Shown here piece by piece: positions 1 through 64,000 of a DNA stretch of 64,000 bases. Position 1 is the stretch's first letter. Every line of letters starts with the position of its first letter. The stretch lies in assembly GCA_965202585.1 (NCBI GenBank), contig OZ241828.1, forward strand, positions 53,134,001 to 53,198,000, in the 5' to 3' direction. Under the pieces are notes generated by a model. The model saw only the letters and a program-made list of their open reading frames with translations, was not told where the DNA came from and searched no databases. The translations under genes were made by a program, and so were the position numbers. Source of the DNA: Thalia democratica. Its lineage: Eukaryota.

Positions 1-1545
1 TACTCAAGATCTTGCAAGTAGAAATCTCACTGAATATCTCATGAAGATCCTTGCAGAAAGAGGTCACTGTTTCACCACCACAGGTTAATAGTTGTTTTGA
101 TATAGTTTCTCTAATTTAAATCATTTGCTGAAAGTTAATACATTTTTGCTCAACTTTACTCTCTAATCAATAAATACTTTTTTTTTTATTTAACAGTTCT
201 CTCATGATAGTTAATGCTTGTTATTTTAGCTGAACGTGAAATAGTTCGTGACATTAAGGAGAAGTTGTGTTACATAGCACTCGATTATGATCAGGAACTT
301 GCAACTGCAGCTGCTAGCAGCCGTTTAGAAAAAAAATATCAGCTACCAGACGGAACAGTATGTTTACATAGTTCATTCAACTGCTACTAACTCATATGAT
401 TACTTTGTTTAGTTTAAATTTTTTCTGACAAATAAACAAGATTAACTTTATAGTTTTACTTAAACTGTTCAAAAATATCTTGTAAATTTAATCAGAACTA
501 AATAAACATGTTCTGCTTATTTATAGGAGATCACGATCGGAAATGAGAGGTTCAGGTGTCCTGAAGCGATGTTCCAACCGTCCATGCTTGGCAAGGAGTC
601 TTGGGGAGTTCATGAGACCATGTACAATTCCATAATGAAGTGCGATTGTGACATCAGAACAGATTTGTACGCCAACGCCGTCCTATCGGGAGGAACTACC
701 ATGTTCCCTGGTTTGCCATAACACCTTTTCATTCTTTTTAGATATATCTGCTGTATGAATTTTTTAATCTGCTTTCACTTATTTAGAGTATATGTAGCTA
801 TGTCTTTTTTATCAAAGTTAGAAAACTATTGATTAGACTTTATAGTAAATAAAGCTTCATATCTGTTTTTAAACTTTTAAATAATAAAAAAACAATATTT
901 ATATAGGCATCATCAACAAAGTTGAGATGTTTGCGCCATCAACAATAAATGATGAAGTTCACTACACGACCAACAACAACAGCGTCCGAGACAACCTACG
1001 ACCGGTTTCGTCTCATCAGGCAGGCATAGTCGCGAGAAACAGCTGTTGAGATCTTATCAAGCGGGCTTCAGTACAAAGTACTGAAGCGACCGTTTGTGGA
1101 TTAAGTTGAAAAAATTGACACAGCTAAATCATTCACAGCCAAACGTCTCCGAAATTGTCAGCTTATTGTGAGATTATAGTCTTTGCAATTAAGTCCTTAT
1201 AGGTTTGAGTCCTCATAATGACGAAACCGGTCGTAGGTTGTCTCGGATGCTTTTGTTGTTGGTCGTGTGGTGAAGTTCATCATATATAAGTGATAGAAAA
1301 GTAATTCTAAATAAAATAAAGTTTCGTTTAACCGTGCAGGTATCGGTGAAAGGATGGTGAAGGAGTTATCCTCGCTCGCTCCATCAACAATGAAGATTAA
1401 GATAATCGCTCCTGCGGAGAGAAAGTACTCCGTGTGGATCGGAGGCTCCATTCTCGCATCGCTGTCCACATTCCAGCAAATGTGGATTTCTAAACAGGAG
1501 TACGACGAAAGCGGGCCTTCCATCGTCCACAGTAAATGCTTCTAA
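1..1545 (+). CDS. ACT: Divergent actin paralog, 5'-partial (last four exons: <1-83, 230-357, 527-710, 1340-1545)
   Basis: Spliced translation [47 protein letters not shown]...[21 protein letters not shown]...[13 protein letters not shown]...[10 protein letters not shown]. All introns are GT-AG and sit at the same codons (204, 246, 308) as in the actin at 18908-21786. No stop or frameshift in the visible part. Confidence 0.93.
949..1283. mobile_element. Inverted-repeat insert in the actin last intron, carrying minimal hammerhead-like motifs (probable Penelope-like element terminus)
   Basis: About 64-bp imperfect inverted repeats (949-1012 vs 1220-1283). The minus strand at 1030-991 reads gcctgc-CTGATGA-gac-GAAA-ccgg-TC-gtaggt; the plus strand at 1204-1240 reads TTTGA-gtc-ctcataat-gac-GAAA-ccgg-TC-gtaggt. 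Internal perfect hairpin GCTTCAGTAC-aaa-GTACTGAAGC at 1065-1087. Confidence 0.6.
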
Positions 1546-2796
1546 TTTTTTACAGCGTTATTTGATAATATTCACATTGATACTAGTAATTTATAGACTT
1601 GCTCTTTATTTATCAAATTGTTATCCCGACTTTTAACATTTCTTTAAAATTAGTAGGTATGAACATATAAATTGCGTCAAAAGAACCTCTTTTTTATTCA
1701 AACAATGTTTCATTTCGTAAAATCGAAATATGATTATTGAAAGTTATTTGTCTAGTTAGTTTTTTTTAGTTGTGATCGATTGTTTTTCAACATTTTTATT
1801 ATTGTGAAAAATTTACAATACAAGTTGCGTTGACAAATATTCTTACTAATCACTTTATTGTTTTTTTATTTAAAGCCTATATACGAGATATTTACTAATG
1901 TTATAGTTGATAGTTTTTGGAAGCTAATACTTTTTCAACAAACTATTAAAGAAGTTAATAATGTAAACCTTATGTAACTTAATCTTATTTCTAGTTTTTG
2001 AAAAGGAGAGATTTCTGTGAACTGTGTTTAACAAATTATATAAGCACTATTTAAAACACTAGACGTGGTAAAAAAAAGTCATATAACATTGTTTTTATGA
2101 TATTCTTCGCTAATAAAAAGTATATTTAGTTTTGATTTATAAATTATAAAGATAACCTGATATGTATAAACAACAATTATTATTTAAAAAACTTTAATAA
2201 TCTACTAAACTTTATAGCAAATAAATAGGTTTTGTTAACGCTTGTGTTTTCAAACTAAAAAATAATCCATGACTTCTGTAAGTAAATAAAAAGTATCATA
2301 TATAAAGTAGTTGTATGAGTGTTATAGGGTAGTTCTTCATAATATTTTAAAAAAATTCAAGCTTACTATTATTTTAATTTGTAACATAATAGCATCATAA
2401 AAAGTATTTTTAATTTTTAATAGACTATAGTTTTTGTAATATGTTGAAGTTACAATACTCTAAAACGGGATTTTCTAAATTGGGTAATGAGGCCCCTTTG
2501 GGAGAACTTTAGAAAGTTAGGCGGCCATAAGCTGTAAATGGGTAAAAGGGAGGCCTTGACTAGTAAAAAGGCCAAAAGGCCATAAAATTAATCTTTTACC
2601 AGATATTTTGGAGTTCACGATGAAGACCAAAAAAAAATTTTTAGGAGTATTTAAGAGTAGTTATAAAAATTACTTTATATACTACTAGAAAAAATCTTGC
2701 GCACAGTAGATTTTTGAGAATCTTTATTGGATGGGGCATTACTTATCTTTTTTCTTAAACTAGTTGTTATGAAAAGAAGATTGGGAAAACTTAATC

Positions 2797-2962
2797 TAAA
2801 GTGACAATTTTTTATGTGAATTTAAAACAACAAAAATACGAACGAACCGAGCAAATATGCTAAATTTAATAAAAAACCGTGTTTTTATTCCTATCTTAGG
2901 TGGCAGTTATGTTTAAGCTTCTAAATGTTTCAGGGTTAAATAGTGGAAATAGATATGCACTT
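2797..2962 (+). repeat. Local dispersed duplication, copy 1 (copy 2 at about 5396-5550)
   Basis: Shared blocks such as GTGAATTTAAAA, GAACCGAGCAAATATGCTAAA, TTAGG(T/C)GGCAGTT and GATATGCACTT occur in the same order in both copies. Confidence 0.75.
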
Positions 2963-5395
2963 ATTCAACTAAAAAAATATAGATAAATGTATCCATAAGG
3001 TAGTGAACGTTCCTTTTGTTTTTATTATTTATTTTATTTTTTTAAGTTTTTCATAATTGATAATTTTTGAATTTTATACACTTAAAGAAGAATATCTATG
3101 AAAAATGTTTCCGTATCAATAAGTTATTAAAAATACTACTAAGTAATAAAAGATAACTAGAAGTTCAAAACGATAATTTAACTTCATCTAAGGTTGTAAG
3201 TGTATTAAAATTAGATAAAAATTTTAATTAAAAACACAGATGAAAGTTATTCCATTATTGAAATTTTCTACATACATTTAAGGTTTTTTAATAAACAGTA
3301 TCTAATTTATTTAACTCATACGTAAGGATGTTTTAGCTTTCCTTTAGTCTTTAAGTAAAAAATAAATTAGTATGTACTTACAATCTTTTTTAACTCACAA
3401 TTTGTGTTTTTTTAAAGTATTGAATTTGTTATAGTTTATAGCAGAGACGGCAAACTAAAGCCTTCAGGCCTATTGCGGCTATAAAAAGAAATACATGTGG
3501 CCCGCGCGATGTACTTTTTAGCTAATAAAATACTTTTTTTTTAATAAATTTTGTATACTTTGTCACGCTTTTTCGTTAAAGAAACTATTTTTGATGATTA
3601 CTATAATTATCTTAAGTAATGAAGTCCCGCGGAAGACTTTTTTTTCTACACAAATTAGCCTGTGATAAAACTAAAACTATGGTTTTTTTAGATTTTGTAA
3701 GGTATAAAACAATATGTGATTTGGTCAAAAGTTTTCTAGAAAAAAATGAAACCCTGGGACTTGTAAAATTGTTCAAAAACTGATTTTAAAACACTTTTGA
3801 TTTGCTAAATTTGATTAAAAATTATATTTTTATATGTGCTCCGTTTGTAACAATAAAATTGACAATACATACTTATTACCAGAGGCGTTTTTGGACTGGT
3901 TTCCTGTTTTCTGTGTGACCCCTAAAAACTGAAATAAACATAATAAAAATACGATTGTTATATGGTTTTCTCTTACAATAGTTTACTGACAACTAATATT
4001 TATATGTAAGTTTATAACATCAAGAAAAATTAAGTTTATATTTTTTTAAGAACTACGTCAAGAATCATTATAAAGTATAGATTATATCAAGAATGTATTT
4101 TCAATTTATAAAGTTGTGTTCCTCTGTATGCTTTGAAAATACGTACACTGTAGTTTGGGAAATGATTAAAACAAACATTAAATCCTAAAATTTACTCATT
4201 ATTTTACGAATAACTAGTATTATTAGTTACGTTCAATTACATATTTTCCAAACAAGTTATAGAAGAAAAAATTTTCAACCAATTCATTGACTGAAACAAA
4301 CTTGTTTTTGTTTAAATTTTTACCAAGTTGAAATGATAAACAACTAGTCTTTGAAAAGAAAGTTTTAGAAACAAAAATTAAAACCAAAAGATATATTTTG
4401 CCACTTATTAGAAAAAGCGGTCGTATAATTTATTATTGTAAACTAGTAGTATTTTAAAATAAAATAAATAGTTTCAAGTGTTGACTTAGTTACTAATTTC
4501 AGGTGATTATTTAATTTGCTTACCAAAATACTTTTTTAAGGCGGCAGTTCATACGCTTATTACCATCTTACAGTATAAAATGTCTTTTTCGTTTAATACT
4601 TTGGTAATCTATATTAAAAAAGCACAGATGTATTTTTTATTTGTATTGAATTGTTCTTTATTTATTTGTGGTTTAAAAAATCTACTAAAATGTAAAAGTA
4701 CTTATGCTATTTTTGGTTTGCTTGTTTTGTATGTGCAAAGAAAACACTTTTCTATAATGTAACTAGTAAAAAAAAACTGCCTTTTACAATTGAGCGGTCT
4801 TTTGACTTAAAATTAAAAACTATGTACATACTTTGCTGCGTAGCTTTCTGAACCAAACTCATAAATGTAAAGATGTAAGAATGCAAATAACCATGTTTAA
4901 GATTTTTAAGTGACATATTTAAAGTAACATGTTTTACATATGAAAAACTCATACTACACAAAAACTTTTCAAATGCATGTTATTTTTGTTGTATCAACAT
5001 TTACCATGATAGTTGTTCAAACTTGAAATGTAAACAAGCGTTGCATAAATATTTGTTTACTTTGTAAATGCATAGCACTACATTTTTGCATCGTGAAACG
5101 CTTAAATTGATTTTTTATTGAGTTATAAAGTATATTTAAAACTTAGTATTTATATCTTAACTCAAAAGATAATTATTTATGTTTATATTTTATAACTGTT
5201 TTATGAAATTTTTAAAAAATTAAAAAATAGTATACATATTTCTAGTATATAAATGTAAAAAAACAATTATATTTTTTGAAATGTAAATACCTTTTGCATA
5301 ATAACTCTATACTTGTCTGTAAACGTTTTTTTGTTTTTATAGTGTTATTTTTTTAAAGGGGACGTTATGAAAAAAAGTTTGGCAAACTCTGATCT

Positions 5396-5550
5396 TTAGC
5401 GACAACTTTTTATTGTGAATTTAAAAACAACAATAAATGCAAATGAACCGAGCAAATATGCTAAACTTAATATAAAACTTTTATTCATATTTTAGGCGGC
5501 AGTTGTGTTCAAGAATTTATACTTTTAAGGTTTTAATTGATATGCACTTT
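5396..5550 (+). repeat. Local dispersed duplication, copy 2
   Basis: Aligns by eye to 2797-2962 with small indels. Confidence 0.75.
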
Positions 5551-6146
5551 TTAGATTAAAAATAAAACATGTATAGTGGAATTAAAAGGAACTAAAGGTT
5601 ATGAATATGAAACAAAATTTGGCATTAAAACTATCTAATATACTATCAACTGTATAAATAGCGTTTAAAAGAAGTTGAAACGGTAGTAAAAACTTAAAGT
5701 GGGCAAAGATTTTTGTTTAAAGATAGCAACTAAAAAATAGCTTTATTATATGAGTTAGATATAAAAAATACCTAGATTTAAACCAAATTAATATTGCAGA
5801 TTAAATTTATTTTAAATTTGTTGAGTATAATAAAAAATTCACAAATGAAAAAGCTTTATTAGTTTACTTTCCTTAAAGAAGAAAAAAAACATTTTTTTAG
5901 GACTGACACTTATGTTTAACTGCAATATAAGTTTAAATTTGAGTAAATTGATTCATTTTTTATATTTTACTATAAAGATGCATAATCGTACTGAAAACAC
6001 TTAAAAACATTTTCAAACCCAATATAGATAAACAACTAAAAGCAGCGAACATAATTTAATAGGTTTTGATTTGAACATCAGTAACTTAATTACAACAGTT
6101 TATACTCAATAAATAATTTTTTTGATATATCTTGCAAAGATAGTAA

Positions 6147-9100
6147 TCAAGAAATATTTTTCCAATTTCCAGGTAATGGAAAACCAAAGCTGTCTAAACA
6201 GTCAACATCAATTGACGAATCCCGATAAATTTGTTGGTATAAAGATGCCAGTTTTTCGTTCGACCACAATCTCAGAACAGATGTTTTTGATATTTGTTTA
6301 TTCCTAAAAGAATAAAAGTTTTTTTTTAAATAACTTATACAACACAAAATACTTTTGTAATACTGCTGAGTTTTTTAATAAATCAGCACATGTCCATAGC
6401 AGTTTCATGTATCTAAATAATTTCACAGTGTATACAGTTGCTATTTGGCTGCAGTGTGAAAGATAAGTGTCACTTTTTAAAGCAAAGTGGTTATAAAAGA
6501 AGCATCCCTAAATCTATTGGATCTAAAACTTAAGTTTTTTTTTTGCATTTTATTGTCAGTACTATACGCGTGACGATTGCTATAATTATAGAAACCATAG
6601 GATTTAAAAAGGCTTAATTTATGGTTCCTTTTTTCTTCAGATGAAGTGTTTAAAACATTTAATATATATATATATATATATATAGAAACATCGCCAAACT
6701 ACAATTGTTATAAAAGTTTAAAAATCAAAATTTCTGTTCACTATTATAATAAACTGTAATTTACTGACGATCACATGAAATTTTACATTCCATGTGTGAA
6801 ACAGCTGTATAAATTATAGTTTTTATATAATTAGATAAATATTTAGCTCCAATTTAATTTGTCGAGCACTATCGATCATAACTTTTTATAAAACCTTTAA
6901 TGTATATATATAGATATATATATATATGACATATTATGCTTTTTAAAATAATTTTTCTTATAATTTTCTCTTTATTTTCAATAAATTTTATACGATTGAA
7001 ATCAATTAATAAACAATAAAAGACGTATACTTAAACAATTGAGTATTATATAATCAAGCTTGAACAATTTTTTTATCTATTGACGAGTGGAAGTTTTTTA
7101 AAGTTTTAAAAGTTAAACTTTAAATTAAATAAAGAAAAATTCAAACCCGTAAGTAAGTGCCAAAAGAGCTTGAAGAGTTTTTGTAGAAATTTTACTTTTG
7201 CAAACTTCAAGTTTTACTTGAGGATAATAATGCAAGTAGGCGATGCACATTTCGTCTTTCAAGCCCATTCCTCCCAATGTTGCTTCCTTGCGTGTTGTTG
7301 TGTCATAAAAGCACTTTACATTTATGACATCACCCTAGAATTTAATATATTGTTATCGTTTTTTTATAATTGACAAAAACTATTATAAATTATTTTTATC
7401 ATGAAGTTATTTTAAATATTATAATGTGCTTATATAAGAAAAAATAAATTATCAGATTGTTATTTAATGCATAAATCGCAATTGATAGCAAAAGATAATT
7501 ATCATAATTAGCTAAGATATTATAAACGATAGTTTTAGATATTACGAACGTTTAAAAACACAATTCATAAATTCACTTAAAAGTATTTGACTGTTTTAAA
7601 GTTTAACAACTTTAACTATTTAAATTTCTTATAACTTATACTTGTTTTAAATATTTAAATGTAACAAAATTAAGGTATTCTGATTAGTAGGTAATGTTAA
7701 ACTTTTTATTTATAACTTCTTCAAAATTTGTTTTACTTAAAGTTCAATTTTCATTAGCTTTTTGTTTTCTTTTTTAACATGTTTTTGCACTAACATACAA
7801 TCAACTGTAAAACCGTTTATAACAATCGTACTTAAGTACAAATACTTATACTACTAAAAAAAATTATTTTAGAAAACATTTGTTGATCGAGTTTATAGTA
7901 CTAAAAAGTTTAGAAGTTTAATCACTAAGTTTAAACGTTTATAATTTAAAATTATATAACTGATAAAATAAACAAAAGATACAAGCATGTTAGGATTTCA
8001 TTGTTAATTTGATTTTTAAGCTTCAGTTGTCTTATACTTGATAAAATAATTAATACTTTACAATAAGCTTAAAAACACTGTTTTTGTACTTTATTGTAAA
8101 ATTAAAACACTTAATGAAAATAGTAAAGTTATTTTCAGCAAGCTCTTTTTTTAGTTTTTACTGTGATTCCCAAAAACTACATATTACGAATTCTAAGTAT
8201 ACAAAAAATATGATAGAGTTATTATTAGATACTTTTAAACTTTCCATAAAAGATTTTTTTAAGAGCTAGACTACTTTAATTACTTTAATAATTTGTTTTC
8301 GTATTATTAAAAATAAAACACTAACTTTTAATTTTTTGAATATACATTTTTTCATAATTTGAAAAAAGTCTAATAACTTTTCAATTCTTAAGTATTACAT
8401 TTAATTATTCAAAATTCTTAAGCTAACTTTTTGTTAGATATTTGAAAAAAAAAATAAACCGGTAGTATTGATACGAGAGGTGATATTTTTTCTATTGGTT
8501 CGTGCCAAGTTGAATAGTTTCTGTCCAGTAAAATATCGAAATATTTGTCTCCTCTTTTCACTTCAACCTTCATTTTCTTTCCCGCTAAGTGACTATGAAG
8601 CTGGCCCAACACCACTTTGATGCCCCCTTGCGGCAAACCCTGAAAAAAAGGTAAATTAGATTATAAACTTAATTGACCAGGAAGGCTGAGTAAAAACTAT
8701 ATTTTTCAAATGTTAAACTTTTTTTTGAAAAATTGAATAACTATTTTAAGTAACCAAGCTGCCTTGAAATCTTAACAAGGTCTACGTATAAAATCCGAGC
8801 GAACCTTTTTTGTGCACGCCGCCGGACAGATTCCGTTCCAAACAAAACTTTTTTGATTCTGGGGAATACCCATCGATGGCGTGTAAATTTTACCCACTTC
8901 CAAAATTCCTATGTTGTAAGGCCGTCTGGTACTGGTCAGGGAGAATTTGAAGCCAGAAAAGTCAACAATATCTCCGAGAAGGTCAGGATTGTTGTAATGC
9001 ACTTCAAGACGCAAGAACCTGTCTTTTGGGAGAAACAATCCGGCTTCGTTTGGATACTTTACAGGCTTCTGTAATAAAACGAGAAATTGTGAATAAAATT

Positions 9101-10085
9101 TCTAAAGACTTTGAAAACAAGATACTTTATTTACTTAGTAAGTGTGACTTAAGTATTTAAAGAATAACTTATTTGTAAAACGAGTATTTAAAGATTATAT
9201 TTTAAATTTTAAAAATAAATAGCATAAAACTAATTATAAAAAAGGTTTAGCGACCGTAGTTAATCTTTTATAAGTATAGTAAGTAGAAAGCATATGAACT
9301 ATAAAAATTAATATTCATGATTGACTGGCTTTGAAACTTGGAAATAAATGTACTTCTTACATAAATATAAAAAGTTTGTGCTAGGACGTGTAATTCAAAG
9401 ATAAAACACAAGAATGAAGCAAAGTATAAATACAATTAACAGTGTAGATGAAACTTAAAGCTACTGCTAAAAGTTAGCCAACTAGTTTATTTAATTGATT
9501 TTTTTTGTATATTTAATATAAAATTATAGCTCACCCCGGAATTTTGCGCCCACGCGGCGATCACGTGGTTACATTTATTCTTTACAGCATCGCACGATCC
9601 TTCATATGGTTTGTTGACTTCTTCGTTGCAAAGAAACACCTGAATTAAGGTAAGTGCAATTTTTTTAAAATGAAGACACTTATTGTGTCTAGTCTATAAT
9701 TTGTACCATAATTCAAAAACTTTTTAGTTTTGTAAAGACAAAATCCCAAGTTTTAGATCAAAAATAAATTTTTCTACACTCTACAGCCCATAAACAATCC
9801 ACATATAATTTATACAAATTAAACATTTACTAACTTGTTTTCAAAGTAAGTTTAATACATTTTACTTACCTCCATGTGGTGAATATACTTTTTGTTTTTT
9901 GAAGGACTAAAGAACGCAGTGTAGCCAGAAATTTGTCTGTCATGGTTGATACTTACACGTTTAATTTTGCACCAGTATGTTGTCGCTTGTTTTGGTACAA
10001 CGAATTTTTGCTTAAACAAAAGCTCACTTTCTTTGTTCGGATAGGAAAGTGCAAGTTTGAATATAAAAAACAAAATTAAAATCAT
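6147..10085 (-). CDS. Secreted copper type II ascorbate-dependent monooxygenase, DBH/tyramine beta-hydroxylase-like, 369 aa, no DOMON domain. Exons 10085-9870, 9639-9535, 9068-8805, 8639-8460, 7334-7147, 6303-6147
   Basis: GT-AG exons join in frame (1110 nt). Signal-peptide-like start MILILFFIFKLALS, then TTYWC, IHHMEVFLC, VIAAWA, EVHYNNP, LHSHLAG, GGMGLKDEMC, HYYPQVKLEVCKS and a DBH-like tail (LY...C...GNW). All six copper ligands are present (HH, H, HxH, M). Confidence 0.9.
6662..6684. repeat. (AT)n microsatellite in an intron of the monooxygenase gene
   Basis: About 11 AT units read directly; a second interrupted run lies near 6903-6927. Confidence 0.9.
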
Positions 10086-12760
10086 TTGTGTCTATATGGT
10101 GTTACATGAAAAAGTATTTGTACTGTTAGCAAGTAAAACACTAAAAGATGGATGAAATATGGTTTGTATTAAAAAAAAAACTACAGAAACGTTTTTTAAA
10201 GTTTAAAAAAACTAGATTATTTTATTTTACTTTTGTTTAAAAAAAACTAGCTATGCATGCAAAAAAATATTTACAAAAGTTAATAAAAATAAGCAAATGT
10301 TTTAAACTTGTAGAGTAGTTACAAAGAAGTTGTAAAGCTGAAAAAACAAAAAAAAAACTATACTTTTACTATACTACTATTATAATAACAAAACTTTGAA
10401 TGTTTGTTGGTCTTATTTTACAAATATACTACTAACACTTAAAAATATTAAAGAGCAACTATCTGTAGTAAATATTCATATAAAAATTTTTTTTTATAAA
10501 AGTAAAACTCAAAAAAAACTAGTTTTACATAAAAAATTATAAAAAACTGCATAATTATTCTGGTTCAAACATGTTCAATTACACAAATATATACTTTATA
10601 CAAATTTTTCTTTGTTTTAAATAGAATGACTTCAATAGAATTTTTAAAGAAGAAAAATGTATTTGAAAATATTTTTATAACCTAATTTATCTGTGTAAGT
10701 TACGCCAAGCAGCTTTGTTTCATACGACGCTTATCGAATTATTTTTCTTACTCTGTAACAAACGTCAATAACTTTGAGTTTCTCAAAACCAGAATATCTT
10801 AAAATAGTTTTTGTTGTACTGCAAAAAGCTTCGCTTAGAACTTAAGTTAATATTACAATTTTTTTATTAAATCTAAATACTTTTACTTTTTGGCAAAAAG
10901 AAATTTAGTTTCAAAGTACTTTTTGCTACTTAATAATAGACTGAAAACCACATGACACGATCTAACTTTGTTTTGAATCGTTTGTTTATAATATTTTTTA
11001 ATGATTTTCGAATTGCTGTAATAATCACGCAAAAATACATGCATTTGAAAAGTCTTAACCTTTTTTTAGATAACACCAAGATAAAATAAAATTTATTAAT
11101 ACGATATTTCCGATAAAAAGAAGACAAAGTATTACGTTTTCCCTACAATTTTTTTATGTTGTCAAGTTCAGTAAAAATAAGCACCGTAGGCCTTTTTTAT
11201 TAAATGACCTGTTGTTTATTTTATTAAAGTTTAGCAATTTTGTAAGCTCTTTTCTAGGTTATTCGTACATGAGCTTTTCTTAATTTCATATTCTATTTTT
11301 TTATTAAAACGTTTTAGCCTCAATTTCTTTTTTAACTTGTTGCAAACTTATAATTAGTTAATTAGGAAGAACACCTAGCGTCGTTACTTTAAAATTAATT
11401 CGTTCTTGTATACTGTATTTTGTTTGAAATTTAATTAACTTAAATTGATTTTAAACAAACAGAAGTTTATTAACTGACTATTAATCGTTTTTTTTTTTAG
11501 AAAAATTAATTTTATATTCAAAATTAAGCTAGTTTAGAAAACTTACAAGTATTTATGTGAATAAGTATTAATAAAGTCATAAATATTTTTAAAAAAATGA
11601 AATATATCATTACTTAAAAAATACGTTTTGATGTTATAAATTATCAACTAATAACCTTTGTAAAAAATTGATAAAAAGACATTAGTAAAATAATGTCCAT
11701 ACATAGCTGAAATTACTTACAATAAAAACATATTGTATAGAAACAACATGGTTTTAATGTTAGCAACTTCAAACTTCACTTAATCTAAAAAAGGATTAGG
11801 TTAACTTATATTTTAAAGCTTAGTGTTGCAAAAAATTTTCAATTTTAAAATAACTATTCTAACTAAAATAATCAAACCTTTGATGAGCGAAATATTTATC
11901 TTAGACTTTTAGTACAGTTAATTTATAAAATTTTTATGAAAAAGTTATTGTATGTGTTTACTTAAAGGTTTATTACGTAAAACTAAAGCGTAGGTAAGCT
12001 TATATGTAAACAGAAAAAACTTTTATGAATAGTTACAATATGGGAAAGTCACAAGTTATACTTTATTGTCATTTAAGTCTAGCAGCTAGATTTTAAATAT
12101 AACTATTTAAATTGACATTTCAAAACTAAGTTTAAGATTAATAATATATACTATATTTAGTTGCTTTGAGCTTTATTATATTCGTAAACATTAAGGGTTA
12201 ACCTTTAAGATAGTCGTCACCCAAAAAAAAATTACTAAATAAGAGTTGATACTCATTTGTTAATCATATTTCGTAAATATCTAATAATTTCAGTTTGCAT
12301 AAAACTTAATATTTTTTGGAGAACATCAAATTTTAACAGTTAAAACCTTTGCTAAAATTTTTTAATTTGTTGATTGTCAGAAATATTATTGGTTTATCAA
12401 GTTATGGTTGTTTTAAGTTATGTTAGATTTTTATTTTTACTTTAGATTTTTAATATCGCTTCCTTAAAAGTGATATTTTATAGAGTTTACAAAAAGTTTT
12501 TGTTTATTTTCTAGTTGAAAAATATTGAAGATATTTTTATTCTTTATAGTCTGTTCTAGTATAATGCTTTTAATTTAGGTTAAGTATTGTATGAAGTTTT
12601 ATTTATTTAAGTTATATGTATTTTGTCACTGTATAAGAGTATTTTAATTTCATTATAATTATTTAAAATTTTATTTATTTTAACTCATTTACAATTCGCG
12701 CAGCTTGTTATAAAAAATCAAAAAAGTTTTAAGTACAAACTGGAGGAAACTTATTAAAGT

Positions 12761-13838
12761 ATGACTGACGGGTAATCAAATAAATATTTCAAGTATTATT
12801 TTATTAGTCCATTAGCAATATAAAAATGATAAATTTGGACAAAGCTTAAATTTTGAAATAAGTTAATTTATTGAAAAGTGTCATTTGATTAAGTTTTTCA
12901 GTTTTGAATTATGTTCATAATTTTTATTTAATTTTTTTTTACCTTTTCAAGTTTTGTAAATTTCTTTGTTAAAAGCTTCTATAAACAAAAATGTTTCAAA
13001 AAATTGATAGTATTCAAAAATATAATAAAAAGTTAAAAATTTAGTTTTAGCAATGTTTAATATCTTTAAATGATGCTGTTAGAATGTAGATAAGTGAAAT
13101 TTTTGTGCTTTTTTTATTATTACAATTAATAAAGTTCTTTTACAAACTATAAATAAAACTCAGACAAAAACCTCAAACGAAGAACAATAACTAAGTTTTT
13201 AAAAATTCATAAATATACTATAATGTTATCTTTAGAGAGAAAAGCTGAAGTATTTAATGAAATATTTTGACTAGAAGTTTTTAAAATTGGTACTCTATAA
13301 GTATTTGTTCCTAAATTGTAGTATGATCTTCATAATAACACTTCCAACAATGTTTAGATTGTTGATTTTTAACATCAGCAAATTTAGCTAAAGTGTTTAA
13401 GCTAATATTTTGATATTTTTAGCACATAAACTAACATAATTTTTATCCTAACTGTTTTTAATACTTTAAATTAAATACATTTACTTTAAACTCCGTTATA
13501 GTTAAGCCATAATTTTCAAAACTTTACTTTTCAGAAACACAAAATGGTATTACGCCGGAAGAAACACCGGATGGTGGGAATATGACGTCACAAGCATTAA
13601 AACAATAGAAAAAGCTTGGCGAGACAAAAAGTCGTCGGTGGTGCTGGCAATCTTGGGCAACACGTACATGGTCGATTTCGCCACCATGAAGCAGCAATCT
13701 CTCATGAACGGAGGTGGGGGGTTGAAGAGGAGGGTTTGCAGGGGAAGCAAGGGTTTGAGGCTGATCAAAGGCGTGGCTGGCAAGAAGAAAACTTCCTGTC
13801 ACTCCATGGTCACAAGATCGAAAGCGAAAAATGTTTGA
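12761..13838 (+). CDS. RNF146/Iduna-type WWE-domain protein, about 104 aa, no RING seen. Main exon 13535-13838; tentative first micro-exon 12761-12771 (MTDG)
   Basis: After the TTTTCAG acceptor (13534) the frame reads NTKWYYAGRNTGWWEYD...GNTYMVDFATMKQQ...LKRRVCR...LIKGVAG...*, matching RNF146 WYYEGRNGWWQYD...LYVADLENMVQY...RRRKIKR...KKGVAG. The exon needs a phase-2 upstream partner. ATGACTGACGG|gtaatc fits and has an in-frame TAA upstream, but this first exon is speculative. Confidence 0.75.
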
Positions 13839-16800
13839 ACTATTTTTTTAGTATTAAAATTTATTAATTTATGAAATTCAAACAAAAGTTTAATTTTAAA
13901 GTGAGGTAATTTACTTTAAATAAGTTTTAGAAACAGATCACAATACTAAGTTTCCAGTTTTAAATAGTTTTATCAATTCTGTGTATAAAGGATTTTTTTT
14001 TATATTTACATTTAAAACTAGCTACTTTTATTAATAAAAAGTTTAAAACAATACATAGTACTAAACTTATCGATAAATGAACAATACAATTTGTATTTAC
14101 TTATACAGATTAACTATTTGAATTTTTATTTGATACTTTACAGTCAAGTTTTTATCAATGTTTAATCCAAAATATACAAAAGTAATTTTTTTTATTATGA
14201 TGCTATGTAAGTTAATTTTATGATAAATAATTGTTCTAAGAGCTTAAAGAAAAAGTAGAACTTTGCATTTTAATATTTATTTAAACGTCCTAGGTTGATT
14301 ATAGACGTATGCAATAAAAAAAAATATTTGAAAAAAAAATTTACTCCAAAAAAAAGGCTGAATTATTTCATTTTAGTTTGTTTAAGAAATTTGTAATTTA
14401 TACTTTTATAAAATTTTAATTAAGTACTTTACGAATGGTGTAGAAAGATACTATCTTAATCAACTTTTATAAATACTAAGAAAATATTATGGACTACTTT
14501 TAATTTAGTGTTACTGTTTTTGATGTGTTTACAACATCCTAAATTTATAAAATTTTTACAACTACAATACCTATCAAACTAAAACTATTTTATTCCACAA
14601 ACTACTAGTTTAAGTCTAAAAGCTAATAAGTAGCGCAAAATTATGTAGCTAAACAAATCTAGAAGTCTTTTGTTTTGAATTTTCAACTTGTATTCTCGTC
14701 ATGCATATACTTAAAAAAAATAATTCACTAGTAATAGAAAATACTGTAGTTTACTCTAAAGTAAAGTTAATTGAATAACTAGTTTTTTTTTTGTATACAA
14801 ATTAAAGAATGTAGTTTTTGTAGTCTTTTTATCGAAAATACTTTATTTATTAAAATTTAAAAAAAAAACTTCTTAGTTCAGATAATTAATAATATTAAGA
14901 AACATAAGATTTAAAAAGATAAGAAAAAGCGTATGTAATAAACTTTTAAAATTGTATGTTTATTTTTATTGTTGAAAGCCCTTTATTTTTAAAACTGATG
15001 AGATTTTAATGACGTTTAACATTTGAGCCGCCTTATTTTGAACTTATCTTTGAAAAAAAAAATTAACTACAACTTAGAAATTAAATAGTAGTAAAGTAAT
15101 TGTAAACTATAATACCATAGTTTACTAACTTAACTTAAAGTCTTTTAGCTCCATATTAAAAGTTCATTTTATATTTTTGATTTGCTTAGTTATTTTTAAG
15201 TTAGTTATTAAGCTTTTACATTGAGACTATAATAAATGTTGATTTGTATTGTCATTTTGTTTTTTATCAGTATTTCAACTAATTTTTTAATTAAAAAATT
15301 TACTTTTTACGACTTTTAGATATATTTATTCTGAAATTTTTATTTTAAGCACTTACGAGCTCTTTGAGTGAAACTTAGCTAGCCGAATAAAATTATAAAA
15401 ATAAGAAAAAAATAAGTTGTTTTTATATAGATATATAGTTTACTGCTTAGTATTCATTATAAATTATTAAAAATCTTTCTAGTATTTTTGAATAAGTTAG
15501 TACATACATTTTTTATTATATGTATAATCTATAAGCAAAAATTAACAAACATTCAGTTTTAATGTGTTCTTTTGAAATAACTTTGGATAAAATATTCTAA
15601 AAATTCATTTTAATATGAATTTGAATATTTCTAAACATTTTTTTTATTTCAACGCCTTTAAAACTAAATTTATTTCTAAGTTTACTTATAGTTTCTTTAA
15701 ATTACTTACCAATGAATAAGTTATTTTGTACATTTAAAACATTTATTTATATTCCAGTAAAGATAGGTGTCTTTTATCACAAAAGCAAGAACCATACAAA
15801 GACTGAAAAATAAATGTTAAAGTTCAATAACTGTACGTATAAAACAAACTGTAGAAAATTCAATACTTTAAGAAAACATAAACTTTATGATACATCGAGA
15901 CTAAAATTACGTATCTATTTATTAAAAGGTAATCTAGAACAGTGTTAATTTTAAGATAGAATAACTAGATAGTATTTATAAAACAAATAAAACTAGTATT
16001 TGTAAAGGTATTGGGAAGATTTTTTACAGAGGATATAACTTTAAACTAATTTTAAATATTAATAAGTTTAAGAGCTTATTAAAAGTTAAATTGTTACTTA
16101 ACATATCAAAACGTCTATTTAATATTTAGCAAAAAAGTTTTATTATATTAATACAGAAACAACTTTTATAAACTTACTACCTATGTTCTTTCAATAACTA
16201 ACTGCGATCAATTAAGAAAAAATTTTCGTAATGGTAATACAAATAAAAAAAAGTTTACTTAATTCGGTCTATATAACTTTTATATTTTTAAAGTATCTGC
16301 TTTCACTACTTACTTCTTAATAGTTTATACATTTAAACACAGTTGTCAATTATGAATTCCTTTTTTTTAGTAAAACATAATTTCTCGGTCTGTTTGAATT
16401 TTATGTTTTTTATCTATTTTACACACAAAGTGTGTTATTTAACCTCAGGAGATGCCAAACTGCGGTACGCTATTTTTCAAAATAAAAGATGTAAACCGGA
16501 ATTTCCAAAATAGGCCATTTTATAAAATTAGGAAATCATAAGCTGCTAAGTTGGAGGACATAAATTGAAACTTACATTAGATATTCTGGAGTTGATGATG
16601 AAAAGCAAAAGTAAGATTCTTGGCATATGTTAGGGTAGTTTTTTTTTTTAGAAATCTCATTGGAGGGGCTCATTGCTTTTTTAGTTGACTAACTAATTCA
16701 ATTAGCTGATGATAAGTTCAACAACTTAGACCATCTTCACTAAACTAATAAGTAACTAAATCTCTTTGTAGGCCTTAAAATTACTACTAGTTTAAAAAAA

Positions 16801-18907
16801 ATAAAAAGTAAGCTTAAAACATATGCTTCACAAAACAACTATAGTACTTTGTGCAATGACCTTAATAAATACAAAGATATTTAGTTTTAGAAACAAAGTT
16901 AAGTGTTGTAACAGTTGAAAAAAGTTTACAAGAAAAAAACTTTAGTTGTACATATGAGTCTTGCATCGTCGTAATTTATTTCGGAGTATGCTTTATTAGA
17001 ATTCAAATATATTTCGTTTGAAAAACAACCTAAAAACACTATGTTTAACAATAATTAACTAAACAGCAACTACATCTAAATTATTTTCGTTAAATTAATT
17101 CTTATTTTAATGTTCCACTCACTACAGAAACTTTATGATTATTTTAAAGATTTATACATATCTTAGTTAGATCATAGTTTGTTGCTAAAGACTTACATTA
17201 ATAGGAGTACTTTACTTATATTAGTAGTAGTGTTCAACCAATAAAACTTAGTACTTGTTTAAATATAACTTTAGAAGTAAATAGAAAAATGTGTGACTAG
17301 TAAAAAAGACATATAGAGGTACTTGTGAATGATGCTTTTTGGAAGCAAATTTGAACAGAATCAATTGTCATGTAAAAAAAAAACTCACACACCTCTGTAC
17401 ATTTTACTATAATACCTATCACTGTCAGTTTTGTTTTTTTTTTTGTCGATGTTTTCCAGTCTAATTTGAAAAACCTAGTAATTCTTTTTCTTATTTAATT
17501 CTTAATAGTAACTGAAGTCATTTGCTTTTACAACTCGATAATCTTCCTAGTTTGTAAATCGTTTTTATTTTACTCCATCCAAGTTGATTTCTTTTGGACT
17601 GGTCACATCAAAAATAAAATAGTACTGTACCTTCACAATAAATTAAATTTAACAAGTTGCAATTATCTTAGCTGCTATAAATTAGTTTACTACATCATCA
17701 GCTCGATATGATGGCTACAGATACTTAGTAGCATCAAATTAATAAAAGCATCTGTTAGAAAAAAGTTTAGATATACTTATCTAACATTATCAAGTTATTT
17801 AACAACTTTTTAATATTTAAAATATTAATATAAAGTTATGCTACAAACAATAAAATTGTTTTTTTGGAATATTATTTTCAATTAGTTTATTGTAGAACTT
17901 TTTTATTATAGAGCACAATTATTGACACAACTAATATTATTTGTTAGACACGGAAAATGCTTAAAATAAGCCGAATAATCAAGGATGTCGGGAAATTATT
18001 TAATTAATTCCCATGAATTTTTAAACTTCGTCAGTTTTATATGTAAGTCTATTCTAAATTGACTTAAGCCCTTCTGCCGTCCAGGTAAATATTAAATTTC
18101 AGTTAAGATGATGTTAATCAATTTTCTCTAAATTTTCCACTATATTTTAACTGGAGGATCATGAAAAAAATTATGAAAATTAATAAAATGAACCTTATAT
18201 CTATGTTTAATTAAAAACTTTAATCTGTGTAACATTCTAATTCTATTTAGCTTCTTTATGCGGAGAATTAAAAAAGCAATGGCTTCCCCCAACGAGATTT
18301 CTAAAAAACTTTTAAATAAATAAAGAATTTTTGTTCTTAATCAACAACTCCAGAATATCTAATGTAAGTTTTAAATTGGGCCCACCACCTTTGCAGCTTA
18401 TGTCCTACTAATTTTCTATAATGGCCCGCTTTAGGAAACACTAGTTTACACCGTTTATTTGAAAATCAAAGATTACATAACTGACTTGTGCTAAAAATAC
18501 ACTAGATATGAATTACTTTTTAAATATCAACCTCTATCAATAATTATTATCTAGCTTGGCACAAGTTAATTAGCATAAACATATGAAACAGTTAATTCGT
18601 TAGTCAGAAATATCGAAAAACGCAACTTTCAAGTAAAAAATTGTATTGTAAGTTTATGAGAACGATAAAAATGTCGAAAACACAATCGAACACAACCATA
18701 AAAATTAACTAGACAAAGAAATTCTAATGTTCATATCCCAACTTTACAGAATGAAACTTTTGAATAATGAAAAAGGTTAGTGGAAGATTATTTTGATGTT
18801 AGTTGCATATTGATGCTAACTAAATTTAAAGACCAGTTAAAAAGAATGTTTTGTATCATATTTCAGCATATCTATTAAATATATATTAGTAGAAACGCTC
18901 TACGAAA

Positions 18908-21789
<2,882 letters not shown>

Positions 21790-24287
21790 TTATTTTGTAT
21801 ATTTCAGCTGTAATGCAACTGGAATAACACTCTTCTTATTTTTGAATAGTTTTGGAAAGTATAGTAAAAATTAAGTCTAAAACCTACTTACACTTATGAG
21901 ATAATAATAACATAGTTTTAGTTTTATACAACACAAAATTTAAACTCTTGAGGCAAAAGGTTAGCCTGAGTGACTGAAGATTAACTTAGGTTAAACCAAT
22001 ATAGCTTGCGCTTGTAGGATAAGGCCACAGGGTAGAATGAATCACTTTTTGTGGATTTTTTTAAAACTGTTTTTTAATGTTTATAAAAATTTCAAGTAAC
22101 TTTTGAGATATAAGCGATCAAAGTTGAGTTCTCAATTGGCTTAACTTATAAGCAATAGACTAAATCACTAAAATCTATTTACTCCATTAAATTTTTGATT
22201 AAATTTAAACAAATTGTAAAAAAACATCTTTTTTCACATATTAAAGTAACCAAAAAATTATTGTTATTGAATTTTAGTCATAAATTTTTCAAAAATTAAC
22301 TTCCTACAAGTTGTTCATAAACTTTAAAAGGACATTTCATAAAAACTTATTAACTACTTTAAAAATGAAGAACTTATATTTATAGTGAATTTTTCATAAC
22401 TTTAACATGACCACTAATATATTTTATTCCATACAGTTGAAGATTTCCTTTCACAAAACTGTTTATATCTCATAATTTTATTGAAAAACTGTTGGTCTAT
22501 AAGAACCATCTTAAAGTTTCTACTTAAGTTCCAAATAAGTTAATTTTTGAAAAAAAAAATGCTGTAGTCCCAAGACCATAATTTAAAAAATAATAATACA
22601 AACTTAAAGCCTGAAAAACTTATTGTTAACCTAGCTTAAACATCTCTAAAATTTATCAAATAAGAAAATGATTTATTAAAAGCATAAATTAAAAAGTTAA
22701 AGTTATGAAAACTAGCTTTAGACTTTAAAGATGTTGCTTTGTAATTTTTTTCAAATACTTCAAACAAGCATGACTTATCTGCAGTGTGTAGTGTGATGTT
22801 ATATTAAACCTAATTTTGCCACACAAATTATTACTAAGAGAGTTTTGCATTAACATGAATGCACAGTTGGTACTTTAAAACAAAAAATTTGTACATATCT
22901 ACAAGTGTTATGTACCAAACATAACTATTAGCCAGCTTGTATAGTATATACTATTATTGTTTTACTTACTTCTATTACAAATGTACAATAACCTTTTGCA
23001 AATCTATGCACATTGCGTCCACAGCAAACGTATAAAATTAACAAGATTACATAAATAAAAAGTTGTAGCAAATTTTCCTACTATATATTATTCCATTTTT
23101 AGAAAATTCCTATTGCAAGAATTTCAAAATAAAATAAGTATTTTGTTAGCAGTTTCTTTTTAAATAGTTAGCTCTTGAAAATTTTTGATAATTAATAATG
23201 TTTTAATGCATTTTTTGAGAAATCTAAAGGTCATTTTGAGAGAGGTCACTGTATAATGAAAAAAATGTTAAATAAATTTAATTTATTTATCTCCTGCTGG
23301 AATGATGACCAATTTCTTAGTAGGGTGTCCTGATAAAACATTTTCTATTAAAGTCTTATTTTCACTTAATTAACCATGAAATCTGTTTATTTTTTAAGTT
23401 GAATAAAATTTAAAGTAGCCTAAGAGATAGTAACAATCAAAATTAGGAAACATGGGGTCTAAGTTTTTTTAATTATATTAGCATCTACTGAAAGTAGGAT
23501 ATATTTAAAAGAATGATAATTAGTTGGTATACCTTTGAGAGATAGCCAGTTGTGTAAAAATTAATGATAAAAACTTTATGGAGGAAATTTTACATTGCCA
23601 GTTCTCAAGTTTTAAAATAATCTACTAAAATATATCTTCCCTTTCATTTTTTAACCTATTAAACTTTAATTTTTAGAAATGTTTCTTGCACTACTAGAAA
23701 GAATTAAACAGTAAAAGATGAAAAAAATATGAGTTCTACGACAAAAACAAAAGATTAGCAATTTGTTTTTATCTAAATAAAATTATCCATCTTTCAACTA
23801 AAATAATTCTAACAACAAAATTGTTGTTTTTAAATTAAGATTAAACTGAGAAAGTTTCAGAAGGATTGCTCTAGAACTGTAGAAAATAGCTTTTTTATTA
23901 GTGATTTTCCACTATTTTACTTTGGTGATTCCATAAGGAACCTATAGTCCTCAGAATTTTTTTTACCCAGATATAAACTAATTTAGAAATTTACAAAACA
24001 GTAAAAAGTAAGTATATCTTCAAAATAATACCAACTAAAAAGGTGCTCTAACCCTCCCCCCATGGCCTTAACAGCTTTTCTTTCAAGACAAAAAAAACAT
24101 TAGACTATTTCACTTAAATTCTATCTCTTTAGGTAGATGCCTTTACTTCAATGGAAATGTTTCTTGTACTTATAATAATTTTTTGCAGGAATCTGTAATT
24201 TAAAAATAAAAACAGTTTTTTTCACCTATTTTTAAGTTTTTTAAAGCTTGTTGCTATAAATTTTTTAATATCAGATAATGTTTAATA

Positions 24288-24464
24288 CAGTGCTTCTGAA
24301 CCTTTTTCTAGTGGCGGAACCCTTTTCCAAAGTTTAACTTTTCTGCGGAACCCCTAATTTTAATTTTACATAAAATGTAAATAATTTTTACATAAATTTT
24401 TAAATTTAGAAAGGCTTTGCGGAACCCCTGAGAGGCGTCGCGGAACCCCATTTCAGAAGCACTG
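24288..24464. mobile_element. hAT-type MITE, 177 bp
   Basis: Perfect 13-bp TIRs CAGTGCTTCTGAA...TTCAGAAGCACTG; perfect 8-bp TSD GTTTAATA (24280-24287 and 24465-24472); internal GCGGAACCC repeats. Confidence 0.92.
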
Positions 24465-26574
24465 GTTTAATATATATTTGAATGTATATTTAAATTATTA
24501 TACAAGGGATAAAGATATTATAAGCAGATAAATAAAATGTAGTTTTATCTTAAAGGAAACTTATCATATATCCATTTGAACAATTTAAAAACAAAGAGAT
24601 GTAGTTACCGCTCCAATTATAGTTATGGCAGATAGCTTGCTAGTCAAATTATCAGTAGTTTTAGGTTGTATTACATACTTGATTATAGTTCACTGTGGGT
24701 TCATAGAAATTTATTAAGACAAGCTTACATACTTATGTCAGTTTTGTCTTCCTTAAATAATTTAGTTGCACAACTGACAAAATAACTGACTGAATTAGTA
24801 GAAGAATATTAGATTGAACAACTAGAACTAACTAAAATACTCACTTAAAAATTGAGACACGTTAACTCAGTTGACTTACTTCCATAATACACCATTAAAG
24901 GCAACCAAGATTGAAAATATTACTTATTGTAAACTAAAATACAATTTGTAAATTTAAAGAATAACTTTATATATTTATATGAATTAATCCTTTATAACTT
25001 TATTTATAAATTTAAATATTAGTTTATATGAATTTATATCATGTTAAGCTATTATAAGTAAATTAGAGCGATAGAAATTGCGAAACTTATCGGACAGGAA
25101 AAAATCCAACTCCACAGGGTGACCCAACTAAGGCAAGAGAGTTTTTTGGTGTGCATTAGTTAGAAAGTTATTTACTTATTTGGTTATGTTGAGGTTTTAA
25201 CAAAAGTGTAACCATATTTGGAAATAGTAGCTGTTGGTGCTTCTAAAATGAAATTTAAAATCAGAAAATAATGTTAAGAGCAGAGTATCAAAACAATTCA
25301 AAAGCTAGTATTTTGAAGCTGCTAAAGTTATAGATAATTATATACTAAATACCAACATAAAGTTAAACAAAACTATAAACATTGTTTTTTATTTATTTAT
25401 TTTTTTTAAGAGTATGTCAACAAAAATAATTAAAAAAAGGAACTAATAACCACCGACTAACTTAATTATATCTTATATAACGCCATGTTGTTAAAAAATT
25501 CTTTTTTATTTTTAGTTAAGTTATTATCTTTTTGTCGATTTCCGAAACTTTTAGTTTAAAGTTTTTTAGTTTTAAATTAATTTACTTTACCAAAACACTA
25601 ACTTTAATTTAAACTGCAGTTAAATTTCTACTGTTAATTAAAAAATTGTAATTTAATAACTTAAGTTAAAAAACTGCTTAAATTGTATTAAAAAATGGTT
25701 TTAGAATTCCTGTAAATACTTAGGTTTGTAATAAAATTTAAAGACTAGAATTACCAGCTATAATGTATACCACATCAGTATTTGTTATTATAGTGTAAAA
25801 TTTTAAACAAAAGTTTTTTACAAAAGTTTAATAAAAACAAATATAAATCAAAAATACATATTTGGTTATTACCGTTTTTATTTTTTCGTATAAATTTAGG
25901 AAGTTATGTTAAAGACTTAACTATAATTTATAAATAAAGTATTACATCTAGTTGTGATTAAAATTCTTATACGAAATTAGAAAAAAAAAAAAAGTTTGGT
26001 AATTTTTATCTCAAATTTTTTTTAGTGCTATAAAAAAATAGTAAAATTTAAATTTAAAAAATTTTCAATTCTTAAATTTATTACACTACATGAAATCAAT
26101 ATAAAATACTTTAAGCAGTAAAATAAACAATTACAAGCGTTTTATATTCAAATTAAACAAAAGTTACATATCTATAGTAGTAAAATTATAAATAGCAACT
26201 TTTATGTTATTTGTTTTCAATCTATAAAATACTTAAACTCAAAAACAAAATAAAGACTTCTTTTTTTTAATTTTAAAAAACTAAAAATAATTTCTTTTCA
26301 TTTACAATTTTTTATAGTGTTTTGACGTTTTCAGGAATAAAAGACAAATAAAAGGCTATAGTTTTTGCTTAAAAGGTTTAGTCATACTATTTCATTCATC
26401 AGATCAAAAGCTCTCGAAGACTAAAACCCATGTATTGTTTTTGTTGAAACTTGTCAGTTATTTGCAATTAAAAAAGCTTACAGTCGTCAGTCTCACGGTC
26501 ACGGCACACGTAAGTCGAGACTTTGGTCTGACAGACTTACGCAATTGCTTTCTTTTATTACAAAGTATTTTTAA

Positions 26575-27720
26575 AATAAGGCACTTTTACAAATAAAAAA
26601 CCTCTAAATGGTTCTTCAGTCCATTCATTATAACAAGTTATTTAAAATTTTTCTTGGTAGAATATTAGAACTTTTTTCCGAATCGAAATTACTCTACTAA
26701 AATTAGAGTACTTGATTTTCGGTTTAAAACTGATAAAGTTTTTAAAAATTCTGTCAAATACCTCTCAGTCTCTTCCATGCGTATTAATACCAAACTATTT
26801 TTTTCTTGCAACAACTAAATTATGGTAGTTATGACAACAAACCATATTTGGCTTTGATGACCATTTGTTAGCATTAAAATCATATGATTCTACAGTATTT
26901 AATTTGCTGCGATATCTATTAATCCATCCACCTGAAACTACAATATTTCCTTCTAATACGGTACAGCCAGAATTTTTTTTTTGTCATTCTTGCAACTTCT
27001 TTTCATTTTTAATTTGTTGTAACAAATTGAAGCAATAATTAAGATTATTCCAAGCATTATAGACACCATTTTGAATAACTCCAAAAATATAAATAAGTTG
27101 TCCATGATAGCACAAGCAGAATAGCATCTACGATCATCAATAATGTCAGCAACTTTAATCCAGGTTTTGTTATTAGGTGAATATTTTACAACAGACGTTA
27201 TCAAGTCAGAATTAGCATCGACACCCCCAAAAAAGTAAACTTTTCTTTTTGTGCAAACTAAATATGAACAGTAATACTAACTAGTCAAGGTCGGATTAAC
27301 TTTCATGTTATTTAATTTTTTATTTGTTTAACATTCTTTACTACTTTAAAACAAGTTTCCTTAAAACCACAACAAATTATTGTATCAAACTTTTCTTGGT
27401 AGCAATACCTAGATGTATAGTATCTGTTTGGCTTAATTTGAAGAAAATTGTCCTTGCTTGCTATTATTTCTTTTACTACATAAACAAAATTACTTTTTTC
27501 TGTGAATGATAAAATATTATTTATAACACATCAATGCACAATCAGAAATTAAAGGAAAACGGAGCTGTTAGTACCAAATATTTTGCATATTTACTACGTT
27601 CTTCATTTTTGTGTTCAACCAATTACTTGCTGCTTCAAATACTTCAATTTTAGAGTGAATAATTTAGTTCTGAGGGATTTAATGTTCATATAATGATAAT
27701 TTTAGTAAAACGTTCATTGG
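26575..27720 (-). pseudogene. Decayed intronless BACK-kelch (kelch-like) gene, copy A
   Basis: Frameshifted fragments SELN.HS.IEVFEAASNWL (BACK), GGVDANSDLITSVVKYSPNNKTWIKVAD..DDRRCYSACAIMDNLF, EGNIVVSGG...NTVESYD..NKWS, EWTEEPF. Boundaries approximate. Confidence 0.8.
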
Positions 27721-28189
27721 TAATGTCTTACTTAAAAACAGTTGAGATAAAAAAAGCGCTAATCATTTAAAATAGTCATAATTAAGTGTATTGAAATAAG
27801 TTAATATTTTTTTCTACAGTGACTATTAGAAAATTGAAGGTTTTTAAAATTTACAATCGGGAATATTTGTATATATTATCATAATATAAGAAATTTAGAG
27901 AAAAAACAACAACTTCTGAGAACACAGCAAACTAAGAATATTGAAGAAAAATATTAAAAAATATATACTATAGTTAGCTAAAACTGCTGTTGAAGTAAAA
28001 ATTCCAAAAAAAGAACATTTTTTCAAAGGGGCACACTATAAAATTCAAACCTTAATCCAATGGGTTTTTATTTTAGTTAAAGGCATAGGAGCGTTCTCGA
28101 GATTTAAAAAAAATCTTAGTTAGCTTCTTTAAAGATAAGGAATAAATTGGATCTAAAGTTTGGACATTTTTTTGAAAATTGCAAAAACT

Positions 28190-29466
28190 GCTAATCGAGC
28201 TTAGTTAACGCTCGTTAAAAAATCTGTCAAAAATTTAACGTGTTTTTACAACTTCGCTAAACTCTACAACTTATCAAGTCTCGCGGAAACAACTCAAAAC
28301 TACTTACAACATTGCTATACAACAGTATTTTAGACTCAAAGTTTCTTAAAACTAGGTTTTAAACTAGTTGCAAATGTACTTTCAAAACTCAGAACTAAAC
28401 ACTCACTCTGAAATTGAAGTATTTAATGCAGCAAGTAGTTGATTGAAACACAAAAAAGAAGAACGTAGTAAAAAAATGATTGTCTTTATGTACTAAAAGA
28501 AACAAAAGCAAGAAAAGACAATTTTCTTCAAAGTAAGCCAAACAGATACTGTACATCTAAGTATTGTAAGCAAGAAAAGTTAGATATAATATTTTTTTTG
28601 AGGTTTTGAAGAAACTTGTTTTAAAGTAGCAAATAATGTTAAACAAATCCAAAAAAGAAATTAAACTATAATAAAACCTCAATTAATATAAACATTTTTC
28701 TTACAACAACTAGTAACCAGTATCGTTCACTTTTAGCTTGTACAAAAATAAAATTTACTTAGTTGGGGGTGTTGATGCTAGTTTTGACTTGATAACGTCT
28801 GTTGTAAAATATTCACCTGGATTAAAATTGCCGGACAACCAAAACCTGGATTAAAGTTGCTGATATGATTGATGATTGCAGATGTTATTCTGCTTGTGCA
28901 TTCATGGACAACTTATTTATTTTTGAAGGTACGCTAAAGGGTGTCTTTTATACAGTGGTAACTCTTAAGTCTTCTTACAGTTTGATACTACAAATAGAAT
29001 ATTGAAAGAAGTTGCAAGAATGAAAGAAAAAAGAAAACGTTCTGGCTGTGCTGTATTTGAAGGAAATATCGTGCTTTTTGGTGAAAGGTATGATATTGAT
29101 TTTAATAGCTTGAACACTGTAAAATCATATAACGTCATTGCTAACAAATGGTCGTTAATGCCAAATATGGTTAATCGTCATTACTACAAGAGTTTAGAGT
29201 TGTTGCAAGAAATAAGTTGTTTGCTATTAATACGGATAAAGGAGACTGTGAGGTATTTGACATAACTTGTAAAAAATTGTCTTTTTATACTGAAATTAAA
29301 TACAACAAATTAAGTAATATCGTTTTGATTGGAAATAAGGTTCTAATATTCTACAGAGAAACATCTTCAATAGTTTTTTATGATGTTGATAAAAGTGATT
29401 GGTCTGAAGAACCTTTTGAAGTAAAAAAGTTTTAGAGGTTTTTTATGTTAAAAGTACCTTGTTAAT
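28190..29466 (+). pseudogene. Decayed intronless BACK-kelch gene, copy B (inverted relative to copy A)
   Basis: Fragments VKNLTCFYNFAKLYNLSSLAE...SELNTHSEIEVFNAASS*LKH, VGGVDASFDLITSVVKYSP, KTWIKVADMIDDCRCYSACAFMDNLF, KRSGCAVFEGNIV, DWSEEPF, with multiple stops and frameshifts. Nucleotide-alignable to copy A. Confidence 0.82.
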
Positions 29467-32400
29467 AGAATACTTTGTAATAAAAATTCAATTTATTTAC
29501 GATTTCACAAAAGTTTTAAATATTATAGAAAAGACGTAACTTAAAAAACGTTTTATTTAGTTCGTATTAACAAATAAAGATTTAAGCTTGTTTTCCACAG
29601 TTAAGAAAAATTTATACATAAATATTAGATACTAAAAATATTTAAGTTATTATACTTTTAATATTTTTGTTTTATTTAAAAATAAGTCGCTTATAACTGA
29701 AGCTTTTATCTTGATTCTAAATACGTAATAAATTAAAGAACTAAAAAACCTCAAAATACTGAAATTTTATTATTAATGTATATAATATAAAAATAATTAG
29801 GTAAAAAATTATTAAAAACTATTTAAATTTAGTTGGTTTTTTATAAAAATAAACGTACTGTACTATTTAGTTGGTTATCTTATTAGTTAATTATCTAAAT
29901 TGTAAAAGTTTTTAGCTTATATTTATACAAAAAAAAACTAATATAAATCGATATTTAAGTTTTTCTTTTTAATTTTAAACGTCATACAAATTCTAAAAAT
30001 ATAGGTCAAAAATACTTAGTAGTAGTGCCACAATTATAAGATTTTTATTTTGTTAAGATTGTTTTAAATAACTTAGTAAAAAGTTTATTTTTAACAACTA
30101 ATATTGTTAAACACTATATTGTTTAACTATTTTTAAAGTATTTAAATTCCTTTTTTTTTTTTGCAAAGTACTAAATTTTTTAAAAAGTAACGCATATTTC
30201 TTTGTATTAAATTAATAACACAGTTTACGGAGTTTCAAAAAAAAAAGGAGTACAGTAATTTTCTCTTGGGAGTCAAAAAACGTTTTGTTCAAAATGCAAC
30301 TTTTATCTCATACTGCTTAAGTACACAATCCCTATTAAGTACGCACTTTTTGGACTGTGTTTTGTTAGCCTACTCAAGAGGAAGGTTACTAAATTATACA
30401 ATAAAGTTAACAGTTCGTAATTATTTTTTATAATCCTTTACGTTGTTGTATTAATCTCTGAATATATTTCATTTGAGTTAAAATTTTATTAACCGATTGT
30501 ATATGGTAAGTTGGTTTCTTGTTTAGTAAATTGAAACTTTTAAGTTTAGACAAATCTATTCTATTCAAAAACTTTTAAGTGTAGAAGTTACAATTTTTGT
30601 CTATAAACATTTATGCAGTAATTATATCAAACAAGCTTTATTTTATACGCATTTGGTTATATCGTAAAGAAATTTAACAAACTACATTTTATAAATGTTG
30701 AAAGACTCATTTTAGTATATTTTCCAAGTAAATTGAAACATATATTATTTTCTTTAATTGTAAACAGAAGTCAATTATAAAAACTCATAAAAGTTGATAT
30801 TTTGTTAAAGACCAGTTTAATTACAAAAATATACTTTACAGTTAAGAAAAATAAAAAAATGTAGAAAAAAAAAACTCTTTTTTAAAATCATTAAAAGGTT
30901 AAACTATTTTCTAAAATTGTTGATAAATTTCAAAGTTAAAAACATTTCAGATTGAAACTTTACCTTTTAACGTAGAGTTCAATATATAATTTGTGTGTAT
31001 AAAGTCAGATGCTGTTATATAAAAATTATTTTTATTTTTTTGGAACTTTTTTAAGAAAAATGTTTAATGTTGTAAAGTTTAATAGTCTCATTTTTCATAG
31101 AGTTTAAATTTTGACTGTAAATTTTTTTCTTTTAGCTCATTATAATTTTGGTTAAGTTGGGTATGCATTTAGATGACCGAGAGGTCTTTTTGCGTATACC
31201 AGGTCCTTGAACCAAAGAACTTTTAGCAATTTCTCGTTATTGTTCAATAAAGCACTTATAAAATACTTCTTAATTTTGAAGCAATTACTGTTCATTGTGA
31301 AGGTTTTGCAATTATAAGTTTTTAGTTAAAATTAACACTCGCAATTGAATATTTTTAGGATCTTTAAAAAAATATTTAAGAGTTCTTTGTTTATAAAAAC
31401 TTATTTGCTTAATTTTCTTTTTATGAAAACACAATTAGTTTAAATACAACAGCCATATATTTTAAATTGTTATACTAAGAATTTTTATATAAATAAGTCT
31501 CTTTTTAGCTTAGTAAACTTTAGTCTAATGTTAATATGGAGTTATTAAAATAACTTTAAATCGGTAGTAATCTTAATCTTTAGATTGTGAAGAACGCTAG
31601 ATCAATTAGGTATAGAACTACTACAGTAAAAATTTTGAAATGTAACAGTTTCGTTTAACCAAAATTTAGTAAAGGGTACAACTTTGTTAAAAATTGAGCA
31701 AATATATATTTTAAAAACTGTAAAGACTAAAAAAAATCCTATCTATTCAACTTAATTTATGAGCTAAATACATAAATTAATTAGTAGATTTAGATATTGA
31801 TTAAGTTTCCATTTTCTACTTGCTTAGTTTGAGCAATTAGAAAGTTAGGTTAAGTATAAGGACTACCAGAGAAAAAAAAACAGTAAAAAACATACTTAAC
31901 AGTAAAAGTTTAAATTTACATGAAAAAATTATACCTCTAAAAACTATTAAAATCATTGTATCGATCAAGTATAGAATAAGTTAATAAAACCATAAATTTA
32001 AAATCATAATCAAACATATATGTATAAAATCTATGTGCTACGCTGTTAATAAATAATTTAATTCAATTCTGTATTTAAACTAGCAAATCATTTTTCTAAC
32101 CACCTAAGTAGAATCGTAACTATAATTTAATCTTAATTTTTTATTATAAACGTATAGTTAAATACAGTACTAAATACCATTTTATAATAATTTTAAACGT
32201 CCAGATAAATTTTTGGTTTATTAATAATTAAATAATTTAAGGTAAATAATTCTAGCTAGAAATAGCTTTATTGCTAATATTTAATTTTATTTTATACAAA
32301 AAGTTTATAAAATCTTATATATTGTAAAATATACTTGCCTGTTAAATATTTAAAATCAATTAATTTAGTTTATAACAGTAACAGTATTTCTTATTAGTTC

Positions 32401-32717
32401 AGTATCTGTGTTAAAAATAGAGAGAAAATAAGTTGTCGAATAAAAATAAATAAGTGAGCTAATTAGTTGTGAAACTAAACAAATCTCATTTAAAACATTT
32501 ATCAGTTGAATAAACAGAACAAAATAAATTTATTGTTTAAAATTAACCTAAAATATTGTAGCTACTACAGACAACTTAGTTTAAACAATACTCAACTAAT
32601 TTAGCAGCAAAACTACTATATTGAAAAGAAAGCACCTAATTATAATTGGTAAAAGTTCAACTGCAATTTGTTGAAATTTCACCTTTTGTATTTTTACAAC
32701 TTTTCAAAAATAATTCT

Positions 32718-35700
32718 CTAATACAGATCGTCGTCATCTGAATAAACTTTGTTTTCAAGCACATCTTCTCTGACCTCGGCTGATAAAAAATTAAAATTAA
32801 TTAAAAAATAAGTTGTACTCTTGTGTCTAGTGTAAATAACAGTTCATTTAATTTTAGTGTTATAGTCGTTTCTACAATCAATAAGAAGCAGTTTTTTAGT
32901 ATTTTTCGAGTATAAAACTCATTCTGTACAGTGAACTATATAAGTATTACAATAAAATAAAGAATTAAAATATAGTTGAAACTATTTCAATGTCTAGATT
33001 TACCATAAATATAAAATAAGTCTTAATAAAATCTTAATTAAAAAGTTAATTTATTTAACTAACACATGTTACTGTATGTTAAGAGGAGTACTGTGTAAAT
33101 TTGTTATTATTATATAACCCAATTATCTTAATTAGCTAAGATCTCTATTAGAAAACGATTAACTTTGAACTTTGAATAGTAAATGTTATTCCTTAATTTT
33201 TGCTACTAAAATATTTAATATTTTTAAGAAACAATATTTTAAATCTTATAAATATATGAATTTATGTTTATTATTGTGGATTAAAACAATATATTATTTT
33301 TCGCTGATTAAGAAAAATTCAGACACAGAAATATACTTATTTTTATGCCTTGCAACAAATGTAGAATCACTAACTTTTAGCTGGAACTGTTTTCTTAGAT
33401 TTTACAATCACATCACGTAAGTTGCATTTTTCCTTTATATTTGCCTTGTTACAAATTACTGATCCAATTATTGACGACCTTAAAAACACATCTATAGTAA
33501 AAATATCACTCATTATACTAGTGCAAAAAATAATTTTTCTTTTAAGTCTTACAGAATATAAGTATGTACATAGTTATACAAGTAAAAACAAATTTGAAAA
33601 TTACAGTTAAATAAAACTAACGACGTTTTTCTACGTCAACTTATTTCTTAATCTGAGCAAGTAGTTTCTGTTTATTTATCAAGTTTTCACTAATATTCTG
33701 AGTGAAGCACAAGTTCAGTTAAAAATACATTTTGAATTTATGTTTGGTAATAGGAATATTATACGAACTTAAAAATTAAAACAACAAATTACATCTGCAA
33801 TTGGAATTATGTCATCTGGTGGGAGGTCGTTAAAAAGTCTATATGGTAAAATAAAATTTAGATGACACCCAATTCAAAAAGCCAATTCTTACAAAAAAAA
33901 GTCTTAACAAAAGTTTTTTAAGAATAAAATAAAAATTTGAAAATATATCCCATGTTTGATAATAAGTATTCAATGTTTTTCGACTTTAGACCCAAAAACC
34001 TCAAAAAAAAAATCAAAACTTTAAAAAGGTACACTTTATGTATACATAAAAACTTTTGTTTAAGCTAATTCTAGGAAAATTAAAGCAAGGTTCTTACAAT
34101 GTGAATTTAGAGTTACAGATGTCGAAGTTTCATTTTTTTATTGAAAAGTGGTCGAAAATACCATTTAGATTCGCTTTTACAATTATCTTAATAAATTATG
34201 AAAAACCAATAATATTTTATAACAATACTTTAAATTTCACAACTACTAAGCAGGAAACATTCTACAGTAATCTAAATATACACATGGTTGCCACAGATCA
34301 AGCTGAGAAAAATTTCCTGAATTTTTACTAAAATTTTCCTGACTTTTCTAAATCAAACTCTTAATTTAAACTTATTCTAAAATACATAATCTAATACTTA
34401 AAACTATATAAAGCTTTCAATCTAGTTTTATTACAAGTTAAAACAACAGTTTTTTTTTTGCTTTCAATCATCAAACTTCCATTACATCACTTGAACCATC
34501 TGTGTATTATTGATGTACTTGCATTAAACAGCTCTATCAGCAAAATACTCACAAAATCTATCAGCAATATACCTTACAAACACAGCTTGTCTAAAAAATT
34601 ACACAATATTTTAGCATTTCCTAGCATAAATGTAACTACATAAATCGAAAGACATATAAGAAAATTTTTCATTGGAAACCTTAAATTAATAACGAGCTTT
34701 ACAACTAAAATCTTAAAACAATAATGAAATTTTACAATTAAAACCTTAAAACAATAAAGAACTTAATCAAACGCTATTATTTTTATTATATTTACTAAAA
34801 TTTATTTTTTCCGTTTCTTTATTAGCAATTCAATTTATTCATCTAATGAAGATATGGTTTCCTTCATCTGGTCCCCTCTCTCTTATAACTTTTTTTAAAT
34901 ATTTAAACAACTTAAAAAAAAACTTTATAGAGGTAAAGTATACACATCAACTTGTTACATAAAATACTAAACTAACTGCTTAGTTATAAAGAACCCAATT
35001 ACTAACTGAAACAAAAAACACTTTGATTCCAAAATTATGCTAAATAAACTTATGTGCATATATCAGTTTCACTATGGAAGTGTCCTTGCAACAGATCATC
35101 AATACTAAAAAATTTATAAAAACTGCTTGTTCAATTAGGGTAGTTGTTCAATTTGTTAATAGAAAAGAGTTGCAGTTTTATAAAGGATATCTTATTAATT
35201 TATAACAGATGAAGGCATTGGAAATTAAAAAATTCAGTAAATTTCTAGAAAAATTTTGCAATTTTTGTCTGACTTTAAAGGATTTTTAATTAAATTTTTA
35301 CCATTTGAAAGCTTTGGAATTTAGGAATTTTGTAAATTTAAATAGACAAAATCTGAATTTTATAAAACTTTGTCAAATTTCCTGACTTTTTTTCAAAAAC
35401 CCCCATTTCTTCCTGACTTTTGTCATTTTTTTTTAGTTTTTCCTGACCGTGTTGCAACCCTGTGTACAAGCTACTACAATACAAAACGTATGTTAAATCT
35501 GCCTCAAAAATAGAACACAAAGATAGGAAAAAGCATGTAGGATTTTTTTTAGAAAGCTACTATTTAAAGACTGAAAAATTTAGATTTTGCAGGGAGTTTT
35601 CATTTATTTTGCAGATTTTTAAACATCAAATTTTCAGGCTACTTGAAAATTTAACTATTTAAAAGATATATAAATCCTCGTTGTTCAGAATTTCAAATTT

Positions 35701-38700
35701 ATTATTTCAAGTTAATTAGGGACCATTGCTCGTTGTTATATAAATATAAATAACTTTTGTGTAAAACAACATAAACGCCTAAGACTTTAAAACATTGAAA
35801 ATATTACATTTAAACGATAAATTTTGAGCAACATTCTCATTTTTTTTACTAATTATTGTTCAAGACCTTACTGAGTTTTTTGTTGTTGTTTTATGAATAA
35901 GTCATAACTATATTGAGTAAAACGGTGTTAAAAAGCTTAAGATTTTAAAATATTAAGTATATTACTTTTGAAAAATCAATTTTGCGAAATTTTTAAACAT
36001 CTTTTACTTATAACTGTTAAAAAACTTTTTAATATTTATCTTTCAACACAAAATATAACAAACCCGTCTTCAATAGTGACGTCATCAAGGAGTATGGAGT
36101 TGCTTATTGTGACGTTGTTGCCAATTTTGCAGCACTTTCCGATGACACTTCTTTTCACTTTGGACTTGTTGCCGACCGAAGTTCCTTCTGACACCAAACA
36201 CTCGGCTGAAACCTGTTTGAAAATAGAATTTTCTCACAATCTATTTTTCTAAACTTGAATTTCTAATTTTTTTTAATTGTAATTTTTCATTAGACTGAAA
36301 ATATTTCATAAAAAATGTTGGACGCAATATTTATGTTGCATGAAATCTAATTGAAAACAATAAGTCATGAGAACAAATGATAATATCAAGTTAAGCCGTA
36401 AATCCGAGGTCAAAAACAAATATAAGTTTTTAATGTTCATGATAACAAAATTTTAAACAGTGAACGTTATCAAATAATAAATTACAAAACTATCATTCTT
36501 AACAAAAGTGGTGCTTTGTCATCAATCACTGTTCTCAATTTAAAATTTACTAAATTTTAATCAAAAATCAACAATAACTAACCATGCTTTTCTCGCCGAC
36601 TTTCACTGAAGAGTGGCATTTGTCTCCTTCGCTTTTTTCGTTCAAACCGAAATTCTTCACCAAGAAGCTGTCCTGCCTGAACATCTGTTTGTATTTTTAT
36701 ATCTTTAACAAACAAAAAATATGAAAATAAAAAGTTATAAAAAATTGCAATTTAAAATTAAAACAACACCTTATATTGATACTTGAGTCATAATGTTTTA
36801 TAATATAAAAAATAGAACTAAAGTTATTAAAAAAAACTTTCCGTTATATAAAAAACTGTTTTTTTCAGAAAACATCAAAAAAAATATATCCACAGTTAAC
36901 TAAATAATTTTATAATGTCTAACTAAAAATTACAAGCAGTCCTCAACGGTTAAATGACAATTCAAATTCTCAAATAAGTTTTTTCAAGAAACTATATTTC
37001 TAAAGATGATATATATTTGAAAAAATAAAAAAAAAACGTATGAAGGTTTTCTTACTATTATCTAAAAGCCGTTTTATACTTTTTTGTAGAATTTTAAATA
37101 ATTTTTCATATATTTCGAAACTTATTTTCGCTATACCTCAAAAAACAACTTAAAACTTTTCAAAAAAAAATGGCTTGTAGATATTAATAAGACTTAACTA
37201 TGCAGGTTTAGTTTCTTTTAAATATACACCATTTTTGAGTTGTGGCCCTTTAAATGTTTTTTAAAGAATTTAAATTGTCCGAAATTGAATGCACCCGTCC
37301 TCCACTTTAAACATCAGATATTTTTCGAAGGTTTTACATGGTTGCCACACTTAATTGGAAACATTTTCCGGATAATTTTACAAGTAAAGTCACATCTCGC
37401 AAATCTACGCACTCGTTTGGTAACGCCTCAAAAATACAAAAAAAAAAAGAAACAATTTCAATATTGTAAAATTATTGTATGTACTTAGTTGAGAAGTTAT
37501 TTAACTTTTTATATATTTTAAGAAAATTAAAAGTAAACATTTTGAGAAATATAAGAGTAGATAGATTTTTAGTTAACTTTTTATTATTATTAGTTTATGC
37601 CTTCTATAGGGAACCTGTTAAACTATATGGCTTTGCTCTTTATATTTTAAGTGTCTCAGCCTTCTCTATACCTTTAAACTAAACAAAGTACAATTAAAAA
37701 AATATTTATTGCAAAAAGTTTAATTTTAACTAAAAATCTCCTATTTCTTGAAATATTTTTCTTTAATACCATGCAAGACAAGTTTAATGTTTGGTAGGCA
37801 AGGAACAAAGAAAAAAAAAATAACACTTTGTTTACATATAAACAAACTTTTCACATATAAAACTGTTTTTGTACATAAAAAAAATGAGGAAGTCCCCAAA
37901 ATTTAGTTAAACAAATACATTATAAAAAAACAGCCAACACAGTAGGTATATTTGCTACCTCTCGTTTAGTTACGCACTTTTGCTGTAAACACTATGTGCG
38001 TAGGTTCGCGAGAAGTAACTGTAAACTAAATTTTTTGAAAAACTGACAATTCATCATTTATACAGGGTTGCCAAAGGTTTTTGTAAATTTCCTTCAGGTT
38101 TTCTGAATTTCTTCCAGGTTATTAAAAAATAAGTCTTTTGATCTAAGTTTAGCATAAAATTAACTTAAAGTTAAAAAAAATGTCTTCAAAAGTATAAAAA
38201 CATTAAAATGATACTGTAAAACTACTTAAAATGTAATTTATATAAAAAAAAATTCAAAAAATCTTAATTATCATAAAATATTTTTCGTAACTAGTTAAAA
38301 TTTCTGTACTATAGATGTAAAAATAGTTTAAAATTTCAGGTTTTCTGGTGATAATTGTTCGAAATTCCAGGTTTTAATCAAAATTTTACACATTACAGTT
38401 TTTTTTACCAAAATTGTCAAATTCTAGGTTTTTCGGCAACCTTATTTTAGCGTAGGTGCAAATGTTGTCAAAAAACCATTTTTTATTGCAAATTAAGGAA
38501 AAACTCTTTTTACAGAACCTATGTTTTAAGGTCATAGAGAGATAAATCACTTTTTAACTTTTGATCTTATTTTTTAGCTTTTTAACTTAGTAACAAGTTT
38601 TTTTTTACAGATTTTTAATATTCAAAACAGTTTTTAAGATATAGCCGCTTAAAGTTGGAGAATACAGTAGGTCCTTTATTGGAGGCGTAAACTAAAAAGG

Positions 38701-41700
38701 CGTAGAAAAACAACTTCTCTAAAAATATATCTCCTTCTACGTTTTTGAGATAAATGCCTCAAGTTTTAATGTTATTTGCAATATTTAGCAAAACATTTTG
38801 AATCAAATTTTTAAAAGGGTTAAAAAAAGGAGTAATAAAAAAAATTGTTTTAGTTTTTTTTTAATCTGTAAAAAGCAACTTTTAGCTTAGTTTAAACTGT
38901 CCAAAGTAAGATTATGTAGTGAAAATACAGGATTTAAGCCCTCTATGCTCTTAAGTTTGTTTACCTCTGAACATTTAAATAGAGAATTTAAATGCTAATT
39001 AATAAATTTAAATATAACATCATTGTGAAGTTTTGATATTAAAGTTTAGCTTAGGACTATAAAAAATTGGAATTTAAAGCATTCTTTGAACAGACTTAGG
39101 AAATTCTAAAGACTTAAGAATTTTAAACCTGTATGCATTATACCTATATTTGTTATCTAATTAATTTTTTTGATTTAACATACCCAAAACATTTCATTGG
39201 ATACAACACATGCACTTAAACTAAATACAGTAAATATTAAACAAATAACCAGTCTGCTGGTTTGCATAAAATATGCTTAAATTAAACTTATAAACTATAC
39301 TTAATAAGTTACCAAAAATGTATTAAGAATGATTAAATACCTTTAAACTAATTTGAGTAAAACTATTACGATACTTGTTTATATTATCAAAAAACAAACT
39401 AACCAGTCTGTTTACTTGGACGAAGGAAGCTTAAAGTAAGATAATAAACTAAATTGAAAAAGATATCTAACTAAAAACTTAAAGCTATTAAAGAAATTTA
39501 TCTATACTACCAAGCTGCCAACTGACCAGTCTGTTAGCTTGCACGAACGACGCCAGCGTGTTGACGCAGATCGTCTGCTCCTCGTCACAATCCTCGCCCT
39601 CGTCACCCGACGCCACGTAAGCGTGCAGCTTCAACACGTCATCGCGACACGCCTCGCTGATCTGCGCCACGTTGTACTCGTCACGCTCCGACGCGTTCGC
39701 TTTGACCCAGTTTATCAGCGCTGCGTGATTGGTTGGTTTTGTTTGAATTCGAATATGTTACAGGAGTCGATAATTGCCAGGAAAAAGTAAAAGTTTAATA
39801 GTCAAACATTGTAAATCCTATTCAGCAATTTCCCATTAAAAAAGTTTGGCATCTATTTTTCAAAGACAATAAAGTAATCAAACTGGATAGAAGTATCTTA
39901 CTGTTTTTGTAACAAAAGCAAATGCTCGAAAATACTTAAGTTAAATTTCATCTATAAATCAACTTGCTTTGTTGATCAGCTTATTATATTTTAACCAAAT
40001 TTACAAATTATAAATTAATTTTATCAATTGAAAAGAGTACAAAAGTTTTACCGAAAAGCTTTGTATAAAACGGAAATAAAATGAATATATTGATATTTTT
40101 ATTGTAAATTGTTTTTAAAAACTTATAAAAGCCTTCCTGCAGTTATGTAAAAAATTCAAGTTTTTTGCTAAATCAAAGTTTGAAAAAATAAAACTTTAAC
40201 TATTTTAAACATAAATTTGAGCCATGATTCATTCAAAAATATTTTTGTTAAGCGGACAAATAAAATTGATTTTAGCTAACATTTATTAATTACTTTTGTT
40301 AGCAACTAATTCTAAATGAAATTTGGAGTAAGTAAACAGTTAGAGGTTTCATCAGAAAATATTCAATTAATACCAATTAGCATAATAAGTAAAATTTGTT
40401 AGGGATAAATTAACAGTTTATACTTACATAATTATGAATTAATTAATTAGTAATTAAATAAGTTAAGCAAACGTATATATATAAAATAAAAAAAACAAGA
40501 AATATAATAGAATAAGCGAAAAACAACAATCATAACAACTTAAAAAAATTATATTTATAAACGTACTGTTGCTTGCATAAATTAGGTTTAAACGTTTTTA
40601 TAAATAAAGATAAAGTGTATACCGGCAGAACGTCCCATAGATTTATATTATAAGAGACCAACATATTTAAAAATCCCTTAGAAGTTGAATGGACATGGGT
40701 TTGAAAAAACCATTTAACAGGTCATTGGCGATTGCCGAACACTTATTAAACTATTATGATTAAACCAAGAATTATAGTGATAGTCATTTTTTAATTATAA
40801 GTGAAGCACGTAATGATTATCATCAAAGTGTCTTAGAGTCTTTATTTATAAAACGTTTAAACCTAATTTATGCAAGCAACAGTACGATTATAAATATAAT
40901 TCTTTTAAGTTGTTATGATTGTTGTTTTTCGCTTATTTTATTATACTTATTGTTTGTTGTATTTTTATATTTATACGTTTGCTTATCTTAGTTAAATTAC
41001 TATTTAATTTATTTATAATTATTGTAGGATAATTAGACTATAGCTCATTTTAGTGTTTATGTTTATACTTGTTTTCTTTTCAGATTTTACATTGTTAATA
41101 AATTATTAAACTAAATTGACAAGGAGTTATTCTTCATGTAAAATCTTATCAACAATCTGAGAAAAGTAAAATGGTTATAGTAAAGTGCTTAATTCGTGGA
41201 TGCGAGTTCCAGACGCCAGATCTATCCGGTGATGTTGTGAGTAGCCTTCTCAACCTCCACAAAGTGGAGCGTCAGCAAAACTCTGAGTTATCCAATAATG
41301 GAGTAATGCCAAATGCACCTCTATTGATTCGACCAAGGGTTGACCGGGGGACCAGCCAAGAGACATGGCTTGCTTTCATTCGGAGGTGGGAGGTATTCAA
41401 GATTGGTTCGAATATAAGCAACCAAAACGCAAGCATACAGCTTTTTCAGTGTGCGCAGGACAAGCTTGGAGATCTTATGTTAGCAAGTGATCCTCGACTG
41501 ATGACCAAATCAGAAAGTTACGTTTCTAAACTGATGGAGTCGATTTGATATAATTTCCTTTATTGAAAGTAAAGAAATGGGACGCCATGCAACTGAGAAT
41601 TCGCGGACCATATCTGCAGTCTCTTCCTTTCAACGTCAGAAGAAGGGACGTGTCAATATAGGAGATAAGTCTCAACATGTTCCGTGCCAGAACTGTAAAA

Positions 41701-44700
41701 GGCTTTTCTATCCTTTCAACGAAAAAAGTAACCAAAATAAAAAGCCTTTCAGATATTGTTTATCTTGTTGGCGTAGTCAATCAAAAAGGGTTAATGCTGT
41801 TCAAATCCAAGCTGATCGTTCTGATTTTATGCAACAAGATACCCAAATAATGTCACTACACGCAAGTAAAAGAATCATGTTGAATAACACCATATTCAGC
41901 AAGAAGTCCTTGCGTAAAGCCAAGGCAACGACTGATCATCCTCGTGCATCAGTCAAGATTGCTAGACATGGCACAAACAAGTTTGCATGGGTAAGTGCTT
42001 TAGCTGATACTGGAGCACAGTCGAACCTTTGGGGGTGGAAAAACTTTCAGGAGGCTGGTTTTTGTAAGAAGGATTTAATGCCTGTATCCATCACAATTCG
42101 GGCTGCCAATAAAATTCCTATTAACATTCTAGGGGCTTTTAAAGCGACTTTCAGCGGAATGTCTCCAAAGAAGGAGGTTATCAGATGTGATGGAATTGTT
42201 TATGTAAGCGATTCAGTGACCGGATTCTTTCTCTCCTATGAAACCATGGTTGACCTCCTGATTATTAATAAAGATTTTCCCACCATTGGATCTCAACTGC
42301 CTCATCAGCATTCTGAAGTTGCTGTAAGTTCAAATGAAAATGATCCGAACAGACTGGACTCGCATAAAAATGTGACCTGTGATTGCCCGCCAAGGAGTAG
42401 AGTGCCAGACCGACCAAACAAACTTCCGTTTGAGGCAACAAATACAAACGTTAGCAAAATGCGTGATTGGCTCTTACAAAGGTACGCAGCTTCAACGTTT
42501 AATGTATGTCCACATAAATTACTTCAGCAAATGAGTGGGTCTCCACTTGAGATACATTTGGAGAATGATGCTAAACCACGTGCTTGTCATACAACAGCTC
42601 ACGTGCCAATTCATTGGCAGAAACAGGTTGAAGCAGATCTCATTCGAGATGTGAGGTTGGGTGTTTTAGAACGTGTCCCATTTGGTGAACCTGTAAGCTG
42701 GTGTCACCGCATGGTGGTCACCAGGAAACAGGATAGGTCACCTAGGAGGACAGTAGATCTCTCACCACTTAACAAGTATTGCAAGAGGGAGACGTGCGCT
42801 ACAGATACTCCGTTTAAACTAGCGCGCAGAATTCCAAAGGGAACGTTCAAGACTGTAACAGATGCATGGAACGGGTATCATGGAGTTCCACTGAGAGAAA
42901 GTGATAAACACCTCACTACATTTATCACTCCGTTTGGCAGGTTCCGATATACTAGAGCACCTCAAGGCTTTGTATCATCTGGTGATGGTTACAATCGACG
43001 GTTTGCAGCTATTTTATCTGATTTTGAAAGACAGGAGAGGTGTGTTGATGACACCATATTTTTTGATTCAGAATTAGAGTGTCACTGGTGGCGAACAATA
43101 GATTTTCTGTCAAAAGTTGGCAATGCAGGCATCATTCTAAATCCCAAAAAGTTCCAGTTTTGTCAAAAGTCCGTTGATTTTGCTGGATTTAGAATTTCTG
43201 ATGAACGTATAGAACCTTTGCCCAAACACTGGATTCCATTCGCAATTTCCCAACCCCAAAGTCTGCCACAGATATACGCAGCTGGTTTGGTCTGATAAAT
43301 CAAGTCGCAAATTATGCCAAACTTCGTAAAGTCATGGCACCGTTTAGAGATTTTCTCAGTCCAAAATGTAAGTTTATGTGGACAGAAAAATTAAACCAAT
43401 CATTTAATGAATCAAAAGAGATAATCATTGACGCAATAAAGAGCGGTGTTCAAATTTTTGATCTTGGGAAACTGACTTGTCTTAGACCAGACTGGTCAAA
43501 GCAAGGATTGGGCTACTTCCTTATGCAGAAACACTGCAAATGCAATAGCCGGTTACCAGATTGCTGCACCACCGGCTGGAAAGTGACGCTTGCAGGTTCA
43601 AGGTTTCTGAATGGGGCAGAAAAGAATTATGCTGCCATAGAAGGGGAGTCGCTTGCTATTGCTTGGTCATTAGAACAGACAAAGTATTTCACTAAGGGCT
43701 GCAAAGATCTTGTGGTTGTTACGGATCATAAAACACTGGTAAAGATTTTTGGTGATCGCACCTTAAACGAAATTCACAACACGCGCATTTTTAGGCTCAA
43801 ACAACGTACTTTGCCATGGCTTTTTCAAATGCATTACATGCCAGGTAAAACTAATCTAGCGGCAGATGCTGCATCGCGTTATCCAAGCTCGATTAATGAA
43901 GTTAATTCACATGATAATGATTTGACTAACGAATCACTTCTAATTGCTTCATTGAGTAATGAAGTATGCCATTCAATGGCAATCACTTGGGAGGAAATTG
44001 TAGAAGAGACACTAAATGACAAAGTTCTTTCAAGAGTATCCAGGTGTATTGAGGAAGGTCGAAGCTTGAAACATGATGAATCTTTGTCAGCATATTTTAG
44101 ATACGATGATGCATTGTACTTAAGTGATGGGGCTATACTTTACAAGGACAGAGTAGTAATCCCCGTCAGTTTACGATATCGGGTCCTCAACAAGTTACAC
44201 TCGGCGCACCAAGGAGTCACATCAATGCATAGTCGTGCCCAACAGATTGTCTTCTGGCCTGGTATTACACAAGACATTGAAGCAATTCGGGCCAATTGTC
44301 AAAGCTGCAACCGCAATTCACCTTCTCAACCATCATTGCCACAAGAAGCATCTGATCCTCCTACAAACCCTTTTGAAAAAATATTCGCAGATTTTTTCCA
44401 GTTTGCCGGAAACAATTTTTTGGTAGTCGGTGATAGGTTGTCGGGTTGGTCAGAAATATTTTCCACACCCAGCAGAACCTCTCAGGCAGGTTCGCGTGGG
44501 TTGATTAAGTGCCTCCGAGTTTTGTTTTTCAGGTTTGGAGTACCCGAGGAAATATCGAGTGATGGTGGACCGGAATTTACGTCCAGTGCAACAAAGGAAT
44601 TCCTTAAAACCTGGGATGTCACGCATCGAATATCTTCAGCTTACTATCCAAGATCAAACGGCAGAGCGGAAGTAGCCGTCAAACAGGTAAAAAGGTTGCT

Positions 44701-47700
44701 AAGATCAAATGTTGACGCTTCAGGAAGTCTGGACAATGACAAGTTTTTAAGTGCGTTGCTCCATCTGAGAAATACTCCTGATAGCAATTGTCAAGTGTCT
44801 CCAGCCGAGATCATATATGGACGTCAGCTGCGAGATAGTTTCTCATTCTTAAACAAACTTGACAAATTCTCCAATCCTAATGTGCGACCCATGTGGAGAA
44901 AAGCATGGAAGCTTAAGGAAGAGGCGCTCCGTACAAGATTTGTTAAGAATTCTGAAGTACTTAACCAAAGAGCCAGGGATTTGCGACCTCTCTATGTTGG
45001 CAGTAGGTGTCTACTACAGAACCAGAGTGGCACTCATCCACGTAAATGGGACAGAAGCGGAGTGATAATGGAGGTGCTTCCACATGATCAGTATGTAGTC
45101 AGAGTTGATGGTTCACGGAGACTTACTCGGAGGAACAGAAAATTTTTAAGGATGTACAACCCAGCCTCAACAAGCATTGAAGCAAAAACTTCCCATGGTT
45201 GGAGCAGTAATTTACCAAGCTCACATGAGTGCAATGTTGGTCCTCAACGTCCTGATTCTTCTGTAAAGATTACAGAGGATTCCAACAGTGCCAATAGTGG
45301 TAAAACCAGTGAGGTTGAAGCGGATCATGAAGAGGTTGGGGAAGAGTACATTCCTGCTCCTATAGTTCCCAAAAAAAAATAAGGTGCCGCTTGCTTTGCG
45401 TAGGTTGAAAGACTTCAATGCGCCAGGGAGGCTTGAAAGTGGAGTACTCCAAAGTAGAAATCACCGTAAGTGAAGTCTGCTTGTTCCTGTTTATACAAAA
45501 GTTTGTGCTGAGTGTTCAATTGATGCTGATATAATGATTGCTGAGCCAGGAAGGATTCAGCGTGGAATAGCATGAATTTGTATTTTTTTGGATTTATTTA
45601 GTGCGTTTTATTGCAGTTTTGGTTTTCTTCAAATAAATCCCTTGTTTAAAGATTTTTTATTTAAGTCAATTGAGTTTTTTTTTTTAAATTTAGTTTCATC
45701 TTAGTAAAATATTTTTGTTACTTGTTTAAATCCCCTCTTGACGAGCTATGTCATTGCCTTAAACTTGTTATTATCTTTAATGAGCTGGAGGGGCTGTAGG
45801 ATAATTAGACTATAGCTCATTTTAGTGTTTATGTTTATACTTGTTTTCTTTTCAGATTTTACATTGTTAATAAATTATTAAACTAAATTGACAAGGAGTT
45901 ATTCTTCAATTATGCTATTATAACTTGTTAATCTATCTCTAATTTATTTTGCTTAATTATACTAATTGTTAATAATTGAATATTTTTTGATGAAACCTCT
46001 AACTTTTTACTAACTTAAAATTTGTTGCTAACAAAAGCAATTGATAAAAGTTAGCTGAAATCGATTTTATTTGCTGCTTAATAAAAATGTTTTTTGAATG
46101 AATCATGTCTCAAAGTTCTGTTTAATATATGTAGTAAAAAAAGTTATACATTAGATTTAATTATTCTATTTAACTAGTACAAAAATCTAACCATTTTCTT
46201 GTTGGTAAAATGGGCCTTGTTCATCGATATCTTTTGAATTATTCGAAATAAATTCGTTGATTTTGTACTGCTTGTCCAATACCTTAGGTAGAAGCTCTTT
46301 TCTTAAACTCTGATATGATGATCTGTTTGAATAAAAAAATTGCAAATTTAAAGAAGTATTCATAATATCATATATATACAGGGTGGGCCAAAAGTTCTTG
46401 GACTAATTCAAAAACGCTTTATTAGCAAAAAAACAAAATACAAATGAAATTAATGGCATAGAGGGGTTAGTAAGGCACTTTTTTACACGTTGGTGTCATT
46501 TTTAAGATTTCTAACTTAACTAACAATTACTTTTTACCGTTTCTTATAACAGGGTTGCCACTCTCTGAGTCAAAAAAAATCTGCTTTAAGTGACTAAAAA
46601 CTACCCAGAGTTATACAATTTTTTAAAAAATCCTAGAATTTTTTTTTTTGCATCTGGCGCAAACTACTTATACCTCATGTTCTTTTTTTCTCAATAAAAT
46701 GTTTGTGAATACTTCTGCATTAGATGCTCACTAAACTTATGAGAAATACTATTTTAGAAGGCTCAACGTTAAAAGTTTATGTAATAAAATAAAGTTTGAA
46801 TTTTAAAAAGACATTTCGATTGACTAAATTTAATTCTATCACATAAAGTACAGTACTCACTTGCATAAACAAACTTAAATAATGATAAGCATAGATTTCA
46901 GATTTAAAATTAAAACTACAATGTTATTTGTATGAATAATGAAGATCTAGCCGCAAAGCTAAAAAGAATTTAAAACAAGTATTTCTAAATTAATAAAAGT
47001 CATGTTCTTGAACAAAACTTGGTAAATAAAATAACAAAATATTGAAACTGGACCAAATAGATCTCATTCTAGATCTAGAAAAAAATCTGCCCTGAGATTT
47101 TTAAGAAATTTTAATACTATCCCGAGTTTTTTATAAAAAATCAAAACTACCTTGAGTCATCTTGAGTTAAAAAAAAATCAAAATATCCTAGTTATCCTGA
47201 TTTACCCTGAGATTTTCTAAAATTTCAAAACATGCTGAGTTTCCTGGAAGTGTGGCAACCTTGTTATAATAAAAACTAGTTTTTTGAGATATGAGGACAA
47301 AGTCGGACAGTTCAGTAGGATCTTTTTGGAAGGGCGAAGTGAAAAAAACTTAGAAACTTTTTACAAAAATAATTTATCTCAAAACTTGATAAAATGTTTT
47401 GTGTTGTATTAAAAATGGTTTATAATTTATACTTTAAGCTTTAGTACAAGAGTCAATATTATTTTTTGTAAAAAAAAATGTCTTTAAAAAAATACAAAGC
47501 ATATAAAAATAATAATTAAGAAGTATGAATAAAAATCTGTTTTTACAAGCAAGTAATTTTTTGTAAATGATCATAAAGTTAATCATTCAAATATCTAAAT
47601 ACTAAATACCAGTAATCGTCAAAGTGTGCACCTGTGCACACTATTGTGCAAAGAATTATTTTTTTTACTGTGAAAATAAAATTTTGTAAGGTTAAAAAAA

Positions 47701-50700
47701 GTTTTTTAGATAAGGCTAGTTTTGTCTATTTCTTTAGGAAAATATATTTATAACATATAAAAACAGTTTTTAAACCATTATTTTTACACTAAGGCACTCA
47801 AAGCATAAAAACTGGTATTATTTAATAATAATTACATATTTTTTATAGTCTAGTGTGCACAGAGTTTATTTCCCATTAATTTAGTGTGTACAGCTTTTGA
47901 ATAGGTTGAAGACCACTGCTATATACATTCAAACAACTTTAGTTTTTGTACAGAAAAATTTATGGATAATTACTGATTGAAACTTACAAAAAAAGTTACT
48001 ATAAATATATGTTAATAAAAACTTAGAAACAATTAAATTTAAAATCTTTACAATTTTTTTCTAATTAATTTAGAAAAAAATGACTAAAAAAAACAATCGA
48101 GCGTGATTTAAAGTAAAAAAGATTACAAAAATTAAGATAAATCAGATATAACTGTTCAAAATATAAGTCAAGTGTTTGTTAATAAAAGATCCTAGTGAAA
48201 CAAGTTCACTAGAGTATTTAATAAAAACAAATTATACAGTACTTGTTTTATTATACCGACATATGTTTCTGTGTGTAAATTCGTTAACACACAGAAACAT
48301 ATGTCGGTATAATAAAAGAAGTACTGTACAATTAGTTTTTATGATAAATCAGATATATAAGTGAAATACTATCAAAATCTAAAATCTCATAATCACGCGG
48401 TCATTTCTACAAAACATTTATAAGATAAAATCAATAATACAACGCCTTACTAACTCTAGCGTCTCAAAATAATCCAAAAGCTCCTTCTTCAATATGTACA
48501 GATGCACGTCTTCCAAATCCGCTCTTGCTTCGTAATGGTTAAACTTACTTGATCTGTTCTTCAAGTTCAACTGAAAATCCTGTTTCGAATAACAACATCA
48601 AATTAGTACAAACAAAAACTACAGCTGTAAAGCTTTGAAAAGTATGCATACATTAAATTGGTAAATATTTCAAAAAAGTTATTTCAGATTATTAAATACA
48701 TCTATGTTTGCTTCAACAAGATGCTTGTTTTTATATACTTATCAAAACTGAATTGTTATTTTTTATATGTAGAGAACAACGTTAAATATGAAAAGTTACA
48801 AATAGCCATAAATAAATTATAAATCAAGGTAAACTGCATAAAATTTTTATAATCTTTTACATAGAAACAAAAAAGAACGATTTTAATGATCAATTATTAA
48901 AAAACGAGTTTAAAAAAATAAAAGATATCAAAACGACTTTAAGTAAAATAATGTATAAAAACTTGTATTTTAAAATCATGTATGGAATTTTTGTATGCAT
49001 TTTTTGTACACATGTGTAAAGAATAAACAATTAAAACAAAAATATAAAACAAAAAACACTGGTTAGCGTGACTAAGGTTTTTAAAACATTGAAAAGATTC
49101 TATATTTCAACAAAAAGAAACAAACTTCAAAGTTTTTCATATCTTTTTTCAACAAAAGTCTTTTCATGTTTTTTCTTGTGCCATGGACTTCAGATAGTCC
49201 GATCACTTCAACATTTCTTTTCTGATCCGGTTCTAAAAATGCATTTAAACAGTTTTTAAATTAATCTCACTCAATTTTTATGAAAATACCGCAAATTTTT
49301 TTATCTATTCAGACGTATAAATATTACTTGATAAAAACTGTGAAAGTGTTAAAAGAAGAAATATTCTAGTAGAAAGAGTTTAAAAAAAAAAATCAGGGTT
49401 GCCACAGAATCAGCTGAAAAAAGTTTCCTGAATTTTCTAAATTGAGTTCTTAATTAGTGATCTACCGGATCCGGCTGTTTTTTACTTGGATTAAGATCTG
49501 GATGGATCCTAATTTATAAAAATGATCCCGATCCAGCAGGATCCTAATATTTTAAAAGATCCGGATCCTAGCTGAATTTTGGTCGGAAACGGATCCAGTA
49601 TATTGTAATTGGGTTTTTGCTTAGAAAACCTTTATATAGAAATCTTTACTGCTCTTTAGTGTCTTTTAAATTTTTAACAAACCAATTAAGATTGTTATTT
49701 TTGACAGTTTTATAACTACTTACTTATGAACATTTATTTTAAAGAATGCATGATATATAACACAAAGTTATATTTCTAAAAATAAACTCTCTCGCATCAA
49801 ATAGTATTTACACACATGAGGTCATAATTTTTTAAATTTATTTTAAAAATTCAATTAGACCCTGAAACAAAAAGAATTAAGAAAGCAGTACTTTTTATAA
49901 AACAACATTAGCAAAATATAGTATTTAGTGATGATAAAATTTCTTACTAAGAGGAATTTAACATCAAATTTCCAAACTTTTTTTCAAAACCCTTAATTTT
50001 TTCCTGACTTTTCCAAAATAAATTTTAAATAATATGGTTAAACAAACTTTATATTGATAATGGTAAAGAGTATAAAACATAGCAACTGTATTGTTATAAC
50101 ATTACATACAGGTACAATAGTCAAGTTACCGATAAAAGATATTTATGAATTTGGCGAAAAATGGCAAAAATCAAAATTGAATATTATGATTTCTCTTTTA
50201 TTTTCAACAATATTGATCTAAAATTTGTACCTTCATTATTACACATATTAGTTTTTTGAAGCTATGCCCATTTTAAATGTGGTAATTTTAGCAATTTTTT
50301 TTAAGACCACTATAATTTTTTTTGGCATTACAACCTACATGAATACTTTCCAGTTTAACAAGTACTTTTATCAGATTCATTTTTATTTTAAATTGTGTCA
50401 AAAAACTTTTATTGATTTGTACTATCGACTGCGAAACTTTGCTAGGGCAGTAGACTATTTAACATATAAAAAGTATCATATGTACTGTATCTCTTATTTT
50501 TTGTTCATTATAGTTCTATCTATTTTTACACATATTTTTTATTTTTTACAATTACTTGTTTCTATTTCATTTTTAGATTTGTCTACATAAAATTTATTTT
50601 ATTCTGAACTTTATATAGTAATTTATTAACAAGCTAAAAAGCTCTTTGTAATAAAACAGTTTTTCAAACAATATAAATAAGACTCAATTTTTCAGAACAA

Positions 50701-53700
50701 AATATATTTCATGTTTCTTTCATTAGTTGTATACTAAGCAATACAAATAAAAATTTCAAATCTAACTTATATAGTGAAAATGCAATCAACGTAATTAATA
50801 ATGATAAAGCAAAGAGTAAACAGTAGCATGAAGAGAAAGAAAAATTTAATAAGAATGCTATGCTATCGAGCACATAAGATCTGTTCAAGAGAATTATTTG
50901 ATGACGAAATAAAACAGATAAAACTGATAAAAAATAAGAATGGCTATCCACAAGAACTTGTTAATATAATTATAAGTTTACATCTTAATAGTTTGAACAA
51001 AATAAAGCCAGCAGGGCCGGAGAAATGCTTGATTCTTTTAGTATTGCCTTATGTCAATAAGACCTCAGGAGTTTTAGAAAGAGAGATTTGTCAATTAGTA
51101 AGTAGGACTTATCATTCGGCAAAGCCGATTGTTATTTTCGTATCCAAACTAGTGATGTACCGGACTCACTATCCGGGTCCGGCCGGATATTGCCATTTTT
51201 GTCTGATATCCGGATCCGGCCGGATTCTAATTTGAAAAAAGTCTGGATAGGATCCGGCCGGACCCGGATCTAGTTAGTAAAAAAGAGCATACTGAAAAAT
51301 ATACTGAAAAAGAGCATACTGAAAAGTGTTTTTTCAAAAACAAACCCTGTGTAAATTAATAAGAGTCATTTTCGTCAGTTAAAATTAAACACCTACCGTA
51401 ATTGGCTCATTTTGTACACGTGACTAATTTACATTTGTTTACATTTAAACTATGAAATAAACATTTCATGAAATGCAACTCTTTACATATGTTATAAAAT
51501 TGAAAACTTTGGAATGAATACTTGCATTATTTATTGTTTAAAGTTGAGCTCAGAGAATATTTAGAGTTAATACGGTTGAATTTACGAGCCAATGAGATAC
51601 ATATGACGAAATGTTTCAAACTAAATACTGATGCAAAAAAAAACATCAGAACATGACAGGCAGTTTATATGTAAGCAGTTAGTTAGTTTGGTGTGTAGCT
51701 TGAAGCAAGAAAATATCTTGAACGTTTTTTTGAATGCTTATTTTAAGTAGTGTTTTGTTTTAAAAAAGAATATTTCAACAGGTGTTTAATTGTTTAAACA
51801 TTTAATCCAGGTTTATAGTTTAATAGTTTATTAAAAATTTTACAATTTCTTGTTTACGAATAGTTTTATTAAATTTTTAGTTTTTTGTTTTAAGTCTTTT
51901 GATATAGATTTAAATAGCTTTCAGTTTTTAAAGTGTTACCAAAGTAATTAATAATTTTGTATATGCTAGTATTTCTTGTTGTGTTTTATATAAAAGATTC
52001 ATCACTCAAAACTGTCGTGTCTGATTATAGAAAGTAGTCTCAGTTAGATTTTAGTGTTTGTTAGATATTAATTAAATAAAGTAGGATTTAACTATGATGG
52101 GTAGTACTAATAAGTTAAGTGTACCACAATCAGTCCACAACTTTACTACCAAATTGTCAACCTTTGCTAGCTGCTCTACTGATTATTAGATTAAAGTAAT
52201 TTTTTCAGTTTTTAAAAACCTCATTCTGACTCAGGCTTGTTTATACTAACTCTAGCTAGTTTTATTGACTTAAACAGTGGCAACCCTGCTAGTTTAAAAA
52301 GTTTTGGGAATTTTAGAAAATCTTGGACTGTCTCAGGCTAGTTTAGTTTTTTATAAAAACTCAGGCTAGTTTTCTTTTAGATTTTGAATGAGTTTAAGCT
52401 GATCCAGTTTTCAATATTTTGTAATTTTCTAGTGTATTTTCTTCAAGAACTTGATTTCAGATTTTTAATTGTAAATAACACCTAAATTTGTAAACCTTGT
52501 GGCTAGCTGTTCTACTTATTATTAGATTAAAGTTCTTTTTTTCAGTTTCTAAAAACCTCATTCTGACTCAGGCTAGTTTATTCTAGCGATGTACCGCACT
52601 CACTACCCGGGTCCGGCCGGATTCTAATTTGAAAAAAAGTCCGGATCCGGTTCCAGCCGGACTCTAATTTGAAAAAAAAGTCCGGATCCGGTTTCGGCCG
52701 GACTCTAATTTGAAAAAAAAGTCCGGATCCGGTTCTGGCCGGATTCTAATTTGAAAAAAAAATTCCGGATCCGGGTCCGGCCGGACCCGAAATTGTGGGT
52801 CCGGTACATCACTAATCCAAACCAATGTTCAGACCTGGAGGAAGAGATCCGATAGCAGAATTTAAACAAAGTATGGTAGTTTACCAGTTTAACTGCTTCT
52901 GTAAAGCTAGTTATGTCGGGATGACCTCAAGACAATTTGGCATAAGAATAAAGGAACATATTCCTAAAAGTATCGTTGAATTGTGTAAGAGTAATAAGAA
53001 AACTAAATCTATTGAGTAATAAATTTTTCAAAAAGATCTGCTATTGCTGAACACTTAGTAAATAACCTTGATTGTGCTAGTAATTATAATTTAAAAAGAT
53101 TTAAAATTGTTAAAACTTGTTTTTACATTTCGGATTTAATTAAACTTGAGGCTATTTGTATTTTGTTAAGAAAACCCAAAATGTGTAAACATAAAGATTT
53201 TGATTATACTGTTTCGATGTTTTCTTAAATTGTTTTATAAGTCGTTGCTCTGTTTTATTATTTTTTTAGTTGCATTGTAATTATGTATTGTTAATTACTC
53301 TTTGCTTTATCATTATTAATTACGTTGATTGCATTTTCACAATATAAGTTAGAGTTGAAATTTTTATTTGTATTGCTTAGTATACAACTGATGAAAGAAG
53401 CATGAAATATATTTTGTTCTGAAAAAATGAGTTTTGTTTATATTGTTTGAAAGAATTTATTTAAGTGTCAAATAATGTTTAATTATATAAAACATTTTGA
53501 TGAAATTTATACAAAACTTCAAAATTAGATGAGCTGTGAGAAGACTTATCTAATAAGTAAAATTGAAACTGATATTCAATGTTGAAATTGAGCAATTAAA
53601 AAAAAAGCAAAAATAAATTTTATCAGTAACTCAACTATCGTCATACAGGTTATATGTTATATCCATCACAAGTATTTGTAATATTAAAAGAAAATTGTTA

Positions 53701-56700
53701 AAGAACCACTATAAAAAATATACATGAGCATAATAAGATATAAAAAAGCGATAATAATGCCGCACCATTTATAATTTTTTAGCAGCTGAACTAATGTCAG
53801 CTAATTAATTTTATTAGAGTTGAGCTTGTAACTTCTGTTTCAAAATTTATAAACTGATTGATAAATAAAATTCTAAATATAAATATCATGTTTAAATATC
53901 ATGCTTTTGATTTACCTAAATTACTTGATTTAACCTAAATTACTCAGCAGATTAAATTAAATTATGCCCATTATCTGGTCTAAGGGTGGGAAAAATTTCG
54001 AGTTGGCGGGCCGGATTTCCTAAAAAATATTTTTATTATAAAAAATATTTTTCAGGTCGGGCTTATTAACAAAAAGTCACAGTTAGCAAATTGTAAATAA
54101 AATTCAATTATTAAAATTAATTTTGCAACGTTATGTTAATTTAACAACTAATCATGTGTGTTAATATTCGAACCCAGAGCACATTTAAAAGTATTTATTG
54201 TTAAAAATACGTCCAGGCTAAAGACTATTCTTGGCCCATCTCTAATTTAGTTCTTAAAAAGTAATAAAATTGCTACTCATTGAAGCAAGAAAGTAGTCTA
54301 GCAGAGTTGGTAAAATGCTAATAGTTACTATGGTAATTCAGCAATGAAGCGTATAAACTTTGGTTTGTTTTAAGTTAGTAATTTCACGCTCGAGTAAACA
54401 AAGCAGAGCTTTTTAATATGTCTGTAGTCTAGTTCAACAAATTAACCCAAATGACTACAATATAGCCTGAACCAACCGAAGTGTATTGTTAAATTTGAAA
54501 AACACAACTTAAAAACTAACTTAAGTTGTAGTGGCAAAAATGTTTAAATACTAATTAAGTTTAAGTAGCGAATGGTGAAAAAAGGTAAGTGGTTTAACTT
54601 AAATAAATAATTAAAGCAGGCTGGACAATATTGTCTCTGATGTGGAACTTATATCTATCAGGGAAAATAGCGAAAAAAGGGAAAATTAAATTGCTAATTT
54701 TTTAGTAAAAGGAAGCAACTGTTTTTGAAGCTTTTTCACTTTTTAGGTTTTTAGAAAATATTGAGTCAATGTCATCGAATATAAGTAAAAAACTAGCCTC
54801 TGAAATTTTTAAAACTTGTCTGAGTTTTCTAAAGAGCTTAATAAAAACAAGTTAAAACTAGCTTGAGCTGATCAATCACAAAAATTTTAATAGCCTTAGT
54901 AAGTGGCAGTCTTGTTAAAAAATAAGCCTTCATTTTGTTAAAAACAAAACCCACTTTTATGAAACGCTTTACCGCCGGGCAAATTTTCTTTTACGGCTTG
55001 CTGATTGGACGAAAGCAGACACGTGATTGTCGAATCGTGCAATAGGAAGCAGTCGTACAAGTTGTAGAGTCCGTGTGATGTTATCATGTCGCAGTTCACC
55101 AGCAGTATGTCGTTTTCTACCTGTAAAATTTATCACAATGTTAAATAAAACCACAATTTAAGACCGTAATTTTTAAAGTTAAAATATTTAAAACTAAAAT
55201 TTAAGTACGTTAATAATATTAAAAACAGGTGGGGATACTGGAGTTTTTAAATACCAATTCAATGAGAAACACATTCTAAATTTAAAATTTATTCGCAGAC
55301 GACGTTTCGAATTTTCATCAGTCATTATCAAAAAAATACTGTGCAAAATAAATAAAAATTAGTGTTAAACAACTAAGTATAAAAATTTTAAGTAATACAA
55401 TATACAAACATTTATAAATTAAAATTATAAACTACAATAAAATAATATGTTACATAAATATTTACACATTGTTAAACTAATATATATCAAACTAATCAAA
55501 AATTCTTAGTGTATGGGCAATATCGGCTTAGTTAATTGTTTATATAAAATTGGATTATAACGTTTAATTAGCAGAGCTTCACTTATCAGGGTCTCAAATT
55601 TATTTCTAAATTCTTTCAAAATTCCAAAATTATTAACAGTTATTTTTTCATTTTTACAAACATTACAATTGTTAATGTGGTCAGATACAGCTGTTTTGCC
55701 TTTTAAATGTTCTTAAGCTCTTTCTACTAATGGTCATGAAGTGAATCCAATATATTGGATACTCTTATCATAAGAGCATTTATACTCATAGACCACGTTG
55801 GATTTTAATTCATAGGGTGTCTTATCTTTATTACTGAAGTAATTGCTTATTTTTATTCTGGTAAAAATTACTTTGAATTCTTCGATGTAGTTGTTTAAAA
55901 GCTTTTCTAGTTTCTTTTTATACTCATTACTAGATTTTCCAATATAAGGTACCTTTACGATATTTTTGAAGTCTGAGCTAATAGTATAGTCTAAGTTTTA
56001 AATTGTTTTTTTCCAAAAATAGTTTAAATATTATTCAAAAATTTATTTTTGAACATGTAGAAGACAGATAAACGTGCTTACAGTTAGTTCATGAGTATAA
56101 CTTAAAAAAGTTTTGTTCCTGCATAATCGAAAAGCTTTATTAGTTCTTAAAGGGTTAAGATAAGTGATATGGTTAAACATTAAAGTTACACATTTAAAAA
56201 AAAAACTAGTCAGATTTTGAAATAAATATGAATTAGCAAACACCCTTTTACAAAGCATATCTCAGCTAGTATGTTAACTTTTTAAATGGTGGAAACTTCA
56301 GAAATAAAAGCATAAGATAATCTATTACTCAAGGATATTCATTATGTGTTAAAAATTCTATTTAAAGTAAAACTGATATTTCAATAATTTAGATTTTAGA
56401 TGGATCATTAAAACCAGTGGCAAAAGACTAAGAGAATGATGGCATAAAAAATATTACCAAAACAAACAACAAATACTAAAACTGTCTAAGAAAAATCTGA
56501 TGCAAATTATAATGAAATTCATTTAACTGTATAAAAATTAGAATATGAGTGTTTTGAAATGTTAACCAAATTGTTAAGGAATATTACATGAAATTTTCCT
56601 TACAAAAAACTATAAAGTGGTTTATTGATTTTAGTTAATCTATAAAATACAAACTTAATCTATAGTTTTTCAATTTAACTAATACTGCTTTATGCATTAC

Positions 56701-58735
56701 TTAAATTTGTTTTACTATTGAAATAAATTTTAGAGACTTAGATTTTATTATAAAACATTGTTATAATACAAGAAAAAATTGTGTCATTAAAAAATAGGTT
56801 ATTTTTCTAAGTTGAAAAGCATAATCCTTTAAAAAAATAAAACTTAAGTAAACATAAAAATATATTTGATCAATTTAAAACACAATGATAATAAGCCTTT
56901 TTTAATATTGTCACTTAAAAAGGTTTAATTTACTATTTTATAAAACAACTACATAATATAATTTTTTAAATACTTAATATTAATTAATACCTTAGTAGAC
57001 CATAACACAGAAGAATATTAATTTCACATTTTAAAAAGTCTCACGCTTAACAAAAAGTTTATCATTTTAGGTACAAAAGATTTTATGTTCTGTGTTTTAA
57101 GGTCGCATAATGCAAAACTAAATTTAACTAAATATTAGAAATAGTTATTCTCAACTAAACAAAAATATATCCTTAGATTTTTTATATTTCTATTAAAAAA
57201 AACAAACATTGTTATTTTGCTGCATTTTAAACAGCCGAAGCGAATCTAACGTTCCCTTCTGTTCGCCGATGGAGTCGTCCAAATCGGTGGCAATGACGAC
57301 AAACTTCTTGTCTATTTTGACGTCCTGAACTGCCCTGTTGATGTCGAATTTCATTTCGTCGGTGGTTATTATTGTTACTTCTGTTGAAAAATTGAAGTTT
57401 TGTAATACTTAACGTCATAAGATTTATAAAACTTTTTGGCCTTAGCTTGTGATTACGAAAAAAATTAACTTTTTACCTTATAATTGAAAACTTCATTAAA
57501 AAATTTGAAAGAAAAAATAACTCTATTAACTTAATGTCTGTCATCTGTACAATTCAACTATCAACAGGGTTGCCAAATGTATTTAGTAAATTTCTTGGAG
57601 ATTAAAAAAAAATTTTGGTCCAATTTTAGTATAAAATTAAATTTAATAAAAAGTTTGTCTACAAAAGTATAAAAACAAAAAAAGATAATGCAAAGCTACT
57701 TATAACATTTTTTATATAAAAAAAATTAAATGATATAATTTTTTTTTCTTTATTATACATTTTTTGAAACTATGTAACTAAAATTTCGAAACTATACATG
57801 CGAAGTTTGTTTAAAATCTCAGGGTTTTCTAGGTATTTTTTGTCTAAATTCTCAAATTACAGGTTTTTCAAGGATTCCAAGTTTTTTGGAAACAATGTAA
57901 TAAAAAAAAAGTGAAGCAGCTACTAGTACTTAAAAATTATTCAGTAAAACTAAACTAATAAGCAACATGAATAACAATAAGATTTATTAATAATAATAAT
58001 TTTACAACATTAAATATTTATTTTTATCTTTTTAATTACCAAACAAAACATTGGAAGTTTTAAAAACATAAGTAGCAAAAAGATCTAATATGTTTTGAAA
58101 TATTGTATACCAAACAGCTTATATGAGTTTAAAATACTGGAGTTAAAATTAATTTCAAATACAAGTGGTAGCTAAACAGTTTTAAATTATTAAATAAGTT
58201 AAAATAGTTAATCTATTATTTAGTCCACCTTAAAGTAAAAACTTATGAATTAAAAAATATTTAACTTTTTTATATACAAACAGATATTTCAGTCAGGCTC
58301 ATAGCATATCAACTTGTTGCAAAGTTTGAAATATAGTTTACATTTAAGGATATAAAGCTACTTTAAATTCATTACAGAAATAGATTTATATTAACAAGTA
58401 CATATTATCATTAAAGTACAAAAACATTACAAAGCAACAAGAGTCTCAATAATAATTATAAAATATTTAGAAATCATTTATACAGTGCAAAGTTTAAATA
58501 TGTTTTGAAAAATAAAAACTCTTTAAAGTCATAAAAAAGGAAACATAAAAAAAAACACAGAAAAAACATAGTAAATATGAATAAAAAACTCACCTTCGAA
58601 TCCCTGCTTTTCGAGCCACTTGACGGGAAACCAGATCAATTTTTTCTTCCCGATGGGCAGCAGGGGTTTGGGGATGTCCAGGTCTGTGGTTCCCTCCCCG
58701 CTGTTGCCCGCCAGCACTATCGCGTGTAAAGTCAT
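32718..58735 (-). CDS. EIF2B3: Translation initiation factor eIF-2B gamma subunit, 475 aa, 11 exons: 58735-58594, 57380-57208, 55120-54973, 49232-49126, 48570-48455, 46322-46192, 39720-39527, 36684-36583, 36212-36064, 33478-33375, 32779-32718
   Basis: Exons join in frame with GT-AG sites (1428 nt). Nucleotidyltransferase-like N-terminus (AIVLAG...PKPLLPIGKKKLIWFP, GTLDSLR, DILLVNCDMI, DVHLYILKK, SLRKELLP, VNTLASFVQANR) and C-terminal left-handed beta-helix hexapeptides (VKRSVIGKCCKIGNNVTISNSILLDDVTIEDG, IIGSVICNKA). Confidence 0.93.
34283..35462. mobile_element. Non-autonomous DNA transposon, CAGGGTTGCC-ended family
   Basis: Ends CATGGTTGCCAC...GTTGCAACCCTG; subterminal TTTCCTGA repeats; flanks TATACA / TGTACA (5 of 6 match). 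Confidence 0.7.
38063..38444. mobile_element. MITE, CAGGGTTGCC-ended family
   Basis: Ends CAGGGTTGCCAAA...TTCGGCAACCTTA; internal CAGGTTTT repeats; TSD not clear. Confidence 0.6.
41023..41136 (+). repeat. 5' LTR
   Basis: TGTAGGATAA...TTATTCTTCA, identical to 45795-45908. Contains Inr-like TCAGATT (41080-41086) and AATAAA (41097-41102). Confidence 0.97.
41137..41146 (+). promoter_or_regulatory. Putative self-priming primer-binding site
   Basis: TGTAAAATCT directly follows the LTR, lacks the TGG of tRNA-type PBSs, and is the exact reverse complement of LTR bases 41082-41091 (AGATTTTACA). Confidence 0.7.
41171..45382 (+). pseudogene. Gypsy gag-pol, interrupted (gag deletion near 41547, 1-bp deletion near 43228, extra A near 45375)
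   Basis: Protease ADTGAQS; RT motifs RRTVDLSPLN, DAWNGYH, APQGF, CVDD; RNase H (YAAIEGESLAI, TDHK); integrase HHCC (HSAHQG...CQSC) and DDE (FADFF, SDGGPEF, SNGRAE); no chromodomain. Confidence 0.92.
45795..45908 (+). repeat. 3' LTR
   Basis: Identical to the 5' LTR; preceded by the PPT and followed by TSD ATTAT. Confidence 0.97.
46379..46400 (+). mobile_element. Possible Tc1/mariner-type terminal repeat (left end only)
   Basis: TA followed by CAGGGTGGGCCAAAAGT, which resembles Tc1/mariner MITE ends. No matching right end found. Confidence 0.35.
46550..47263. mobile_element. MITE, CAGGGTTGCC-ended family
   Basis: TIRs CAGGGTTGCCAC...GTGGCAACCTTG; flanked by TTATAA on both sides (46544-46549 and 47264-47269); internal CCTGAG/CTGAGT repeats. 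Confidence 0.8.
47610..47918. mobile_element. hAT-type MITE
   Basis: Ends CAGTAATCGTCAA...TTGAAGACCACTG; 8-bp flanks CTAAATAC / CTATATAC (7 of 8); internal GTGTGCAC motifs. Confidence 0.75.
48136..48357. other. 192-bp insert with a long hairpin, flanked by 15-bp direct repeats
   Basis: GATAAATCAGATATA at 48136-48150 and 48343-48357. Near-perfect palindrome at 48221-48342 with a 31-bp perfect core stem. Small hairpin CTAGTGAA-acaag-TTCACTAG at 48192-48212. Confidence 0.8.
49394..50020. mobile_element. Partial CAGGGTTGCC-family element containing a truncated TAGTGAT(G/C)TACCGG-family left end (49455 to about 49600)
   Basis: CAGGGTTGCCACAGAATCAGCTGAAAAAAG resembles the left end at 34283. TAGTGATCTACCGGATCCGG matches the TIR family at 51150. 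No right ends seen. Confidence 0.55.
50662..53452 (+). mobile_element. 5'-truncated Penelope-like element with inverted 3'-end copy, interrupted by a hAT-type insertion
   Basis: RT C-terminal region (KNLIRMLCYRAHKICS.ELFDDEIKQIK...KNGYP) at 50828-51149 continues in frame after removing the insertion and one TSD (VSK-PMFRPGGRDP). GIY-YIG region VVYQFNC..KASYVGMTSRQF..RIKEH...SAIAEHL...LEAICI..RKP ends at 53228. 50662-50820 is the reverse complement of about 53290-53452. Confidence 0.85.
51150..52814. mobile_element. Composite hAT-type element, 1665 bp
   Basis: 16-bp TIRs TAGTGATGTACCGGAC...GTCCGGTACATCACTA; perfect 8-bp TSD ATCCAAAC (51142-51149 and 52815-52822); second left end at 52584; about four tandem ~39-bp CCGGATTCTAATTTGAAAAAAAGTCCGGATCCGG units at 52615-52790. 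Confidence 0.9.
55290..56200 (-). mobile_element. Decayed Penelope-like element (RT C-terminus, GIY-YIG, 3' UTR)
   Basis: Minus-strand frame KVPYIG...KDKTPYELKSNVVYEYKC...YIGFTS*PLVERA*EHL...AVSDH...F.IL...ISEALLIKRYNP.L.KQ, with two premature stops. Upstream NKAFRLCRNKTFL. Degenerate CTGATGA...GAAACGTC motif at 55302-55322. Confidence 0.85.
57565..57897. mobile_element. Degenerate MITE, CAGGGTTGCC-ended family
   Basis: Left end CAGGGTTGCCAAA; eroded right end TTTGGAAACAATG; internal CAGGTTTTT/CAGGGTTTT motifs shared with 38063-38444. Confidence 0.5.
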
Positions 58736-59526
58736 TATTATAACAGTCTGTGGATAAATTGTTTAGATTTTACAGGTTTTGAAACAACAGTAAAAAGTTG
58801 TCAGAACTTTAAGCAGGTTCTGAGCAGACTAATTATAAGATAGTCGTTTTGTAACATTTTATGCTGACATAAAAACGCATTTTGATCAACATTTTTTCAA
58901 CATATAGTTTGGTTAGTGTACTAGTGACTAGATAATTTAGACTAATTTAAATAAATAGTTTTAGTAAAACCTTATATGCTACTAAATACTCCCAATTTTG
59001 AACAATTTGGAAAGTATTTTATTGAAAGGCATAAAACAATTTTTTTTATTTTGCTACTTACAGAATGAGAAAAAAAATTATAGAAAAACAAAAAACTTCA
59101 AAAAGATACTAAGTACAGACATTCAACATTAAATGAAAACTTTATTTTGAAAATCTAGCTTAGTACTAACAAAATAAAGTTAGATTTTAAAATTTTCTAA
59201 ATATCATTGCTATTTAAAAAAAATTACTTTCAAAGTATCTGGAATTCATCTATTTTAATTCAAAATGTTTAAAAAATTTATTCATCTACTTTATACTCAT
59301 GGAACTGCTAGTAAACATATAAAAGTTTAAAAAAATATATTTAAAAGTAAATATGTCTTTTGTTTAAATTAGTTTTTTTCTGTAAGATTTCTAAATAATA
59401 ACTAAATTTTTACAGCAACTGCACAACTAGTTTATAGACCAGCTGAAAATAAAAAAATAACTTAAAATATCAAAAAAACTAAAGCTAGGTAAAACAAAAA
59501 TGATTATGGCTTTTTTTAAGCCTAAT

Positions 59527-60567
59527 TTAAACTAGCTCAGATTTTACTTCAACTGTAATTGTTTGCTTATTTCTTAAAACTGTCAAAACAACCTTTTCAT
59601 TGAGCAACAAAGCCTTACTTATGTCTTGCGTAGACCTTGCTGGCTCCCCATTCACTTCAACAATCACATCTTTTTGCCTCAACCCTGCTTTTAATGCTGG
59701 TGAGCTGTCAGTAACACTGTCAACGTAAAGCCCTTCTGCTGGAGTTTCACTGCACTTGTACATTTGTTCAAGCTGCCCAGCAATGTTCTTTGTCAGTTTG
59801 AGGACCCTCAACCCAATGTGCCTGCGCTTTTCCAAAACCCCCTGCTTGCTGGTGACCTGCTCCACAAACTTCAGAACGTACTCTGAAGGCACTGCAAAGC
59901 CAACGCCAGCAGAAGCTACCAAAGCGTTCATCCCAACAACTTCACCTGACAAGTTCACCAGCGGGCCACCCGAGTTGCCATTGTTTATAATCGCGTCCGT
60001 TTGTATGTAGTAACCCACAGTTGAGTTCTTGGCCTTGATGTCCTTGCTCAGCCTGTTAACATTGCTGAGCACTCCGTGGGTGACAGAGTCTCTCAATGAC
60101 AGCGGACTTCCTACCGCCATCACCCAGTCTCCGACCAAAGTGCTTCCTGCCTTGTTCAGCTTGACTGTCTTGAAGTTTGTCCCATTGATCTTGATGGCAG
60201 CCAGGTCTGAAGAGCCTTGCACATGCACCACCCTACCCTCGTGGTCGCTCCCATCATTCATTCTGACCACAAACTTGTCATGCTTTCCAACCAGGCTTGC
60301 TGCTGTCACAATCAGCCCGTCCTCTGCAACCAAAAACCCAGAGCCGGTGGTCACAAGGGAGCTCCCTGCTGATTTCTGCGACATGCCTTTGATGTTGACC
60401 ACCGCAGGCAAGACTCCTTCTAAGACATCCGCTATGAAGTTAAACTCCCTTTTGTCTTTATGGGCTGCCGCCGCCATGCAAGGAGCTCTTTTGTTCTTTA
60501 GCTTCCAAACAATAAATGAACATATGAGAGTTTTCAGTGGGAGTACAAATCTACTGGTTGTATTCAT
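59527..60567 (-). CDS. Intronless HtrA2/Omi-like protein (trypsin-like domain plus PDZ), 346 aa, catalytic His replaced by Ser
   Basis: Metazoan HtrA motifs FNFIADV, TGSGFLV, SDLAAIKI, GDWVMAVGSP, YIQTDAIINNGNSGGPLVNL.GEVVGMN, and PDZ HIGL...SPALKAGL...DVIVEVNG. The TNAHVV motif reads TAASLV. Confidence 0.9.
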   Translation of the reverse strand: MNTTSRFVLPLKTLICSFIVWKLKNKRAPCMAAAAHKDKREFNFIADVLEGVLPAVVNIKGMSQKSAGSSLVTTGSGFLVAEDGLIVTAASLVGKHDKFVVRMNDGSDHEGRVVHVQGSSDLAAIKINGTNFKTVKLNKAGSTLVGDWVMAVGSPLSLRDSVTHGVLSNVNRLSKDIKAKNSTVGYYIQTDAIINNGNSGGPLVNLSGEVVGMNALVASAGVGFAVPSEYVLKFVEQVTSKQGVLEKRRHIGLRVLKLTKNIAGQLEQMYKCSETPAEGLYVDSVTDSSPALKAGLRQKDVIVEVNGEPARSTQDISKALLLNEKVVLTVLRNKQTITVEVKSELV

Positions 60568-61534
60568 TTTTTGTTTAGCAAGATGACCTTGACTATATAA
60601 ACTTGTTACTGTCCTGATAAATCTAATAAACTTAACTCAATTATTTAAATCAAAAATTAAAACTGTTATTGTTAGACAATAATGTGAAATTTTAGTTTCT
60701 TTCTTTAAGCCAAAGCTTGATTGAGAGAGAAACATATTTGTAGCTATAGAACTATTTTTCACAACTAACGAATTAATTATTTACAATAAAAAATTGAAAA
60801 ACTAAAACAATTTGATTATATTTGTTGAGCAGATAGAAAATTTTACTTTTATAACATTTAATTAGCAAAAATTTAATGGAACAACTTGTATAAGTCTAAA
60901 AAGAATTTAAATAATATTTCAACAATAAAAAATGAAATACTAAACTTTAAATAAAAACTATCCTTAGTTTAACAAAAAAAAGTAGTATAAGGCTAAATGA
61001 ACTTTTAGAAATGCTTAGAAAAACTTCAAACTAAAATGTGTGGCAACTGATGTATTGCTTTTTTAATATTAATTGTTAAATATTAAGTAAGATATAAATC
61101 AAAATCTAAAGTTTTATTTGGGGTTTTTATAGATGAAAAAAAACTATAGTATGAAACAATACTTAAACTTTGATAAAAATTAGTTGTTATATAATAAAAG
61201 AAAAGAACATTGTGTTCAATATGTTTGAAACTGGTTACTTTGGAAACATAATTGAAAAGATTTATTACTGTTTGAGTAGCAATAAAATCTGTTGTTTTGT
61301 ATACTATTCCATTTTTATAGGGTAACATATAAGTTTCAAAATATTTATACATGTCAGTATTAATTTATTTCAAAAGGTGTTTTGAATTTATTAGGTAAAA
61401 TAAAGCCTAAGGATTTTTTTTCTTAATTCAAATACAAGAAGTTTAGTTTCATTATAAGCACAGAATAATTTTTTTTGTTAAAATATACACTTTAAATTAG
61501 ATGATTTCTTTTGGTTAAATTAAAGTACTCTATA

Positions 61535-61858
61535 CTTGGGTTGCCAATCTTTGAGTAAAAAAATTGTAGTCATTTTGAACTGTCTAGAGTCATCTTGAGT
61601 TTTTTAAATCCTTGAGAATTTTTTTTAACTTTTGAAAATCAATAAAAATCAAGTTCTTTTACAAAATATTAAAACTAAATTTCATTCAAAATATAGAAAA
61701 GAGTTGGCATGAGATTTCAATACCTGAGTTTTTTTTAAATAACTTACCTGTTCTGAGTCATCCTGAGTTTATTCAAAAATTTTTAAACTAGCCTGATTTA
61801 TTTGGAGATTAAAAAAAAAAGAAACTATCCAAGTTATCCTGAGTGTATTGCAACCCTG
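61535..61858. mobile_element. MITE, CAGGGTTGCC-ended family
   Basis: Ends CTTGGGTTGCCAAT...ATTGCAACCCTG; flanks TCTATA / TTTATA (5 of 6); internal CCTGAG repeats as in 46550-47263. Confidence 0.7.
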
Positions 61859-62435
61859 TTTATATACAAAGTGGAGCTACATGGATATCAGGGAAATACT
61901 GTTTTGAGCTTTTTTAATTTTCTTTACAAATATTGCATCGTCCATCTCAATAATAAACAAGAAATGAGAAGTGAGTAGTTATGTAATTATAAACACAAAG
62001 CTATAAAAAAAACCTTTTAAAAATACTCCAAAATTTAGAATATATTCTTGAAGTCATGAAAAAATTTAAAATTGTTTTTAAACTTTCTATGAATTTTGAC
62101 AAATTAAGAATACTATCTTATGTAATATAAAAGTATTTATAACCCTTTAACATTTTAATAAACAATTTACCTATCTTAAAATGTAAAATTATGTTTTTCC
62201 AAAAACAGACTTTATTTAAATAAATGAACATGCAATCTTGTTGCTATGTATTTAGTTTTTGATACGTTATCTAGTTCTGAATTAAGGTATTAAATATATA
62301 TGTTTTAATGTAATATATAACATGTTATTTGCAAAGTTAAAGACTTTAAATCTAGTGCTGTTATGTAAATAAAATTATTTTAATAATTTTGTATACTATC
62401 AGTTTAATACATATGAACTAAATTTAACAAAAATT

Positions 62436-62545
62436 TTTTTAGTTGAGTATAATTTAAACAATTTAAGCATTTTTCAATATATTCCAATACTTTTTAGTTG
62501 AGTATAATTTAAACAATTTAAGCATTTTCCAATATACTCCAATAT
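62436..62545 (+). repeat. Two-copy 55-bp tandem duplication
   Basis: TTTTTAGTTGAGTATAATTTAAACAATTTAAGCATTTT...CCAATA repeated, with 2-3 mismatches. Confidence 0.9.
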
Positions 62546-62685
62546 TTTTTAACTTGTTTAACAAAACCTTTCTATCCACACAGTCAAAGAGCTTGCTCTT
62601 ATCGAAATAAAAACAGCACAAACTATATTTCTTTTATCAAACAATAGCAGTGTACTTTTCACATACTTTAATTATTATTACAGTA

Positions 62686-62720
62686 CAGGGTTGCCAAAGG
62701 TTTTTCTTTAAGGTTTTAAT
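62686..62720 (+). mobile_element. Left end of another CAGGGTTGCC-family element
   Basis: CAGGGTTGCCAAAGGTTTTT matches the start at 38063; no right end found. Confidence 0.5.
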
Positions 62721-64000
62721 AAGTAGAAGTTTTTCTGTTTGTTCTAGTCTTAAATTAAGTTTAAGAAAAAAAAAAATGTTTTTAAGTTTTAAAAATATTT
62801 AAAACATACTGTAAAAAAACTTTAAATAAGTTTGATAACAAAATAAAATATATATTTTATTAAAGTGACACTTGTTAGTAGTTTCTTGGAAGTGTTTCAG
62901 AACCTACTAAAACTTGGGTGTTATTTCACTTATTGTTAAACAGTTTTGGGTACTAACTTTAGTGACATGCCTGATTAATAAGTTAACTAATAACAGGATA
63001 ATCTGTATTCTTTAAAAACTTAACAGTAAAATTACCACCACTGGCATTATATAAGCTTAAAAACTTTTTATAATATTAATTTTAAACTTTCATGTAAAAA
63101 CAGTGGCCACTGGTTTTAATAAATTTCTTCCAGGATTTTGAAATAAGAAATTTTTTGTTTCTTTTAAGTAGAAAATTAAACTTAAGGTTAAAAATTATGT
63201 GTATCAATTTATCATGTAACAAAAATTAAATTAGACCAACTTTAAGGACTGGCCTAAGTCAGCCTGAAATAGTATCACAAAAAAGCTTAAAAATTACTGT
63301 TACACAAGAGCTGATTCTGAGTTCACACTGGTGGTAGTGATCACATGATTAGATTGTTGATGTGTTTTTTATTTTATTGCAGGTAGATACTTGCTTTTAG
63401 ATTTGAACTTCCTTGTTTTTTCCCATACTTTGTGGTTTATAGTATTTATAGTGATTATAACTTTGTGAGTGTTTGCCAAGTGATGTTTCACCAAGGGTTT
63501 TTTAGTAAAATAAATTATTTATTTTTTTGGTTAGTTTAATGTTAGTTTCAAGGAGGGAGGTAGAATTAAAGGTAATGAAAAATTGCTTGCTTGACCTTCA
63601 AAAAATGTTTATCATTGTAAAGGGAAGAGTGAGTCTGATGTTATTCCATTATGAAAAAATATTTGTAACATATCATATGTTAAAACAAATTAACTTTGTG
63701 ATTGAAACCTGCTTATGAGTTATATTAAAATATTAAATATTAATCCAAATTTTTGTATAGTTTCAAGGGATGGCTTGAAATTTGTGCATTAAAAAATTAA
63801 ATAGTTTGTAGCTTAAGAGAGACTGATGGTAGCTAACTTTTGTTGCCCATATGGTTAAACTGTTGATCTATTTTGTAGTGTCTGTAACTTATTTTTGTAT
63901 TTGAGCTTTAGTATTTTTTTGTACATTTTGGTTTCAAAAAGGTATATTTTAACTTTATAAGGACTACCTTTGGCTTTTCACATAAATAATTTGTTTATTG

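What the first reader, a model, noticed from the sequence alone, without database searches (positions are those of the whole stretch)
41080..41147. Tf1-style self-priming signature in a Gypsy retrotransposon that does not look like a chromovirus
Seen: the bases after the 5' LTR are TGTAAAATCT, not TGG as in tRNA-primed elements. They pair perfectly with LTR bases 41082-41091, or 11 bp counting A41136 with T41092. Pairing stops exactly at A41082, the +1 A of an initiator-like TCAGATT. The 43 nt looped out can form stems (TGTTAA/TTGACA, TTAATA/TATTAA occluding AATAAA, GGAG/CTTC). Established: S. pombe Tf1 primes reverse transcription with the first 11 nt of its own mRNA annealed to the PBS and cut by RNase H, a mechanism I know only from the Tf1/sushi chromovirus group. 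This element has no chromodomain, and its RT and integrase tail (DAWNGYH; VRVDGSRRLTRRNRKFLR) look Mag-like (tentative). Inference: an independent or previously unrecognised tRNA-independent priming system in a marine-invertebrate Gypsy lineage.
Basis: partly seen in the sequence, partly recalled or inferred. Interest (0 to 1): 0.85.

Follow-up and report, generated by a model that had tools for sequence, protein, structure and literature searches.

The report
Self-primed Gypsy retrotransposon family, marine animals
A young 4.9-kb Gypsy-type retrotransposon carries, right after its left repeat, 10-11 bases that pair with the likely start of its own RNA, and every related element checked keeps this pairing with its own sequence, so the family most likely starts DNA copying by self-priming, as yeast Tf1 does, instead of using a tRNA.

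Summary
The element spans 41023-45908, with identical 114-bp LTRs, a 5-bp target duplication and a polypurine tract. The 10 bases after the 5' LTR are the exact reverse complement of LTR bases 41082-41091, or 11 bp counting A41136/T41092. Chance gives this about 6e-4 to 2e-3 times per site.

The decisive evidence is comparative. Nine relatives (47-62% protein identity) from a sea anemone genome and ENA metagenome assemblies have the same arrangement with eight different primer sequences. The helix is 11 bp and all Watson-Crick. Eight positions covary, and pairing drops to about 50% or less from position 12 on.

The paired LTR segment always starts 0-2 nt from a T-rich+YAG motif. A poly(A)-signal-like hexamer follows it 16-38 nt further on. 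This fits the start of R.

This is the Tf1 self-priming signature. No chromodomain, Retrotrans_gag, CCHC or protease Pfam match occurs in 27 members. I could not place the family relative to the Tf1/sushi or Mag clades because no reference sequences were reachable.

Self-priming is also predicted outside chromoviruses (the plant copia TAR lineage), so the mechanism is known and the lineage is new. The window copy has two frameshifts in gag-pol. I rate it a new member of a known kind, of moderate interest.

The parts
41018..41022 (.). Target-site duplication, left copy (ATTAT)
   Evidence: Identical 5 bp flank the element on both sides.
41023..41136 (+). 5' LTR, 114 bp, TG...CA, 23% G+C
   Evidence: 114/114 identical to 45795-45908.
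41023..41081 (+). Inferred U3, ending in a T-rich tract plus CAG
   Evidence: This is the part of the LTR upstream of the complementarity. A T-rich+YAG motif lies at the same place in all 10 family members. The U3/R boundary is an inference; no transcript data were available.
41082..41092 (+). Self-primer segment: the inferred first 11 nt of the transcript (R), AGATTTTACAT
   Evidence: Exact complement of 41136-41146. The equivalent segment covaries with the PBS in the relatives.
41097..41102 (+). AATAAA poly(A) signal inside R
   Evidence: A poly(A)-signal-like hexamer lies 16-38 nt after the start of the primer segment in all 10 elements.
41123..41135 (+). Short hairpin (GGAG / CTTC) just 5' of the PBS, in the position of a U5-IR stem-loop
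   Evidence: Present in the minimum-energy fold of the window. A hairpin sits at this place in the folds of L004, L006, L011, L014 and L015. Covariation here is weak and was not quantified.
41136..41146 (+). Primer-binding site: 41137-41146 TGTAAAATCT, plus the terminal LTR base A41136, which also pairs
   Evidence: It does not start with TGG. The gag ATG follows 24 nt after the PBS (the first ATG starts 35 nt after the LTR end, at 41171).
41171..45382 (+). gag-pol gene, broken. Relatives encode one polyprotein of about 1566-1635 aa; this copy has two frameshifts and no stop codon inside the aligned parts.
   Evidence: tblastn with five intact relatives gave three segments, two frame switches and zero internal stops in every case.
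42006..42017 (+). Protease active-site motif DTGA
   Evidence: No Pfam protease family is matched.
42816..43196 (+). Reverse transcriptase domain (Pfam RVT_1), with catalytic box CVDD
   Evidence: Pfam E = 1.4e-12. Ty3 RT is the best PDB match, E = 3e-21. C precedes VDD in 23/27 members.
43379..43768 (+). RNase H domain (RT_RNaseH / RT_RNaseH_2)
   Evidence: Pfam E = 3e-15.
44159..44650 (+). Integrase: H2C2 zinc domain (44159-44323) and catalytic core (44363-44650). No chromodomain follows.
   Evidence: Pfam. Ty3 and foamy-virus integrases are the best PDB matches. No Chromo hit even at E<=1.
45782..45794 (+). Polypurine tract region (GAGCTGGAGGGGC) abutting the 3' LTR
   Evidence: A similar CTGG(A/G)GGGG tract precedes the 3' LTR in most relatives.
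45795..45908 (+). 3' LTR
   Evidence: Identical to the 5' LTR.
45909..45913 (.). Target-site duplication, right copy (ATTAT)

Best explanation
The feature is the primer-binding site of a self-primed LTR retrotransposon. It belongs to a compact Ty3/gypsy-type family: 4.9-5.3 kb, LTRs of 114-335 bp, and one gag-pol reading frame in intact members.

Proposed mechanism:
1. Transcription starts in the 5' LTR at or within 2 nt of A41082, just after a T-rich+YAG motif.
2. The first ~11 nt of the RNA fold back over a 43-nt R/U5 loop. The loop holds the poly(A) signal and a small hairpin.
3. Those 11 nt pair with the last base of the LTR plus the 10 bases that follow it.
4. As in Tf1, the element's RNase H would cut the RNA after the paired 11 nt. 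The freed 3' end would prime minus-strand DNA synthesis, so no tRNA is needed.
5. Plus-strand strong-stop synthesis copies the primer. The PBS is therefore rewritten from the R sequence at every cycle. This would explain why the helix is perfectly Watson-Crick in every member although its sequence differs.

Shown: the complementarity, its position, its length, its covariation and the absence of a tRNA-type PBS.

Inferred: the transcription start, the cleavage and the priming itself.

The copy in the window inserted recently (identical LTRs) but cannot make its own polyprotein as assembled (two frameshifts).
For: (1) Exact 10+1 bp complement at the LTR/leader junction. Chance is about 6e-4 with a shuffled LTR and 2e-3 at arbitrary window positions.

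(2) All ten family members with a readable 5' LTR show the same arrangement. These are the window, L004-L009, L011, L014 and L015, at 47-62% protein identity. They carry eight different primer sequences. Per-element shuffle p values range from below 5e-5 to 2.7e-3.

(3) Anchored pair count:
- Positions 0-10 are paired in 10/10 or 9/10 elements.
- Positions 3-10 show 2-4 Watson-Crick pair types each.
- There is no G-U pair.
- From position 11 on, pairing is 3-7/10.
The helix is therefore 11 bp, the length reported for Tf1 (PMC7175516).

(4) RNAalifold predicts only this helix. On the trimmed alignment, 9 of 12 pairs have changes on both sides. All cells (100%) are paired, against 72% in shuffles and 31-52% when partners are slid.

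(5) L006 and L009 compared with L011 differ by one compensated T>C / A>G change.

(6) Every single-sequence minimum-energy fold pairs the 5' end with the PBS; z = -1.4 to -3.9.

(7) LTR anatomy fits R starting at the complement. T-rich+YAG lies just upstream, a poly(A)-signal-like hexamer 16-38 nt downstream, and the LTR end 55-78 nt downstream.

(8) There is no room for a tRNA site. No PBS starts with TGG, and the gag ATG follows the PBS by 0-2 nt in L006, L011 and L015.

(9) The number of CA|TG junctions with a 10-nt upstream complement in the sequence held (9 of 736) equals the number of family LTR/PBS junctions carrying one.
Against: - No transcript 5' end, strong-stop DNA or cleavage product was seen; everything after 'the bases are complementary' is inference.
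- The start of complementarity relative to the YAG motif varies by 0-2 nt among members. In some of them the first 1-2 transcribed bases may therefore be unpaired, unlike the strict 'first 11 nt' of Tf1.
- L014 has only 8 bp, and its LTR end was set from the family pattern because its 3' LTR is truncated.
- TATA-like motifs upstream are inconsistent.
- No host tRNA set was available, so complementarity to tRNA fragments was not scanned directly.
- The window copy and its 97.6%-identical partial copy L001 are both broken, so this particular copy is not autonomous as assembled.
Confidence: 0.8

Rival explanations
1. The inverted repeat is a structural element of the 5' leader, for instance a closing stem that regulates translation of gag, packaging or dimerisation. 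Reverse transcription would be primed by something else not yet recognised.
For: - The helix abuts the gag start codon in several members, so it could affect translation.
- Folds are only moderately more stable than shuffles; z = -1.4 to -3.9.
- No priming product was observed.
Against: - The 3' arm always begins exactly at the LTR end, where a primer must sit.
- No other candidate PBS exists in the 10-35 nt leaders.
- A helix kept only by selection on RNA structure would be expected to tolerate G-U pairs and length variation. Here 0 G-U pairs occur, and the length is fixed at 11 bp in nine of ten elements (8 bp in L014). That fits the PBS being copied from the primer.
Confidence: 0.1
2. The element is primed by a tRNA or an internal tRNA fragment, as copia-type elements use half-tRNAs. 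The match to the LTR would be incidental.
For: - Half-tRNA priming exists in Ty1/copia lineages (PMC6317226).
- The host tRNA repertoire could not be examined.
- Steamer-like Mag-family elements of bivalves have a tRNA-type PBS (PMC11046912).
Against: - No PBS starts with TGG.
- Eight different PBS sequences occur among close relatives, and each matches its own LTR. tRNAs are conserved across animals and would not co-vary with LTRs.
- Chance matches are excluded by shuffles.
Confidence: 0.03
3. It is a chance inverted repeat in very AT-rich DNA.
For: The window is 27% G+C. A 10-nt complement to the preceding 114 nt (starting at the first base after it) occurs at 0.2% of arbitrary window positions.
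Against: The same arrangement recurs at the same junction in ten of ten elements, with different sequences. These include LTRs of 38-40% G+C.
Confidence: 0.01

Closest known systems
Tf1 / Tf2 / Tj1 of fission yeasts (self-primed Ty3/gypsy elements; Levin 1995-1998, as summarised in PMC7175516 and PMC4600332)
   Same: - The PBS lies directly after the 5' LTR and is complementary to the (inferred) 5' end of the element's own RNA.
- The helix is 11 nt long.
- There is no tRNA-type PBS.
- A small hairpin lies just 5' of the PBS, where Tf1 has its U5-IR stem-loop.
- Intact members have a single gag-pol reading frame.
   Different: - No chromodomain at the integrase C-terminus in 27 members.
- gag has no Pfam match. 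It carries a CxxC...CxxC knuckle, and Pfam zf-CCHC is not matched.
- The RT catalytic box is CVDD.
- LTRs are very short (114-335 bp).
- Hosts are animals.
- The pairing includes the last base of the LTR, and its 5' edge may sit 0-2 nt inside the transcript.
- The phylogenetic relation to Tf1 was not testable here.
Vertebrate sushi group and fungal or plant Tcn1, Maggy, Skippy, Cft-1, Boty and Grasshopper (predicted self-primed chromoviruses)
   Same: They have the same predicted priming signature. Some of them live in fish genomes, as do members of this family.
   Different: Those are chromoviruses with a chromodomain. This family has none. Whether it branches inside, beside or far from them is unresolved.
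Plant Ty1/copia TAR lineage (Houba, Osr-1), predicted self-primed (PMC6317226)
   Same: It shows that self-priming signatures exist outside chromoviruses, so a non-chromoviral self-primed lineage has precedent.
   Different: It belongs to a different superfamily with a different pol domain order, and its hosts are plants.
Mag / C-clade elements of marine animals (SURL, Steamer-like elements)
   Same: - Compact elements of about 4.8-5 kb with short LTRs and a single gag-pol frame.
- A CCCC-type zinc knuckle in gag.
- Wide, patchy distribution in marine animals (PMC11046912).
   Different: The Steamer-like MchSLE1 has a tRNA-type PBS and a CCHC finger. This family has neither. Membership in Mag was not testable.

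Membership tests
Self-primed LTR retrotransposons (mechanistic class; prototype Tf1) | The sequence immediately 3' of the 5' LTR is complementary to a segment inside the 5' LTR that can be the 5' end of the transcript | tested here: met
   10+1 bp in the window. 11-13 bp in eight relatives and 8 bp in one. The start lies 55-78 nt before the LTR end.
Self-primed LTR retrotransposons (mechanistic class; prototype Tf1) | The complementarity is maintained by compensatory change among relatives | tested here: met
   Eight variable helix positions, all Watson-Crick. 9 of 12 pairs have changes on both sides. The observed covariation score was reached in 0/500 shuffles.
Self-primed LTR retrotransposons (mechanistic class; prototype Tf1) | No tRNA-type PBS (TGG... 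complementary to a tRNA 3' end) | tested here: met
   The PBS starts TGT or TGA in all ten elements. Leaders are too short for a second site. tRNA fragments were not scanned, for lack of host tRNAs.
Self-primed LTR retrotransposons (mechanistic class; prototype Tf1) | The transcript starts at the first paired base | not testable with these tools
   No transcript data. There is only indirect support from the T-rich+YAG motif and the downstream poly(A) signal.
Self-primed LTR retrotransposons (mechanistic class; prototype Tf1) | RNase H cleavage after the paired ~11 nt produces the primer | not testable with these tools
   This is a biochemical step. The only related result is that the helix length (11 bp) matches the reported Tf1 value.
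Self-primed LTR retrotransposons (mechanistic class; prototype Tf1) | Additional RNA structure between primer and PBS (U5-IR-like stem-loop) | tested here: inconclusive
   A 3-6 bp hairpin just 5' of the PBS appears in most single-sequence folds. RNAalifold does not recover it on the family alignment.
Chromoviruses, including the Tf1/sushi clade (phylogenetic family) | [quoted passage not shown] | tested here: not met
   No PF00385 hit at E<=1 in the window protein and three intact relatives, nor at E<=0.1 in 27 members.
Chromoviruses, including the Tf1/sushi clade (phylogenetic family) | RT / RNase H / integrase group with Tf1 and sushi in a phylogeny | not testable with these tools
   No named Metaviridae references beyond Ty3 could be obtained.
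Chromoviruses, including the Tf1/sushi clade (phylogenetic family) | Ty3-type gag (Pfam Retrotrans_gag) and retropepsin-type Pfam protease. These are typical of the group by my own knowledge; they are not strictly defining. | tested here: not met
   No gag or protease Pfam family was matched in 27 members. A gag profile finds nothing in the PDB.
Mag lineage (including SURL / Steamer-like C-clade) | RT phylogeny groups with Mag, SURL or Jule | not testable with these tools
   No reference sequences were reachable. Cluster names of more distant relatives are empty.
Mag lineage (including SURL / Steamer-like C-clade) | tRNA-type PBS and a CCHC nucleocapsid finger, as described for the Steamer-like MchSLE1 (PMC11046912) | tested here: not met
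   The PBS is self-complementary. There is no zf-CCHC hit in 27 members; a CCCC knuckle is present.
Ty3/gypsy (Metaviridae) superfamily | Domain order PR-RT-RNase H-IN, with a Ty3-like RT and an H2C2 + DDE integrase, flanked by LTRs with a TSD and a PPT | tested here: met
   Pfam domains are in this order. Ty3 is the best PDB match for both halves.

The most novel reading that the evidence does not exclude
Self-priming arose independently, or is ancestral and far more widespread than thought, in a non-chromoviral Ty3/gypsy lineage. That lineage has an atypical RT active site (CVDD) and has spread, possibly horizontally, among distant marine animals (cnidarians, Antarctic fishes, and unidentified hosts sampled in ENA metagenome assemblies). 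If so, tRNA-independent priming would be a recurrent solution in LTR elements and not a peculiarity of the Tf1/sushi chromoviruses.
Probability: 0.4. Interest if true: 0.6.

Novelty: new member of a known kind. Interest (0 to 1): 0.5.

Why it matters
Self-priming frees an LTR element from dependence on a host tRNA. It also removes exposure to tRNA-fragment-based silencing of the PBS, a defence discussed for tRNA-primed elements (PMC7472051, seen only as a title and abstract).

So far the mechanism is demonstrated experimentally for Tf1. Elsewhere it is predicted mainly for chromoviruses, plus one plant copia lineage.

This is a well-sampled animal family with natural covariation across eight primer variants. 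It gives a clean comparative data set on what the mechanism requires: a fixed 11-bp length, an invariant CAU/AUG end, a loop of 43-66 nt, and a flanking hairpin. It also extends the host and domain-architecture range of self-primed elements.

There is a practical point for annotation. LTR-finding pipelines that demand a tRNA-type PBS will miss or mis-score such families.

Tried and rejected
(1) Clade placement failed by every route available.
- PDB sequence searches return only Ty3 and retroviral enzymes.
- AlphaFold models of the two pol pieces (pLDDT 71 and 74), searched against BFVD, return retroviral and caulimoviral polymerases and no Metaviridae references.
- Source names of relatives are 'hypothetical' or generic.
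- The exhaustive representative search gave a gradient of unnamed relatives down to about 30% identity: 4507 clusters at E<=1e-30. Cluster look-up of ten of them gave no names.

(2) IMG/VR scans found no family member; two loci at 27% identity were not used. The JGI metagenome scan gave one partial copy without LTRs (L001).

(3) Four of the fetched loci did not contain a usable 5' LTR: L010 (fish; truncated or rearranged copy), L012 and L013 (contigs start inside gag), and L001.

(4) TATA-box spacing is not a usable indicator of the transcription start. Motifs are inconsistent in these AT-rich LTRs.

(5) Host identification through the neighbouring HtrA-like gene gave only metagenomic near-identical hits; named proteins are at 39% identity or less.

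(6) tRNA search: there is none in the window, and only one in all loci (tRNA-Lys in L014). No host tRNA set could be built. Rfam finds nothing in the window.

(7) Older primary papers on Tf1 priming (PMC1369541, PMC109269, PMC6388632) are not held. The Tf1 facts are cited from later open papers.

(8) Literature searches for self-priming in Mag, Gmr1, CsRn1, Cigr, Osvaldo or SURL clades found nothing.

Consensus lines printed by the alignment tools were not used.

This brackets the breaks and should not have been written.
Full report
**What is at the coordinates**

The finding sits at the junction between the 5' LTR and the leader of a complete LTR retrotransposon, 41023-45908 (4886 bp).
- The two LTRs (41023-41136 and 45795-45908) are 114 bp and identical at 114/114 positions. 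They begin TG and end CA.
- They are flanked by a 5-bp target duplication, ATTAT.
- A polypurine tract region (GAGCTGGAGGGGC) abuts the 3' LTR.
- The LTR occurs only twice in the window.
- The internal region encodes, in the usual Ty3/gypsy order, a DTGA protease motif, reverse transcriptase, RNase H, an H2C2 zinc domain and an integrase core.
- Ty3 is the best solved-structure relative of both halves.

**Check of the observation**

The ten bases after the LTR, TGTAAAATCT (41137-41146), are the exact reverse complement of 41082-41091. T41092 pairs with the terminal LTR base A41136, giving 11 bp. The next pair is a C/T mismatch, so the helix ends at A41082, inside TCAGATT.

Shuffling the LTR gives a complement of 10 nt or more, starting at the first post-LTR base, in 0.06% of 200,000 trials. 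At arbitrary positions of this very AT-rich window (27% G+C) the rate is 0.2%. Taken alone the match is unusual but not overwhelming.

The fold of 41082-41150 closes with this helix. It extends through TGTTAA/TTGACA and contains the GGAG/CTTC hairpin.

**Relatives and covariation**

The RNase H-integrase piece has more than a thousand relatives in public protein collections. The best 120 are 47-63% identical.

Nine loci contain a recognisable 5' LTR: L004-L009, L011, L014 and L015.
- LTRs are 116-335 bp, and five pairs are 100% identical.
- 5-bp target duplications are recognisable in most.
- A CTGG(A/G)GGGG-type polypurine tract is present.

In every one, the bases directly after the LTR are complementary to an internal LTR segment 55-78 nt upstream of the LTR end. 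The segment differs between elements:
- AGATTTTACAT (window)
- GATTAAAACAT (L004)
- AGATCCAAACAT (L005, L007)
- GACTCTTTCAT (L006, L009)
- GACTCCTTCAT (L011, from the sea anemone Actinostola)
- TACGTATACTCAT (L008)
- TGTGATTCTTCAT (L015)
- AACCACAT (L014)

Per-element shuffle p values range from below 5e-5 to 2.7e-3.

I anchored all ten on the invariant CAT of the LTR segment and on the terminal A of the LTR.
- Positions 0-10 pair in 10/10 or 9/10 elements.
- Positions 3-10 show two to four different Watson-Crick pairs each.
- There is not a single G-U pair.
- From position 11 on, only 3-7 of 10 pair.

The helix is therefore 11 bp long. [quoted passage not shown]

RNAalifold finds only this helix on the family alignment. 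On the trimmed alignment, 9 of 12 pairs have changes on both sides. All cells are paired, against 72% in column shuffles and 31-52% when the partners are slid by 1-3 columns.

L006 and L009 differ from L011 by a single compensated change (T>C with A>G).

Among 736 CA|TG junctions in all sequence held, nine have a 10-nt complement within the preceding 100 nt. That number equals the nine family LTR/PBS junctions that carry a 10-nt complement, although the nine hits were not listed one by one.

L014 is the weakest case. It has 8 bp, and its LTR end was set from the family pattern because its 3' LTR is truncated.

**Anatomy of the LTR**

In all ten elements the paired segment begins 0-2 nt from the end of a T-rich tract followed by TAG (CAG in the window). 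A poly(A)-signal-like hexamer lies 16-38 nt downstream, and the LTR ends 55-78 nt downstream.

This is what is expected if the paired segment is the start of R. In the window that gives a U3 of 59 nt and an R+U5 of 55 nt.

The leaders are minimal. The gag ATG follows the PBS by 0-2 nt in L006, L011 and L015, and by 24 nt in the window. There is no room for a conventional 18-nt tRNA site, and no PBS starts with TGG.

Most single-sequence folds also show a 3-6 bp hairpin immediately 5' of the PBS (GGAG/CTTC, or GGAT/ATCC in L004), in the position of a U5-IR stem-loop. The family alignment does not recover it, so I treat it as suggestive only.

**Most likely mechanism**

The family most likely initiates reverse transcription by self-priming of the Tf1 type.
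1. The 5' end of the RNA folds back on the PBS.
2. The RNA is cut after the paired 11 nt.
3. The freed end primes minus-strand synthesis.

The complementarity, its place, its length and its covariation are shown. The transcription start, the cut and the priming are inferred.

One further inference follows from the general scheme of reverse transcription. Plus-strand strong-stop DNA copies the primer, so a self-primed element rewrites its PBS from its own R at each cycle. This would account for helices that are perfect and free of G-U pairs despite divergent sequences. Selection on RNA folding alone would not predict that.

The rivals are weaker.
- A leader stem with a non-priming role is possible, but it does not explain why the 3' arm always starts exactly at the LTR end, nor the Watson-Crick-only pattern.
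- tRNA or tRNA-fragment priming does not fit eight different PBS sequences that each match their own LTR.
- Chance is excluded.

**State of the copy in the window**

Intact relatives encode a single gag-pol polyprotein of about 1566-1635 aa. Compared with five of them, the window copy has two frameshifts and no stop codon inside the aligned parts. Its LTRs are nevertheless identical.

Either an already defective copy was mobilised in trans very recently, or the assembly carries indel errors.

A 97.6%-identical partial copy from another metagenome (L001) is also broken, with two frame switches and three stops.

**Comparison with what is known**

Self-priming has been demonstrated for Tf1. It has been proposed for:
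- Tf2 and Tj1;
- the vertebrate sushi group, Tcn1 and several fungal chromoviruses;
- the plant Ty1/copia TAR lineage, outside Gypsy (PMC4600332, PMC7175516, PMC6934838, PMC6317226).

This family differs from the chromoviral self-primers in several ways.
- No chromodomain, no Retrotrans_gag, no CCHC finger and no Pfam protease family is detected in any of 27 members, twelve of them full-length.
- A gag profile matches nothing in the PDB.
- gag carries an N-terminal CxxxxC...H motif and a CxxC...CxxC knuckle.
- The RT catalytic box is C-V-D-D in 23 of 27 members, never with Y or F. DAWNGYH is nearly invariant.

No tool returned named Metaviridae references other than Ty3, and names attached to relatives are uninformative.

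The Steamer-like Mag-family element MchSLE1 is described with a tRNA-type PBS and a CCHC finger (PMC11046912), which this family lacks.

Metazoan Gypsy diversity includes many unnamed clades (PMC6238403). I found no report of self-priming in Mag, CsRn1, Gmr1, Cigr or Osvaldo-type elements in the library searched.

**Hosts**

Named relatives come from:
- notothenioid fishes (Champsocephalus, Trematomus, Gymnodraco, Eleginops, Pseudochaenichthys);
- the sea anemone Actinostola;
- a transcriptome labelled Piridium sociabile, a parasite of a whelk, so possibly host-derived.

Most relatives are unnamed ENA metagenome contigs whose sampling environment I did not check.

The host of the window itself is not identified. 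A neighbouring intact HtrA-like protease gene has 97% and 86% matches only in metagenomes, and at most 39% identity to named animal proteins. 'Marine invertebrate' is plausible but unproven.

**Verdict**

The interpretation as Tf1-style self-priming is well supported at the sequence level (confidence 0.8).

The stronger claim of an independent, previously unrecognised system is not established. The mechanism is known, it has precedent outside chromoviruses, and the clade is unresolved.

I classify it as a new member of a known kind: a chromodomain-less animal Gypsy family with the self-priming signature. Interest is 0.5.

The decisive functional experiment lies outside what this report may propose. 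Transcript 5'-end mapping, sequencing of natural strong-stop intermediates and a reference phylogeny are the descriptive tests that would settle the open points.

Notebook checkpoint entry 1 records the three reading-frame pieces of the broken gene with coordinates and frames, which brackets the breaks.

Noticed in passing
window 42816-43196 (RT domain); alignment A3: The RT catalytic box of the family is C-V-D-D: C in 23/27 members, otherwise I, V or L, and never the usual Y or F. The motif DAWNGYH is nearly invariant. This is an atypical active-site neighbourhood for a Ty3/gypsy RT.
   Followed up: partly
window 59527-60567 (- strand): An intact single-ORF HtrA-like serine protease (Trypsin_2 + PDZ). 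Proteins 97% and 86% identical exist only in ENA metagenome contigs. The nearest named proteins are vertebrate HTRA1/4 at 39% identity or less. The host is therefore an unplaced, metazoan-like genome of 27% G+C.
   Followed up: partly
window 41070-41083 and the equivalent sites in L004-L009, L011, L014, L015: A T-rich tract followed by YAG lies directly 5' of the start of the self-primer in all ten elements. It reads as an initiator. It also has the form of a 3' splice or trans-splice acceptor.
   Followed up: no
L006:4586-4600, L011:3381-3395, L015:6989-7004: The gag start codon follows the PBS by 0-2 nt, so the primer helix abuts the AUG. Priming and translation of the same RNA may compete.
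   Followed up: no
L001 (ERZ1740068 contig, 2530 bp): A 97.6%-identical partial copy of the window's element from a different metagenome assembly. It is also broken, with two frame switches and three stops. The same or a closely related host was therefore sampled elsewhere.
   Followed up: partly
L008:89-14973: Three Gypsy-type pol genes lie within 15 kb: one family member flanked by two others, one of them on the opposite strand. This is a local nest of retroelements. The family member's LTR ends TA instead of CA, and about 1 kb separates the end of pol from the 3' LTR.
   Followed up: no
gag region: window 41171 onward; L006:4596-5861; L014:5461-6927; L012:3-1025: gag has no Pfam or PDB sequence relative. 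It carries an N-terminal CxxxxC...H motif and a CxxC-(17-21)-CxxC knuckle, and no CCHC finger was detected (Pfam zf-CCHC: 0 of 27 members).
   Followed up: partly
L010 (Champsocephalus esox chromosome CM070479.1): The fish copy is truncated or rearranged. There is no LTR pair, and a 79-bp direct repeat overlaps the coding region. About 1 kb of duplicated sequence with a GT microsatellite lies downstream.
   Followed up: partly
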